DNA of 63,889 nucleotides, filler included, from Candidatus Woesearchaeota archaeon (GCA_003650545.1; 6 parts of 4 records of this genome joined end to end with filler, not necessarily neighbours in it), one strand, 5' to 3'; shown: positions 1 through 63,889, counted from the whole stretch's first letter. The notes: generated from the letters alone by a model not told the origin. Translations and numbers: made by a program.

Positions 1-43
1 AAAAATTAAAATCAAAAATTAAAATCAAAAAAACAAAATAAAA

Positions 44-562
44 ATGGTAAGGGTTTGTTTAGGTTGTTTAAGGGCGCAGGCAAAAACCATGTTTAATTAT
101 ATTATCACATTGATTGTGATGGTTGTTGTGCTTTCGTTGGGATTTTATTTTGTAGGGAAGATCCCGCAGAAAATGGGAGAGGCACAGTTTGAACGTTTTA
201 AGAACCAGATAATTAATGATATTGAGCTAGAGTCAAGGAATGATGATGGAATAAACCACAATTATCTAATTGGAGACAGCTTTGATCGTATATGTTTTAG
301 AAATGAAGATGGAACAATCCTAGATGGTGTAGATCCCAGGATACTGGCAGAGTATGATACTAGCTCTAACAGTTTTATGACAAGGAGTAATATTTTTCTG
401 ATAGGAAAAAATGAATTTAAGGCGCTAGAGGCAGATGCACGAATAAAGGTGCCTGACCAGAATACTATAGTGGGTTGTTTTAATATAACAAGAGGTCGTG
501 TTTATCTTTTTTTTGAGGGGCATAATCGCTATTTGGAGATAAGCCCGCAGGAGGAGAGTTAA
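44..562 (+). CDS. Class III signal peptide (archaeal pilin-like) protein
   Basis: RAQ followed by a hydrophobic N-terminal helix; first gene of a cluster of similar ORFs. Confidence 0.6.
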   Translation: MVRVCLGCLRAQAKTMFNYIITLIVMVVVLSLGFYFVGKIPQKMGEAQFERFKNQIINDIELESRNDDGINHNYLIGDSFDRICFRNEDGTILDGVDPRILAEYDTSSNSFMTRSNIFLIGKNEFKALEADARIKVPDQNTIVGCFNITRGRVYLFFEGHNRYLEISPQEES

Positions 563-788
563 GGAGAGACGATAGAAAATAACTATAAGATGACAAGAAA
601 TAACTATAGAAATGTTGAATGAGTACAGAGACTGACCAATGCTAAGAAGCTGACCAGAAGCTAGACCAGAAGCTAGGATTGGTAGATAAGCAGGAATGCA
701 TTTTTTTAAATTTTTTTAATTTTGAGATATGTGCAAAAATAAAAAATAAAAATAAAAAAATTAAAGATAAAAAATAAATAATTAAAAA

Positions 789-1931
789 ATGTACACAGAT
801 CCGAGAAAAAAGGCAATCACTGTCCAGCTTAGCTGGATCTATATTCTTATAGCCGGAGCCATGATACTGATATTTTTTTCTCGCGTGATTGTGTATGTGC
901 AGGGTTATGGTGAAAAAACCATTACAGATAACATTCGCGACCAGCTGAATGACGCATTTGTAAAGATTAGGGCTGACAGACTTTTTTTTCAGCAGTTGCA
1001 GACACCAAAAGATTTCAAGCTGGAAAGGTGCGACTTTGGCAAGATGTATTATAAGATTGGTCGTTCTTCGTTAAAAACACAAGGGATATATTCCCCTAGT
1101 TATCTAAAGCCTAGTCAAGAACAGCTCTTGCTGTGGACTCTTCCATGGGAGATGCCATACTGGATTGATAATATGTTGTATCTAACCTCGCCAGAGGTGT
1201 TGTATGTCTTTATTGAGGACCAGTGGGGTTATGTGAAGGAGTTGCTTGAAGATCCGACGTATGGTTTGCCTGCAAACATCAGTAGGGTGGTGATAAGTCA
1301 TGAAGATTTTAGTCGTTTTGTGAGCACAAAGCAGAAAAATGTTTTCAAGGAGATTATACAAAAGATTGATTCATTCTATAAAGTCAAGTTTGTGATGGTA
1401 GATGCAGCAACGGATTTTGGTGAAGGGCAGGATCTTCAACTAACTTTTCCAGAAGAGGTGATGCGAAAAACAGATACAGCAATAAACATACTACCAGATG
1501 AGGGTTATGGCGGACTTGATGGTGCAGGCGAGATTCAGTTCTTTGATGTTGTTGGGGCTGAGTTTACACCAGGCAAAACTCGGCCGTATCTAGGACGGTC
1601 GCTTGTGTTTGCTGCGATATTTGCACAAGATGCACAGCAATATGAATGCAATCTGCAATATTTTATGCAACGGTTCAAGGATGTAAATCAATTTACCCAA
1701 AAAAGAGCAGAGATGTTGTATGAATCTTATCCTCCAGAGCATGAATGTCACTATTATATTGAGAAGTTTATTGAGAGTCAGCTTCTCCAGAAGCAATGTA
1801 TTGAAATACAAGATGCAATAGATAATCTATCTAATGCTGACACATTTAAGGAATTATATGAAATGTCTAGGCAAATAGAAGATGAAAACTACAATCTTGT
1901 GAGGTATAGGTATTGTGCAGGTATATACTGA
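789..1931 (+). CDS. Large pilin-like / class III signal peptide protein
   Basis: RKKA-ITVQLSWIYILIAGAMILIFF N-terminus. Confidence 0.65.
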   Translation: MYTDPRKKAITVQLSWIYILIAGAMILIFFSRVIVYVQGYGEKTITDNIRDQLNDAFVKIRADRLFFQQLQTPKDFKLERCDFGKMYYKIGRSSLKTQGIYSPSYLKPSQEQLLLWTLPWEMPYWIDNMLYLTSPEVLYVFIEDQWGYVKELLEDPTYGLPANISRVVISHEDFSRFVSTKQKNVFKEIIQKIDSFYKVKFVMVDAATDFGEGQDLQLTFPEEVMRKTDTAINILPDEGYGGLDGAGEIQFFDVVGAEFTPGKTRPYLGRSLVFAAIFAQDAQQYECNLQYFMQRFKDVNQFTQKRAEMLYESYPPEHECHYYIEKFIESQLLQKQCIEIQDAIDNLSNADTFKELYEMSRQIEDENYNLVRYRYCAGIY

Positions 1932-2012
1932 CTAAACCAGATCAACAAAAATAAGAATCTTCAAAAATAAGAATCTTAGGTTGAATCAAGATTAAACTAA
2001 AAACCTGGAAAA

Positions 2013-2513
2013 ATGAGAACCAATAAAAAAGCTCAGATAAGGCTGGCTGAGAACATCATGGTTATCATCATCTTTGTATTTATACTTGTGTTTGGCATTG
2101 CATTTTTTACTGTTTATCAGAAACAAACATCAGGTACAAAACATAAAGAACGCGAAGAAAAAGCAGCTAGCTCTGTTCTAGCAAAAATAATGGCGCTGCC
2201 TGAGCTGAAATGTCTTAGCAGTACTGGCCAGGAGGAGGTTAATTGTTTTGATCTTTATAAGGTAAAGGTTCTTAATGCCGAAAATCACACACAACCAGAA
2301 TTTATAGACCATTTTTATGATATCATGCTGGAGAGCAAAGTTAGTCTTGAGACACTAAAAAGTGAAATAGATGAAATATTCACTATTTATGAAAATGAGC
2401 CTGTTGTGAAGCACGACACTCTGACAAAAAAAATGCCTGTGTTTTTGTATGATCCAATAAATGAACAGAAATATTATGCTATATTGAAGCTGGACTATTA
2501 CTATGTTAGATAA
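2013..2513 (+). CDS. Class III signal peptide pilin-like protein
   Basis: KKAQ-IRLAENIMVIIIFVFILVFG. Confidence 0.75.
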   Translation: MRTNKKAQIRLAENIMVIIIFVFILVFGIAFFTVYQKQTSGTKHKEREEKAASSVLAKIMALPELKCLSSTGQEEVNCFDLYKVKVLNAENHTQPEFIDHFYDIMLESKVSLETLKSEIDEIFTIYENEPVVKHDTLTKKMPVFLYDPINEQKYYAILKLDYYYVR

Positions 2514-2586
2514 GCATGTTAGATGTAGAAAGTGAAGTGTGAGATAAGTATGTTAGAAGTATGTTAGATAAGGAAGTGAAGTAATC

Positions 2587-3120
2587 ATGTCAGGAATAAT
2601 TATGTCAGGTGGACTAAAGAAAAAAGCGCAATCAGAAGCTCTTGGCTTAGCTGTTGTGGTGATTCTCATAATCATCGGTATAACATTGATGATTATACTT
2701 GGTAGCGGCAAGAAAGCCAGCAAAGAGCAGGAGAACTATATAGAGAAGTTATCTTCCAACACATTGTATGCGATGTTGAATATGGATGCTGACGAATGTC
2801 GCGTTGACTCGTTCCAGGATGTAATAAAAGATTGTATTAACCAGAATAACTTTGTGATGTGCACTACAATAGATCAGACATATACATCCTGTGAATACAT
2901 GGATATAGTTATAAATCAGACATTGTTTAAGACCATTGCAGATCAATTTGATTATTACATGGAGGTTAGTAGCATTGCTATGAAGAAAAAATATTGTAAC
3001 TATGAAACAACGCTAGAGAACTGTCAAGATAAAAAGAGACCATTTAAACGGAAAAAGTTCTCTCTACCAGCAGGCTATGGTTATTCTGATGATATCCTGT
3101 TGAAGATATATCTGCCCTAG
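2587..3120 (+). CDS. Class III signal peptide pilin-like protein
   Basis: KKKAQ-SEALGLAVVVILIII; Cys-rich ectodomain. Confidence 0.75.
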   Translation: MSGIIMSGGLKKKAQSEALGLAVVVILIIIGITLMIILGSGKKASKEQENYIEKLSSNTLYAMLNMDADECRVDSFQDVIKDCINQNNFVMCTTIDQTYTSCEYMDIVINQTLFKTIADQFDYYMEVSSIAMKKKYCNYETTLENCQDKKRPFKRKKFSLPAGYGYSDDILLKIYLP

Positions 3121-3137
3121 GACCTAGGACTTAGGAT

Positions 3138-3908
3138 GTGTTTAGAATGAAGATTGTATCCTGGAATGTTGCAGGTATTCGTGCATGCGAAAAAAAAGGC
3201 TTGGTTAAATTTATGAGACAACAAAAGGCAGATGTTTACTGTCTTCAAGAGGTTAAGGCTAAGGTTGAAGATCTAAGTGAGCAGCTGAAGAATCTTAAAG
3301 GTTATATTTTATACGATCATCCTGCAATGAAGAAAGGATATAGTGGTGTGTACACATATTCCAAGCAGAAACCCATCAGGGTGATTAAGGAGATGGGTGT
3401 TGAAAGATTTGATAGTGAGGGAAGGGTTCTGGTTTTAGAATTTCAAAAATATTATCTGGTAAATGCTTATTTCCCCCATTCCCATAGAAACCTAACAAGG
3501 TTGAGGTTTAAGCTTGAATTTAACCAGGAGTTTTCTAGATTCTGCCGACGGTTGGGAAAGAGAAAGCCTCTGGTGATTGCAGCGGATTTTAATGTGGCTC
3601 ATAAAGAGATTGATCTGGCAAATCCAAAACAAAATCAAAATAATGCAGGCTTCACTATCCAAGAACGCGAGTGGTTTGATGATTTTCTGAAACAGGGTTA
3701 TATCGACACATTCAGAGAGTTTACAAAAGCAGGCGGGAATTATACATGGTGGACCTATCGTTTTAATGCAAGAAAGCGAAACATTGGCTGGCGCGTAGAT
3801 TACTTTATTATAAGCAAGAGTCTCAGAAAGAAACTGAAGAGCAGCAGAATCTTAAAAAATGTGCTTGGTTCAGACCATTGCCCAATTATGATGAGAATAG
3901 ACTTATAG
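3138..3908 (+). CDS. xth: Exodeoxyribonuclease III / AP endonuclease
   Basis: SWNVAG, CLQEVK, GYSGV, DFNVAH, GWRVDY and GSDHCP motifs; start may be MKIVS at 3147. Confidence 0.95.
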   Translation: MFRMKIVSWNVAGIRACEKKGLVKFMRQQKADVYCLQEVKAKVEDLSEQLKNLKGYILYDHPAMKKGYSGVYTYSKQKPIRVIKEMGVERFDSEGRVLVLEFQKYYLVNAYFPHSHRNLTRLRFKLEFNQEFSRFCRRLGKRKPLVIAADFNVAHKEIDLANPKQNQNNAGFTIQEREWFDDFLKQGYIDTFREFTKAGGNYTWWTYRFNARKRNIGWRVDYFIISKSLRKKLKSSRILKNVLGSDHCPIMMRIDL

Positions 3909-4206
3909 ATATTTAATTTATAACTATGTAACTATTTATAAAACTATGTAACTAAAATAAACTATATAACTGAACAACAAAACAAATTATTCTTAACAAA
4001 ATTTTTTCATTGCTGATATTCTGGATTGTGTTGATCAAAGATATGTCTATGTGTGGTCAGTGCTGTTTAGTCTTCTATGTTATTTTTATTTATTTTTGTT
4101 GTTGATTCAAATATGAATATGTATCATTCTTGTTGAAAAAGTTATGGAAACATTTAAATATAAGAATGAGTTTTTAAACTATATTATAAAGGAAGAGGTG
4201 AATATC

Positions 4207-4554
4207 ATGCAGAGAAAAGCTCAAGGACTTTCTCTTGAAACTATCATAATAGCTGTATTGGTTATAATTGTTCTAATTGCATTGGTTGCGATTTTTACAG
4301 GTCAGATCAGGGTGACGAAGAATGAGACAGAGGCTGCACAAACTCAAGTAAATTCTTGCTTTCGAGCCGGGGGTATTTGTGTTGATCCAGATGTAAAATG
4401 TAGTGAAGATGAATATGTTGCGACTAGACTTGGTGTAGGTGCTGATGAAGTAGTCCAAGAGTTACCTAAAAACAGGATTCCAACAACAGGTCTTATTGAT
4501 TGTGAGAGGCCTAAACATTGTTGTGTTAAAGCAAAGAAGCCAGGACAACCTTAG
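4207..4554 (+). CDS. Small archaeal pilin-like protein
   Basis: MQRKAQ-GLSLETIIIAVLVIIVL after GAGGTG RBS; Cys-rich C-terminus. Confidence 0.8.
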   Translation: MQRKAQGLSLETIIIAVLVIIVLIALVAIFTGQIRVTKNETEAAQTQVNSCFRAGGICVDPDVKCSEDEYVATRLGVGADEVVQELPKNRIPTTGLIDCERPKHCCVKAKKPGQP

Positions 4555-4605
4555 ATTTCTGCATTTCACCACAACTTTTATATAGCTAATGAATATAAAA
4601 TCTGT

Positions 4606-4844
4606 ATGAGAAGAAAAAAGGGGACGATTCATGTTAGCCTGCGCTTTGTTGTGATCCTTCTACTAATAATGATTGTTTATGCAATAGTGTTTCTTCTGGT
4701 GAAAAATACAATCGAAACCGGGGTTAAACCGCCATTAGACCTTGATAAGGATACAGAGCATAGCTTTTATCGTGTTTATAATGAAATCATGGATATGCAG
4801 CCTGGTGATGTGAATGTTGAAGTGCCGCTTGTAGTTAAGAACTC
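4606..4844 (+). CDS. Pilin-like protein, truncated by contig end
   Basis: RRKKG plus hydrophobic helix. Confidence 0.55.
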
Positions 4845-4944
4845 NNNNNNNNNNNNNNNNNNNNNNNNNNNNNNNNNNNNNNNNNNNNTTAATTAATTAA
4901 NNNNNNNNNNNNNNNNNNNNNNNNNNNNNNNNNNNNNNNNNNNN
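4845..4944. other. Artificial contig linker
   Basis: N-run/TTAATTAATTAA/N-run; identical linkers at 21429-21528, 32956-33055, 48158-48257 and 56932-57031. Confidence 0.98.
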
Positions 4945-5088
4945 ATTTTTTACTATAGTGAAATTAAAAAAAGAGTTAGAAAATATCTTCATAACCTTCC
5001 TGAAATCATGTTCTGGTCGCATATTTGTTTAAATATGGTTAGAAGAAAAATCAAAATAAGGTGGTATGATTAGACGACAGGGTGAATC

Positions 5089-5871
5089 TCACTCTCCTTT
5101 GTATGCTGGTAATTGTAGTGTAAATGTGCTTCCCCTATTTGATTCGCTTTCTACAATAATTTTTCCTCCATGATCTTCTATAATTCTTTTACATATGCTT
5201 AATCCAAGACCAGTTCCCTTGTTTTTTTTGGTTGTGTAAAAACTTTGAAATATTTTATCGATGTCTTCAGACGAAATACCATACCCTGTGTCTGAAATAC
5301 TTGAAATTATATAATCGCCTTCAATTCTATTTGTTAAAGTGATATTTCCTCCTCTGGGCATTGCATCAGCAGCATTCAGAAACAAGTTTAAATACACCTG
5401 TGTTAACTGTGTTTTGTTGCCGATTATTTTAAGTGGCACATTCCAGTCCTTTTTCTCTATTAGTACCCCTTGCTTTATTAGCTTGTGTTGACAGAGTTTT
5501 AAAGCTGTTTCATAACAATCTTTTAAGTTTATTTTAGATTTTTCTGAAATAGAATATTTTGAATATTCAAGTAAAGTCATTACCATATCTTTAATATGCT
5601 CTAAGGCAATCTTAACTTGGATCAAATTCTTCACTTCGCTGCTTGAATTATCTTTAGTCATTAAATATAATTCAAGGTAACCAAAAGCATTTGTCAAATA
5701 ATTATTAATATCGTGTGCAATGCCTGAAGTAATTTCTCCTGCTGTAATCAGTTTTTCTTGTTGTTGAAGATACTCCCTTTCTTCGACAAATATTTCATAG
5801 GCTTCAGTCAATTTTTTCTTTAAATCATCTGGAATTCTGTTGTCTTGAATCAGATCTTCCAAGCGTTCCAT
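5089..5871 (-). CDS. Histidine kinase (HisKA + HATPase), no sensor domain
   Basis: IAHDINN H-box, NLFLNAADA N-box, DTGYGI, GTGLGL. Confidence 0.93.
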   Translation of the reverse strand: MERLEDLIQDNRIPDDLKKKLTEAYEIFVEEREYLQQQEKLITAGEITSGIAHDINNYLTNAFGYLELYLMTKDNSSSEVKNLIQVKIALEHIKDMVMTLLEYSKYSISEKSKINLKDCYETALKLCQHKLIKQGVLIEKKDWNVPLKIIGNKTQLTQVYLNLFLNAADAMPRGGNITLTNRIEGDYIISSISDTGYGISSEDIDKIFQSFYTTKKNKGTGLGLSICKRIIEDHGGKIIVESESNRGSTFTLQLPAYKGE

Positions 5872-5988
5872 ACTTCAAGTAGAGATTTATAAAAATAAAA
5901 ATTTTACGCTTTCTGGTGCTAAAAGTAATCTATTTATTTTCATTAAAAATCAAAACTTTTATAAATAATAATCATTTTAGCGTCGTAG

Positions 5989-6159
5989 ATGGTGAAGAAA
6001 TGTATCATTTGTGAGAAGGAAGCAATGTTTTGTATAAAAGGTAGCTCAGAATGCTATTGTCACGATTGCGCAATAGAACACTTTAGCGATATAAGCTATC
6101 TACAAAAAATCGAAGAAAGTGCAAAAAAACTAAAGAAAGTTATTGAAAGTAGGGCTTGA
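5989..6159 (+). CDS. Small Zn-finger protein (56 aa, not in ORF track)
   Basis: MVKKCIICEKEA...CYCHDCAIEHF; TATA box upstream. Confidence 0.75.
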   Translation: MVKKCIICEKEAMFCIKGSSECYCHDCAIEHFSDISYLQKIEESAKKLKKVIESRA

Positions 6160-6360
6160 TAAATATTTTTTATATGCTAAGCAAATTAAAAGAGTAAATT
6201 TTAAAGTAGATAATAACTTCTGTGCTTTTTATCGTCAAACTAATAGTAAGCTTTAGAGCTAATAAAATGAGTCTATGTTGTTTCTAAATAGTTGCTAGAT
6301 ACATGTGAACACAAACAAATGAGTGTATCTGATATTGGGCAACAAAATTGAAAATGTCTC

Positions 6361-6476
6361 TATAAATATTTAACATATAATTATTTAACATTGTAACATT
6401 CATATAAATATTATTAACATAAATATTATTAACATAAATATTTTAACATAAATATTATTAACATATAAATATTATA
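6361..6476. repeat. Degenerate AT-rich tandem repeat (TAAATATTATTAACA-like)
   Basis: About 6 imperfect 15-nt units. Confidence 0.7.
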
Positions 6477-6529
6477 TGGTATATAAAGTATAAAGAAAAA
6501 TAATTATATTTCTCAATATATATAACCGT

Positions 6530-6868
6530 ATGCAAGAGAAAACTCTGCTAAAGTTATCAATTATTCTAACGATAGTTGGGGTTATATCGCTGTTCATCTA
6601 TGTTGACATATTGAATCCCAGAGAAATCGAAATAGAACAACTGAAGCAAAATACAGATAATGTAGTAACACTGGAAGGAACAGTTATTAATTACAAAGAT
6701 TATGGTAAGACTGCTATTTTAAAACTGGCGCAACCAAAAACAGTAGAAGTTTTTTTATTCAAAAAGGAAAACATCAGCATTAACAAAGGCGAATATGTAA
6801 AAGTCACAGGAGAAGTCAAAAAATATGCTAAAGGCTTTGAGATTGTAGCAGATTCTATCGAGCGTTAG
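6530..6868 (+). CDS. Membrane-anchored OB-fold protein
   Basis: N-terminal TM helix; VTLEGTV...GEYVKVTGEVKKY...EIVADSI. Confidence 0.75.
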   Translation: MQEKTLLKLSIILTIVGVISLFIYVDILNPREIEIEQLKQNTDNVVTLEGTVINYKDYGKTAILKLAQPKTVEVFLFKKENISINKGEYVKVTGEVKKYAKGFEIVADSIER

Positions 6869-6923
6869 CTTTTTTTTTAGTTTTTTAGAGTTTTTTTAGT
6901 TTTTTTAGCTTTTTTTAGCTTTG

Positions 6924-7736
6924 TTAGTCAGTATGGATGCTTGTGTTAGGTATATTATTTCTTTTATGCTCATTATTTCTTTTTTTTCCATTGTTTTCTT
7001 TCCATTGAATTGCCTTAGATATAAATTCAAGCTCACGTTGATAAATTAAAAAAACATATTTCTGAAAAAGATCGTCAAATTCGCGTTCAACATCTTCTTT
7101 CCCCAATTTGTCCCGCAACAACTCCTTATCTTTCTTTACAGCGTCTAAACCATTGTTCAGTAAACCTATTGCATAATTTGCAGAATCACATATAAAAGGA
7201 ATATAATAAAATGCATGTTTAATAGCAGATCCTGTTATTTTTAGAGTTCTGGCTAGCAAAGGGTTATCTAGAATGTTTTTTAATTGTCGAATAATAGAAA
7301 TCGCGTAATTGAGTTCCTGGATCCTCTTTGTTTGGAAACCATCAATGGCTGTATAAGCCTCAAGATAACTGTCATCTTCTACTTTCTCAACTTTGAAACA
7401 GCTTAGGTATTCTATCATTTCATCTTCAAGCTCTTTGTTATAAATGTAAAATGATATCACTGGTAAGATTTTGTCTATTGTTTCCTTTACTCCAGGTATT
7501 TTATGGCTTCTACAAAAAACCTTGTCAATAGCATTGTTAATACCATAGCTAAGTACTTTTTTGAAAGAAGATGTACGTTTGCTAAATTTTTCAAATGTTT
7601 TTGAATCAGGATAAATCTCCTGGAAAATGAAATTCTTAAGATTCTCAAATTCAAAGTCTGCATAGAAAGAAAGTTTCTGTTGGCGCTGATAATCGCGGAT
7701 CAGGTGGGCTATGTTTTTTTTATCCGAAGTGTTCAT
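6924..7736 (-). CDS. Hypothetical protein
   Basis: 270-aa ORF with upstream TATA box. Confidence 0.7.
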   Translation of the reverse strand: MNTSDKKNIAHLIRDYQRQQKLSFYADFEFENLKNFIFQEIYPDSKTFEKFSKRTSSFKKVLSYGINNAIDKVFCRSHKIPGVKETIDKILPVISFYIYNKELEDEMIEYLSCFKVEKVEDDSYLEAYTAIDGFQTKRIQELNYAISIIRQLKNILDNPLLARTLKITGSAIKHAFYYIPFICDSANYAIGLLNNGLDAVKKDKELLRDKLGKEDVEREFDDLFQKYVFLIYQRELEFISKAIQWKENNGKKRNNEHKRNNIPNTSIHTD

Positions 7737-8011
7737 TATTTTTTTTGGGGCTAAAAACTGATTTATATAGATTTTTGTTCTGTTAACTCTATTAATACAG
7801 TTAAGTCATTTTAACGAGCCAGTAACAAGACTAAATTTTAGCTTACCTTTATTTGAATTAACCTTTGAATTAACATTCTGTTATTAGTAATTATTAGTAA
7901 CTTCAGTGCAGCCTTGCTTAGCAATGCTCTCATTATAAACCATTTTATATATTATCCGGTGCTGTTAATTATGCTATTATACGCTAATATTGAGACGCTC
8001 CTGCACCTTTG

Positions 8012-8060
8012 GTGACTTAGTGACTGACTGAAACATGGCAGTTTAACCTATCAAACTTGA
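8012..8060. repeat. Dispersed ~48-bp intergenic repeat, copy 1
   Basis: GTGACTTAGTGACTGACT..TGGCAGTTTAAC.TATCAAA..TGA, matches 19543-19590. Confidence 0.8.
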
Positions 8061-8119
8061 CTGGACAATATTATCCAAATATTTATAAAGAACATTTCAT
8101 TCCAAACATTAGTGATACC

Positions 8120-8539
8120 ATGAAAAAGATAATTGCTTTATTAGTGATGTTGTGCATCTTACTTTTAGTAGTAGGATGTGAAAAACATGAACCTGTAGCA
8201 CCACCTGTTGTTGAAGTTGAAGAAAAGGAAGAAATTCCTCTAGAAAATCTAACAATACAAGAGCTTGTTGAGACTGTAGAAAACATTATGGTGATCACGA
8301 GCGGTAAAGTAATAGAACCAAGAGAGATAACGATTAAGGTTGGAGAGAGTGTTGTATTCAAAAACAATAATGATGCTCCACACATCCTTAGAGTTGCGAC
8401 ACCAGATGCAATAGAGATTGTTAGGAGCAAGAGGTTAATGCCCGGAGATGTTTTTGAGTATGTGTTTGAGAAAGCAGGAATATATTACATAAGAGATGTC
8501 TTCTCTGGCAGTGTGAATGCACAGGTAATTGTAGAATAA
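8120..8539 (+). CDS. Cupredoxin-fold lipoprotein
   Basis: Lipobox VVGC; ITIKVGESVVFKNND..PH...FEKAGIY; the copper-ligand Cys is absent. Confidence 0.75.
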   Translation: MKKIIALLVMLCILLLVVGCEKHEPVAPPVVEVEEKEEIPLENLTIQELVETVENIMVITSGKVIEPREITIKVGESVVFKNNNDAPHILRVATPDAIEIVRSKRLMPGDVFEYVFEKAGIYYIRDVFSGSVNAQVIVE

Positions 8540-8559
8540 TTTTTTTTTGTTTTTTTTGA

Positions 8560-8838
8560 TTGCTAAGAACAATGATATTAGAAATAATGCTTCTTGTTGT
8601 ACTTTTTGAGACCATCGAAATATTCGGGAGGCTTGTGTTTGGTTCAGCTAAAGATGGATATGCAAGAAAGCTGGGATTCACTATCCATACTAGTTATGTT
8701 GGAGTGACATTTTCAATAATTTATTTTTTGTTTTCAGGTGATGTGTTCTTCATTTTCGGACTCGCGTTAATAATACAGGATGTTATACACCACCTTGTTA
8801 TCCTTCCTGTACTAGTTGGAAGAAACGAATTTCCTTAG
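8560..8838 (+). CDS. Small membrane protein
   Basis: Three hydrophobic segments, HxxYVG and QDxxHH. Confidence 0.6.
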   Translation: MLRTMILEIMLLVVLFETIEIFGRLVFGSAKDGYARKLGFTIHTSYVGVTFSIIYFLFSGDVFFIFGLALIIQDVIHHLVILPVLVGRNEFP

Positions 8839-8987
8839 TTTTATTTTTATTTTCTAATTTCCTTAGTTTTATTTTTATTTTCTTCGCCACATTGAGATTT
8901 TCTTATTCAAAGAGAGGAATAAAGGAGAAATAATATAAATAATAATATAATAACATTTCTAAAAATTATCACAACAAAAAATAAAAA

Positions 8988-9545
8988 TTATCTCACAAAA
9001 ATATTGTACTTCTCTTTTCCTTGCAACTCAGACAGAATTCTTTTAATTATTGCTTTCTCTGGATCAGGTAACAGTTTAACCCTTTTACGCAAGTCGTCAA
9101 AACTCTCAAATTTTTTATCTTTGCGTTTTTCAAGCACTTCCCACATATGCTTCTTACCTAAGCCTGGGAGTAACTCCAGCTGATGCATACGAGTACTTAG
9201 AGGTTGTGCTGTGTTAAAAAAATCAATAAACCTTTTTTCATTCTTTTTAACAAGTGTTTTTACAACATGGTGCAGTTGAGAGTTTCCTGTGCCTGTAAGT
9301 TTTTCGAACTGTAGCTTTCCTGCAATATGATGTACTTTGTCACGCTTACCTTCCCCTAAATAAACTTCTTCCAATGGTTGGACAAACACACCTTTTTTTG
9401 GTACTAGCTCTAGAAGAGTAAAATGATCTTTGCCTATTGCTTGGATTATAGGATTTTTTTTATGCAAAGGACGAGGATCAAATGGATAACCATTTGGCAA
9501 GAAATCTAACACTATTGCATATTCTTCCTTTGCTTTTTGTTCCAT
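8988..9545 (-). CDS. DUF655 family RNA-binding protein
   Basis: VLDFLPNG, FTLLELV, RMHQLELLPGLGKK; conserved rpl21e-rpo4-DUF655 order. Confidence 0.92.
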   Translation of the reverse strand: MEQKAKEEYAIVLDFLPNGYPFDPRPLHKKNPIIQAIGKDHFTLLELVPKKGVFVQPLEEVYLGEGKRDKVHHIAGKLQFEKLTGTGNSQLHHVVKTLVKKNEKRFIDFFNTAQPLSTRMHQLELLPGLGKKHMWEVLEKRKDKKFESFDDLRKRVKLLPDPEKAIIKRILSELQGKEKYNIFVR

Positions 9546-9626
9546 CTTGTCTCGCCCCTTGAAGTTTTAATTTAAGTTTTAATTTTATACCTTGATTCGT
9601 ATTAAACAATTTAAGCCCCCGTAACT

Positions 9627-9977
9627 TTAATATTCTTTCACTATGTCTAAAATCTTTTTTATGTTTTCTTGAGTGATTGTAATAGGATAACCTTGGAACA
9701 TTATTTGTATGTCTTCTATAGTTTTGGGTAGTATATCTATGATTTTGTTGATATGTATGTCTTTAAATCTTGGAATTTTAAGGTTCTCAAGCTTTTCGTA
9801 AAGTTCTTTTGCTCTTTTTTGATCGATTTTGCAAGCAGCTTGTAAGTATTCTTCTGTTTTGTTTGCTCTAAAACCTAGTTCTTTGTCGCGTTTCTTGATT
9901 TTTTTAAGTTCTTCTTTTACTTCTGCAACATTCATTGATTTTTCTTCCACAATTTCACCTTGTATCATTTTAATCAA
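9627..9977 (-). CDS. rpo4: RNA polymerase subunit Rpo4 (F)
   Basis: KIIDILP...I motif; lies between rpl21e and DUF655. Confidence 0.88.
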   Translation of the reverse strand: MIKMIQGEIVEEKSMNVAEVKEELKKIKKRDKELGFRANKTEEYLQAACKIDQKRAKELYEKLENLKIPRFKDIHINKIIDILPKTIEDIQIMFQGYPITITQENIKKILDIVKEY

Positions 9978-10272
9978 CCTTTACCAAATGCACTGGATGG
10001 ATTATAAGTATTTTTTTTTTCTTAATGTCCTTAATCTTTACTTCGTAACAAAAACCACGCTTTTTCTGAACAGTGCCGAGCACTCCATGAAGTCTTGGAT
10101 GATATAATGCCTTCTGAAATGTGGGGTCAGCTTTGAGTAACACTTTATCTCCAGGTTCAAACTTTTGCAAATATCTACCTATGCTAAACTTGCCACGCTG
10201 CCTTACATTCTTTTTGAATAATCTTCTTGTTTTCCGTCTAGTTCCGCCTATTCTCTTAGCCAAATTATCCAC
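9970..10272 (-). CDS. rpl21e: 50S ribosomal protein L21e
   Basis: RRKTR..., FEPGDKV, HPRLHG..G, IHPVHL. Confidence 0.95.
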   Translation of the reverse strand: MDNLAKRIGGTRRKTRRLFKKNVRQRGKFSIGRYLQKFEPGDKVLLKADPTFQKALYHPRLHGVLGTVQKKRGFCYEVKIKDIKKKKILIIHPVHLVKVD

Positions 10273-10480
10273 CCTATTTATAACTATTTAAACTTATACT
10301 TCATTAAGTTAAAAATAGTTTTCGATATATAAAAGTATTGTTTTTTTACTACAGAAAAATGTTTTTTGTTATAAAAAATGTCCTTTTTTTTAAACGAAAC
10401 ATTTAAATATATGCGTATTAATCTACACATTATCATTTTAAAGTGGATGCACTTCAAAAAGGTGTTTAGGAGGGATTATC

Positions 10481-10876
10481 ATGGGACTCTTTTCAAAGCT
10501 GAAAAAGAAGCTTAAAAGTGAGGAAGACACAGAACTTACCGGAGAAGGTGAACAGCCAGAATATGTTCAACTTGAGACAGAAGAGACCGAACCAAAAGCT
10601 AAGATAACTGTGAAGCCTTTTGTGCTTGAAGATTTTTCTGATACTAATGAAATTCTTGATGCGTTGAGAAAAGGACATACGATTGCTCTTGTAAACATAC
10701 GCCCTTTGAAAGACAAAGATCTTGTTGAGCTAAAACGCGCCATAAACAAATTAAAGAAAACCTGTGATGCTATTGAAGGCGATATTGCTGGTTTTGCAGA
10801 AGATTGGGTTGTTGTAACTCCAAATTTCGTCGAGATTTACAGAACAAAAGAAACAGCAGCAATAAAGGAAGATTAA
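10481..10876 (+). CDS. sepF: Cell division protein SepF
   Basis: ILDALRKGHTIALVNI...ELKRAINKLK...GDIAG...VVVTP. Confidence 0.9.
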   Translation: MGLFSKLKKKLKSEEDTELTGEGEQPEYVQLETEETEPKAKITVKPFVLEDFSDTNEILDALRKGHTIALVNIRPLKDKDLVELKRAINKLKKTCDAIEGDIAGFAEDWVVVTPNFVEIYRTKETAAIKED

Positions 10877-11210
10877 TTAGATTAATTAGGAAGTTTGATT
10901 TTTTTAATTAAAAAAAATTTCTAAGAATATTTTTAATTTTATAGTTTGACTCTCTATAATAGACTTAGACTTATAATAGACTTAGACTCTATAATAGGCT
11001 CTATAATATCTATTTTAGTCCACTTTAGAAAATATTCTATTTTTTTAAACAAAAAATCATCCAAAAATCATCCGCTATTAAAAAAAATGTAGTTATAGTC
11101 GTTATAATTTCTCAAAATCAAAATAGTTTAAAAAATTTCTTAGATATAAAGAAATTTTCATTTTTTAAATTTAACGAAAGACATTTAAAGAAAATCGATT
11201 ATCTGAAGTT

Positions 11211-11807
11211 ATGCTTAAAAAAGTAAAAAAGGAGGAAAAGCCACCAAAAAATGTTCCTTCTAGAAAAATATCCTCAAAAAAAAAGGAGCCAGAAATTTCT
11301 GAATTAAAAGGACAAGAATGTCCTATGTGCAAACAAAAATCTTTAACTTTAACTGAAGCTGAGAGGGATATACCTTATTTCGGTAAAGTGTATATTTTTT
11401 CAATGACATGTTCTAATTGTAAATATCATAAATCAGATGTTGAAGTAGCTGAGAAACAACAGCCCTGCAAATACTCTCTGGAGATTAGTGGCGATAATGA
11501 TCTTAATGCGAGGGTTGTTAAATCGAGTGAAGCAACTGTCAAGATCCCCCATATAATAACAATTGAACCTGGACCTGGCAGTAATGGTTACATAACAAAT
11601 GTCGAAGGTGTGCTTAATAGGATTAAAGGAATAATTGAATCCACTAGAGATGTTGAAGAAGATAAAGAAGCAAAAAAGAAAGCAAGTAAATTACTCAAGA
11701 AAATCAACAGAGCAATGTTCGGTCAGGAAAAAATAAAACTTATTATTGAAGACCCAACAGGGAATTCAATAATCATCAGTGAGAAAGCTATTAAGAGTAA
11801 ATTGTGA
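11211..11807 (+). CDS. ZPR1 zinc finger protein
   Basis: CPMC...IPYFG...CSNC, GYITNVEG, IEDPTGNS. Confidence 0.93.
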   Translation: MLKKVKKEEKPPKNVPSRKISSKKKEPEISELKGQECPMCKQKSLTLTEAERDIPYFGKVYIFSMTCSNCKYHKSDVEVAEKQQPCKYSLEISGDNDLNARVVKSSEATVKIPHIITIEPGPGSNGYITNVEGVLNRIKGIIESTRDVEEDKEAKKKASKLLKKINRAMFGQEKIKLIIEDPTGNSIIISEKAIKSKL

Positions 11808-11902
11808 TAGAGTAAATTATGATAAAGAAATTTCTTTTTGTTAGCAAACTAGATCTTCAGTCTAGTCCATCAATTTCATCAGTCAGCCAATCTTTTTCGA
11901 TT

Positions 11903-12523
11903 TCATAGCATCAGCAATATCAACAACAGCTGTCCGGCAAATGCAGTAAATACTGGCACAGTCAAATTATCATCTATCTTGTTTGTGAACAGTTCAACTA
12001 CGCTCGCTATAAAAGGCATGAATACAATAAATGCAAGGGAAAATAACCAAGGGGTCAATGGAAAAAACACAAAAAACACCAATGTTGCAAGAATGAGATT
12101 TATACAAAAACCAGCCAATGTTCCTTCTAGTGTTTTTGGATTACCGCGAAGAACTCTAACTTTGCCATATTTCATCCCAACTAGGCCCGAGATGGCATCA
12201 CCAAATGTTGTCATAAGCAAAGCTGCTGTTGCAATACGAAGATCAAAGACAGCAAACACGAGAATTGAACTGGTGAACAGCATAACAGTTGCAACAGGTT
12301 TTTTAGCTTCATCCTTACGCACAGAAAATATATAGCCTGGTTTGACACCTAACTCAAGACGGGCAAACTCTGCAACCAATACAACCAGAAGACTAAACAC
12401 CGCAAATAAGATTGTGAAAGTTCTGCCAAACCAAAAATAGCACAACAAAAATATAAGTATCCAGAAAGTGTGTGCCAAATGTAATATTTTCCTTTTTATT
12501 TCTATAGTATCTAAAGTAACCAA
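11903..12523 (-). CDS. Dolichol/phytol kinase (cytidylyltransferase-like) membrane protein
   Basis: RKILH, FGDAISGLVG, KTLEG, DDNLTVP. Confidence 0.88.
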   Translation of the reverse strand: MVTLDTIEIKRKILHLAHTFWILIFLLCYFWFGRTFTILFAVFSLLVVLVAEFARLELGVKPGYIFSVRKDEAKKPVATVMLFTSSILVFAVFDLRIATAALLMTTFGDAISGLVGMKYGKVRVLRGNPKTLEGTLAGFCINLILATLVFFVFFPLTPWLFSLAFIVFMPFIASVVELFTNKIDDNLTVPVFTAFAGQLLLILLML

Positions 12524-12606
12524 AGTTGACCCTTCTCCTAATATGGAAATTAAAACTGTAAGAAAATTGTATTGTTAAACTTTTAAATTTTTGTATCCTA
12601 AAATAA

Positions 12607-13062
12607 TCATATTGTAGGCGCTGTTTGTGAATGGGCACGATGATCTAAGTTACTATCGATAATCTTGCGTATATAATTCCCCTTGCTAAATTGTCTCCTG
12701 TTCTTGCTCATACTTTCTATATGACGCAAAAACAAGAATATCTTTGCACAAATATTGTCAAGTTCTATGATGAGATCTTCATATTTGAAGATTGATACAT
12801 AACCTAAGTCTTTAGCCAGTTTTAGAAGCACCTGCAGCTCACGAGCAGAAGCATAGGATATGTTGCAGTAATAAAAAAATTCCTTAAGTGTTGGCTTAGA
12901 AGCACCCTCTGCTATATTAACAGGCACACTTATGGCAGAACGTCTTATCTGCGATTTTAGGTTGCGTTCTTCATGTGGAAATGCATCTGTTAGTTTATAG
13001 ACCTTTATTGCAAAATCATACGCAAGTGTGTATGCAAAAATCTTTCTGTAGTCTGATGCCAT
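12607..13062 (-). CDS. Four helix bundle protein (23S rRNA IVP / Avd-like)
   Basis: YKLTDAFP.EE..LKSQIRRSAISVPVNIAEG...SYASAREL. Confidence 0.93.
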   Translation of the reverse strand: MASDYRKIFAYTLAYDFAIKVYKLTDAFPHEERNLKSQIRRSAISVPVNIAEGASKPTLKEFFYYCNISYASARELQVLLKLAKDLGYVSIFKYEDLIIELDNICAKIFLFLRHIESMSKNRRQFSKGNYIRKIIDSNLDHRAHSQTAPTI

Positions 13063-13094
13063 TTTATCACCTCTTTTATTTATTTATGTTAATG

Positions 13095-13505
13095 TTAAGA
13101 TATCATTCTTGAATAGGTATATTTTTTTATGGCAGTTTTAATTTTATAATCATGTTTTTCTAAATATTTCATGAAATTAAATAGCTTAGCTGATAAAATA
13201 TCTAACTTATGTAAGTATGTCTCTGCTGAATTTGGTTTGATATATCCAAGTTCGCAAGAAAATGAAACTAACGCTACAAGTTCGCGACAACTTGAGTAAG
13301 CAATATTAACATAATAATAATATTCTTTTATCGAGGATTTTCCACTTCCTTCTGCAATATTAAGAAATGTCGAAAAAATAGCTCTTCTAAACTGCGACCT
13401 TAAACTAACTGCGTTTAGAGGAAATGTATCAGTAAGTCTATACAACTCCAATGAAAGTGTATAACTATCCTTGTAGATATCTAAATTCTTAAAATGTCTA
13501 ACCAT
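13095..13505 (-). CDS. Four helix bundle protein (23S rRNA IVP / Avd-like), second copy
   Basis: MVRHFKNLDIY...SQFRRAIFSTFLNIAEG...AYSSCREL; start taken at MVRH. Confidence 0.9.
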   Translation of the reverse strand: MVRHFKNLDIYKDSYTLSLELYRLTDTFPLNAVSLRSQFRRAIFSTFLNIAEGSGKSSIKEYYYYVNIAYSSCRELVALVSFSCELGYIKPNSAETYLHKLDILSAKLFNFMKYLEKHDYKIKTAIKKYTYSRMIS

Positions 13506-14224
13506 AACTCTTTCCTGGTGATTATAATATATAGGACTTCCTATATATTTTTTATATTTCATGGTATGTATATAGAATATAAATCTAATATAAATCTGTG
13601 ATAAATCTGGTAAAGAGCTATAAAGTCAAAATTGAGAACCCTCTATAGCTTCTTTTAATGATGTGGTTCAGCTAATGATTCAGCTTTCTATATTCTAAAT
13701 TTGGTGCAGCAGCATAGCAGGCACAGAGCTACAGCTATCATTAATCGCATTAAATCACTTGTATATAAAAACAAAACTAAAAACAACCAAAATAAAGAAA
13801 AAAAGCCATGTATACGAAGATACAGGAACGGACGATTGGGGACCGCATGCTAAACATCTCGTTGCCTTGATGCGTACACACCGGTTCCATCAAACTCATG
13901 TTTTATGAGAGTCCTATGATGTCTATTTTTAAGGAGGGTTTCGTGCTTAGATGCTTTCAGCACTTATCCCTTAAAGCGTAGCTGCCCGGCTTACCCTGTC
14001 GGATAACCGGTAGACCAGTGGCTTCGAATCCTCGTTCCTCTCGTACTAAAGGATCCTTCCCCTCAGACATCAAACATCTCCAGTAGATATTAAACAAACT
14101 GCCTCACAGCGTTCTGAACCCAGCTCACGATCCCTTTTGATTGGTGAACACCCACACCCTTGGATGCTGCTGCACATCCAGGATAGGAAGAGCCGACATC
14201 GATGTAGCAAGCCGCGCCGTCGAT

Positions 14225-14275
14225 ATACTCTTTTCGCTATAACTTAACTATTCAGAGCTTAGTTATGGCGAATGT
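14225..14275 (-). other. 51-nt BHB-type intron in 23S helix 89
   Basis: Hairpin insert; central helix GCUC/GAGU with AUA bulges; excision restores GCUCAUAUCGAC. Confidence 0.85.
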
Positions 14276-14817
14276 ATGAGCTCTCGGGCGCGACAACTCT
14301 GTTATCCCCGGAGTAACTTTTCGGTCAGCCCTAAGCCTCATCAAGAAGCTATAGGGGTTCGCTAGACCACGCTTTCACGTTTGGATCTTTTACTGTTCAA
14401 GATCCAATCAGGTTAGCTTTTGCTCTTGCACTCTACTCCGAATTTCTGACTCGGATGAGCTAACCTTTGGGCACCATTGATATGCTTTCAACGGTGTGCC
14501 ACCCCAGCCAAACTGTCTACCTATTGCTGTCCCAAGGTTTCCCTCGGTTAGCGATGCAAACATAGAAGGATGGTGTTACATTGACGCCTATTCGCAATCT
14601 TGCGACTACGACTTCAAGCAGCTCCCATCTACACTATACAACCACACTCACACCACAACAACAAGCTACAGTAAAGTTTCACGGGGTCTTAACTTCCCAC
14701 TGGAGATCCCTGGCCTTTGCACCAGGAAAGAGTTTTCGGAGAGTTCCGTCTGGGGACAGTGGAGATCTCGTTACGCCATTCATGCAGGCCGTCATTCAAA
14801 CGGCAAGGCATTTCGCT

Positions 14818-15123
14818 CACAACTGTTACTTTCTCCTGAACTAGTCAGGATACTGACCTTCGTTAGAAGGCGGGTGTGTATTTCTACACACCTCCACTAG
14901 TCGCCTAGTGGGTCGGACTATATCTTCACACTTCTTTGAGTTTTGATAAGTGTGTCTGGCGTATAGTCTCTGAGGATTCTTCTCTTAGAGAAGTCTTTCC
15001 TGCTGATTACCTCCACTTACGAATTTTTAGGGGTCGCTATGTTGTTGCCAACATAGTAGCCTATCGTAAGATACAGAGGCTTCCCAGCATATAGCCAGAT
15101 TTTATTAAGGCAACTTTGTGTTT
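14818..15123 (-). ncRNA. Group I intron at L1931, 306 nt, no homing endonuclease
   Basis: Exon AAGGU / intron ending in G / AGCGAAAU; R element UCAGAGACUAUA (14962-14973), S element AAGAUAUAGUCC (14915-14926), P/Q-like UGCUGGGAA and AAUCAGCAG. Confidence 0.93.
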
Positions 15124-17246
15124 ACCTTAAGAGAGTTATAGTTACTCCCGCCGTTTATCTGTCCTTAGGACCGTTGTAACAGTCTTTTAGATACAGACAC
15201 TGGGCAGACGTCACCAACTGTACGAACCTTTACAGGCTAGCAGTTAGTTAAGTTTTTGTTAAACAGTCGGACCTCCTTAGTCACTGCGTCCTGCTTTCGC
15301 AAACATAAGCCCACAAAAGCAGGAACCCCTTATGCCGAAGGCACGAGGCTAATTTGCCGAATTCCCTCAAACGGATTAACTCTTGACGCTTTAGGCTTCT
15401 CACCTAGGGGCACCTGTGCTGGTTCTGGGTATAATTACAACAGATCTATCCTCATTCCTTTTTCATGGGGTTAAGGCATCAACCAAACGCCTCATAGAGA
15501 CGCTATTCTCAGATTTAATCAAGTTCTCATCATAACGATACTCCCTTGATTTATTCTGATTAACACTATAGACAAGTAGTGTTGGTCTAGCCCAAACCGT
15601 CAGAAACAAGGCTTGTGTTGCCACATATACTGTTGTAGTACAGGAATATTAACCTGTTTCCCTTTCCCGCAACGTCAGCTAAGACTGCGGTTAGGATTAA
15701 CTTACCCTTAACTGAACGACATTGTTAAGGAACCCTTGCCCTTTCAGCGACAGAGATTCTCACTCTGCTAAGATCCTACTATCACCAGGATTCTCATTTC
15801 TGCTAGATGCATTTCCTCTCTTGAGAAAACTTCTACTCTAACAGAACGCCTGCCTACCATCTTTTGCAAGATCTATAGTATCGGTAGCTAACTTAGCCCC
15901 GTCCATTTTCGAGGCTCGCGGCCTTGACGAGTAAGCTGTTACGCACTTATTATAGGGTGGCTGCTTCTAAGCCAACCTCCTCGCTGTCTATGGCAACGAA
16001 CACTCTTCACCCGTTAACACTTAGCTAGCATTTTGGGACCTTAACTATAGTCTGGGTTGTTCCCCTCTCGGGACTCAAGCTTACCCCGAGCCCCCGTCTC
16101 CTAAGGTCTACAATGTTAGAACATTCTGAGTTGGACAGGAAACCGAAGGATTTCTCCCCCTAAATTCCCAATCCGTAGCTCTACCATTCTAACTATCTCG
16201 CTTAGGGCTTGACTGCGGCCAACTTCGGCAGGAACCAGCTATCACCGAGCTCGATTGGCTTTTCACCCCTAGCCCCAGGTTAGAAGAGCACTTGCCCGTA
16301 GCACCTCTGCAGGCCTCCGCGTGGTTTTACCCACACTTCACCTTACCCAGGGTTAGTTCGCTCGGCTTCGGGTAGTATCCACGTGACTAAAAGGCACTTT
16401 CATACCCTTCCCCTTGCAAAAAAAGCTGCGGGAACTTGATTTCTCTTTGAATCCTCTCCGTAAGAGATTATTCTCGCCACATAGATACACTCCCTGGCAC
16501 GTTATTCGAAACGTACGATAGAACTCCTAAAAGCCCTATCAAACCATAGCTACCAGGTTTCAGGATCTTTTAACTCTCGGTCAAAAGTTCTTTTCAACTT
16601 TCCCTCACGGTACTCGTTTGCTATCGGACTCTAAGAGTATTTAAGGTTGGAAGTTGATGCCTCCCACATTCACGCCTAATCTCCAATAGACGCTACTCTG
16701 GAACACGCTAAGGTCCTTTTGCACTTCCTCTACGGGACTATCACCCTCTATGGTGCTCCTTTCCAGGAGACTTTGAGTCGCACAACGAGGACTTAAAAGC
16801 GGTCCAAACTCTTCATCCATGATACATTTCTGCACCATGTCTGTTTGCCTTATGCTGCTTTCGATCGCCTTTACTCACAGCATCCCTATTGGTTTCTTTT
16901 CCTACAGGTACTAAGACGTTTCAATTCCCTGTGTTCCCTATCCTTTCGGATCTAAAAGCGAAGTCGCATTCGGAAAGCTCCGGTTCAATGGCTACATGCG
17001 CCTCGCCGAAGCATAGCGTTGCTTGTCACGTCCTTCATCGGCTTTAGAGCCTAGTCATCCACCTGATAGCATTAACTAAAGCGTATCTCCGTAAACATGG
17101 CTTCATCAATATAAACATAAAGTTTATTCCACCAAATCATTCGATATTCGTAATATCGAATGATCTTATAAAATATTGAATATTATTTTTGATATATAAA
17201 CAACCAAATGCTTTGTTCTGGAATTTTTAATACCTAAATTATTTTA

Positions 17247-17532
17247 TGGACCCGGCGGGACTTTCGCCAAACCTCTTGCATTGAGCATCATCATCAACCA
17301 AGTGGGCATAAGACTTAACCCACTCTTGTTTAAAATAAAGATTCTAAACATGCCAAAAGTAAGAGCATTTTAGCTCTTTGATGTTTTGCCAGTTGGCAAA
17401 AAGGCTGTTTCGAACCCGCGGCCCCCGCCTATCTAGAGACAGAAACTTGCTTCTAGTCTGTGCAAGGGCGATGCTCTATTTTCCGCTAACCAGCTGTAAC
17501 TGCTAGCATGCACCAGACTGAGCTACAGGCCC
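17247..17532 (-). tRNA. tRNA-Ala(UGC) with three introns (17478-17511, 17431-17460, 17261-17408)
   Basis: Spliced: GGGCCUGUAGCUCAGUCUGGU|AGAGCAUCGCCCUUGCA|AGGCGGGGGCCGCGGGUUCGAA|UCCCGCCGGGUCCA; G3-U70 pair; located in the ITS. Confidence 0.92.
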
Positions 17533-17642
17533 ATTTTAATAAAAATAGCAAGTTGATAGCGTTAAAAGAGAAGCGATACAACCAAACAGCAAATTTGCTT
17601 CTGTTGTATCAACCGACCATTGTCGTCAAAAATTAAAAAAAT

Positions 17643-17684
<42 letters not shown>

Positions 17685-18262
17685 GACGACTTAGCCCATC
17701 TCACTGAGCTTTGATTCGCATTGACTAAAATCAATGCTTATCAAAACCCTGCTCGAGTGGCTTGACGGGCGGTGTGTGCAAGAAGCAGGGACATATTCAC
17801 CGGACGTTGTTGACGTCCGATTACTAGGGATTCCATCGTCATGACAGCGAGTTACAGCCATCAATCTGTACTAGGGTAAGGTTTCGAGGTTTAGCTTCTC
17901 TTTTCAGAGTTGCAACCCATTGTCCTTACCATTGTTGCGCGCGTGTTGCCCAGAAGATTCGGGGCATACAGACCTACCGTGGCCCACACCTTCCTCCCGG
18001 TTTCCTGGGCAGTCTCAACAATGTGCACAGCTTCCACAAAAGCTGTTAGCAATTGTTGACGTGGGTCTCGCTCGTTATCACGCTTAGGTGGACACCTTAC
18101 GGCACGAGCTGACGGCGGCCATGCACCACCTCTCGGCTTGTCCAGTAAGACCTTTAATCTGACTTTCATTCTGCCGTCGCTCCTGGTGAGATTTTCTGTG
18201 TAGAGTTAGATTAAACCGCACGCCGCACCCCTTGTAGTGCTTCCCCGCCAATTCCTTTAAGT

Positions 18263-18305
18263 TTACTGACTCTAGAAGTAAAACCTAAGTTTTCTTCTCA
18301 TGAGT
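18263..18305 (-). other. 43-nt BHB-type 16S intron after position ~908
   Basis: ACUG/CAGU helix with AAA bulges; excision restores GACUGAAACUUAAAGGAAUUG. Confidence 0.85.
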
Positions 18306-18733
18306 TTCAGTCTTGCGACCATACTTCCCAGGCGGCGAGCTTAACACCTTCGCTCCGACACTGGATATTCTCGAAAAATATCCAACATCTAGCTCGCAGC
18401 GTTTACTGCTAGGACTACACGGGTATCTAATCCGGTTCGCTCCCCTAGCCTTCGTCCCTCACTGTCGAACCCGTTCTAGTCAGATGCCTTCGCCATAGGT
18501 GGTCCTCTCAGGATTAATGCATTTTACCGCGCCCCTGAGAATACCTCTGACTCCTCCCGGTTCCAAGTTAGGCAGTGTTCCCTGCAGTCATCGAGTTGAG
18601 CCCGATGCTTTAACAAGGAATTTACCAAACCAGCTACGGACGCTTTAGGCCCAATAAACACGGCTCCCACTTGTGGCGCTGGTGTTACCGCGGCGGCTGG
18701 CACCAGTCTTACCCACCACTTATTCGCCAAGAT

Positions 18734-18774
18734 ATGTAAATCAGAAATGGTACATCAAAATGTCCATTTTTGTA
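18734..18774 (-). other. 41-nt BHB-type 16S intron in the helix 17 loop
   Basis: GUAA/UUAC helix and AUA bulge; excision gives GCCAAGA-GUAAAAA-UCUUGGC. Confidence 0.72.
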
Positions 18775-18950
18775 TTTTACTCTTGGCAAAAGCCAATGCA
18801 AAGCATTAGCACTTGGGATCCCCCTATCACACTTTCGTGCATTGTAGAGGTTTCGCGACTGCTGCACCCCGTAGGGCTAGGACCAGTTTCTCAGTGTCCT
18901 TCTCGGGGCTCCCTCTCTCAAGGCCCCTACCGATCACAGGCTTGGTGGGC

Positions 18951-18995
18951 TTGTACAAGCGTAAGTTTTTCACGAGAAAAACTTTATTTTTCGCA
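18951..18995 (-). other. 45-nt BHB-like 16S intron near position 265 (helix 11)
   Basis: Hairpin insert; excision restores GGUGGGGUAAAGGCCCACCAAG. Confidence 0.8.
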
Positions 18996-19356
18996 CTTTA
19001 CCCCACCAACAACCTAATCGGCCGCCAACTCATCCTTAAGCGTTGCCTTTGAAAAATGCATCCTTCCAGAGTGCATTTCCTATCCGGTTTTAGCTTCAGT
19101 TTCCCGAAGTTATCCCAGACCTAAGGTTAGATTATCGACGTGTTACTGAGCATTCCGCCGGTCTCTTGCGAGCCCTGACTTGCATGTCTAAATCGGATCC
19201 CAATAGCAGCAACCTCCCGCAGGATCAACGGGAATTGTTTATTGGTCGCATAGGAATTCTAGATAGCACTATCAACTTGCATAATTCATACTTAACATAA
19301 TGTTAAGTATACACGTGTGTAGAAAATTGGAGATGATATATTTTAATTTTTTAATG

Positions 19357-19537
19357 TTATTTATAAAGATTTTGGTTTGTTTGTTTATTTAGTTTGTTTT
19401 ATTTTAGTGTGCCTTGCTATTCACTTGCTATTTCTTTTCATGTTATTTCTAAATTAACACTTCACATATCAAAAACACACATTCGCCACTAATTCTAATT
19501 AATATTCTATTGTGTTCATACTATATAAATCTTTCGG
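19357..19537 (-). promoter_or_regulatory. Tandem BRE-TATA promoters of the rRNA operon
   Basis: Minus strand CCGAAAGATTTATATAG (19521-19537) and CCAAAATCTTTATAAATA (~19358-19375). Confidence 0.6.
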
Positions 19538-19542
19538 TGTTA

Positions 19543-19590
19543 GTGACTTAGTGACTGACTAAATGCTGGCAGTTTAACTATCAAAGCTGA
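19543..19590. repeat. Dispersed ~48-bp intergenic repeat, copy 2
   Basis: Matches 8012-8060. Confidence 0.8.
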
Positions 19591-19853
19591 TTTAACCGTG
19601 TTTTATGTTTTTATGTATGTGGCCATTCTATGCTGAATTTATTGTAGCTTAATTGTGACAAACCGCAAGAGACTATGGATTATTTAATATTTCTTAAAAT
19701 CTTTTAAATTCTTGTAATAAAAGCCTTTTAAACCCTACAAGACAAAAATTCATAACTACTGTTAAATGACGAAACATTTATAAAGCAACACTTCTTACAC
19801 TTTATATTGTGGGGTGAATAGAGATTCGGTAGAGTGATAGATGGAACATACGA

Positions 19854-21428
19854 ATGAAGTGCCCTCCCAGAGGATTCTTAGGAAAGATTGCAAATACGAA
19901 AAATATTTTACTATTTGCAGGCGCTCTTACTGTGTTTGGAAGCATTGCACCGTATTCTGCTAAACCAAGTTATGCTGAAACTCGAGTTCTCAAACAGAAA
20001 AATGAGATTCATTACATGATTAATAGTAATGAGAGTTATTCTCAAGCTAGTGATAATGTTGATTTTTCTGCAGATTCTAACCTTGAACAAGAAGTTAAAA
20101 AGCTTTACACTTTTGGTGAGTTGCCTAAAAAATTTTCTGGAAATGACTGCTCTGTTGCAGATGCGCTGTGGGAGATCTATGGCCCAGAACTTTCTTCAAA
20201 AGATAACTTTTCGATGAGAAAGCAGATTTATGAAGATAATTACAATGACAATTATTATGGGTCAAGCAGGCAGAACATAAAGCTGAATAATGACATTCGC
20301 TCTGGTAAGATTCTATTTGACAGTGATGGAAAGTACATAACAAACAGTAATGTATTAAAAATAACAAAAAGCAAAATTGATAATGATAAAGCAAATGGTA
20401 GAAAAGATTATGATAATTATGAGTCAACTAGGATTGCACCTATTCTAAATTTTCAAGAGAGTAAAGAAAATAATAAAGAAATTGCTAATCACCAAGAGAA
20501 CAGTAAAGCTAGTGCACCAGTTACTTTCCAAAAAAATACAAAAATCTCAAAGTCAGATAAGTCAAATAGTTTTGAAATGGTTCCTGAAAGATCATTAATC
20601 AGGCATGATTCTGCACATGTTTATGTTTCCCAAAGATTAGAACAAGCATCTTTGCCAGTCTCACTTAGTTTTAAAGATGATAATAGCGATTATAAGCCTG
20701 AAACACATACAGAAAGTGAAACATACCCAGGTGACAATAGCAAAATAGCTTACGCTGGTGATAATTTTACAGGTTTGCTTGCTTCATCCGATGATAATGG
20801 CTTGGAGGAAACAAAAATAGCTAAAGAATCAGAAATTGCCAAGGAACCTGAAATTGCCAAAGAATCTGAAATCGAAGATTCCCCAGATAGAATAGTTCAA
20901 CTCTCAGCTAATTATGAATATTCATTATTCACTGACTATCCGCAAACACTGCTAAACTTGAATTTTATTGATTTCAAAAATGACTATGTATTAAGAATTG
21001 GCTATGATTTCCAAAAAGAGGGTCCAAAGGCATCTGCTTTGTTTAAATTGGGAGACACTCCTACAACAATTGGAGTTAGCACTAATTTTGAGAATCCCTA
21101 TCTGGCGATAAATAAGTTCGCCATTGGAACAGAGTCTGCTAGCTTAGGAAAGTTTGGTATTGGAAGATATGACTATGATACTGGCGATCTTTCTGTAAAT
21201 AAACTTGGACTGTATGTTGCAACTGGTTTTTATTTAGAAGATAAACTTGAAGATAAAAAAGACATAAAACATGCAAAATGGATGACAAACAATTCTGAAG
21301 GTTGGATAAAAGTGAGAAACTCAATAGTATCGTATGAACAGAAGAAAGCTAATTCGTGCCAGGCTGAAAATTGTCTTTCTGAGTTAGGTGGTGATCTGCT
21401 CGGAGATCCTGGCGAATATGTTATTAAG
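19854..21428 (+). CDS. Secreted/surface hypothetical protein, truncated by contig end
   Basis: Signal-like hydrophobic segment; IAKE(S/P)E tandem repeat. Confidence 0.65.
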
Positions 21429-21528
21429 NNNNNNNNNNNNNNNNNNNNNNNNNNNNNNNNNNNNNNNNNNNNTTAATTAATTAANNNNNNNNNNNNNNNN
21501 NNNNNNNNNNNNNNNNNNNNNNNNNNNN

Positions 21529-22361
21529 GTGATTGTTATTGATGGTTGTTCATTATGCAATCTTCTGTAATAACTGCCATATCTCTTCACAGTCACTAAT
21601 TTCCCGTTTCTCATTTTCTTAACTTTAAGATGGTCTGGAAGATGTTCGTAATATCCTCCTGGAGGAATGTGCTTAATTCTTTCTAAAACATGCGGTTCGT
21701 TTATTGTGATCTCATGATTCTTCAAATTTTTGTGCTTGCTTAATCGCTTAAGAAAAGGACCAACTACTGATATCTTTTTAGATTCCTTTGGGAATGTTAT
21801 TTCAACGTCTTTTCTTGATGTTGCCAGGAAAATAACCCTTCTTCTTTTTTGAGGAACACCATATTTTTCCGTTTCAAATACTTTATATTTTGCTCGATAT
21901 CCTGCTCTATTAAACGACCTCAATATCATGTCTCTGAATGGTTTATCATGTTCATCTTTTCTCACCAAGAGGTCCGCAACATTTTCCATTACAACGAAAT
22001 CAGGTTTTAAAATCTTAATCATCCTAATATAATCTCTGAATAATTGATTTCTTTCATCATCTCTTCGAAGATTGTTATTGTTAAGTCTTGTGAAACATTG
22101 GCAAGGAGGCCCTCCTATAACAACATGGATCTTTTTTACATTCCTTTTGTCTAAAGCATCTTTCAACATTTTAGGGCTTATGTTTCGAATATCTTCTTGC
22201 AAAAATTCCGTATTTGGAAAATTCCTTCTGTAAGTCCTGGCTGCTGGTTCCCAGAAATCACTCGCAAGGACTATGTTAAACCCCGCTTTTTCAAAGCCCA
22301 AATCAAAACCTCCGCAACCGGAAAAGAAGCTTGCAACATTTAGTCTCTTGCTCATTTTCAT
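21529..22361 (-). CDS. dcm: DNA (cytosine-5) methyltransferase, truncated by contig end
   Basis: FSGCGG, GGPPCQ, ENV, QKRRR motifs. Confidence 0.95.
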
Positions 22362-22395
22362 ACCCTTTCAACTTCACCTTATTTTATTCTTTATT

Positions 22396-22530
22396 TTATT
22401 TCTCTTTCAAGTATTTTTTTATAAGCTTAACAATAATCTCGTTCATTGTAGTTTTCTCGTCAATTGATTTCTTCTTCAGTTTATCTCTTAATCTCTCATC
22501 CATTTTCAGCTGAAATGATTTTTCTGCCAT
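22396..22530 (-). CDS. Ribbon-helix-helix DNA-binding protein (44 aa, not in ORF track)
   Basis: MAEKSFQLKMDERLRDKLKKKSIDEKTTMNEIIVKLIKKYL. Confidence 0.75.
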   Translation of the reverse strand: MAEKSFQLKMDERLRDKLKKKSIDEKTTMNEIIVKLIKKYLKEK

Positions 22531-22718
22531 TTTTATCACGTTTGCTCCTAGACAATAGTTATATTATTCATATTATCTGCCTTAGTTGGCATAGTTATAT
22601 TATCAAAATAATCTAACTAATATATAAAAGTTGTCATTGCTCAAATGAGAAGTCCTAAAATCATATTAAGAAAAAAATATGTTGTTTTCTTTAGCAAAAC
22701 CTTTGCAGGAATGATAAA

Positions 22719-22958
22719 ATGAGCAGACTGACCTATGAAACCGTATCAAAGATCAAGGAACAAATCCTCAAATGTATCGATGCTGAACCTAAGACTGCAA
22801 GAGCAATTGCTCGTGAAATAAACAGAAGCTGGAATCTCACAAGCAAATTATTGGCAGAACTTGAGATGGAGAATCCTAAAATCTCCTGTATCAAGATAGG
22901 TTCAATTAAAGCTTATGGAATCGCAGAATCAGTGCCACCACTGCAAAAAACAACTTAA
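22719..22958 (+). CDS. Winged HTH protein
   Basis: PKTARAIAREINRSWNLTSKLLAELE. Confidence 0.75.
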   Translation: MSRLTYETVSKIKEQILKCIDAEPKTARAIAREINRSWNLTSKLLAELEMENPKISCIKIGSIKAYGIAESVPPLQKTT

Positions 22959-23062
22959 TCCAACAGTTGATGATCCTGGGATAATTGTTGGAGAACAAGA
23001 AAAGATACTGTCCTTTCATAAACTGTGTTTTGTAGTGTGGCTTAGGAAAAGGAGGTGTAAGA

Positions 23063-23305
23063 ATGGATGAAAACAAGCTTGAATCAATCGAAAGAGAAAT
23101 TGGTGAACTGAGAAAGACTTACGAGAATCTAAAATCAGAACTTGCCTCAACAGCCTCTGATTTAAGAAATTCATTGGCAAAGAAAGACCATGAAATAAAT
23201 GAGTTAAGAGTGAGCATAGAACAATTGAAAAGAAATTATTCCATTGAAGAAGCGGAAAACGAAAATCCAGAACAAGAGGAACCTGAGAATGAACTTGGTA
23301 ATTGA
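23063..23305 (+). CDS. Coiled-coil hypothetical protein
   Basis: AGGAGGTG RBS; heptad pattern. Confidence 0.7.
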   Translation: MDENKLESIEREIGELRKTYENLKSELASTASDLRNSLAKKDHEINELRVSIEQLKRNYSIEEAENENPEQEEPENELGN

Positions 23306-23469
23306 AGTCTTGATTTTGACGTACCTGATAAAGACTATGAATCTTAATGCAATACTCCTGTGGAGCCTTTACGCTGTATCCAAGGTTCTGGAGCAGGTTT
23401 ACATAATGTGGGAAGAAGGGTTAAGGCAGGCTTTCCTTATGCATTTCAAAAAGAAGGCAAGACGCTAAA

Positions 23470-23703
23470 ATGGAACAAAAACTGAAGGTTTCATCTAAAG
23501 GAGGGCTCGTTGTAACCCTCAAGGAAATGATTGATATGAAAAGGGTGGGGATGAAATACAAAATAAACCACAGAACAAAAGACCTGATTATGTTCAGGAA
23601 TTTCCTGAATCAAGAAATAAAAAACAGGATGAGGAAAGATCACAATGGCAAGAACAAAGAAGAAAAGAACACTGCAAAAAGTCAAGAGTCCGCACAAGAT
23701 TAA
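23470..23703 (+). CDS. Hypothetical protein
   Basis: Short ORF in the + strand element cluster. Confidence 0.5.
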   Translation: MEQKLKVSSKGGLVVTLKEMIDMKRVGMKYKINHRTKDLIMFRNFLNQEIKNRMRKDHNGKNKEEKNTAKSQESAQD

Positions 23704-23767
23704 AGTCAAGCTAACGCTCTGGCAAAAAATAAAGAAACTGCTTGGCATAAACTAAAGGTGAGGGATT

Positions 23768-23956
23768 ATGAAAAGGCGAGACAAGAAAGGAAGATTTAGC
23801 GATAGAGAATCCTTAAGCAGGGAAAAACACGAAAGAGTTTATGTTCGCAGGATAGCAAAACAATGGGTTGAAAGGCTTTCAGAGATTAACTCTTCTGAGA
23901 AAGTGCAGATAAAAGCTGGCCAACTCAGAAGACTTGCTGAATACATCATTCAGTAA
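23768..23956 (+). CDS. Hypothetical basic protein
   Basis: GGTGAGG RBS; RDKKGRF motif. Confidence 0.55.
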   Translation: MKRRDKKGRFSDRESLSREKHERVYVRRIAKQWVERLSEINSSEKVQIKAGQLRRLAEYIIQ

Positions 23957-23959
23957 AGG

Positions 23960-24529
23960 CTACCAATCAAGAGTCCTGCTGAATTCAATAGCTTCATCTT
24001 TCTTCTCTTCATAAGGTTTCATATCCCATAACTGCTGAATAAGTTCATCCTTGCTTAAATCATTCATCATCACGAAGAAATGCTCCTTGTAAGCCTCTAT
24101 TTTTTCCTTGAGAGGCAACTTGTCGCTTTCCCTCTCAAGCAAACCAACATAACGAGGATAATCGTACCCTGATGTATCAACAAGAAGTAATTCGTCTTCT
24201 TTTCTCAGTTGGATCTTCCAAAACCTATGCGATGATAAATCAGCCTTCATCAGCTCATCCCAATTAGTGAAACATTTCTCTTCGCATTTCTCATCCTTGA
24301 CCAGTTCGCTCTGCTCGGCAGGAGTTATTCTTCCAGAAACCTGATTCTTGACATCCTGGATGCTCACAGGCTTTCTGGCCATCAGAATCCTTTCTTCAGG
24401 CTGCTCGTTCTTGCTATCCTCAAAACCGTCCTCATATATCCTGTTAATCACAACCTTAAGATCATCGTCACTAACGCAGTTCTTTATAGCTTCAATATAT
24501 TTTTTGACATATTTATCTGCCATCTGCAT
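23960..24529 (-). CDS. Hypothetical protein
   Basis: AGGAGG RBS; overlaps the upstream gene. Confidence 0.7.
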   Translation of the reverse strand: MQMADKYVKKYIEAIKNCVSDDDLKVVINRIYEDGFEDSKNEQPEERILMARKPVSIQDVKNQVSGRITPAEQSELVKDEKCEEKCFTNWDELMKADLSSHRFWKIQLRKEDELLLVDTSGYDYPRYVGLLERESDKLPLKEKIEAYKEHFFVMMNDLSKDELIQQLWDMKPYEEKKDEAIEFSRTLDW

Positions 24530-24734
24530 CTACCTCCTTCAACCATTTTCTTTCTTCAAGAATCTCTTCCTCTGGAAGAGGATTTCCTTTGCTTTGAGCA
24601 ACGTGAACTTTCCAATCAAACAATGCCTCTGCCGTTCCGCAATCACTGCAGATCTGAGTGGAGTTGTCTCTTCGACTTGTTGCTCCAAAACCTTGAGTTT
24701 CCTTCTTACACCTTGGGCAAATCCATCTTTTCAT
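24513..24734 (-). CDS. Small Zn-finger protein of phage/ICE type
   Basis: CPRC...SRRDN...ICSDCGTAEA. Confidence 0.75.
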   Translation of the reverse strand: MKRWICPRCKKETQGFGATSRRDNSTQICSDCGTAEALFDWKVHVAQSKGNPLPEEEILEERKWLKEVDADGR

Positions 24735-24748
24735 AGCGCATCATCCTC

Positions 24749-25594
24749 CTAATCGATCATTTTCTTTGGATTGTGTTTCATAAAGATTTGATTCTTCATC
24801 ATAGCAATTGCTTCTTCCTCGGCAATTTTTGTTGGCGGAGTACAAGCTTCTGTCTGCGGTGTCACAACGACTTTCACAAGCTCCGTAAGTTGCCTTATTT
24901 GATCTTTCAACTCATTTATTTCCTTATTTTGTTTTTCTTCATTAGAATTGAACACGCTGTTGATGATGTCTCTTTTAGCTTTCATGCTTGACTTTATGTA
25001 ACGTTCAGTGCTTCTGAGATTTTTATGCCGACCGCAGATCTGAGCTGCAAACACTCCTCGCTTGTCGCAAATCCTTTGGAGATAATAGTGCCTGAGAGTA
25101 TGATAACTTAACACTGAAAGCTTGTGACCGCTCTTGGAAGTGGCATATTTATGATCCAAGCCAGCTTCTTTTCTTGCTTTGATAATATGCGTTCTTATCG
25201 TTCCAGGGCTTAAATGGTTCTCTTTGAACGCCTTATTTCTTGCATTCTTTTGCCTCCAGAAGATGTAATTGTCCGAGTTTATGATCTCTGACTTGTAAGT
25301 GAGGATGTGATCTTTGAATCTTTCAAGCATGAAATCTGGGATGACTATCTTTTCGAATTTTTCCTTGTTCTTTTGTTCTGGGAGCAACAAGGTTTTCTCC
25401 ACGAAATCAATATGTTCCACTTTTATTCTGCAAGTTTCTATGCTTCTCAAGCCGAGTTCGCTGGCGCAATAATAGATGTTCTCCCAATACTTCACATAAT
25501 GCTTGTTGTATCTGCCTTCGACTTTTCTTACTGCGTCCATGAACATATTGAATTGTTGTTCTGTGATTATCTTTGCTTTTGCTTCATGAGCCAT
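24749..25594 (-). CDS. Tyrosine recombinase/integrase, copy A
   Basis: LGLRSIE (R), QKNK (K), HTLRH, GRH, TERY (Y). Confidence 0.93.
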   Translation of the reverse strand: MAHEAKAKIITEQQFNMFMDAVRKVEGRYNKHYVKYWENIYYCASELGLRSIETCRIKVEHIDFVEKTLLLPEQKNKEKFEKIVIPDFMLERFKDHILTYKSEIINSDNYIFWRQKNARNKAFKENHLSPGTIRTHIIKARKEAGLDHKYATSKSGHKLSVLSYHTLRHYYLQRICDKRGVFAAQICGRHKNLRSTERYIKSSMKAKRDIINSVFNSNEEKQNKEINELKDQIRQLTELVKVVVTPQTEACTPPTKIAEEEAIAMMKNQIFMKHNPKKMID

Positions 25595-25854
25595 TTTGTA
25601 AACTCACCTCCGCAGCATTCATCCAATAATGCTCTCCCGACTTCAATTAGGAAAGCGTCTCTTGGAATTTTCACGCTGAAGAATCCGAAGCCGAGTTCAA
25701 CTTCCATTTTTGTGAAATCTATGTCAAAGTCTCCTTCGCGGTCAATGTTGATCTTTTTCTGATCATCGTGGTCCCATAATGGCGCTTTGTTCCACTCTTC
25801 TTCTAACAGGAAAAGTTCAAGTTTTTGCATGCAGTGCATCATTATCACCCCCAT
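25567..25854 (-). CDS. Hypothetical protein
   Basis: Overlapping ORF in the element operon. Confidence 0.6.
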   Translation of the reverse strand: MGVIMMHCMQKLELFLLEEEWNKAPLWDHDDQKKINIDREGDFDIDFTKMEVELGFGFFSVKIPRDAFLIEVGRALLDECCGGEFTKWLMKQKQR

Positions 25855-26210
25855 AGTTCTTTCAGCAACTCTTTCGTGTACTTGGCCACTTCTGTTGCTG
25901 GAGTTTTTGTTCCTGTGAGAATTTGCGCTGCTGCTTTAAGGCAGACTTGTAGATGGATGTCATCAACAACAGGATCGCTTCTTTGAGAAATGCTTTCTTC
26001 AACTCTGTCAGATTTTAATTCTCCATTCTCTGTTTTTTCTATGCTTCTGATGTTCTTGTACTTTCCATTTAACTTGTAATCAATCTTGACTTTATCGCCT
26101 TTTTGAACAGGGCATTGTCCAAAGCCGCCATACCACTCCTTGTTTACTACAACTCCGTACTTGTTCTCGTGTTGCTTTACTGCTGTGACAATTCCTGTTT
26201 CAGTGAGCAT
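25845..26210 (-). CDS. OB-fold putative ssDNA-binding protein
   Basis: Beta-rich N-terminus, KGDKVKIDYKLNGKYKNI, helical tail QVCLKAAA. Confidence 0.55.
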   Translation of the reverse strand: MLTETGIVTAVKQHENKYGVVVNKEWYGGFGQCPVQKGDKVKIDYKLNGKYKNIRSIEKTENGELKSDRVEESISQRSDPVVDDIHLQVCLKAAAQILTGTKTPATEVAKYTKELLKELWG

Positions 26211-26544
26211 TGTCGCTCACCTCCACAGCCTTGTTATCCCATTCAGTCAGTGCGAATATTCCTTTCCCTGCTTTCTTGAACCTGTTTTTGTTGTCTGTTG
26301 TCATCCTGGCAAACATCGTGTTCTCAGGAGTTGCTCCTACTGACTTGCTTCTTTTCAGAACTTCTTCTGTTATCTTCTTGTAGTGCATAGGTTTGCCGTG
26401 TTCTTTCAGAATCTGGTAACAGACTTCCCTATGCGGCACTGCCAGTTTTGCTGAGTCTTTCTCAGCAGAATTCTTTTTTGCAGGCGTTTTTTTCTTGCCT
26501 GCAGCGATATCTTTATATCTATCTTTGTTTTTTTCTCCTTTCAT
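26200..26544 (-). CDS. HARE-HTH (RNAP-delta-like winged helix) protein
   Basis: YQILKEHGKPMHYKKITEEV...TPENTM...RFKKAGKGIFALTEW; AAGGAGGT RBS before MKGEK. Confidence 0.8.
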   Translation of the reverse strand: MKGEKNKDRYKDIAAGKKKTPAKKNSAEKDSAKLAVPHREVCYQILKEHGKPMHYKKITEEVLKRSKSVGATPENTMFARMTTDNKNRFKKAGKGIFALTEWDNKAVEVSDNAH

Positions 26545-26628
26545 GGGTATTACCTCCTTCGGGGTTTTACTCATCGGGATTGAGACTCTCTTCGCGGGGA
26601 TGCTCAATCCCGTCATGATCCTAATTCA

Positions 26629-26796
26629 TTACTTTGTTTGGCATTTCTCTTTCAATATCACGTAAACCTCCTTTCCAACGTATTTCTTTGTGTAAGGTAT
26701 CACGGCGCCGTTGCCTGATGCCGTCACTGTTTTCACTTCTATGAATTCAGGATCAACGACTATTGTCTTCGGTTTTATCCTTATTTTACTCGTCAT
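26629..26796 (-). CDS. DUF2080-like small protein (55 aa, not in ORF track)
   Basis: KTVTASGNGAVIPYTKKYVGKEVYVIL pattern. Confidence 0.7.
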   Translation of the reverse strand: MTSKIRIKPKTIVVDPEFIEVKTVTASGNGAVIPYTKKYVGKEVYVILKEKCQTK

Positions 26797-26892
26797 TTAT
26801 GTTCGCCTCGCCATTCTTAAATTGTCTATACATTTTGAGACTTGAGAAGCTATCCTCATATATAAAGGTTGTCGTCAAAAATAACAAATCTT

Positions 26893-29514
26893 TTAGAAGA
26901 AATCGCTAATCTTTGTATTAATTTGATTCTTCGGGGAAGTTATTATATGGGGAGTATTTTGTCTTGAACCATTTCCAAAATTTAACTCTTCTTTAATTTT
27001 CTGAAGTGACAACTCATAATAATCTGGATTTAACTCGATACCAATCCCAATTCTTCCCATTTTAGCTGCTACAATCGCAGTTGTCCCAGAACCTGAAAAA
27101 GGATCTACAACAATAGCGCCCTTATTAGTAAAACAAGATATTGAGTATTTAGGCAATATTTTAGGAAAAGGTGCAGTATGACCATATCTATTTTCTCCTC
27201 CTTTCCCTATTTTATAAACCGGTGTAAATCTTACAATATTTTCGGTTAAAATGTTTTCATTTTTATTTTCATTTAGTATCAGTTTTCCCTTTTTCTTAAA
27301 TATAAACATATGTTCATAAGAATTAGCAGGACGCTGATAATAAGGAGTGTAATTGCCATCATTTTTATGTCGATTACTTTGAGGTTCTCCTTTGTACCAC
27401 AATATATTATCAAGAATCTCAAAACCTGCTTTTAAGAATAAAAATATTGTATAAGCTCCAAGAGGTATCCTTTTCTCACCCATCTTAGATTTGACAATTA
27501 TATTCTCATTGTCATAGATATCTCCAATATTATAAAAAAAGACGGCTCCTGGTTTAAGAGATTCGTATGCTTTGATGTTTATTTGGTACATATCATTTAA
27601 ATAATTGTAAAGATTTTTCCATTGAGAATATTCTCGAGCATTATAATAAGGAGGCGAAGTTACCATATGATCTACAGAATTTTTATCAATTGAATTTAAA
27701 ACTTCTAAACAATCGCCTTTAATAATTTTTATTCTATCTGTTGATTTGAACTCTTCATTAAACTTTGGATTGAAACTTATGTTCTTTTTCCTATATATAA
27801 ATCTTTTAACAAACCAACTATTTTCAAAAAATTCTTTGAAAAGCCCTTTCTTAAAAGAATTAAAATCAAGAATCTCATTAAAGGCATAGACAACAAGTTC
27901 TCTTCTGTTTTTGTTACAAACATCTAATAGTAATCTTGACTCTTCAGGCTGTATTGAAATTATTTTATCCCCTACAAAAGTAAAGTATTTTACAATCATT
28001 TCATAAAATTGATTTAAGTTCCATTTTTCTACAATGTCTTTTCTCCAAATTTTTATAAGACTTTTAGGAATTTGATTCTCTGAAGAGAAATCAAATGTTG
28101 CATCCTGCATTAGAATAGTCCTCTCAGAGTATCTTTTACCCCTATTTGTTTTGCTTCTTTCTGAGCAAAGAGGATTTTTGCATTCCCAACTTTTTATCCC
28201 AATCTCAGGGTATGAATTTCCTGATATTTTAAGACTCCCGCATACAGGACAAGGAATTTTGCGATCATCAATTTTATGTTTAGCAAAGATTAAAACAATG
28301 TCATCGAAATTCTTAATAAAATTTATTTCATCAGAATTCTTTGATGTTTTAGTTTTTAAAATATAACAATCAATAAACGAAAAACCATGATTTATTTTTT
28401 GGAACGATAAAATCTCAGAGTGGTATTTTTCATCAATTTTTGTTTTTTGTTTAAATTCATTAAAAGATATTTTCTCGAGTAATAATTTATTTATTAATTC
28501 TAATTCTTCTTCAGGAAAAGTAATACCATATTTATGCTCAAAAGTATCTTTAAGAATCTCAACACCTTTATAGTACGCTCTAAGTTCTTTGGATTCCTTA
28601 AATTTTTCAGCGTAGATTGATAAGTAAGAGTAAAGTTTCCATTTAATATTAATTCCATTCACAAAAATATTGCTTATTCTGAAAATCAAGGATTTATGAT
28701 TTTCTACTAAATCATAACTTTTCTTAACCAAATTGAGTAAGTAATCATAAAATAATTCTTCATCATTAAATTTTTCAAATAATTCTTGAGTTATATTAAT
28801 ATAAACCAATCCTGCTTTTTTATCTCTATCCCCGTTTCTATGGAGAATCTCAAGATATTTTTCATTAAATTTATTTATTATCTCAAATCTCGGTTTCTTC
28901 TCAAAATTGTTACAGAAGTTCCTTAATTCTTCATAATCTTTAGGTGACAACTCCTTTTTTATGATATGCTCATTATCTGAAAATAATTCATTTAACGATA
29001 TTTTAGATTTCTCATTCAGACTTATTAATCTTGAATAGAGAAAAATTATGTAATCTTTTATTCTGTCCTTCCTATTTTTAAGTATTGCCTCGTTAAGATT
29101 ATTAATGAATTCAGATACTGCTAAATTTAACTCTTTTTCACCATCATCCAATTTGTTGATAATTTTTTTAAAATCGAGATTAGAAGGCAGATCCTGTTTT
29201 ATAAGATTAAGTAATGTTTCATAATCTTTGGGAAACCTGTAATCTAAGAATTTCTTTAGTTGCTCTTTTTGTACTCTTCCTAAAAATAAATTATGCTGCT
29301 TAACTAGGAAATTAGTTATTTTTTTAACAATCTTATTTTTTGATCCATAAGCATCGCCAATAATTCTCTTAACAATATCCTCTGGTAATTCTTCAAATTC
29401 ACCATCGATCTTCTTCGGTAAATAGAAATCTATATCTAAAGAGATATTATGCATTGATAAAAACTCTTTTATCAACTCTTTGCTAGATTTTTTTACCATT
29501 TTCATGTTAATCAA
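26893..29514 (-). CDS. Beta-class amino-MTase (probably m4C) with a long N-terminal region
   Basis: VTSPPYY, HTAPFP, DPFSGSGTT, GIELN; internal CPVC...CKNPLC. Confidence 0.9.
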   Translation of the reverse strand: MINMKMVKKSSKELIKEFLSMHNISLDIDFYLPKKIDGEFEELPEDIVKRIIGDAYGSKNKIVKKITNFLVKQHNLFLGRVQKEQLKKFLDYRFPKDYETLLNLIKQDLPSNLDFKKIINKLDDGEKELNLAVSEFINNLNEAILKNRKDRIKDYIIFLYSRLISLNEKSKISLNELFSDNEHIIKKELSPKDYEELRNFCNNFEKKPRFEIINKFNEKYLEILHRNGDRDKKAGLVYINITQELFEKFNDEELFYDYLLNLVKKSYDLVENHKSLIFRISNIFVNGINIKWKLYSYLSIYAEKFKESKELRAYYKGVEILKDTFEHKYGITFPEEELELINKLLLEKISFNEFKQKTKIDEKYHSEILSFQKINHGFSFIDCYILKTKTSKNSDEINFIKNFDDIVLIFAKHKIDDRKIPCPVCGSLKISGNSYPEIGIKSWECKNPLCSERSKTNRGKRYSERTILMQDATFDFSSENQIPKSLIKIWRKDIVEKWNLNQFYEMIVKYFTFVGDKIISIQPEESRLLLDVCNKNRRELVVYAFNEILDFNSFKKGLFKEFFENSWFVKRFIYRKKNISFNPKFNEEFKSTDRIKIIKGDCLEVLNSIDKNSVDHMVTSPPYYNAREYSQWKNLYNYLNDMYQINIKAYESLKPGAVFFYNIGDIYDNENIIVKSKMGEKRIPLGAYTIFLFLKAGFEILDNILWYKGEPQSNRHKNDGNYTPYYQRPANSYEHMFIFKKKGKLILNENKNENILTENIVRFTPVYKIGKGGENRYGHTAPFPKILPKYSISCFTNKGAIVVDPFSGSGTTAIVAAKMGRIGIGIELNPDYYELSLQKIKEELNFGNGSRQNTPHIITSPKNQINTKISDFF

Positions 29515-29536
29515 ATGTTAAATAAATATGAATGTT

Positions 29537-30202
29537 TTATATATCTTGTCTTTTTGTATTTAAAAGGGGATAAAAATAATTAACCACATCTTTAAATGAG
29601 TTCATGAAATTCTTTATTTCAAAATCTTTGGTTAGTTCACTTACTTTGCAAATGTGATACTTTATTTTATCATCTTCTTTAAGCCTTAATATAAGATACA
29701 GTTCATCAGAAACATTTTCAGGTAAATCCAACTTGCTAATTACAACATTGGGCGAATCGATTGTTCTAACAAGGATTTTATAATTTTTATATCTGTGATA
29801 TTGGCTTCCACATGTAAGACAATACTGCTGCGCAATCAACAACCCACTATTTTTATTGAAGCAGCCACCTAATTCATTTGCTTCCTTTTTTACTTCTTCA
29901 TCTTTATTAGATATGCAATCAGGGTTGGGGCACATCATATATAATTTAGAAGAACCGCAATTATTACATTTCCCACTACTTTTTGTTATTGATTGAAAAG
30001 AACCACAATCTTCACATCTAAACAGAAAAGGATTTATTGTTCCACATAAAAAGCATTCTGTAAGGTTCATATACCAAGAGTCCCCACAATTTGAACATAT
30101 CAATTTAGAGATTAAGAAATAATCTCCTTCATTAAGATATATTTGAACCCCATTAGCAATAAAAGCATAAGCAATTGATTTATCTTGATTATTCATTTTC
30201 AC
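29537..30202 (-). CDS. Multi-Zn-ribbon protein
   Basis: CSNC, CFLC, CEDC, CNNC, CPNPDC, CLTC. Confidence 0.8.
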   Translation of the reverse strand: MKMNNQDKSIAYAFIANGVQIYLNEGDYFLISKLICSNCGDSWYMNLTECFLCGTINPFLFRCEDCGSFQSITKSSGKCNNCGSSKLYMMCPNPDCISNKDEEVKKEANELGGCFNKNSGLLIAQQYCLTCGSQYHRYKNYKILVRTIDSPNVVISKLDLPENVSDELYLILRLKEDDKIKYHICKVSELTKDFEIKNFMNSFKDVVNYFYPLLNTKRQDI

Positions 30203-31127
30203 TCATCTCCTTAATTAATTCTTTTGATTCTTTTGAATCTTCATCAGCACCAGACACTTCAATTGTTTTTATAAATTCAAAATATTTTTTCATGCTTGCA
30301 AATGTAACTTCATCAGTGTTTTGTTTAATATACTCCTCAACCGATTTTCTTAATTGAACGATCTTTTTTGGATCGGAATATAAACTTAAATTCTGTTGGA
30401 GTACTTGATTGATCTTACGTTCAGTTTCTTTGGAATAAGTTGATCCTTTGGCAAAAACCCTTTGTAATTTATTAGCTAATGCTCTTGTCTCAATTATTTC
30501 ATTATCTAAATTAAGATCAATGTTTGGATCTTGAATTCTTTTCATACCTTCAAGGTTTCTGAACATTTCCCAATCATGTCTCCCCCAGGACCATTTATCT
30601 GTATTAGGATTATATCTTAAACTGTTAAGTTTATTATTCCCTTTTCTGAAGGAAGTTGGAGCAAAGGGGTTCATGTGATTATCATCAAAAAATTTCAAAT
30701 AATCTTTCACAGAAATTATAAGAAAATCTTGTTTATCATTGGATGTATTATCAGAATATAATAAATAAACATGCCTTGGATCAACTCTTATATCTTTAGA
30801 CTTTAAAGTAAATCCAAATATATTATTTTTTAATTGCCTTGTTTTAACTTGTATAAAACGCCTTATTTCAATAACTTGTGCATTGCAAATAGGGCAAGCA
30901 TCTCCATGCAATTGTTCATCAACTTTTGTATGCCCATTTGGACATACTCTTTTCATTATTATCCGATCAATACCAGTATCATTAAAAGGTCTAAAGACTT
31001 CCCACCCTAATCTTTTTAGATTTTCCTCAACAAAATCTTCTGTTACGTGTTTTTTATTTAATTTATTAAATTCTGAAGGATTTACATCTTCAAAGGGGTT
31101 TTTTGGAAAAATTATCTCATCAGTCAT
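30189..31127 (-). CDS. PD-(D/E)XK nuclease, putative restriction endonuclease
   Basis: TEDFV...GWEVFRP..DTGID...FIQVKTR; inserted CPNGH...CPIC. Confidence 0.75.
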   Translation of the reverse strand: MTDEIIFPKNPFEDVNPSEFNKLNKKHVTEDFVEENLKRLGWEVFRPFNDTGIDRIIMKRVCPNGHTKVDEQLHGDACPICNAQVIEIRRFIQVKTRQLKNNIFGFTLKSKDIRVDPRHVYLLYSDNTSNDKQDFLIISVKDYLKFFDDNHMNPFAPTSFRKGNNKLNSLRYNPNTDKWSWGRHDWEMFRNLEGMKRIQDPNIDLNLDNEIIETRALANKLQRVFAKGSTYSKETERKINQVLQQNLSLYSDPKKIVQLRKSVEEYIKQNTDEVTFASMKKYFEFIKTIEVSGADEDSKESKELIKEMSENE

Positions 31128-31390
31128 TTTAATACCTCAAGTATTTTTTTACCTTTATCAGAGAGAGAATAAAGAACAGTTCTCGTGTTTTCGGAGATTG
31201 AATTAACCAATCCTTTATCTTTTAAGTCTCTTAAAATTCTACTTGTAGATGCAGGTTTTATTGCTAAGTAAGATGCTATTTCGCTAGATAATCTTGGATT
31301 ATCTCTCAAATACTGTAGTACTTTTATTCTGTACTTCCCATCTTTTACAAAAGCAAGCATATCATAGTCCATACAGATAAAATAATTCAT
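31124..31390 (-). CDS. wHTH (ArsR/MarR-like) regulator
   Basis: SSEIASYL...SRILRDLKDKGLV...YSLSDKG. Confidence 0.85.
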   Translation of the reverse strand: MNYFICMDYDMLAFVKDGKYRIKVLQYLRDNPRLSSEIASYLAIKPASTSRILRDLKDKGLVNSISENTRTVLYSLSDKGKKILEVLK

Positions 31391-31493
31391 CTATATTATA
31401 TATTTATCTGTTTTTTAGTTAATATTTACTTAACATGTCAAATCTATGGCTCTCTATAATAGTTTAAGATATCATTTTCTTTAGGATAAATAT

Positions 31494-31506
31494 CTCTGGA
31501 CTTGAC
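31494..31506 (+). repeat. 13-bp direct repeat left of integrase B
   Basis: CTCTGGACTTGAC, identical to 32531-32543. Confidence 0.8.
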
Positions 31507-31550
31507 TTTGGGACATTGCGCTTATTAAAAGACTGGACAGACATATCTGT

Positions 31551-32519
31551 ATGAAAGTCAACAACGGCAGACTGCAATTCGGCCATAGGAACGAGGCCAG
31601 GGAAAAGACCATAACCGATGAACAATTCAAAAGGTTCATCGAAGCAGTCAAGTTCGTTGAAGAAGAAAAATACGTCTTTTTCTGGGAAAACGTCTACTAC
31701 TGCGCAGCCTACTTAGGACTCAGAAGCATAGAAACCTGCAAGATCAGGGTAGAAGACATTGATTTCATAGATAAAACTCTGACATTGCCAGATCAGAAAA
31801 ACAAGGAACGATTTGAGAAGATCATAATCCCTGATGAGATGATAAGGAGATTCAAGAAGCACATTGTAAAGTACAAGGACGAAATAATCGCAAACGGCAT
31901 CGAGCACACTAACATCAGGGATATGAACACCTTAAGAGGCGAATATTTCATCTTTTGGCGGCAAAGAGGTCCAAGAGGCGGAAAGAAAAGAGAAAAGCAC
32001 CTATCAACCAACACGATCAGAACTCACTTGATGAAGACCAGGCAAGTGGCAGGCCTGGATATGAAATACGGGATGACTAAAACAGGCCACGCATTATCTG
32101 TATTAAGCTACCACACGCTGAGGCATTATTATCTGCAGAAAATATGCGATCAGAGAGGCGTTTTCGCAGCTCAAATATCAGGCAGGCACAAGAACTTGAG
32201 AAGCACAGAGAGGTATCTTACAACCTCTCTGGTGGCCAAAAGAGACATAGTTAATGATGTGTTCAATACTCCTGAAGAGACTGAGTCAAAGGAGATATTG
32301 TCCCTGAAAAACGAGATTGCTGAACTCAAGGCCCTTATGATGCAATCAGTGATCTTGAGCAATGGCAATCCAATGAATTCCAAGAATATGAGCAGAATAG
32401 CGATTGAAGAGGCTGAAAGGCTGATGCAAAACAAGGCCCTGTATGAAGCCAGGAGGCTCAGAAGAACTGTCAAGACAGAGGAAACAACCGAGCAGATAGT
32501 TTGCGGAGTCCAACAATAA
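31551..32519 (+). CDS. Tyrosine recombinase/integrase, copy B
   Basis: LGLRSIE, QKNK, HTLRH, GRH, TERY; paralog of copy A. Confidence 0.93.
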   Translation: MKVNNGRLQFGHRNEAREKTITDEQFKRFIEAVKFVEEEKYVFFWENVYYCAAYLGLRSIETCKIRVEDIDFIDKTLTLPDQKNKERFEKIIIPDEMIRRFKKHIVKYKDEIIANGIEHTNIRDMNTLRGEYFIFWRQRGPRGGKKREKHLSTNTIRTHLMKTRQVAGLDMKYGMTKTGHALSVLSYHTLRHYYLQKICDQRGVFAAQISGRHKNLRSTERYLTTSLVAKRDIVNDVFNTPEETESKEILSLKNEIAELKALMMQSVILSNGNPMNSKNMSRIAIEEAERLMQNKALYEARRLRRTVKTEETTEQIVCGVQQ

Positions 32520-32530
32520 ACTCTTTCTGG

Positions 32531-32543
32531 CTCTGGACTTGAC
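32531..32543 (+). repeat. 13-bp direct repeat right of integrase B
   Basis: CTCTGGACTTGAC. Confidence 0.8.
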
Positions 32544-33112
32544 GCACTTGACAGGGTAACCGAAAACTATTTATCTTAATGAATTCTAACCAGATATAGT
32601 TTCCCTTAACCACAATTCGTTTCAGAATTGGCGGAAAGCGCTTATGACGTTTTTGGGGAAAGCGTCATAAATCTATGACGGAAATATAAATGTTTTGGTA
32701 ATTTACTACTCAATAGTTACTATTGAATAAGAAAAATAAGAGCCGACCCTAAAAGTCATTAACTAATGGGGCTACGCCCTTGATACGCCGATTTTTTACT
32801 TTGAATTTTTCGGACTTCGTCCGAACGTTGCACTACAATACCCAAGGCTGCCCAGCACTTTAGTGCTGGGAGAAACATATAAATTCTAAAAAAATAAAGA
32901 AAAAAATGCGCGACGTAGCTGGCGCAATAGATCACCCTAAATCTAGCGTTAGCTANNNNNNNNNNNNNNNNNNNNNNNNNNNNNNNNNNNNNNNNNNNNT
33001 TAATTAATTAANNNNNNNNNNNNNNNNNNNNNNNNNNNNNNNNNNNNNNNNNNNNATAAAATTCAACTGAAATTTATATACTACAAAAATAACAAAAACA
33101 TACTAAAATAAA

Positions 33113-33313
33113 TTATTTTTCATCTTTTTTTTCTTTTTTCACTTTTGATAATTGTTCTATTCTTGATTTTAGTGCTGTCTGAATTAGAATCCTATTTTTC
33201 TCGCGTAGTTCATCAATTAATTGGTCTCTTCGCTTCAATTCTTCGGCATACCATCTTTTCAGTTTCTCCAACTCTGAGACAGGAACTGTTTTTTTTGTTT
33301 TTTTCTTGAGCAT
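33113..33313 (-). CDS. Small coiled-coil hypothetical protein
   Basis: 66-aa ORF. Confidence 0.6.
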   Translation of the reverse strand: MLKKKTKKTVPVSELEKLKRWYAEELKRRDQLIDELREKNRILIQTALKSRIEQLSKVKKEKKDEK

Positions 33314-33645
33314 ATTATAAGAATATTTTGATTATTTTTAAAGATTTAGCTTTATTATTTTTTAAAAAATCTATATCGTCATTATTCAATAAGATTTCTA
33401 TATTCTCTAAACATTAATATTTAGTGTATGATTTCAGTTAATATTTAGTGTAAGGTATTCAGTGTGAGCGATGTTAATGCAATTCAAGTGCAATTCAAGC
33501 TTGCTATGGATGTAATGGTGTAATTGTTTTTGCTTATGTTTTTACATTAATTAGAATATAGCCTTAATTAGAATATTTTTTTATATTTTTTTAAATATTT
33601 TTTCATCATTGTTATTTGTCATCTTTCTCTATCATTTATCTTTCT

Positions 33646-34221
33646 TTATATCTTTCTCTTATTGGATCTTCTACTAGGTCTTGTCTTTTCGCTACCTTTG
33701 CCTTTTTTTCTTAAACCACGGCTTTTTCTGCCAGCACTTGTCAATCCGCGGTAGGCTCTGCCTTTATGCTGCTTTTCGCATATCCATTTTAGATTCTTGT
33801 CAGCTTTGACTGTTGGGTGTGATGTGTCAACAAGAATAACCTCATACCAAATATATATACCATCTTTAGCAACATAATAGGAGTTCAAAACCTCACAATT
33901 TGGAAATAGTCTATTAGCGCGCTCTTCAGCAATCTGTTGATAGTTTTTGTGTAGCACCTTCAAACGTCTGCGATGCTTTGGCCTTCTACCGCTTTTTATC
34001 GTAGGCCTCATTCTGCCTCCTCTTTTTAGGCGTTGTCTAACAACTATTATACCTTGCTTAGCTTTATAACCAATTGCTCTTGCCTTATCAATTCTGGTTG
34101 GTTTAGAAATCCTGATTGTGGCAGGTTCCTTGCGCCACTTTATTAGTCTATCTCTCCAGACCTCACCGAGCTTATCCTTTGGTTGCTTCCAGAGTATCCT
34201 GACATATTTATACATACCCAC
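33646..34221 (-). CDS. rpl15e: 50S ribosomal protein L15e
   Basis: PTRIDKAR.IGYKAKQG, EVLNSY, RGLTSAG. Confidence 0.97.
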   Translation of the reverse strand: MGMYKYVRILWKQPKDKLGEVWRDRLIKWRKEPATIRISKPTRIDKARAIGYKAKQGIIVVRQRLKRGGRMRPTIKSGRRPKHRRRLKVLHKNYQQIAEERANRLFPNCEVLNSYYVAKDGIYIWYEVILVDTSHPTVKADKNLKWICEKQHKGRAYRGLTSAGRKSRGLRKKGKGSEKTRPSRRSNKRKI

Positions 34222-34229
34222 TTAGATCA

Positions 34230-34325
34230 CACCCGAGATTCAGGGAGCAGTATGCTTACCATCTCCAATTTTCCTGTTACTGACATAGGTCAATAACATA
34301 TGTGAAATGCATACTTGCTACACCT
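34230..34325 (-). promoter_or_regulatory. Putative structured rpl15e leader RNA
   Basis: Hairpin UGUUAUUGAC/GUCAGUAACA, AGUAUGC/GCAUACU pairing, and GAUGGUA...CUGAAUC before the RBS. Confidence 0.45.
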
Positions 34326-34972
34326 ACATTTCTCTAGACGATGAAAATAGATGCTATTTATAAAGGTTTTTGTTTTTTTTGATTTTTTTAACAGGGTTCT
34401 AATATCCTGAATTAGGAAAACACCTAAAATAATATTTTAAACATTTTTCTATGTTCTATGCTTTGATTTTATATGCTCTGTTTTATGCATCATTTTTTCA
34501 TCGTTATTATTTGGTTAAACAAGTTTAAACTGCTTTTTTCTGTCCAAAGATGACCTTAAGCATAAGCATCTAATATAGCACTTAACTATTAGTACTTAAG
34601 TATTAGCACTTGAGTTGAGCATAAGTTGAGCACCTTATTTATTTTCAATTATTTTTTAGTTTTCTATCATTTATCTTTCTATAATAAAAATAGAATTCTT
34701 GATCACACATTTCAAAAAGATACCCTAAAAGATCAAGCTATTCTTCTTCTAATCTGGCATCTTCTTGCTCCTGCTCATCTTCCTTGAACTCTAACTCATC
34801 CAGACCATTCATCAACAAAATGAATATCTACAAACTTAAATAATTTACTCATTTATGGTGTAACTAATCGGTAGAGAATCTTCTTTGTTAGAAATGTTAT
34901 CTAACAATTATTCAGCTGCATTTAATTAAATTTAACCAAAGCTATATATACAACTTATGCTTCATTTCTATA

Positions 34973-35950
34973 ATGGTTAAAGAAGATATCTACAAATCAA
35001 TAAAAGATATGTCTGAGCACATAAGAAAGGCTTTGAGATTAACAGAGAACTTTAAAGTTGAGGGTAAATTCAATCATATCTTTATTTGCGGAATGGGTGG
35101 TTCTGCTATTGTGGGTGATCTGTTGCAGAGCTATCTAGACATAAACATTCCTGTAACTGTGAACAGACGCTATACTCTTTCAAAAACACTAACACGAGAT
35201 AGCTTAGTTTTCTTTATCTCATATTCCGGCAACACAGAAGAGACAATTGCTGCTTTTAAAGTAGCGATAAGAATTGGCTGCAGAATTGTTGCGATCACAT
35301 CTGGAGGAATACTAAAAGATCTAGCATTAAGATCAAAGGTCCCTGTTGTGAGAATACCTCTTGATGTACAGCCTAGAGCTGCATTAGGTTATTTGTTTTT
35401 CGCTGTACTTAATATCCTAAGAAATTCTAGGTTAATCCCAAATCCAAGAGAAGAGATCTACAGCACAATAAACGCTGTTTCAAACCAAAGAATAGAAGAA
35501 AAAGCAGAACGTTTTGCAGAAAAGTTAAAGGATAAAATACCTATTATATATTCATCAGATAGGCTAAAAGGAGTTGCATTACGCTGGAAAGAACAATTTA
35601 ATGAAAATGCAAAGATTCATGCATTCTGTAATATTTTCCCTGAGATAGATCATAACGAAATAGAAGGCTATGAGAATCTCAATGGAGATTATCATGTTAT
35701 AATGATCAATGATCAGGATGATTATTTTAGAATTAAGAAAAGGATGGAGCTAACAAAACAGATCATACTAAAGAAGGGTGTTGGTGTGACAGAATTGGAT
35801 CTAACAGGTAGATCATTCCTTGCGAGAATGATGGTCGCAATTGTAATGGGCGATTATGCTAGCTATCATCTGGCTAAGCTGATTGATACAGATCCAAATT
35901 CTGTTACTCTCATCGAAAATCTAAAGAAAAAACTTGGGGGTGTCATGTAA
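34973..35950 (+). CDS. Bifunctional phosphoglucose/phosphomannose isomerase
   Basis: GMGGSA, SYSGNTEET, QPRAA, ENAK, PEIDHNEI. Confidence 0.93.
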   Translation: MVKEDIYKSIKDMSEHIRKALRLTENFKVEGKFNHIFICGMGGSAIVGDLLQSYLDINIPVTVNRRYTLSKTLTRDSLVFFISYSGNTEETIAAFKVAIRIGCRIVAITSGGILKDLALRSKVPVVRIPLDVQPRAALGYLFFAVLNILRNSRLIPNPREEIYSTINAVSNQRIEEKAERFAEKLKDKIPIIYSSDRLKGVALRWKEQFNENAKIHAFCNIFPEIDHNEIEGYENLNGDYHVIMINDQDDYFRIKKRMELTKQIILKKGVGVTELDLTGRSFLARMMVAIVMGDYASYHLAKLIDTDPNSVTLIENLKKKLGGVM

Positions 35951-36208
35951 ATGGCTGAAAAAGAAATTGGAAAAATAACACACTACTTTGGGAAGATTGG
36001 TGTTGGTGTAGTAGAACTTAGCGATGTGTTAAAGATTGGTGACAAGATACATATCAAAGGAGCCACAACAGACATTACGCAGACAGTTGATAGCATGCAG
36101 ATAAACAAGAACCCTGTTGAAGAAGCAAAGGCTGGCGATGCTATTGGGATGAAAACAACTGATCAGGTGAGACCAGGAGATGTTGTGTTTAAAGTAGAAG
36201 AAGAATAA
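35951..36208 (+). CDS. Translation elongation factor-like beta-barrel protein (U32 C-terminal-like)
   Basis: IGKITHYFGKIGV...GDKIHIKG...SMQI...VRPGD. Confidence 0.85.
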   Translation: MAEKEIGKITHYFGKIGVGVVELSDVLKIGDKIHIKGATTDITQTVDSMQINKNPVEEAKAGDAIGMKTTDQVRPGDVVFKVEEE

Positions 36209-36560
36209 ATAATTTTATTTATTGATTAGATGCCTTTTGCTTTATTTTTTACTATTTGTGTACTAATGGGTTAGATATACATTAGATATACTTACTGGAC
36301 AATATTTACTTGCGATATAGCATGTTGTCTAAGATAATGCCAGATTAGTGGGCATTAAAATATTCTTTTTTGATTTATGATTTAAGCATGCCTGAAGCAT
36401 GATAAGATTATAATTTAAGATAATAATTTAAGATTATAGATTGGATTTAAATTATTAAACCATATCTAGTCTCTTTCTTTATCGTCACTTTAAAGTGTTA
36501 ATGCTGTTCCTACTTGGCTAGGAAAAACTATTTAAAACAAAGCAAATAATATTTATTCTA

Positions 36561-38039
36561 ATGGCAAAAGAGGATCAAACAAAAGAAGAAACACGCGGCA
36601 TCACTGTGAAGAAAGAGGAAGATTTCTCAGAATGGTTCACTCAGGTCATAAAAGAAGCAGAACTAGCAGACATTCGATATAATGTAAAAGGCTTTCTTGT
36701 TTATAGACCTTGGTGTGTTCATACCTGGAACATCATGTATGATAAACTTGCAGGAATACTTGAAAAAAAAGGTCATCAGCCATTGATAATGCCCACTGTC
36801 ATTCCTGAAAGCAACTTCAAGCTTGAATCAAAACATGTAGAGGGTTTTGCACCTGCAGTTTTTTGGATAACAGAGCATGGAGCTGGTGAGAAAATTGAAG
36901 AACGCCTTGCATTAAGACCAACTAGCGAAACTGCATTCTACCAAATGTTTGCTTTATGGATAAGAAGCTATAAGGATCTGCCTCTGAAGACATATCAACG
37001 CGCCTCTGTTTTCCGTTATGAAGGCAAGGCCACTAGACCATTTTTCCGTGCTAGAGAATTCTACTGGATAGAGGCGCATGACGCATTTGCCACTGAAAAA
37101 GACGCAACCAACCAAGTAAAAGAAGATATGGAAACAACAAAAGAATTTTTGCTGGATGAGCTAGCAATACCTTTTATATTTTTTCAGCGGCCTGAGTGGG
37201 ATAAATTCCCAGGAGCAGTGAATACTTATGCAGCTGATGCTTTAATGCCGTCTGGTAAGGTTATACAGCTTCCTAGTACACATATGCTTGGCCAGAATTT
37301 CTCAAAGCCGTTCAATGTAAAATATATTGACAAAGATGGCACAGAGAAGTATGCTTACATAACATGTTATGGTCCTGCAATTAGCAGGATTTATGGTGCA
37401 TTGATAGCCTTTCATGGCGATGATAAAGGCCTGGTTTTGCCATTTGATCTTGCACCAATACAGATTGTGATAGTTCCTATTTTATTTGAGGACACTAAAA
37501 GAATCGTGTTAAAAAAATGCTATGAACTTGAGAAAAAACTAAGAAGGCACTACAAAGTTAAGGTTGATGGTGATGACGAAAAAAGCGCTGGTTGGAAATT
37601 CAATTATTGGGAGATGAAAGGTGTTCCCATTAGGATTGAGATAGGTCCAAACGACCTCAAGAAAAAGCAAGCTATTGTGTATAGCAGAGACACTGGCGAA
37701 AAAGAAACAATAAAAGAAAAAGATTTAATAGATCATGTTAAAGCAATTGCATCAGATTTCACCGAGCGTCTCAAAAAGAATGCAGAGCGTGTTTTCAACA
37801 CCAGCATAGTTGATGCAGACTCTATTGAAGAGGTAAAGGAAAACATCGGCTCAAAAATTGTTAGGGTAAACTTTTGCTCTATTGACAAAGATGGTGAACC
37901 TTGTGCTGAAATCGTAGAAAAAGAACTTCTTGCAAGTGTTCGTGGAACTCGCTTTGGTTTAGATGAAACGCCAAAAGGCAAATGCGTATTTTGTGGAAAG
38001 CCTGCTAAAGTTGTTGCTTATATTGCAAAGAGTTATTAA
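36561..38039 (+). CDS. proS: Proline--tRNA ligase (archaeal type)
   Basis: FSEWF, LRPTSET, FRYE..TRPFFRAREF, C-terminal AKSY. Confidence 0.97.
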   Translation: MAKEDQTKEETRGITVKKEEDFSEWFTQVIKEAELADIRYNVKGFLVYRPWCVHTWNIMYDKLAGILEKKGHQPLIMPTVIPESNFKLESKHVEGFAPAVFWITEHGAGEKIEERLALRPTSETAFYQMFALWIRSYKDLPLKTYQRASVFRYEGKATRPFFRAREFYWIEAHDAFATEKDATNQVKEDMETTKEFLLDELAIPFIFFQRPEWDKFPGAVNTYAADALMPSGKVIQLPSTHMLGQNFSKPFNVKYIDKDGTEKYAYITCYGPAISRIYGALIAFHGDDKGLVLPFDLAPIQIVIVPILFEDTKRIVLKKCYELEKKLRRHYKVKVDGDDEKSAGWKFNYWEMKGVPIRIEIGPNDLKKKQAIVYSRDTGEKETIKEKDLIDHVKAIASDFTERLKKNAERVFNTSIVDADSIEEVKENIGSKIVRVNFCSIDKDGEPCAEIVEKELLASVRGTRFGLDETPKGKCVFCGKPAKVVAYIAKSY

Positions 38040-38148
38040 GATGAACTTTATTTTCAAAAAGAATTAACTATGTTAATAGAAAAATGAATTGAATTTTGGT
38101 TTTTAAAAATATAAAAACAACAAAAAAGGTTAGTATCACAGGTATAAA

Positions 38149-38481
38149 ATGAGAATAATGAATAAAGAGCTTATTCAAAAATCAGGCGTTTTGGAAAAGA
38201 GAAAAACTCTTGCTTCTATTGATTTAATTGTCTGTACAGAAGACGAGGTTTATGCAGTTAGTCAAAAATTAAAAATGTATTGTAGATTAATTGTTGGTTT
38301 ACTGGATGTAGATCAAACATTGTTATTTCTAAAACACCTGTCTGATTACACACTTTCAGGTTCACTTGAAACTTTACGAGGAATTCCTGTGAAAACTCTA
38401 GATTCGGCAGAATTCAGGGCACTTGTGAAGAACCACACTCAGCTCATGCCTATTTGCATAAGCCATGAGAGTAAAAAATAG
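38149..38481 (+). CDS. Hypothetical protein
   Basis: 110-aa ORF. Confidence 0.5.
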   Translation: MRIMNKELIQKSGVLEKRKTLASIDLIVCTEDEVYAVSQKLKMYCRLIVGLLDVDQTLLFLKHLSDYTLSGSLETLRGIPVKTLDSAEFRALVKNHTQLMPICISHESKK

Positions 38482-38575
38482 ACATAATTCTAGATTATGG
38501 TAAAACACAAAAAACGAAACATTTATATATGAAGAAGTTAGTCACTTAATAATAGTAAATGCCAAGAGGTTAAAA

Positions 38576-40543
38576 ATGAATATACTAAGTTTATTGAGAT
38601 ATCATTTATCAGGGTATATGTCTATGTTTTCTAGTAAACATACAGATGAAAATGATCCTGATATAGATGTTTTTGAGGAGGATAACAATGAAAATGACAT
38701 AAATCAAGTTGATTCTGAAGATGTAATAAAAGATAGGTTGCAACAGGCTTCTGAACTTGAACAACCCGAATCACTTGAGAATATTGTTAACAGCATTGCG
38801 CAATCGTCTAAAAATCTAGTATCTAACTTTAATAATTTAAGATCAGACGGAATATTGATGGATATATATAACATAACACTAAGCTATCTAGGTAAAGATG
38901 AATTAACAGAAGAAGAAACAGAAGAATTCGTCAACATATTGGCTCAGAAAAAAGAAGATTTCTCTTCTGATAAATACTTCTCAGTTGAGTCTGCATTATC
39001 AAATGCAGTGAGGGCTATGAAGACAGGAGATAACGGAGATAACAAAATACTCGAGATGTTTGTGCCTCAGTGGGCGTATGATTATGCAGAATACGAGTTT
39101 GTAAAACGCCTTTATGATATTGCAGGAATAGTGTTCAATAAAGAAGCTATAGAAAATTTCATGGAAAAAGCTAAAAAAATAGATAAATACGGCTATAAAA
39201 ACCTGAAACACTTTGAGACAGAAACTCAACAAGACGAAGAAAATCAGGACAAATCAAAGAGAATTCTAATGAATAATCGCGATAGAATAGAATATTTCAT
39301 AAAGAGTCTTCGTGGTTATGGCAAAGCACTTCAAGATCTAGATGAAAAAACAGGCGAAAAACAATTTACTGATAAAAAAGTAATAGAGGATTGTATAGAT
39401 CCAGACCTTATGGGTAACATTCATAGATATGGCTTGTTCTCGACACTTATAGAGCAGACAGGAGCGTATCTTAGTCAGAGTACAATTTTAAACTTTGCAG
39501 ATAAGGCATTAGAAAATCTGTCTGTAAAAGATCCTTATAATGAAAAATCATTTGTTAGCAATGTTATTGAATTAAACGATGATCTGCAGAGGTGCGGCAT
39601 TGATATGGATTTTGCAAAAGAGTCATATAAAAAATTTGTTGAGCAAGGTAATGAAAAGCTAAGAAATGGCCTTATCACGGAAGCTTTATCATCTTATCTT
39701 GCAGCAATTCAAACCAATGAGTTGCTGGATAGTGGTGAAGCAACTTTGGCAGACAGAGTCAGCAGGCTTCATGAAGTGGTGTGTAGGGTTTGCAAAGCAG
39801 ATGATGAATATTTTGATGCAGCTATTGTCTATATGTTTAACAAAGACCTAGCTGATGTTATAAAAAATGCAGATTCTAGAAAAAAGAAGGCACTTGTCAA
39901 AGAGTGGGTTGCAAGAGAAATAAGCACTAATCCTGAATTTGTAACTTCTTACCAAAGACTGGTTAATAATCAAAACGCGATTATTGCTGAGGTAAATTCA
40001 GCTTTTAGTTGCGCTGATGCTAAAGATTATTATAGATTTAAAACCCTGGATGAGTATAACAAGGATTATGCTAAATCTCTATTTCGGGCTATGATGAATC
40101 GCTGTATTGTGCTAAAACCTGTTCAAAAAAACATTGAGCAGCAAGAGGAAGAACGCCCTAAAAAACTTAGCTTGAGAAACCTCACGAGTCTGTTAAAGGG
40201 TGAAACAAGGAATGCTGATGATGAAAACTTGGTGCATCAGTATAAGCCTGCTCCTTTGAGAGGTGGCATTATAGCATCATTTTTAATGACAGAAGATTTT
40301 ACAGAAAATGAATTAAAAGACCCGGTATTGATGTTATGTAAGCTAACAGAAAAGTATGCAATTTCACCATTGTTTTTTTCCAGTAATGCGTATAGTGATG
40401 ATGAGGTTAAGTCACTAATTGCAAAGTCATTTGAGATTGGTCATGGTCTTAACAAGAAGGCTTATGTTGGCGATGTGTTAGGTGTAGCTCCTACAGGAAG
40501 CACAGCAAACTATGGTTTTGATAAGAGATTTATATCTGGTTAG
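38576..40543 (+). CDS. Large helical hypothetical protein
   Basis: 655-aa ORF with BRE-TATA and GAGGT RBS. Confidence 0.75.
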   Translation: MNILSLLRYHLSGYMSMFSSKHTDENDPDIDVFEEDNNENDINQVDSEDVIKDRLQQASELEQPESLENIVNSIAQSSKNLVSNFNNLRSDGILMDIYNITLSYLGKDELTEEETEEFVNILAQKKEDFSSDKYFSVESALSNAVRAMKTGDNGDNKILEMFVPQWAYDYAEYEFVKRLYDIAGIVFNKEAIENFMEKAKKIDKYGYKNLKHFETETQQDEENQDKSKRILMNNRDRIEYFIKSLRGYGKALQDLDEKTGEKQFTDKKVIEDCIDPDLMGNIHRYGLFSTLIEQTGAYLSQSTILNFADKALENLSVKDPYNEKSFVSNVIELNDDLQRCGIDMDFAKESYKKFVEQGNEKLRNGLITEALSSYLAAIQTNELLDSGEATLADRVSRLHEVVCRVCKADDEYFDAAIVYMFNKDLADVIKNADSRKKKALVKEWVAREISTNPEFVTSYQRLVNNQNAIIAEVNSAFSCADAKDYYRFKTLDEYNKDYAKSLFRAMMNRCIVLKPVQKNIEQQEEERPKKLSLRNLTSLLKGETRNADDENLVHQYKPAPLRGGIIASFLMTEDFTENELKDPVLMLCKLTEKYAISPLFFSSNAYSDDEVKSLIAKSFEIGHGLNKKAYVGDVLGVAPTGSTANYGFDKRFISG

Positions 40544-40552
40544 GCTAGAGCT

Positions 40553-41260
40553 TTAGGTGCCATAAGGAGGTTTAGCTTCAGATCTCTGTTTCTTAATGAT
40601 GTCTTCAAGTTTTCTTGTCTTTTCTTCCATTAGTCCTACCAAAGTTTTAAGCTCTGGTACTAGATTAGCTATCTCTTTAGTTTGATTTGAAATTTTATTT
40701 GCTTTGTCACGTATGTTTGCTAGTTCCTTTTTTGCCTCGTCTATGTCACCTCTGAGAGTTGAGATATAAGTTTCGATATTTTTGATCCTATAAGCTGGTC
40801 TTTTAAAATTTTTTAGTTCATTCTTAACAATTTTTAAGGTCTGATTTATTCTTGTATTACAAAGCTTCCAAACATTCTCTTTATTTGTGATAATCTCTTT
40901 TGTAGATTTGATAGCATCATCAATCATTTTATTTATCTCTCTATATTTTTCTTCTATGTTTGTAGTTAGGGTTATTAATTCATTTTCTAATATTATCATA
41001 TTACGATGCTGTCCAGGAGGGGTGATATAATCTTTTTCCATATAATATGTTCTTATTAATTCCCGGTGGTCTAAATATATTTTTCTATATCCTATCATTA
41101 TTTCACGAAGTTCTCGTTGAAAAGCGTTTAAAATTTTTTCGGCTTCAACCCCAACATCTGTGGCTAATTTACTAGCTTTCTTATTTTCTTTAGTCATTTT
41201 ATAAATATTATATAAGTGGCGGATATTTTTCTTAGCGTAGTTAAACTTAAACCTTGGCAT
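40553..41260 (-). CDS. Coiled-coil hypothetical protein
   Basis: Heptad-rich; TAATG coupling to the upstream gene. Confidence 0.7.
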   Translation of the reverse strand: MPRFKFNYAKKNIRHLYNIYKMTKENKKASKLATDVGVEAEKILNAFQRELREIMIGYRKIYLDHRELIRTYYMEKDYITPPGQHRNMIILENELITLTTNIEEKYREINKMIDDAIKSTKEIITNKENVWKLCNTRINQTLKIVKNELKNFKRPAYRIKNIETYISTLRGDIDEAKKELANIRDKANKISNQTKEIANLVPELKTLVGLMEEKTRKLEDIIKKQRSEAKPPYGT

Positions 41261-42258
41261 TATGAAGCTCCTCCTTGTTGATGTATGGCTTGTTCTAAAC
41301 TGTTTAGAGAGTGCTCTAGTTCATCGCTTAGCGTTCTAATATCATTTAAGTAATATTCTATTTCATTTACCCCACTGATAATATTGTTAAGGCTTTCATT
41401 AACATTATTATTTAAATGTTCTATAGCTTCTAAAATAGGTCTTTCCCTGTCAACCATTGATTGTGCTCGACTGGCAGCTCTACCTCGACCCCGTTCTCCA
41501 CCTTGTTCTAGACCCTGTTCTCCACCTTCTGGCTGCTCTGGCTGAGGTAGAGGTTGAGCTGACCGACGTGGAGGTTGAGATGGTCCAGGATGTCGTCTGG
41601 CTCTTCTTCTCTCTAGTAAGTTCCCTGCACGATTAATAAGACTCTCTCCACCAAGAAAACTCCATCTTCCAAATAATGCTAATATAAGAGCTATGATAGA
41701 AATCAAAAAAAGTAAACTTGCTATAGAATTTATAATACCTGCTTCATCTATGATGTTTGACCTAAACAAATATGGTTTTATGATTGCCCAAGGAAATAGA
41801 TAAAAAAACACAAATGCAGCTGCATATAAGTAAGCTCCACTTAAGTTGAATATGTGCTCTAATAGTCTTGCAATGATAACTGTAATAAATAAACCTAGAA
41901 TTAAGTATGCAATCCAACCAAAATCACCCAAGGTTTTGTTTATGTTTTTCATAAACACAAACATCCCGATAGATAAAATTATACCCATAACTGTTCCCAG
42001 GACTCTAGCTTGTCTAGTATCACCCATCTGTGTGTGCGATAATGCATACTGACACACTGATATAAAAAACGCAAGATACAGCAACAAATCAACATACGAA
42101 GCATGTGTTTGATAAAGTTTGTCTAAACTTCCTGTTAGTCTGCTGAACTGAGTAATCACCTGATCAAAACCTGTGTCTTGAGCATAAGATATGCTTGTTA
42201 ATAAGACAGAAGTCAATACCATAACTAGAAAAAATATTAAAAATTTCCTGTTGAGCAT
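41260..42258 (-). CDS. Multi-TM membrane protein with a C-terminal coiled coil
   Basis: Signal peptide, ~5 TM segments, P/Q/E/G linker, helical tail. Confidence 0.7.
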   Translation of the reverse strand: MLNRKFLIFFLVMVLTSVLLTSISYAQDTGFDQVITQFSRLTGSLDKLYQTHASYVDLLLYLAFFISVCQYALSHTQMGDTRQARVLGTVMGIILSIGMFVFMKNINKTLGDFGWIAYLILGLFITVIIARLLEHIFNLSGAYLYAAAFVFFYLFPWAIIKPYLFRSNIIDEAGIINSIASLLFLISIIALILALFGRWSFLGGESLINRAGNLLERRRARRHPGPSQPPRRSAQPLPQPEQPEGGEQGLEQGGERGRGRAASRAQSMVDRERPILEAIEHLNNNVNESLNNIISGVNEIEYYLNDIRTLSDELEHSLNSLEQAIHQQGGAS

Positions 42259-42368
42259 TGCATCACCCTTTTGTTAATTACTATATTAAAATGCTTTATA
42301 AATATTTCTATTATTACTATTGAATAAATTTGCTACTATATGGTGATTAAGTATAGAAATATTTATAA

Positions 42369-43538
42369 ATGTTTAGTAGTAACACTTATTGGGGAAAAAT
42401 GACTAATAATGAAAATTCTAGCGAGGAAAATGGTAATGGAAATAATGCTAATGGTAATGATAAACAATATATAGACAGTAACCCTTTTGTTAAAGCTTTG
42501 TTAGTTTGTTTTTTTGCATTTCTTGGTTTAGTTGGTGCAATGAGAGGTTGCGATGTTGAGCTTGGTAGAAGAGAGGTTTTCCGTGACAGAGGCTATATTG
42601 TTGAGAGTGAGACAATACCAATTGAGGGTAGAATCTCAACAAGCATAAAAGATTTTCAGTATGATAATTTAATTGCAAGAGCAGCAACAAGATACAATGT
42701 CAGTCCGCATGACATACGCGGTATCATCAGGTTAGAGTCAAATTTTAACCCAAATGCAACGCATCGCAACCATAACGGCAAAACAGCTCGTGGGTTGATG
42801 CAGGTAACTGATAATACTGGTAGGTCTCATTGTGGTGTGTGGGGCCAAGCTCTTTATGATCCTGCTAAAAACATAGACTGTGGCACAAGTTATTATAGTA
42901 CACAACTAAAAAGATTTAACTCTAAGGAGATGGCATTAGCAGCGTATTTCACAGGCCCGAATAATGTGGCTAATGGCAATTGGAATAATACAAGTGATGG
43001 TAACTTGACTACTCCTAATTATATCAAAAAAGTGATGCACAACATTGAAATGTACGAGCACATGTTTAGAGAACGCGATTATTTTGCAAATCCGTTATGC
43101 GATGACACTATGCTTGTTATCACAGATGATTTTAATGCTAAACGAGGCAGAAGATCAAGACATGGTGCAGTTGATATTGATATGCCTGATGATGAGACAG
43201 CTTATGTCTGCGCTAGTATTGACGGTTATGTTAGTATAGGTTACGAAGGCCAATTTAGATATGTTCAGATCAATAATAGTAATCTTGGCTTAGCTGTACG
43301 CTATGTTGATTCAGCTGATAATATGGTTAGAAATGGTGAGTATGTTTCTAGAGGTGAAAGGATAATGAAACAAGGCACGCATGGCTCGGGTAAACACGCT
43401 CACATAGAAATATATCGCCAAGGCAAAAGAGTGGATCCTATGTTTTATCTGAGCAAATTTCCTCATAAATACTCAACTGAGTTTGATAACATAGTAACAA
43501 GAGGAATTGGGGACTCGTATTCTTTTTTGTCTAACTAG
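42369..43538 (+). CDS. Membrane-anchored lytic transglycosylase (SLT) fused to an M23 peptidase
   Basis: IRLES.FNPNA, GLMQV, ALAAY..GP; HGAVD, GEYVSRGERI, HAHIEI, VDP. Confidence 0.88.
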   Translation: MFSSNTYWGKMTNNENSSEENGNGNNANGNDKQYIDSNPFVKALLVCFFAFLGLVGAMRGCDVELGRREVFRDRGYIVESETIPIEGRISTSIKDFQYDNLIARAATRYNVSPHDIRGIIRLESNFNPNATHRNHNGKTARGLMQVTDNTGRSHCGVWGQALYDPAKNIDCGTSYYSTQLKRFNSKEMALAAYFTGPNNVANGNWNNTSDGNLTTPNYIKKVMHNIEMYEHMFRERDYFANPLCDDTMLVITDDFNAKRGRRSRHGAVDIDMPDDETAYVCASIDGYVSIGYEGQFRYVQINNSNLGLAVRYVDSADNMVRNGEYVSRGERIMKQGTHGSGKHAHIEIYRQGKRVDPMFYLSKFPHKYSTEFDNIVTRGIGDSYSFLSN

Positions 43539-43543
43539 GCAAG

Positions 43544-43819
43544 CTACTTGATCTCTACCTTCTGGCTGATGCTTTGTCCAGGCATGCCTTTCTCAAAAAT
43601 AGCTCTGACAATGCCCTTGCTGCCGTGTGTTGCAGAAATCTTACCTTTTATTTCTCTTCCAGCAGGACTTTTCCAGCTAACCTCTTTACCTATAAGTTCT
43701 GTAGCTTTATCTTTAGAATTAATGCCTTCTACTGCTATAAGCATCTGATTGTTGTATTGTGTGTGTCTGCCACCCCTGAAGTTGACAATTGTCCCTTTCA
43801 TAGACATTTGGAATTGCAA
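43544..43819 (-). CDS. rpl35ae: 50S ribosomal protein L35Ae
   Basis: NFRGGRHTQ..NQM, GKISATHG..G.VRA.FEKGMPGQ. Confidence 0.93.
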   Translation of the reverse strand: MQFQMSMKGTIVNFRGGRHTQYNNQMLIAVEGINSKDKATELIGKEVSWKSPAGREIKGKISATHGSKGIVRAIFEKGMPGQSISQKVEIK

Positions 43820-43954
43820 GTTGTTTAAAAAGGTTTTCTTATTTAAGGTGCCTTAATTTAAAATCATAATTTGTTACTAAAGGATGAAACAAAATATTTT
43901 ATTAAAAATTTAAATAGTTTTATTGTTAGTGAGATTATTATTAGTACAAAATAT

Positions 43955-44470
43955 CTATAACTCATAAATGAACACAGGATTTCCTGGGTAGTCAAACAAT
44001 TGTTTTTCCTTAAAACTTGGTAAAAACACAGGATTAGCCACTATTAAAACACCTTTGAACTCTTGCAACAGCTTGTTTTCTAGTCCACGATAGAAAGGTT
44101 TATCCGGGTTGATAAATAGTACATCAAACACAGAAAGATCAATCTTTGTGAAGTCTGTTCTGATAAATTTTGCTTTGCTTCTGAGAGCTTTTTTATTTTT
44201 TTTAGCTAGATTAATGAGCTTATTGTCCAGTTCAAAGCCCACAGCCTTAGTAAAAACAGAGGCTAGTATGACAACTCTGCCGTCTCCACTTCCTAAGTCA
44301 GCAAATGACTCGAATCTTGATAGATTTATGTTTTTGAACACATCTAATAGATCACTTAAAACGCTGATTCCAAAGAAACCAGCTTCAGTTTCACCAATCA
44401 GATGTTTTCCTTGCATTAGTAAGGTCTTGTCGGTTTTCTCAAAATAATCTAATATTTGTTTTGTATTCAT
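43955..44470 (-). CDS. Class I SAM-dependent methyltransferase
   Basis: DLGSGDGR, GFELD. Confidence 0.85.
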   Translation of the reverse strand: MNTKQILDYFEKTDKTLLMQGKHLIGETEAGFFGISVLSDLLDVFKNINLSRFESFADLGSGDGRVVILASVFTKAVGFELDNKLINLAKKNKKALRSKAKFIRTDFTKIDLSVFDVLFINPDKPFYRGLENKLLQEFKGVLIVANPVFLPSFKEKQLFDYPGNPVFIYEL

Positions 44471-44527
44471 TGTAAATATTATAAATTTGTAAATTGAAAA
44501 AAAATTTTTTATTTAGATCATAAGAAA

Positions 44528-46486
44528 TTATTCAAGTCTAACACCGCTCCACAGAGTCCACTCATTTGGATCAGGAGAATGTTCTCCAAAATGATAATAT
44601 GGAGTTTGTGTTCTTCCAAAATAACCTTCCTGTATGTTTGTCCATGCAGTTGTCATTCCAGGCGGACTAGGAGCCAAACCACCAGTCATGATTTGTCTTT
44701 CCCTAGTTATTGGCGAGCCTAATGCTTCCCACATCTTTGTTAACATCCTGCGATCGCCCTCAGCATAGCCTTCTGAGATCATCTTTCCCTTAAAACCTTT
44801 CTTTTTTAGATAGTCCACAGCTTCAGGAATAGGGTGAACTCCAGAACCAACAGGTAGATGTGTATGTCCATAACCAAACCCATCAACTAGGTGTATGTGC
44901 CCAAGCACGCCTGCTTTCTGTAGCTTCTTAACCTGATCCATGTACCATTTATTAAAGCGTTTATCGGTTTGTTCTTCTGTTTCTCCTGGTTTTGGTATGA
45001 AGTGTTTTCTCCACATCCCCATGTGCTGGGTGTCAAATGTAGCTTTTATGTGCTCTTCAGCCTCTTTTCTGGCACGCGCTTCAGACATTCCAGGATATTT
45101 TTTTCGTAATTCTTCAACCATTTTCTTTCTTGCACCATGTACCAGCTCTATGAGCTCATCTGGATGCGATCCATAACCCATCTCTGGAAAGATGTTTTCA
45201 GGAGCTACAAAGATATCCTTTTTCAAGCCGCGTTCATGCGTCTTGTTCATAGCCATTATGCCAAGCTCTGCTAAGGATTGCATACTCTTATCCTTGCCGA
45301 ACTCTTCAATTGGCACTGCTTTTTTAACAGCATCCATATACATACGAGCCTGTTTTCTTCCAGAAATTGCAAGTTCTCTGCCATAAGCTATGTTTCTTTC
45401 ATTTTCATTAAGAAGGTCCCTAAAATAATCCACAGGGTCTACAACTTCGTCTGGCAAAAATAGACCACCTGGAACCTTTTTCCTATATTCTGCAACCCAC
45501 TTTTCCTTAGGAACATGCTCTTTTATCTTTTTGAAGAACTCTAAGGCCTTGAGAATTCTGTCTCTCTCTTCTAAACCTTTAAAATAATGCTTTTCATATT
45601 CTCTTGCACTTCCAAGAGCATGGCTAACCTCTGCCTGTTGCTGCATTTTGAAAAAATCTTTTACAATATCATTCATCTTCCATCCTTGTTTAAGCTTCTC
45701 TTCTTTAAAATCACGAAACTTTAACTTCTGTGTTTTTACATTACCTTTCTCATCATACTCGAAAATAGGGATTTTTTCTTCAGTAAATTCATCGATCACT
45801 GGTTTTCCATCTTCACCAAGCAAAAACATCTCATTACCATACTTGTCTTTCTTTGGGATGGGCATCCATACTTCTTGTTTGTCTGCAACAGACTCGATTA
45901 TCCTGCCTGTTGTTGGGTCAACTAGATGATAAATAGCATCTTCTTCTTCGCCTGTATATTGCTTGAAATCTCTATACTTATCGTAAATAGTTCTTGGAAA
46001 TTCTCCTGTGTGCACTACAACAGCTTCTGCACCAACATCAGCAGCCATGTCGATGGCTTTTTTGACTTCACTAACCTCCCTGAAACGTTCTTCTTCTGAA
46101 AAACGTCTTTGTTGATAGTTAATCCCTGAAACATTGCCTATAACCTGTGGCGAAACATGAACAGAGGATAGCTCAACTCCAGAAGCTTTTGCAATCTCTC
46201 TAAGCTCCTGTCTTTTTTCTGTCCCATAGTCTTCGATGGCTGCACCAGGCTCTCCTTCTCCTGGACCAGGCTGCAGCTCTATAACACCAGCACCAGCTCT
46301 TATAGCTGAGGTTACTGTCTGAATAAAATCGCCTTTGCCACGACCAGCTATAACACTCTGGCCAACCTCTGCAACAGAGATTGGTCTTTCTATCCTATCA
46401 CTAGGCTGCATGCTAGCAATATCATTGCTTTCAAAATACTCCCTGTCCATTGGGTGATAGTACGCATGTGGATCGTATAGTACCAT
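44528..46486 (-). CDS. Xylose isomerase/AP endonuclease 2-like TIM barrel with a large insertion
   Basis: IEL, SVH, VVVHTGE, APEN, TFDTQH, HIHLVD, H...G.G, ISE. Confidence 0.8.
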   Translation of the reverse strand: MVLYDPHAYYHPMDREYFESNDIASMQPSDRIERPISVAEVGQSVIAGRGKGDFIQTVTSAIRAGAGVIELQPGPGEGEPGAAIEDYGTEKRQELREIAKASGVELSSVHVSPQVIGNVSGINYQQRRFSEEERFREVSEVKKAIDMAADVGAEAVVVHTGEFPRTIYDKYRDFKQYTGEEEDAIYHLVDPTTGRIIESVADKQEVWMPIPKKDKYGNEMFLLGEDGKPVIDEFTEEKIPIFEYDEKGNVKTQKLKFRDFKEEKLKQGWKMNDIVKDFFKMQQQAEVSHALGSAREYEKHYFKGLEERDRILKALEFFKKIKEHVPKEKWVAEYRKKVPGGLFLPDEVVDPVDYFRDLLNENERNIAYGRELAISGRKQARMYMDAVKKAVPIEEFGKDKSMQSLAELGIMAMNKTHERGLKKDIFVAPENIFPEMGYGSHPDELIELVHGARKKMVEELRKKYPGMSEARARKEAEEHIKATFDTQHMGMWRKHFIPKPGETEEQTDKRFNKWYMDQVKKLQKAGVLGHIHLVDGFGYGHTHLPVGSGVHPIPEAVDYLKKKGFKGKMISEGYAEGDRRMLTKMWEALGSPITRERQIMTGGLAPSPPGMTTAWTNIQEGYFGRTQTPYYHFGEHSPDPNEWTLWSGVRLE

Positions 46487-46734
46487 TTTTTAGTTTGGTC
46501 TTATTCTATGCTAATAAGTAAATCTTAGCTTGTGGCAAACCAGCTATTTAAGCCTATTTAAGCCCTAAATCTGTTATAAACTGGTTTGATATTTTTTGCC
46601 TTTTATTTGTCTAATAAAAATAATTTATTTTTTATTATTATTTTCTAGTATTTAAATTATTCTATATATGTTTTTGTATTTTGGTGACAGAAAAATCATA
46701 GCAGATCCTCAATTTTTACATAGTCTATCAATAA

Positions 46735-47358
46735 TTAAAGATTCCAGTCCATTCTATAGATGATGCTTCTTAAGGCTTGTTTAGCAGAGTCTAATCTTTC
46801 TATCTCTTCCTTAGCTTTATCTCGATACTTTGCACTGGTGTTATATTGCTCTGCTAGAAGGCTATTAACCTCATTATAAATATTAGAGACAACAACCCTG
46901 TACTGATCATTTAGCTGATGCTCTTGCGCCTGTTGCATCCATGTCTCAAGCCTGTTAGAACCTTGTTGTGATATGATGTAAGCTACACTTTCCCGCGCTG
47001 TGAATGCTTGGTAATTCTGGATAAATGATGCTTCATCTGTTATCTGTTGATCTTCTAGCTTTTTCATAGACATATTTTTTACAGAATCTTCAAGAGTTTC
47101 TTCAATTCTTCTGTTCACTTCGCCTCTTTTCCGTTCTACTTCTTCAACTATCATGTTTTCTCTCTGTTTTTTAACAATTTCTTCAAAAGATTCTCTAATC
47201 ATTTTTTCTGCTTTTTCTATATCTTCTTTTTTTTTCTTTTCGAGTTCTTCTAGTTCTTTTTTTCTTTTTTCTTCAAGCTGCGTGATCCGTTCTATACGCT
47301 CTTCTGGAGAGAGCAGCTTAAGTTCTTCTAGTATGTTGTTTATTTCGTCATCTGCCAT
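46735..47358 (-). CDS. Coiled-coil hypothetical protein
   Basis: SPEERIERI.QLEEKRKKE. Confidence 0.7.
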   Translation of the reverse strand: MADDEINNILEELKLLSPEERIERITQLEEKRKKELEELEKKKKEDIEKAEKMIRESFEEIVKKQRENMIVEEVERKRGEVNRRIEETLEDSVKNMSMKKLEDQQITDEASFIQNYQAFTARESVAYIISQQGSNRLETWMQQAQEHQLNDQYRVVVSNIYNEVNSLLAEQYNTSAKYRDKAKEEIERLDSAKQALRSIIYRMDWNL

Positions 47359-47579
47359 ATAGAAAGATCATTGATTTTCAGCTTTATAAATATTTAGGTT
47401 GTATATAACATTTCTATTATAACTTATTTTTTATTTCTTATTTTTTATTTCTATATGATTCTCTTGCTTCTCTCCAAGAAATTCCTTTTTACCAGCATTT
47501 TGATTTATCATAATATTTATCTATGTTTTCAAGAAGTTCTTTTTATTTTTGCGGTTAATTTGTTTCAATCTTTACACTC

Positions 47580-47972
47580 TCACATTAATACAGACCGATC
47601 ATGCACGCTATCTACTAACAAATCAAACTCTTCATCTAAATTCTTCAAGTTATTTGGAATTCTTTCTTTGATAGTTATACTTATATTCTTCTTACATTCA
47701 TCAACTAACTCATCGTCGTATTTATGATTATTCTGGATAGTGTCTATGTCGGATATAATGTCTTCAATATCTATTAGTAACTTATCAAGATATGAAATAG
47801 GGTGATGTTTTTTTTCGACGAAGACTTTAAACTTTTCTATTTCTGATTTGATAATATTGGCTTCGGATTTTTCAGGTGTGATATTTATTAATTTTTTCCT
47901 CAGTTCTAAATATTTATCATGAATAAATACGACTTCTCTCTGTCTTTCTTTAAATTGTTTAAATTTAACCAT
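47580..47972 (-). CDS. Hypothetical protein
   Basis: ORF starting MVKFKQ just after the upstream stop. Confidence 0.6.
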   Translation of the reverse strand: MVKFKQFKERQREVVFIHDKYLELRKKLINITPEKSEANIIKSEIEKFKVFVEKKHHPISYLDKLLIDIEDIISDIDTIQNNHKYDDELVDECKKNISITIKERIPNNLKNLDEEFDLLVDSVHDRSVLM

Positions 47973-47976
47973 CCTT

Positions 47977-48156
47977 CTACAACCTCGCAATCTTCCCTGC
48001 GTCTGTCAGCTTTAATCCATCTTCAGTAGATATCAAATCCATATCTCTTAACTCGTCTATATTCCTATATAACATAGCTCTAGATGTATCAATTTTCTCA
48101 GCCAGCTCAACTAAAGATAACTTAGCGTATTTTGGATTAGCAACCGCTTCCAATAA
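47977..48156 (-). CDS. C-terminal wHTH fragment, possibly Csa3-like
   Basis: SLVELAEKIDTSRAMLYRNIDELRDMDLI...LTDAGKIARL; 5' part lost at contig end. Confidence 0.6.
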   Translation of the reverse strand, partial: LLEAVANPKYAKLSLVELAEKIDTSRAMLYRNIDELRDMDLISTEDGLKLTDAGKIARL

Positions 48157-48342
48157 CNNNNNNNNNNNNNNNNNNNNNNNNNNNNNNNNNNNNNNNNNNN
48201 NTTAATTAATTAANNNNNNNNNNNNNNNNNNNNNNNNNNNNNNNNNNNNNNNNNNNNTACTTTTTAAATGTTGTTTTTTTGTCTATGATAATAATATTTT
48301 AAAAATTCTAGAATTATCTGACCTTATCATCATGCTATGTAC

Positions 48343-49047
48343 TTAATAGCATACTTTGTATTTTTTATTTTTACTTTTACTAAGAATGTGGTTCAAACCT
48401 AGCTTAATATAAGAATAAACATGAGAATAAGGATACCTAGCATTTGGATGTGGAACATCAACTAGCGCAGAATTATTGTATCTAAAAAAATGCATTCCGT
48501 TTGGTGTTACTTCTAGATCAGATTCTTTAATAACACCGTTCTTAATGAACAAATCTTTGACTAAATAGTATGTTCCTCCGCATAATGCTATATCTGGTTG
48601 TATGATATCTATCTCAGATTTCCACATCTTGAAATTTTTTTCTGCATGGGGCTTTATCTTTTCATCACTTGTTGAAGATTTTCCTGCTGTTTTCTTAAGA
48701 TTTACTATTGCTATTGATAAAAGACTTTCAGCCAGATCTTCTCCAGGTATCCATTGCTCGGATGCATAATCTGGAAATCCTTCCAAAATATAGTGCGATA
48801 TAGTCGCCATCTTTGTTATGGTTGGATAAGACGCTCCTTTTTCCTTAAGTTTTCTTGCAAAATACCTCCCAGCATCTCTCAAATCCCATTGCTCTGTTTC
48901 AAGAGCATTGACGTCTTTTAGAAGGTACAGTATCTTTGGATTAGCTGAAAGAAATCTTTCCTCGTCTATCACACCATCGGGAAAAAAATTGGGGCCTAGA
49001 TGCGACTCAAAAAGTGTGTTTAATCTCTCTGTTAATGTACCTTCCAT
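48343..49047 (-). CDS. Uracil-DNA-glycosylase-like fold hypothetical protein
   Basis: KILYLLKD.N, IVNLKK, EIDIIQPDIALCGG, HPNAR. Confidence 0.6.
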   Translation of the reverse strand: MEGTLTERLNTLFESHLGPNFFPDGVIDEERFLSANPKILYLLKDVNALETEQWDLRDAGRYFARKLKEKGASYPTITKMATISHYILEGFPDYASEQWIPGEDLAESLLSIAIVNLKKTAGKSSTSDEKIKPHAEKNFKMWKSEIDIIQPDIALCGGTYYLVKDLFIKNGVIKESDLEVTPNGMHFFRYNNSALVDVPHPNARYPYSHVYSYIKLGLNHILSKSKNKKYKVCY

Positions 49048-49432
49048 AAATATGGATATCGACGCTGAGCTTTTAAATTTTTATATACTAAAATATCCAT
49101 TGACCTAAATTCCTGAATCAATATGTAGAATGCAACACGAGTTATTTTTTTTCTAATTTTTGGTGTATTGTGAGCATGAACACTCGAACATTCCACAAGA
49201 AACTAAATACCAGAATATCATATTAATAATAAATTTCATTAATGAAAATTCAACTACTGGAACTGTTTTCACTGTAGATATAAAAACTCTCAATTGACTA
49301 AAAATCTAATGGCAAAACCAATAATTCTTGCATTAAGAACACGGGTTGATGAAAAAATCATATATTCAAACCACCCATTAACAATAAGAATATGACAAGA
49401 AATATAAATCAGATAAATTTTTAATTAGAATC

Positions 49433-50101
49433 GTGACACTAAGAATTTGTTTGATTGGAGCAGGCGACATAAAGTATCATTATTTTAACCTACTTAAGGT
49501 AAAAGAAGAAGAATTTAAAAAAGAAATAGAAGCTATAGCAAAGATAATAGTTAATAGTGGTTATGAAATAGTTTTACTTCCAGATCGGGGAATTTCATTT
49601 GAAATTGCTAAAAGATATAAAAAACTTGGCAGGGGAAGAGTAATTGGAACAGTTCCTTTATCTGACAAAGATTTTGGAATAGACCATTTAAAATCATATA
49701 TGGAATCAAAAATAAAGAGGAAAAAAGTTTTTGATGAATTCATTGATACAGAAAATTGGTATAAACAGGATTTAACACATTGTATCTTTGGGGATGTTAT
49801 TTTTATGTTAGGTAATAGTTTAGGTTCTTTAGGAGAGTTAGTTTATGGATATTATTTATATAAGTTATTTATAGGTGACAAACCAGAAGTACAAGCGAAA
49901 AGAAAAGCGATACATCCAGAAGCAAGAGCAGGAGAAGATATACCTTATTCTGTAATTGTTTATAAGCCTTTTGTTAAAGAAAAACTAAATTATGAAATTG
50001 AAGAATATATACGAAAATTAAATGGGAAAATATATTATGTTAAGAATTCTGAAGAATTAAAAGCTGTATTAGAAAAACTAAAGACGCTGGCTCATAACTA
50101 A
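49433..50101 (+). CDS. Rossmann/SLOG-like nucleotide-binding protein
   Basis: ICLIGAG, PDRGIS, VIG.VP, LG.SLGSLGE. Confidence 0.55.
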   Translation: MTLRICLIGAGDIKYHYFNLLKVKEEEFKKEIEAIAKIIVNSGYEIVLLPDRGISFEIAKRYKKLGRGRVIGTVPLSDKDFGIDHLKSYMESKIKRKKVFDEFIDTENWYKQDLTHCIFGDVIFMLGNSLGSLGELVYGYYLYKLFIGDKPEVQAKRKAIHPEARAGEDIPYSVIVYKPFVKEKLNYEIEEYIRKLNGKIYYVKNSEELKAVLEKLKTLAHN

Positions 50102-50166
50102 ATATAACTTCAGGTCCTGTTTTGTGCCCAGAATAGAGGGAAGCAGAGCAAGTAAATTTTCAAAAA

Positions 50167-50529
50167 TTATTCCTCAATTTGGTAGAATTCTATGATATTA
50201 CCTTCTGTATCTTTTGCTTGAAAAAGATGATATTTTCCAATCTTTTTCAGTGGCAAAACAATTTCACAATTTTTACTTCTGATTAATTCTAACATTTTAT
50301 TAATATCTTCAACTAGAATATCTGGAACAACATTATTGCCACTGGAAATCATCTCATTGTCAATTTTTGGATTGAAAAGAAGGAAGGTAATGTTGTCAAA
50401 CTCAAACGAACTCATTCTTTCATCTTTGGAAAAGACTTTGACATCAAAGATATCTTCATAAAATTTTACCGCTCTATCCATATCCTGAACTGCTACATAA
50501 ATTGCTTTGATTTGTGGTTTCATAATCAC
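50167..50529 (-). CDS. VOC/glyoxalase family protein
   Basis: VQDMDRAVKFYEDIF...KDTEGNIIE. Confidence 0.9.
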   Translation of the reverse strand: MIMKPQIKAIYVAVQDMDRAVKFYEDIFDVKVFSKDERMSSFEFDNITFLLFNPKIDNEMISSGNNVVPDILVEDINKMLELIRSKNCEIVLPLKKIGKYHLFQAKDTEGNIIEFYQIEE

Positions 50530-50545
50530 AAGTTAGCTGTTGAGG

Positions 50546-50902
50546 TTAATAAATTTTTGGTTGATTCTTGAAAAACCTGAATAAAATCTCTGACTTTACA
50601 AAAGGGTTAGGATAAGATTCTTTAATATCTCTATAGAATTCTACTCTAAATGCTTTATAATCTGTAATACCTGCTTGAAGAGGATCTTCAACAACACACT
50701 TGATCTCTTCAACATAAAAAGCTTCGGTAGACAGAGGAATTCGTCGTTCCCTGAACCTCAAAGGATTATAAGCACCCCTACTTGAAAGAATGTTCTCTAT
50801 AGGCTCTTCAATTTCGATCTCACCAACTTTTTGTCCTTCAACTATCTTTCCATCTAAAGTTAATTCTCCATCTGAACTCTTCTTTAATACTTTCAAATCC
50901 AT
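50546..50902 (-). CDS. Hypothetical protein
   Basis: Likely start MDLKVL; TATA box upstream. Confidence 0.55.
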   Translation of the reverse strand: MDLKVLKKSSDGELTLDGKIVEGQKVGEIEIEEPIENILSSRGAYNPLRFRERRIPLSTEAFYVEEIKCVVEDPLQAGITDYKAFRVEFYRDIKESYPNPFVKSEILFRFFKNQPKIY

Positions 50903-50975
50903 AATTAGACATAGAAGAATAGAACAATATAAATATTTTGTTTTTTTATAAATAATGGTTGAAGGCATGGAAAAA

Positions 50976-51224
50976 TTACTTTTTAGAAGAAACGGGTTTC
51001 TCTTTCTTTTTTCCAATAATTAAACTCACAATTCCACCAACAATTAAAATTCCAACACTGGAGAGAACAAGCATGGCTTCTCTAGCTCGCCTAGCAGATT
51101 CACTAGCTATTATATCAGGTGGAGCATAAATAGGTGTAAACAAAGCTCCTATAAAAAAATAGAATATGAACATTAACCCTGCTAATACAAAACAAATTAT
51201 CGAAGCTTTTTTCCAAATAACCAT
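50976..51224 (-). CDS. Small two-TM protein
   Basis: Two hydrophobic helices. Confidence 0.6.
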   Translation of the reverse strand: MVIWKKASIICFVLAGLMFIFYFFIGALFTPIYAPPDIIASESARRAREAMLVLSSVGILIVGGIVSLIIGKKKEKPVSSKK

Positions 51225-51258
51225 AATATTATTAAAGAAGGGATTATTTAAATAGTTT

Positions 51259-52326
51259 ATGATTCGATTTTTTGAAAATGCTAAAAGGAAAGCAATTCTT
51301 GTAGGCTTTAACTCAATGAAAAAATTAGGTAAAACTCCACCACCTAAAACAGTGATTTGGGAATGTACATTAGAATGTAATATGAAGTGTGCTCATTGTG
51401 GATCTTATTCAGATAAAGCAAAACCTAACGAATTAACAAAAAAAGAGATTTTAGGAATATTAAAAGAACTATCTAATTACGGCATTGAACGATTTGTATT
51501 GACAGGTGGAGAACCGCTGTTAAGAAAGGATATTTTTGAGATACTACAAAAAGCTAAAGAATTGGGAATAAAAACAGGATTTTCCACTAATGCTTATTTC
51601 ATTTCAGAAGAGAATGTTGGAAAAATAGTTAAGGTTGCTGATTCTATTCAGGTAAGTGTAGATAGCAAAAAAGAAACTCATGATTCATTCAGAAAAACAA
51701 AAGGAGCATTTGACAGGGCCATTAATGCCATAAAATTATTAAAAAAGAATGGTTGTAAGCAAGTTTGTATGACTTCTACAATAGGCCCATTTAATCTGAA
51801 TGAGTTGGAAGAGTTATACAGTTTAGCTAAAGAAAATGCTGACTTATGGAGGGTTGGAACAGTAATGCCAATAGGAAGATCGTCAAAAAACGATTTACTG
51901 TTTTTAACAGGCAAGCAATTAAAGCAGTTATTAGATTTTGTTGTTGAAAAAATGAGGGGAAAATTTCCTATCCTGTTGGGAGAAAATTTGGGCTACCTTG
52001 GGAGTTATGATAAAAAAATCCATAAAAATGACTTCTTTTTTTGTGGAATAGGAATATTATCCTGTTGTATTGGTTCTGATGGTAAAATAAGGGGTTGTCC
52101 AGAATTACCTCCAAATGAAGAGTTTATTGTTGGCGATTTAAGAAAAAAACCATTTAAAGAAATCTGGGAAAATAGTTTTGAGAACTACAGAGATGAAAAC
52201 TATTCTATGTTGCCAAGAGAATGTCTAGAATGTAAAGATTTAAGCTTATGTCGCGGTGGATGTCAAGTGATGAGATTGAAAGGCCTACACTGCACTCCAA
52301 AGAGATTGGAACAATCTAAAGCATAG
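51259..52326 (+). CDS. Radical SAM/SPASM domain protein
   Basis: CNMKCAHC, TGGEPLL, CGIG...GCP, C..C....LCRGGC. Confidence 0.95.
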   Translation: MIRFFENAKRKAILVGFNSMKKLGKTPPPKTVIWECTLECNMKCAHCGSYSDKAKPNELTKKEILGILKELSNYGIERFVLTGGEPLLRKDIFEILQKAKELGIKTGFSTNAYFISEENVGKIVKVADSIQVSVDSKKETHDSFRKTKGAFDRAINAIKLLKKNGCKQVCMTSTIGPFNLNELEELYSLAKENADLWRVGTVMPIGRSSKNDLLFLTGKQLKQLLDFVVEKMRGKFPILLGENLGYLGSYDKKIHKNDFFFCGIGILSCCIGSDGKIRGCPELPPNEEFIVGDLRKKPFKEIWENSFENYRDENYSMLPRECLECKDLSLCRGGCQVMRLKGLHCTPKRLEQSKA

Positions 52327-52495
52327 CGGGCAGACAAAAAAATTGAATAGCGAGAAAGTTTGAGAGTCTTGCTTATCAATAATTTGCAAAGCAGACAATA
52401 TTTTTTTGGGCCGCCCCACCTCTAGCTGATATTATCATTTAAAAGTAGCGAAAGGACAGAAAAACTTATAAAGATATAATTACTACATTGTAAAT

Positions 52496-54004
52496 ATGGG
52501 GGTTGAAGAATTAATTAAAACAAAATCCGAATTAGAAAAAATAGCTGATTTACTATCTGATGAAGTTCAACAAAATAAAGATGAGAATGTAGTCTCTAGG
52601 TATATTAGAGTTATCTATGATTCTGCTACATTTATTAATGGACAGAAATCAGAATTAGTACATTGCCAATCGAATCTTAATAAAGAAATGATGGATAGAG
52701 GTGTATATACTCAAACTAATGTTGATGATTTGTTTCCTCATAATGTCAAGGAAGTGGCTATTGCAAGAGATTTACAAAATCACAGATTTCATTTCCACCA
52801 GAAAGGAATTCCATTGCCAAGAGAAGAAAAATTGTATATAGAAGAGACCCCAGCCCAAATTACAACATATGATTCTGAGCTAAGAGAATTTACAAAAGAG
52901 CATAAAAATACAAGGCTTACTAGGACATTAGCAGTTGAACAAAATATTATAGTAAACTCTAAAGGAGGAAAAGCTATCCAAACAATTCCATTTTTTGGAA
53001 TATCCTACTCTCACGGTTATAATCCTATCCCAACAATCAGGGATATAATTGTTGTTTGTACATCTAAAAACGAAATTAAAAGATTAACCGATTTGATCAA
53101 ATTTTTAGCAGATCCTACTCCTGATAAGAGAATTAAGAAAGCAAAATCATTTAGTGAAGCATTCCATGAGTTGCATGAACTGTCGCAATTAAAATATGGT
53201 AGTTTAGAAGAAGCAGGAATACCCTTATGTGAATTGTACGATGTCATAATGCTGAATGGTGTCCCTGTCCATGAAATTTTTGGGCATCATTTTGAAGAGC
53301 CAATCAGGTTTTTAGATTTTGGAGATTCTGGAACATTCAAATATAGACAAAACATCCAAAACAAAAATATATTTTTGATGGATAACCCAAAACAGGAAAT
53401 AGGGGAGTTTAGAGTCCAAGGATTTACCTATGTTGATGCTTATGGAAGAATAAGAGAGCCTAGAATTCATATAAAAGACGGAAAGGTTGTTGGGTTTTTA
53501 GGAAGTGACTATGCTGATCCTAAAAAACTTAAACAATATATGAATATAGAAAAGAGTGATTTTGTAGGTAATGCGTCTCAGTACTATGATGGAATGTTTC
53601 CACAACCAAGGATGAGTTGTACTGTTATCGATGGCCCTACACAAAATATAGATTTAGAAGGAAAAATATTGCTTGTTCCTAATGAAGGTTATACACTACA
53701 ACAAGATAAAACATATATGGTGAAAGCATACGAAGCATATGTTGTTAGAGACGGAGAACCCAAAAGAGTAGTTCCACTTCAAGTTACTGGAGGAATAAAT
53801 CAGGCATTGGCTAATATTGTTTTGTTGAAGGATGAATGTTACCAGGCAGGTATGTGTGTAAAGCCAGAACCAATTTATTATCCACAATCAAGAGGTCAGG
53901 CACAAGTACCTGTTTCTCAATTTGTTAAAAGTCAGATATGGGAAAGACAACAGGTTTATCCACTTCCAATATCGGATGTGCATTTAAGAATTCTAATAAA
54001 ATAA
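52496..54004 (+). CDS. TldD-like metalloprotease
   Basis: VHEIFGH..E, G...VDAYG, IKDG, GNA, PRMSCT, GMC.K...VPV. Confidence 0.8.
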   Translation: MGVEELIKTKSELEKIADLLSDEVQQNKDENVVSRYIRVIYDSATFINGQKSELVHCQSNLNKEMMDRGVYTQTNVDDLFPHNVKEVAIARDLQNHRFHFHQKGIPLPREEKLYIEETPAQITTYDSELREFTKEHKNTRLTRTLAVEQNIIVNSKGGKAIQTIPFFGISYSHGYNPIPTIRDIIVVCTSKNEIKRLTDLIKFLADPTPDKRIKKAKSFSEAFHELHELSQLKYGSLEEAGIPLCELYDVIMLNGVPVHEIFGHHFEEPIRFLDFGDSGTFKYRQNIQNKNIFLMDNPKQEIGEFRVQGFTYVDAYGRIREPRIHIKDGKVVGFLGSDYADPKKLKQYMNIEKSDFVGNASQYYDGMFPQPRMSCTVIDGPTQNIDLEGKILLVPNEGYTLQQDKTYMVKAYEAYVVRDGEPKRVVPLQVTGGINQALANIVLLKDECYQAGMCVKPEPIYYPQSRGQAQVPVSQFVKSQIWERQQVYPLPISDVHLRILIK

Positions 54005-54176
54005 TTCATGAACAGAGTCAAGACAATCTCGCATTTACCATGTCCCATAACACCTTCTCAATGGCTTGCTGTTAAGTCTCCCTGATGTGAGGTCGAGAAC
54101 CGAAGTAAAGGCTCATAGAAGTTCGGGACTGTAAAAAAGAAATCTATTTAAAATAGTTGCGTTTTATAGAGACATT

Positions 54177-54875
54177 ATGTATGTTAAAGAATTAGATAAA
54201 TGGTACTCAATTAAAGAATATGATCCTGAAGGAAAAGAGTTAGACAAAATTCTGAAATTAGGAAAAGTAAAAAATAAAGATATTTTGGTTGTTGGGTGCT
54301 TATGGAGTGATGTCTTTTTCTTTTAAACTTTTAAAATATGCAAAATCAGTTACAGCAAAAAAGTAATTGAATACTGTAAAAAGAAAAATAAGAGAATAAG
54401 TTTCAAAGTTGGAAATCTTACAAATTTAAAATTTTCGGAGGGATCATTTGATTGTATTATTTCTCTGTGGAGTGGTTTTCGTTATTTGAAAAATAAAATT
54501 AAGGGAATCAGAGAATTGAAAAGAGTGTTAAAAGATAAAGGAATCTTATTGATAGAAGAAGCAGACGAGACCAGCGAATATGTAAAAATATTGGATATTA
54601 TTGCTCCAAAAAGAAAATCAAGGATTAAAGAAAAAAGAATAGAATTAAAAAAAGTTTTAGAAAAGTATTTTGATGTAAAGGAAAATAAGTTAAAAACATA
54701 TTATTATTTCAAAAGCAAAAATCAGTTTAAAGAATATTTTAGAAAAGAAATTGTTTTTGACGAAAAAAAGAAATTTAAAAAAAAGATGGAAAAGAGATTG
54801 GATGAATATCTTTCTAAAAAGAAAACACTAAGGGTTGAAGAAAAATCTATTTTCTTTGTGTGCAGAAAGAAATAA
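54177..54875 (+). pseudogene. Frameshifted class I SAM methyltransferase
   Basis: Three frame segments: KDILVVG / AYGVMSF...SVTA / FKVGN..NLKFSEGSFD...ELKRVLKDKG. Confidence 0.7.
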
Positions 54876-55020
54876 AGACGAATCCTGAATTGGATTTAAC
54901 ATATGTAGATGTTATATGCCCTAAAATGCTGAAGTTTGCAACAGGGATTTTTGCTAGCAAAAACCTCAGAGTTAAGAACTCTTTCGAAAATATTATAAAT
55001 ATCAAGGAACTTTTGTGTTG

Positions 55021-55468
55021 TGTGGAAGAAAAAAAGAAAAAAGTTGGTGTTGGATTTGGAGTGATGATTCTAAAAGATAATAAAGTGTTACTTGGAAAAC
55101 GCCACGAAGATCCTGAAAAAGCGTCAAGTTTATTAAATGGTGCAGGAACATGGACAATGCCTGGTGGCAAATTACATTTTGGAGAAACATTTGAAGAAGG
55201 TGCCAGAAGAGAAACCATGGAAGAAACAGGGATAAAACTGAGAAATGTTAAGGTAATTTGTGTTAATAATGACATGGTCGAAACAGCACATTTTGTTACA
55301 ATAGGATTATTCTCTGATGATTTTGAAGGAGAACCGCAAGTATTAGAACCTGACGAAATAACCGAGTGGCGTTGGTTTGACTTAAACGAATTACCAAATC
55401 CAATATATTTTCCAAGTGCAAAAGTTCTTGAAAACTACAAAAACAAAAAGTTCTATATACCTCATTAG
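55021..55468 (+). CDS. Nudix hydrolase (start approximate)
   Basis: PGGKLHFGETFEEGARRETMEETG Nudix box. Confidence 0.92.
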
Positions 55469-55569
55469 AGAGAGTTCTTAATCCATTTAACTTAGGATGT
55501 TATGTGGTGAGTCTGCAAGGCAAATGAGAATAAAGCGACAGACAGCATACACTGGAGGTGTCAAGTGAC

Positions 55570-56016
55570 TTAGGGTTTAGAAGGTAATTTTTGATTCCAA
55601 CCCCAAGAACTTGTAGCTTCATTCCTTTTGCAAATTCCAATACAATAATTAACAGAAGAATGGCAGCATGAACTTGCACTCCAGTTAATACCATAGCAAT
55701 CACAGTTGGTTTTGGTTGTTCCCCCAAGATCACCAACATAAAAAGAAGTGACTTTTGGGATTAACAAATAAATCGCAAGGATTATAAAAATAACTAAAAT
55801 TAATTTTTTCTTATTATCTAAATTACTAACAATTAAACAGCTGAAAATATAAGCAATTGCAAGATTGATTATTAAAGAAAAAACTAATGAAGAAATATTC
55901 ACAAAAGGAATTGCGATTATGCTTCTACTTATGATTGGGAAGAACCAAAACAGAATTGCAAAAGGAATGGCTAGTAAAAATTTATTCTTATTTGGAGTAA
56001 GTAATTCTTTTATCAT
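55570..56016 (-). CDS. Membrane protein with a Cys-rich C-terminal domain
   Basis: 3 TM segments; CDCYG...CC....YCIGIC. Confidence 0.65.
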   Translation of the reverse strand: MIKELLTPNKNKFLLAIPFAILFWFFPIISRSIIAIPFVNISSLVFSLIINLAIAYIFSCLIVSNLDNKKKLILVIFIILAIYLLIPKVTSFYVGDLGGTTKTNCDCYGINWSASSCCHSSVNYCIGICKRNEATSSWGWNQKLPSKP

Positions 56017-56217
56017 GATACTAGATGATTATATTAGATAGTATATAAAATTTACTATAACTATATACATACTCCATAAATCAAATTTATATCAAATTTA
56101 TTCACTAAATAAATACAATATCAGGTACATGAATTGTTGATTATTTTTTATTAGTCTGCTCCAAAAGATTATAACCTTATAAGATTAGATTAAATGAAGA
56201 TCGTTTTCTTTATTTTT

Positions 56218-56490
56218 CTAGAATTTATGTGTTTCTATCGGTGCGAAAAAAGGTTTTGCTTTTTCAATTGTTCCAATAAAATAACCAACAATTTCATCTG
56301 TTTCTGCAACAAGAATTTTTATATTTCTTTTTCTTATAATTTCTAATAAATATTTTCTAAAACCTTTTTTGGTTTCAGAACTAGTTTTATAGTATTTGTC
56401 AATTCTTCTGTGATAATCAACTAATTGATTATTCAATTCAACAATTGCATTAATATCATTCAATGTTGCTTTTCTAATTTTGAAGTTCAT
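56218..56490 (-). pseudogene. Truncated GNAT acetyltransferase
   Basis: IRKATLND...ILVAE..EIVGY; the acetyl-CoA-binding half is missing. Confidence 0.65.
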
Positions 56491-56812
56491 AATAAGTTGA
56501 TAATTTTGATTTTTATTAAACCTTCTTTTTGCGCCCCAAAACCATGCCCTTAAAATTTTTTAAAATTTTAAAAATTTACTATCTATATTGAAATTAATAT
56601 TTTTTTTTGCATTTTGATAAAAAAGACTCTTCTAGAAATAAGCTAAATACAAAGAAGAAGACCTGACTGAAGCTAAGAAGTTAAAAAAGGCAAGAACAAA
56701 GGCTAATATGTTTAAAATCTAAAGATTTTAGTCACTCACCAGTAGTTATTCACCGAAAGATTTAAATATTAGAATGGTTGTGTTATGTTATATATAAAAG
56801 GAGGTTTTTAAA

Positions 56813-56931
56813 GTAAACAACTGTGGGCTGAAGCCCACAGCATTTCGCTTGGGTAGCGTGGCTATTCAAGCTTAGGCATAAAAACCTACCAATGATTTTT
56901 GTGCACGCATACGCTGTTGCTTAAGTCGAGC
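56813..56931 (-). mobile_element. IS200/IS605-family (TnpB-type) right end, cut by contig end
   Basis: Minus strand GAAATG-CTGTGGGC-TTCA-GCCCACAG-TTGTTTAC terminal hairpin pattern. Confidence 0.6.
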
Positions 56932-57074
56932 NNNNNNNNNNNNNNNNNNNNNNNNNNNNNNNNNNNNNNNNNNNNTTAATTAATTAANNNNNNNNNNNNN
57001 NNNNNNNNNNNNNNNNNNNNNNNNNNNNNNNTATTAATTACCGACTATTTACAAATTTATTCTTTAACTATTCC

Positions 57075-57851
57075 CTATCCCCTGGATTCTAAATATCCTT
57101 TCATAACCATTTTATTCAGCATCTGCTCAACCCTGCTTTCAGGAATTTCATAAACCTTTGAAAAGTCAGTTATATTTATTTGGCCGGCATGCTCTGAAAT
57201 CCACTCTTGTAATTTAACAGATAATGTTTCATCAGAGATTGATTCATATTTCTCTAATCTAATCTTATAATCCTCAAGTCTTGTTTTTAATTCATAATTC
57301 TCTCTTGATAATAAATCATTTGATTCCCTTAAGCTTGCTTCTTCTTTTTTAATGCGCTCAATTTCATCTTTCAATGAATCATGCTCTGCATACATTCTTT
57401 CATAATCTAGAGTGACATATTCAGACATGTCTTTTATTGCGTTCTGCAGTAATTGATAAATCTCTTTTTCATCAACAGAATAGTTGTCTCCAACAACAGT
57501 TAATATATTTAGAAAATAACTCAATATATCAAGTCTTCTTTTTTTCGGGCTCATGCCTGCGACACAGCTGTATAAAACTTTAATCCTGTCTGTATCAAAA
57601 TATATTATAGAAAAAAGAAGCGGTCTTTTTCTTATGTCCCTGCTCTCAACATTAATTGCCACAAGCCCCTCTGTTCTTTCAGCTATCTCTAAAAAAGTTA
57701 ATTTAGATAAGGAATCAAACAGATCTTTTTTCTTGCCTGAAAATTGCCCTTTCATTTCAAATCCATCAACTATGGATTCTTTTATTCTCTCTTTTTCTTT
57801 GCTCGCAATCCTACTTTTTTTCCTTGATTCCCTTTTTCCTATCCTAACCAT
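57075..57851 (-). CDS. Hypothetical protein with a coiled coil and C-terminal wHTH
   Basis: INITDFSKVYEIPESRVEQMLNKMV..GYL. Confidence 0.7.
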   Translation of the reverse strand: MVRIGKRESRKKSRIASKEKERIKESIVDGFEMKGQFSGKKKDLFDSLSKLTFLEIAERTEGLVAINVESRDIRKRPLLFSIIYFDTDRIKVLYSCVAGMSPKKRRLDILSYFLNILTVVGDNYSVDEKEIYQLLQNAIKDMSEYVTLDYERMYAEHDSLKDEIERIKKEEASLRESNDLLSRENYELKTRLEDYKIRLEKYESISDETLSVKLQEWISEHAGQINITDFSKVYEIPESRVEQMLNKMVMKGYLESRG

Positions 57852-57856
57852 CTACC

Positions 57857-58330
57857 TCACCTTTTTTTCTTTCTGCTACTCTTTTTGGCTTTTCTCTTTG
57901 TTGTTTCTCTTATCTTCTTTCCTACTGCTTTTCCCTTTGCTTTGCCTTTTCCTTCATATTCTTCTAATGTCATTGTTGTTTTTGGTATATATCTAACTAA
58001 TCCTATTAGAGCCAACAAAACTGCTATCAAAATAATAGACATCACTATATTTCTAAATATATTGAAAACATTCCAATCACCAAATAAGATTGGCGGTACT
58101 ATCAGCGCCAATGCAATTATAATGCCTATGATTGTCCAGATTAGAATTGATTTTTCAAAACCTGCTCTTCTCTTATTATATTCTTCCCAGCATTCGGGGC
58201 AAATAACCAATGTTGTACCTTTTGCAATACCAAATGCTCTTTTTACAGCCCTTATTGTTTTAATAACAGGCCCTTCATTAATAGGAATTCCTTCTCTCCG
58301 CTTTTCACAAATTAAACATACTCCTTTCAT
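57857..58330 (-). CDS. Zn-binding two-TM membrane protein
   Basis: CLIC...CPEC, then two TM helices. Confidence 0.7.
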   Translation of the reverse strand: MKGVCLICEKRREGIPINEGPVIKTIRAVKRAFGIAKGTTLVICPECWEEYNKRRAGFEKSILIWTIIGIIIALALIVPPILFGDWNVFNIFRNIVMSIILIAVLLALIGLVRYIPKTTMTLEEYEGKGKAKGKAVGKKIRETTKRKAKKSSRKKKR

Positions 58331-58385
58331 TCAAACACCTCCCAGTTTTCAATTTTAATTTTCAAGTTATAATTCCACAAATAGA

Positions 58386-59960
58386 TTAATCCTCCAAAAT
58401 TACCTGGGTTATGTCCCTTTCACCAATGCCAAGTTTCTTAAAATCTGCTTTTGAAAACACATTGATTATTGTGCTGTCATTTAATCCCAAATCTTTCAAG
58501 AAAGAGGTTATATTCCTTCTTGCAAGTCCGTATCTCTCTAAAAGAATAACAAATGAAATAATATCTAAATGCCTATTCTTTGTTTCAAACAGTTTGCTTA
58601 TTTCTTCGACCTGCAATTCATCAAGGCCATACGCCCTCATCCTCTTTCTTAATTCTTCTTTTTCAAATGAAACAGTTCTTGCCATATACTCATCCCTCAT
58701 TTGTGCTTCTGTGAGCACATTTTTTAAATCTAAGAAAAATTCAGATATTGGTTCTTCTCCAAGAACCTTATCAACCAAGAATGTTTCAGAAAAGCGCACT
58801 GCTTTTGCCGAAACTAAATTAACCGCGCACTGCCCAACACCAAACCTTGCTATTTCATCTCTAACATAATCAGTGAAATTCAATGTATTTTGTAGATAAT
58901 CCAAATATCTTTCAAATTTCACTCTAAACATAAATGTTGAGCCCACATTAGAAAAAATAGACTCGCTTATATCAACAGGGTGCTGGGAAGCAACTATTAA
59001 TCCAAAGTTGTATTATCCTCCTTCTCTTACAATAATAACTGCATCACTGCTTTCGTCTTTAGCAACCTTCCACGCTTCGTCTAAAACAACAAATAACCGC
59101 AGTCCTTTTGTTGGGCTCCAGCCAGCAGCCCTCATTCTTTCTTTTATAAACTGAAGAATAGACAAAGCTGCCAATGCTCTGAAAACCTCATCCGGCAGGC
59201 CTGATAAATCAATATCAACAAGGCCGGAAGTTGTTAATTTTTCTAAATCAACTGTGCTTTGTGTTGCAAAATAATCATCACCAGGTCTGGTAAATTTCTT
59301 AATTCTATAAATTGCGTTTTCCAATTCTGCTGGAAATTCGTATGTTCCGCTTTTTAACTGTTTTTCTAAGATACGCTGGACGTCCTTTAATGTTGGTGGC
59401 TTCAAAGGCCTTCCCAAACTATCTCTTTGTATTTTGTTGTCCATCTTGAAATGTGCTTCCTTATACGCTTTTTCTATTGCCATTTCAGTTAATCTTTTCT
59501 GTTCAGGATAAGATTCAATATCTGTTAAAATAGCTAACGTACGCATAATCTGCTTTACTCTATCGTTTGGCCTCATTCCTCCAAGATCCATTAAGTTGAT
59601 CGAAGCGCCCTTTCCTAATGCAATTACTTTTCCTCCTGTCTGCTTAACCCATTCCTTGTATTCTCCTGCCCAATCAATAATTAATGCATTTGAACCCCAT
59701 ACAAAAGCTGCCCTTGTTAGAAATGTTTTAATAAAATAAGATTTTCCTGCACCTGTAATTCCAACAACCGCTATGTGTGGGTTTGTTAGATTTGCAAAAG
59801 ACCAGCTAAAAGGAATATGAAAACTCTTTGATTTTCCAACAAAAATTGATTTCGCTGGGTCGCCCATTAAGAATTCTGGTGGCGGCTCTGGCGGTCTAAC
59901 AAAAATATTTCTTTTACCTAACGTTACATTAGAAATATCAGTTAATTTTAACCTTCCCAT
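58386..59960 (-). pseudogene. VirB4/HerA-like ATPase interrupted by an in-frame TAA at 59013-59015
   Basis: GITGAGKS, IIDWAGEY, VVLDEAWK; reads REGG*YNFGLIVASQ in frame into the 58386-58946 ORF. Confidence 0.8.
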
Positions 59961-60011
59961 TCAATTACACACCCACTACTATTTATAACTATAAAACTAA
60001 CACTACACAGA

Positions 60012-60821
60012 TTACACCTGCTCTCTTAGCTCCTGAGAGCTTGCAGGCAGCACATATTCCCATTCCAAGCATCTAAGCATTTCATCCCCTGTTAAGGCCT
60101 CTACTTCACAATTCAATGCATTTGAAATGGTTGCTCTTAACTCATTTGCCTGGCTTGTGACTGCGGCTTTAGCAGATTCTTTACTTATTCCTGAAGCTGT
60201 TGTCATAACATAAGCAACAGTAGCCATGGGTTTGAATCCTCTTGCAAGTTTTTCTATCTCTGCCTCCCACATCGCAGCCTCTCTTTCATACCTATCTAAT
60301 TTTAAGATATCGGGCTCTGGTTTTTCCCTCTCTCTAGAAAGCTTCAACTGCGCTTCGGCCTTTTTTGTTTCAATCTTCATTCTGTAATCCCCCATATCCT
60401 TAACATAAACCATCATGCAGAATTTAGTAACAAACTTAACAGAGGAAATAGCCCTTTCAAAATACTGGGAATAAACGACATTTTCTTCTAAAGATTTTTC
60501 TGCAGCAGATTCGTATATTCTTACACCCAAGAATTTTGTTGCATAATACTCATTTCCTATTTTTTTAATTATAACGTCCTGCGAAGGAGGAACCTCATAA
60601 CCAGTGTCTGTTACCATAATAATTTTAGAAAATTTAGTTATTAGAGGGATCAAAAAATAACCATATTTGTAAAATAATAGTGCACATATTGCGCCAGCTC
60701 CTGCAATAACTGCCCCAAAGAATCCAATTATTCCTCCAGACATAACTGCTCCCACTGCTCCAAGAAGCGCAACTCCGATACATGCATATGCAAATTGACT
60801 AGGCCTCATCGTAAATGGCAT
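60012..60821 (-). CDS. Membrane protein, probable VirB4 partner / N-terminal-like domain
   Basis: Two TM helices then a soluble domain; directly upstream of the ATPase. Confidence 0.6.
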   Translation of the reverse strand: MPFTMRPSQFAYACIGVALLGAVGAVMSGGIIGFFGAVIAGAGAICALLFYKYGYFLIPLITKFSKIIMVTDTGYEVPPSQDVIIKKIGNEYYATKFLGVRIYESAAEKSLEENVVYSQYFERAISSVKFVTKFCMMVYVKDMGDYRMKIETKKAEAQLKLSREREKPEPDILKLDRYEREAAMWEAEIEKLARGFKPMATVAYVMTTASGISKESAKAAVTSQANELRATISNALNCEVEALTGDEMLRCLEWEYVLPASSQELREQV

Positions 60822-61012
60822 TTAAATTTCACCTCGTATCCATCCCTCTACGAAATTTGAATAATTAAACACTAATGTGTTTAATGGCATCTCATATCAC
60901 CTGTTTTTAATAAGTATGAGAGGTTTTTAAAGATATTGGCGACAACGCGGCTTAAAACAGAGATAAAATAGTTGCCAAAAGCCTTTTAAAGGAATACACA
61001 CATTAAAAATAC

Positions 61013-61127
61013 GTCAACGGCCATAGGAGAGAGGAAACACCTGTTCCCATCCCGAACACAGAAGTTAAGCTTTCTCACGGTGTTGCTTGTACTGCCTTCT
61101 TGGGCGGAAACGCGCACTGCTGTTGAC
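61013..61127 (+). rRNA. rrf: 5S rRNA
   Basis: GTCAAC/GTTGAC terminal stem; CGGCCATAG, CCCATCCCGAACAC, GAAGTTAAGC. Confidence 0.92.
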
Positions 61128-61224
61128 AATCTTATTTATTCGCTGTTTTAAATCTCTTTTTATCTCTGATTTACTTCTTATTTACTTACGGGGGCGTAAG
61201 TAACTAACGGGGCGTAAGTAAATT

Positions 61225-62238
61225 ATGAAAAGAAAACTAAAAAGCGCATATTTTAAAATATTAATACTTCTAGAATACTCTATGATGAGTTTATTGTTAA
61301 TACTGCTTGCTGGGTTTTTTATTACCCTTGTTGTTGCGCCTAGTGTAATTAAAAAAGAAAAACAGGCAGGCATTGTGGGAAAGGACGTGCATAAGCCAAA
61401 TAAGCCGGAAGTAGCTAATATGGGCGGTTTAAGCGTTGCAATTGGTTTTTGTGCTGCGATTCTTTTGGCAATTGCCTTAAATACATTTTTTGAATTGGAA
61501 TTTAACTTGATTTTTGTGATGGCTGGCTTGATCACAATCTTAATAATTAATTTAATGGGTGTTTTTGATGATTTATTTAAGATAAGACAGTCAGTTAAAG
61601 CGGTTTTGCCTTTATTTGCAGCGATTCCTTTGATAGCAGTAAGTGTAGGAACAACAACAATGGGTATCCCTTTTATTGGGCCTGTTGATTTTGGTATCTT
61701 TTATGTTCTTGCATTAGTTCCATTAGGTGTTGCGGTTGCTTCTAATCTAACAAATATGCTTGCTGGTTTTAATGGCAATGAAGTTGGCATGGGCATTATA
61801 ATTTTCTTAACAGCTTCTTATATTGCGTTCATAAACAATCAAATTGACGCATTAATAATATCCTTAGCAATGCTTGGCTCATTAATTGCTTTCTTAAAAT
61901 TCAACTGGTATCCAGCAAAAGCATTTCCAGGCGATGTTTTGAACTTAATGATTGGTTGCACATTAGCTGTTGTAGTAATAATAGGAAATTTTGAAACTGT
62001 TGGATTTATTCTAATGCTTCCTTATGTAATTGACTGGTTTATAAAAGCAAAAAATGGATTCCCAAAAACATTTGCAATATTCAACAGCAAAGATGGAAAG
62101 CTTTATGTGCCAAAAGGAAAGATAAGGGGCCTAGCAGATCTGATACTTACAAAAACAAACGGCATGACTGAAAGAAACCTAACCATAACTTTAATAGGAA
62201 TAGAAATAATTTTCGCAGTAATTGCAGTTGCGATATAA
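61225..62238 (+). CDS. MraY/GPT-family GlcNAc-1-phosphate transferase (AglH-like)
   Basis: GKDVHK, MGG, DD, NMLAGFNG, FNWYPAKAFPGD; start may be 61282. Confidence 0.9.
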   Translation: MKRKLKSAYFKILILLEYSMMSLLLILLAGFFITLVVAPSVIKKEKQAGIVGKDVHKPNKPEVANMGGLSVAIGFCAAILLAIALNTFFELEFNLIFVMAGLITILIINLMGVFDDLFKIRQSVKAVLPLFAAIPLIAVSVGTTTMGIPFIGPVDFGIFYVLALVPLGVAVASNLTNMLAGFNGNEVGMGIIIFLTASYIAFINNQIDALIISLAMLGSLIAFLKFNWYPAKAFPGDVLNLMIGCTLAVVVIIGNFETVGFILMLPYVIDWFIKAKNGFPKTFAIFNSKDGKLYVPKGKIRGLADLILTKTNGMTERNLTITLIGIEIIFAVIAVAI

Positions 62239-62269
62239 CTGCCAGATTAAAAGATAATAAGGTAATCTC

Positions 62270-63865
62270 ATGAAAAAAGAAAAGAAAACAGCAATAGTAG
62301 GGGATAAAGATAATAACAATAAAGAATTAGAAAAAATGGATTTGGCGAAGACAGTTGCAAAAGGCAGTTTCGTAAATATTGGTTCAAATTCCTTAATTAA
62401 AATACTTGGAATAGTTTTTTACTTTCTAGTTCTGCGATTATTGCCACCTGAAGAAGCTGGCATATTTTTTATTGCTTTTGCGATATTTGGTTTTGCTAAA
62501 GTAATTCCAAGCCTCGGAATTCCAACCAGCATAAACAGATTTGTTCCTTATTATATTGGAAAAGGAAAAAAAGAGAAAGTAAGGCCGTTGGTTAAAAAGT
62601 TTGGTGCTTATCTTCTCATACTTTCAATATTTTCCTCTTTGTTGCTTTTCTTATTATCAGGATCAATAGCGCAAATTTATGGAGAACCAGCATTACACAG
62701 TTTAATATTATTAATCACTATTACAATTCCCTTTGCTTTATTCTTTGATTTTTTCTTAGCTTCTTTAAGAGGGATAAAACGATTTATCTCTTCTTCAATT
62801 GCAGCAGCAAGCAATAGCATCATTAAGGTATTAGTATTAGCGTTTGCTATATACTTTGTCTCAAGAACTGCATTTAATTCGTTTCTTTCGATAACAATTG
62901 CTTTCATAATCACAACAATTATTATAGGGGTCTGGACATTTCTAAAATATAAAAAGTTTCCTAGCGGAAAATTAAAAAAAGAAGATACAAAAGGCATTTT
63001 TTCTTATGGAGTACCAATGTATATATCTAGTTTGGGTACGCTCCTAAGTAATTGGACAGACACTTTGGTTTTAGGATTCTTTATGACAAATCCAATTGTA
63101 GCAGCATATAATGCAGTTGCGTTAATAGCAAGAAATGTTGGTCCTGTTGTTTCATTGCCTTTATCCCAGATAATGCAGCCCATATTTGCGAATTTGCATG
63201 GCAAAGGCAAAAGTTCTGAAGAAAATTTCAGATCCCTTGCAAAATACTATAATAAATGGGCCCTAATTCTTGGCCTTCCTGTTCTAATTGTTTTTACTAT
63301 TCTTTCATACCAGATAATGCATGTTATTTTTCCAGCATATGAAGAATATCATTGGCTGTTATGGATAATGGCGCCTACGTTTTTCATAACACTAATAGCA
63401 GCACCATTTAGAGATGCGCTCTGGGCAATAGGAAGGTCTGATATATTTATGGCCTCTTCCTTGATTATAATAATCCCAAATCTAGCATTAAACTGGATTT
63501 TGATTCCAATTTACGGCGTTTTGGGCGCAGCAGTAGCAAGCGCCATTACATACATAATCGCGCAAAGCATCTTCATATATTATGGCACAACAAGAACAAA
63601 GGTTTGGTTTCATAAAAATGTCTTAAAAATCGCAGGCATAGCATTAATAAGCGCTGTTTTATTATTTGGAATTAGTGAATTTGCAAGCGCGCGCATGGAA
63701 ATTCCGGCCGGTTTATTCAACGGCCTTTTATATCTTATAGTATTAGTTCTGCCAATGCTTATTATTTACTTTGGGCTTTTGTATTTTGTAATTGGGATTT
63801 CAAATATTGAAAAGAAGCTAATTAATATCTTATGTATTAAAAGTAGGATAAAAAGAAAGGGTTAA
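62270..63865 (+). CDS. Oligosaccharide flippase (Wzx/MOP family)
   Basis: ~14 TM segments, WTDTLVLG, LIPIYGVLGAA. Confidence 0.9.
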   Translation: MKKEKKTAIVGDKDNNNKELEKMDLAKTVAKGSFVNIGSNSLIKILGIVFYFLVLRLLPPEEAGIFFIAFAIFGFAKVIPSLGIPTSINRFVPYYIGKGKKEKVRPLVKKFGAYLLILSIFSSLLLFLLSGSIAQIYGEPALHSLILLITITIPFALFFDFFLASLRGIKRFISSSIAAASNSIIKVLVLAFAIYFVSRTAFNSFLSITIAFIITTIIIGVWTFLKYKKFPSGKLKKEDTKGIFSYGVPMYISSLGTLLSNWTDTLVLGFFMTNPIVAAYNAVALIARNVGPVVSLPLSQIMQPIFANLHGKGKSSEENFRSLAKYYNKWALILGLPVLIVFTILSYQIMHVIFPAYEEYHWLLWIMAPTFFITLIAAPFRDALWAIGRSDIFMASSLIIIIPNLALNWILIPIYGVLGAAVASAITYIIAQSIFIYYGTTRTKVWFHKNVLKIAGIALISAVLLFGISEFASARMEIPAGLFNGLLYLIVLVLPMLIIYFGLLYFVIGISNIEKKLINILCIKSRIKRKG

Positions 63866-63889
63866 AGATATGCGAATCAAAACAATAAA

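What the first reader, a model, noticed from the sequence alone, without database searches (positions are those of the whole stretch)
13824..19235. One rRNA operon carrying eight introns of two chemistries
Seven BHB-type ORF-less introns (3 in 16S, 3 in tRNA-Ala, 1 in 23S; 30-148 nt) plus a group I ribozyme intron. For six of the seven, cutting after the second bulge nucleotide restores the conserved sequence; no BHB was resolved for the D-loop intron. With no homing endonuclease, this density suggests spread of mini-hairpin introns by reverse splicing or retro-insertion, and a relaxed-specificity EndA.
Basis: partly seen in the sequence, partly recalled or inferred. Interest (0 to 1): 0.8.

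Follow-up and report, generated by a model that had tools for sequence, protein, structure and literature searches.

The report
Eight-intron rRNA operon, Woesearchaeal archaeon
The only ribosomal RNA operon of this tiny uncultured archaeon is interrupted by seven short protein-cut introns and one self-splicing intron; the count is striking, but each intron is of a published kind and recurs at the same site in related archaea.

Summary
On the minus strand lie 16S (19235..17644), a tRNA-Ala(UGC) gene in the spacer (17532..17247) and 23S (17085..13816).

Alignment to intron-less relatives of the same order gives eight exact inserts:
- 45, 41 and 43 nt in 16S
- 34, 30 and 148 nt in the tRNA (D-loop, 37/38, 59/60)
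- 306 nt (group I, after U1931) and 51 nt (about U2477) in 23S

Six of the seven small inserts have a bulge-helix-bulge (BHB) core whose cuts restore the relatives' sequence (null 0.0002-0.004 each). The D-loop insert has only a marginal one. Seven of the eight have counterparts at the same site in other families, with compensating changes in the central helix.

The intron bodies have no copies elsewhere in the genome. No reverse transcriptase was found. The single EndA (176 aa) aligns with the M. jannaschii alpha4 enzyme and lacks both known specificity-broadening loops.

The operon is not special in this genome. Only 7 tRNAs are detectable, and about 15-19 tRNA genes carry the same T-loop intron.

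I found no RNA evidence of splicing. This scan has already reported mini-introns in DPANN rRNA and three-intron tRNAs, including in this genome. Verdict: a new member of a known kind.

The parts
17644..19235 (-). 16S rRNA gene (1592 nt including three introns); the only SSU gene found in the assembly
   Evidence: Rfam RF01959, 1366.6 bits, model 1-1478; one SSU match in G000
18951..18995 (-). 16S intron 1, 45 nt, in a hairpin loop (after E. coli 265). Relaxed BHB: central helix 3/4 bp, outer helix 8 bp, 3' bulge AA|G
   Evidence: Exact insert against 11 intron-less relatives. Same-site introns in L010, L011, L012 and L015, three of them with 4/4 GTAA:TTAC and covarying inner helices. Null 2/5596
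18734..18774 (-). 16S intron 2, 41 nt, in a hairpin loop. BHB with central helix 4/4 (GTAA:TTAC), outer helix 10 bp, bulges AA|T and AT|A; inner helix offset
   Evidence: The spliced loop is identical to that of the nearest relative L011. A homologue sits at the same site in L015. Null 1/5600
18263..18305 (-). 16S intron 3, 43 nt, inside a stretch invariant in all 16 aligned genes (E. coli site 908). Central helix 4/4 (ACTG:CAGT), outer helix 3 bp, 5' bulge of 2-3 nt
   Evidence: null 7/5598. Found in WIN only, of the 16 genes shown. Site 908 is a published archaeal 16S intron locus (PMC4496867)
17247..17532 (-). tRNA-Ala(UGC) gene in the 16S-23S spacer, 286 nt with three introns; no CCA encoded
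   Evidence: Spliced alignment; in-silico splicing gives ARAGORN tRNA-Ala(tgc) with G3:U70
17479..17512 (-). tRNA D-loop intron (about 20/21), 34 nt (equivalent register 17478..17511). Only a marginal HBh'-like motif (3/4, inner 2 bp, no outer helix)
   Evidence: Same-position introns in L010 (BHB with the D-stem as outer helix) and L011
17431..17460 (-). tRNA anticodon-loop intron at canonical 37/38, 30 nt. hBHBh' with one T-T mismatch in the central helix
   Evidence: H 3/4, h' 4, h 5; null 4/5611. Same-site introns in 7 other spacer tRNA-Ala genes
17261..17408 (-). tRNA T-loop intron at 59/60, 148 nt, ORF-less and multi-hairpin. Central helix 4/4 (TTCG:CGAA); the outer helix is the T-stem (5 bp)
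   Evidence: the minimum-energy fold equals the BHB-constrained fold, -57.5; null 1/5493. Same-site introns of 29-44 nt in 9 relatives, with a compensating TTCA:TGAA
13816..17085 (-). 23S rRNA gene (3270 nt including two introns)
   Evidence: Rfam RF02540, 2520.6 bits, model 1-2987
14818..15123 (-). Group I intron, 306 nt, ORF-less, inserted after the U equivalent to E. coli U1931; ends in G
   Evidence: RF00028, 87.8 and 82.2 bits, with P1 pairing the exon end to an internal guide. Exact borders against 12 intron-less LSU genes. Site mapping
14225..14275 (-). 23S intron 2, 51 nt, after about E. coli U2477. Central helix 4/4 (GCTC:GAGT), bulges AT|A and AT|A; 5' side loosened (inner helix offset)
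   Evidence: null 20/5590; BHB-constrained fold within 0.2 kcal of the minimum; five relatives with 4/4 helices, including a compensating GTTC:GAAC

Best explanation
This is the single, functional rRNA operon of a Woesearchaeales (DPANN) archaeon, and its primary transcript must be spliced at eight places. Seven inserts are archaeal endonuclease-type (BHB) introns. The exon and the 3' end of the intron pair into a 4-bp helix flanked by two 3-nt bulges. The tRNA-splicing endonuclease EndA cuts after the second nucleotide of each bulge, and RtcB joins the exons, probably circularising the intron as well. The eighth insert is a self-splicing group I ribozyme at LSU position 1931, of the type already described in Woesearchaeota, here without its homing-endonuclease gene. 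The introns are long-standing occupants of their sites and are shared patchily across the order. They are part of a genome-wide habit of interrupting stable-RNA genes, not a local burst. Shown: the inserts, their exact borders, the BHB geometry, the covariation, the ribozyme core, and the presence of EndA and RtcB. Inferred: that splicing actually happens, and by which enzymes.
For: Borders. All eight removals restore the sequence and length seen in intron-less relatives. The spliced tRNA folds as tRNA-Ala with G3:U70.

BHB geometry. Six of seven are junction-exact, with nulls of 0.0002-0.004.

Comparative support. 16S-1 occurs in 4 of the 15 relatives shown, three of them with a perfect hBHBh' and different inner-helix sequences. 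23S-2 occurs in 5 of 17 relatives, all 4/4, with GCTC:GAGT, GCTC:GAGC, GTTC:GAAC and GCTC:GGGC. The T-loop intron occurs in 10 of 12 readable spacers, with TTCG:CGAA against TTCA:TGAA.

Necessity. There is one SSU and one LSU match in the assembly. 16S-3 and the T-loop intron break invariant functional sequence.

Enzymes. EndA has both Pfam domains. RtcB is intact apart from an intein.

Group I intron. It scores 82-88 bits against a gathering score of 50, with P1 and a terminal G. Same-site introns occur in 4 of 17 relatives, and the one examined (G007) carries LAGLIDADG_1. Group I introns at LSU/1931 in Woesearchaeota, and BHB plus group I introns in one gene, are published (PMC6125680; Table 1 and text passages read).

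DNA. Contigs of run X1 cover the spacer tRNA, 16S-1, 16S-2 and part of the group I intron with 0 mismatches. X1 is probably the source sample, so this is not independent support.
Against: There is no RNA evidence. The only RNA runs holding parts of the stretch come from other samples. They have zero depth on this organism's unique spacer and flanks. Their joints across 23S-2 and 16S-2 could come from intron-less relatives.

The D-loop intron has no significant BHB in this genome.

Four of the BHBs are not strict: 16S-1 and tRNA 37/38 have 3/4 central pairs, and 16S-2, 16S-3 and 23S-2 have offset inner helices. Yet the EndA looks like the strict alpha4 type.

Three inserts (16S-1, 16S-2, 23S-2) sit in hairpin tips where an expansion could be tolerated.
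Confidence: 0.82

Rival explanations
1. The three inserts at hairpin tips (16S-1, 16S-2, 23S-2) are retained expansion segments of the mature ribosome and only mimic BHBs; only the other five are introns.
For: All three sit in terminal loops of helices (Rfam structure lines; alignment). Their 5' sides depart from the strict motif. No RNA data show their removal.
Against: The cut rule gives exactly the relatives' loop: 16S-2 gives the nearest relative's loop letter for letter, and 23S-2 gives the sequence of L034 and L037. The central helix and the 3-nt bulges are kept across families while the bodies differ and range from 31 to 91 nt, with compensating changes. An expansion segment has no reason to pair 4 bp of its 3' end with the upstream exon.
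Confidence: 0.08
2. One reading: the mini-introns multiplied recently within this lineage by reverse splicing or retro-insertion, made possible by a relaxed-specificity EndA.
For: High density: eight introns in 5.4 kb, and about 15-19 tRNA genes with T-loop introns. No homing endonuclease lies in the operon. Several BHBs are relaxed.
Against: There is no sequence similarity among the eight introns, or between them and anything else in the assembly. No RVT_1 was found (the genome is 85% complete). Seven of the eight sites are shared with other families. EndA lacks both known broadening loops, and every one of the 40 relatives' and own genomes with a match has just one such gene, whether intron-rich or intron-poor.
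Confidence: 0.08
3. The spacer tRNA-Ala is a decaying pseudogene. The D-loop insert cannot be removed, and alanine decoding relies on another gene.
For: There is no significant BHB for the D-loop insert. The T-loop intron is 148 nt, against 29-44 nt in relatives.
Against: After removal of the inserts, every stem, the G3:U70 identity pair and the anticodon loop are intact. The D-loop site is also occupied in L010 and L011, where a BHB is present. The other two introns keep good BHBs. I did not find or look for a second tRNA-Ala(UGC) gene.
Confidence: 0.06
4. Assembly artefact: the inserts are chimeric joins in a metagenome bin.
For: The assembly is a 133-contig bin with 3.9% contamination.
Against: The operon lies 8.8 kb inside a 91.9-kb contig. 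Independent unitigs of run X1 cross several junctions with 0 mismatches. Homologous inserts occur at the same sites in other genomes.
Confidence: 0.02

Closest known systems
Small (<50 nt) hairpin-forming BHB introns of Thermoproteales/Desulfurococcales 16S rRNA genes (Jay & Inskeep 2015, PMC4496867; passages and Table 1 read)
   Same: They are ORF-less hairpin introns that keep the bulge-helix-bulge at the junction. Locus 908 is one of that paper's 13 loci. Several introns can occupy one gene.
   Different: The host is a mesophilic-type DPANN archaeon, not a thermophilic crenarchaeon. The sites after 265 and in the next hairpin loop are not among the 13 loci listed there. At 908 that paper lists endonuclease-coding and remnant introns, not hairpin ones.
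Archaeal IB4 group I introns at LSU/1931, including Woesearchaeota examples of about 310-400 nt (Nawrocki, Jones & Eddy 2018, PMC6125680; Table 1 and passages read)
   Same: Same host gene, same insertion site and same phylum label. Similar ORF-less size (306 nt). [quoted passage not shown]
   Different: I did not test the subgroup, having only the generic Rfam model. This operon also has BHB introns in the 16S gene and in the spacer tRNA.
Multiple-intron tRNA genes of Thermoproteales and the disrupted tRNA genes of DPANN (Kaneta et al. 2018, PMC5829648, passages read; Fujishima et al. 2011, PMC3239211, passages read)
   Same: Up to three introns per tRNA at non-canonical positions with relaxed BHBs. 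tRNA sets cannot be predicted completely by standard tools.
   Different: Those papers tie tRNA disruption to EndA enzymes carrying an extra loop (L1/CSL, L2/ASL or L3). The EndA here has neither the CSL nor the N. equitans-type insert.
M. jannaschii-type alpha4 splicing endonuclease (PDB 1a79)
   Same: A single gene of 176 aa with N-terminal and catalytic domains. It aligns over 172 against 171 residues without a loop-sized gap.
   Different: Its substrates here include non-canonical positions and loosened motifs, which the papers read say the alpha4 type does not cut. Neither oligomeric state nor specificity was tested.

Membership tests
Archaeal BHB (splicing-endonuclease) introns | Interrupts a conserved stable-RNA gene, and exact removal restores the conserved sequence | tested here: met
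   7 of 7 small inserts. Alignments to intron-less relatives; tRNA cloverleaf after removal
Archaeal BHB (splicing-endonuclease) introns | Two 3-nt bulges separated by a 4-bp helix at the exon-intron borders, with cuts at the same place in each bulge (definition as in PMC6379350) | tested here: met
   Central helix 4/4 in four introns and 3/4 in two, at the junction-restoring register (nulls 1/5493 to 20/5590). Strict hBHBh' only for the T-loop intron. The D-loop intron is inconclusive
Archaeal BHB (splicing-endonuclease) introns | Structure, not sequence, is conserved among same-site introns (covariation) | tested here: met
   23S-2 has four helix variants, including the double change GTTC:GAAC. 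The T-loop intron has TTCG:CGAA against TTCA:TGAA. The 16S-1 inner helices differ completely
Archaeal BHB (splicing-endonuclease) introns | EndA and RtcB are encoded by the host | tested here: met
   PF01974 plus PF02778 in a 176-aa ORF; PF01139 in a 995-aa ORF with an intein
Archaeal BHB (splicing-endonuclease) introns | Ligated exons and a circular or linear excised intron are seen in RNA | tested here: inconclusive
   Only foreign metatranscriptomes hold parts of the stretch, and they have zero depth on this organism's unique spacer
Group I introns | Conserved catalytic core (P3-P8) recognised by a covariance model | tested here: met
   RF00028, 87.8 and 82.2 bits against a gathering score of 50; E 1.2e-21
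Group I introns | The 5' exon ends in U paired to G in P1, and the intron ends in G | tested here: met
   The exon ends ...AAGGT and is paired in P1 in the cmscan alignment. The last intron base is G
Group I introns | Guanosine-dependent self-splicing | not testable with these tools
   Needs an in vitro transcript
IB4 subgroup at LSU/1931 (Nawrocki 2018) | Insertion after E. coli U1931 | tested here: met
   Aligned to position 1929 of a 2902-nt E. coli copy. The +2 offset to standard numbering is recalled, not computed
IB4 subgroup at LSU/1931 (Nawrocki 2018) | Match to the IB4 subgroup model | not tested
   No subgroup model was on hand
alpha4-type EndA | One gene of about 180 aa with N-terminal and catalytic domains and no second subunit gene | tested here: met
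   One PF01974 match in G000. tblastn finds no paralogue (next E 0.53). One match per genome in 40 of 41 same-order genomes, including one-contig genomes
alpha4-type EndA | No specificity-broadening insert (CSL/L1 or the N. equitans/ARMAN L3) | tested here: met
   Gaps of 10-11 residues against 2cv8_A and 3p1z_B, and of 2+4 residues against 3iey_A. Collinear with 1a79. Loop identities taken from PMC3239211 and PMC5829648
alpha4-type EndA | Homotetramer; cuts only strict BHB | not testable with these tools
   Needs protein work

The most novel reading that the evidence does not exclude
A plain, loop-less alpha4 EndA is the only splicing endonuclease of an archaeon whose rRNA operon and most tRNA genes carry non-canonical, partly relaxed BHB introns, and one D-loop intron with almost no BHB. 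If so, either broad substrate range does not need the CSL/ASL/L3 inserts that current models invoke, or an unknown helper (a protein, or folding of the RNA body) presents these sites to the enzyme.
Probability: 0.3. Interest if true: 0.6.

Novelty: new member of a known kind. Interest (0 to 1): 0.4.

Why it matters
This operon is a compact natural test set: seven endonuclease substrates of graded quality plus a ribozyme, in one essential transcript, served by one small EndA. It shows that 16S-based surveys and tRNA finders will misread such genomes: primer site 908 is split, and only 7 tRNAs are detectable. It also gives a concrete enzyme-substrate pair for testing whether the rule 'specificity loop means broad specificity' holds for archaeal splicing endonucleases in DPANN archaea.

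Tried and rejected
RNA evidence. Of 24 runs listed, one DNA run holds 0.93 of the sampled words, and 23 RNA runs hold 0.14-0.18. I laid X1-X4. The three RNA runs (wetland metatranscriptomes, short contigs, 95-99% alike) show joints that skip 51 nt at 14223>14275 and 41 nt at 18733>18775, and loose ends joining the exons at the group I site. They have zero depth on the spacer, the flanks and the intron interiors. The organism is therefore not shown to be present, and intron-less relatives explain the joints. This is no evidence either way.

Loose BHB scan of the whole operon. It gave 1011 hits and is useless without the junction constraint.

Search for BHBs in the 16S and 23S processing stems. 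It returned only AT-rich noise, with no clear motif.

Rfam at a permissive threshold on the spacer. It found no tRNA, no C/D-box RNA and nothing else credible, so the 148-nt intron's extra hairpins stay unexplained.

Search for intron paralogues. None were found.

Tree of 16S exons. Carriers of 16S-1 are scattered, so the tree cannot separate many losses from lateral exchange. I did not test support values or rooting.

E. coli numbering by --keeplength alignment. The counts were wrong, so I redid it with landmark strings.


Full report
WHAT IS THERE. The window is a composite of pieces of a 133-contig genome bin. The finding lies on contig C2 (window = C2 + 4944), 8.8 kb inside a 91.9-kb contig. 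Rfam finds an archaeal 23S gene at 13816-17085, a 16S gene at 17644-19235 and a group I intron inside the 23S gene, all on the minus strand. ARAGORN finds no tRNA in the window. The assembly holds one SSU and one LSU match, so this operon has to work.

BORDERS OF THE INSERTS. I took the 16S genes of 16 genomes and the 23S genes of 17 genomes, all from the same order but from different families (16S identity to the window 75-86%), and aligned them. The window's 16S has three inserts that intron-less relatives lack, base for base:
- 45 nt at 18995..18951
- 41 nt at 18774..18734
- 43 nt at 18305..18263

The 23S has two inserts:
- 306 nt at 15123..14818
- 51 nt at 14275..14225

For the spacer, I aligned an intact tRNA-Ala from relative G025 with a small dynamic-programming script that allows long gaps. 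The window holds a tRNA-Ala(UGC) gene at 17532..17247, broken by 34 nt in the D-loop, 30 nt at 37/38 and 148 nt at 59/60. Removing the three inserts by coordinates gives a sequence that ARAGORN calls tRNA-Ala(tgc) with the G3:U70 pair. Leaving the T-loop insert in gives no call.

ARE THE SMALL INSERTS BHB INTRONS? I used the published geometry: two 3-nt bulges around a 4-bp helix, cut after the second bulge base (definition read in PMC6379350). I scored only the register that restores the relatives' sequence, because a loose motif alone occurs 1011 times in the operon. Results:

| Intron | Central helix | Outer helix | Positions in the operon scoring as well |
|---|---|---|---|
| 16S-1 | 3/4 | 8 bp | 2/5596 |
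| 16S-2 | 4/4 | 10 bp | 1/5600 |
| 16S-3 | 4/4 | 3 bp | 7/5598 |
| tRNA 37/38 | 3/4 | 5 bp (inner helix 4 bp) | 4/5611 |
| tRNA 59/60 | 4/4 | T-stem (5 bp) | 1/5493 |
| 23S-2 | 4/4 | 2 bp | 20/5590 |

For tRNA 59/60 the minimum-energy fold is the BHB fold. For 23S-2 the BHB-constrained fold lies within 0.2 kcal of the minimum. The BHB cut in 16S-2 gives a loop identical to that of the nearest relative.

The D-loop intron is the exception. One register shows nothing (49% of positions do as well). The equivalent register shows 3/4 central pairs, a 2-bp inner helix and no outer helix (143/5607). Only the T-loop intron is a strict motif, though; the others are loosened on the 5' side or in the central helix.

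COMPARATIVE SUPPORT. Same-site inserts exist in other families.
- 16S-1: in 4 of the 15 relatives shown (L010, L011, L012, L015). Three have a perfect GTAA:TTAC helix and unrelated inner helices.
- 16S-2: in L015 only.
- 16S-3: in none of the 15 relatives shown.
- 23S-2: in 5 of 17 relatives (31-91 nt), all with 4/4 helices. These include GTTC:GAAC, a change on both sides.
- T-loop intron: in 10 of 12 readable spacer tRNA-Ala genes. TTCA:TGAA there stands against TTCG:CGAA here.
- 37/38 intron: in 8 of 12.
- D-loop intron: in 3 of 12. In L010 it sits in a BHB whose outer helix is the D-stem.

Two of the 14 spacers were cut by contig ends and were left out. Relatives also have small inserts at four other 16S sites and one other 23S site. 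One relative (G020) has six in its 16S alone. On a quick 16S tree the carriers of 16S-1 are scattered. That fits old introns with many losses, or exchange between lineages; I did not test which.

THE GROUP I INTRON. The 306-nt insert scores 82-88 bits against the generic group I model. P1 forms between the exon end and an internal guide, the core helices are recognisable, and the last base is G. Mapped onto an E. coli copy, it follows position 1929 of a 2902-nt gene, which is U1931 in standard numbering; the +2 offset is recalled. It has no room for a protein gene. Four of 17 relatives have an intron at the same junction (300-718 nt), and a fifth has one a few bases downstream. The 714-nt one in G007 encodes a 167-aa LAGLIDADG_1 protein. 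Nawrocki et al. 2018 list IB4 group I introns at LSU/1931 in several Woesearchaeota. They also state that group I and BHB introns share host genes (PMC6125680; Table 1 and passages read). This part is therefore published biology.

SITES. By landmark mapping, 16S-1 follows E. coli 265. 16S-3 follows 907 of a 1541-nt copy, which is 908 in standard numbering if the one-base deficit lies upstream, as a recalled primer landmark suggests. 23S-2 follows about 2477. Site 908 is one of 13 known archaeal 16S intron loci, and hairpin introns under 50 nt are a named class there (PMC4496867; passages and Table 1 read). The other two 16S sites are not in that list. Two literature searches found no paper describing small BHB introns in Woesearchaeal rRNA beyond the 2018 figure. 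Earlier notes of this scan report the 23S hairpin-tip site and DPANN mini-introns in other genomes.

ENZYMES. The assembly has one EndA gene (C6, 176 aa, N-terminal plus catalytic domains) and no detectable paralogue. Forty of the 41 same-order genomes searched, G000 included, have exactly one match, one-contig genomes among them. This is therefore an alpha4-like architecture throughout the order, whether a genome is intron-rich or intron-poor. Against solved structures, the protein is collinear with M. jannaschii EndA. It lacks the 10-11-residue N-terminal-domain loop of the S. tokodaii and A. pernix alpha subunits. It also lacks the lysine-rich 6-residue insert of the N. equitans alpha subunit. 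The papers read identify these as the loops that broaden specificity (PMC3239211, PMC5829648, PMC6379350). Its closest relatives (60-72% identity) are titled mostly Woesearchaeota or Nanoarchaeota, which supports the taxon. RtcB is present as a 995-aa protein with an intein.

AGAINST THE PROPOSED SPREAD MECHANISM. None of the eight intron bodies matches anything else in the assembly. No RVT_1 domain was found. LAGLIDADG_3 domains occur only inside long ORFs, as inteins do. The genome is 85% complete, so these absences are provisional.

CONTEXT. The operon is not an outlier within its genome. ARAGORN finds 7 tRNAs in 1.64 Mb. Rfam's tRNA model passes its cut-off 7 times, the lowest of 31 same-order genomes (range 7-42). 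A pattern search for T-loop 59/60 BHB introns with matching T-stem and acceptor stem gives 19 hits, against 4 in reversed-sequence controls. Earlier notes of this scan describe three-intron tRNA-Phe and tRNA-Leu genes in this same genome.

VERDICT. These are real introns, very probably all removed. Every type is already known, and most sites are shared with relatives. The number in one operon is high but not the record even within this order. The open and testable point is how a loop-less alpha4 EndA copes with loosened and non-canonical sites.

Noticed in passing
window 13095-13562 (-) and 12607-13062 (-): Two tandem genes of the '23S rRNA-intervening sequence protein' family (PF05635, a four-helix bundle, weakly bAvd-like) lie directly downstream of the 23S gene on the same strand. 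They are the only two in the genome. In 5 of the 12 same-order genomes with a match (G000, G002, G009, G017, G031) such a gene sits 136-250 nt after the 23S end on the same strand. One literature search found no description of this linkage in archaea.
   Followed up: partly
whole genome G000: Only 7 tRNA genes are detectable by ARAGORN or Rfam, the lowest of 31 same-order genomes. About 15-19 tRNA genes carry a 59/60 T-loop BHB intron (19 hits against 4 in the control). Low tRNA counts in relatives (G002, G013, G020) go with small rRNA introns.
   Followed up: partly
G000:C10:11499-14486 (locus L065 200-3187, -): RtcB, the ligase that must seal all these introns, is itself interrupted by an intein of about 480 residues (Intein_splicing domain, residues 134-614 of 995). 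LAGLIDADG_3 domains in at least six other long ORFs suggest many inteins in this genome.
   Followed up: partly
locus L061 2078-3022 (+), beside endA: The gene diverging from endA encodes a 314-aa protein with a metallo-beta-lactamase-type histidine motif. By eye it is possibly RNase Z, the tRNA 3' processing enzyme. I did not check it with any library.
   Followed up: no
relatives: L015 (G020), L008/L010/L012, L041/L044: Relatives carry small inserts at further rRNA sites: 16S alignment positions 629, 725, 1008 and 1022, and 23S position 2552. G020 has six inserts in one 16S gene. G040 contig C51 holds a 2318-nt, low-scoring 16S-like gene with 13 inserts.
   Followed up: no
window 17261-17408 (-): The T-loop intron of tRNA-Ala is 148 nt here, against 29-44 nt in nine relatives. 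It folds into four extra hairpins. It has no Rfam match, no ORF and no copy elsewhere in the genome.
   Followed up: partly
window 11211-11807 (+): A ZPR1-type zinc-finger protein gene (zinc ribbon plus jelly-roll domains) lies near the operon.
   Followed up: no
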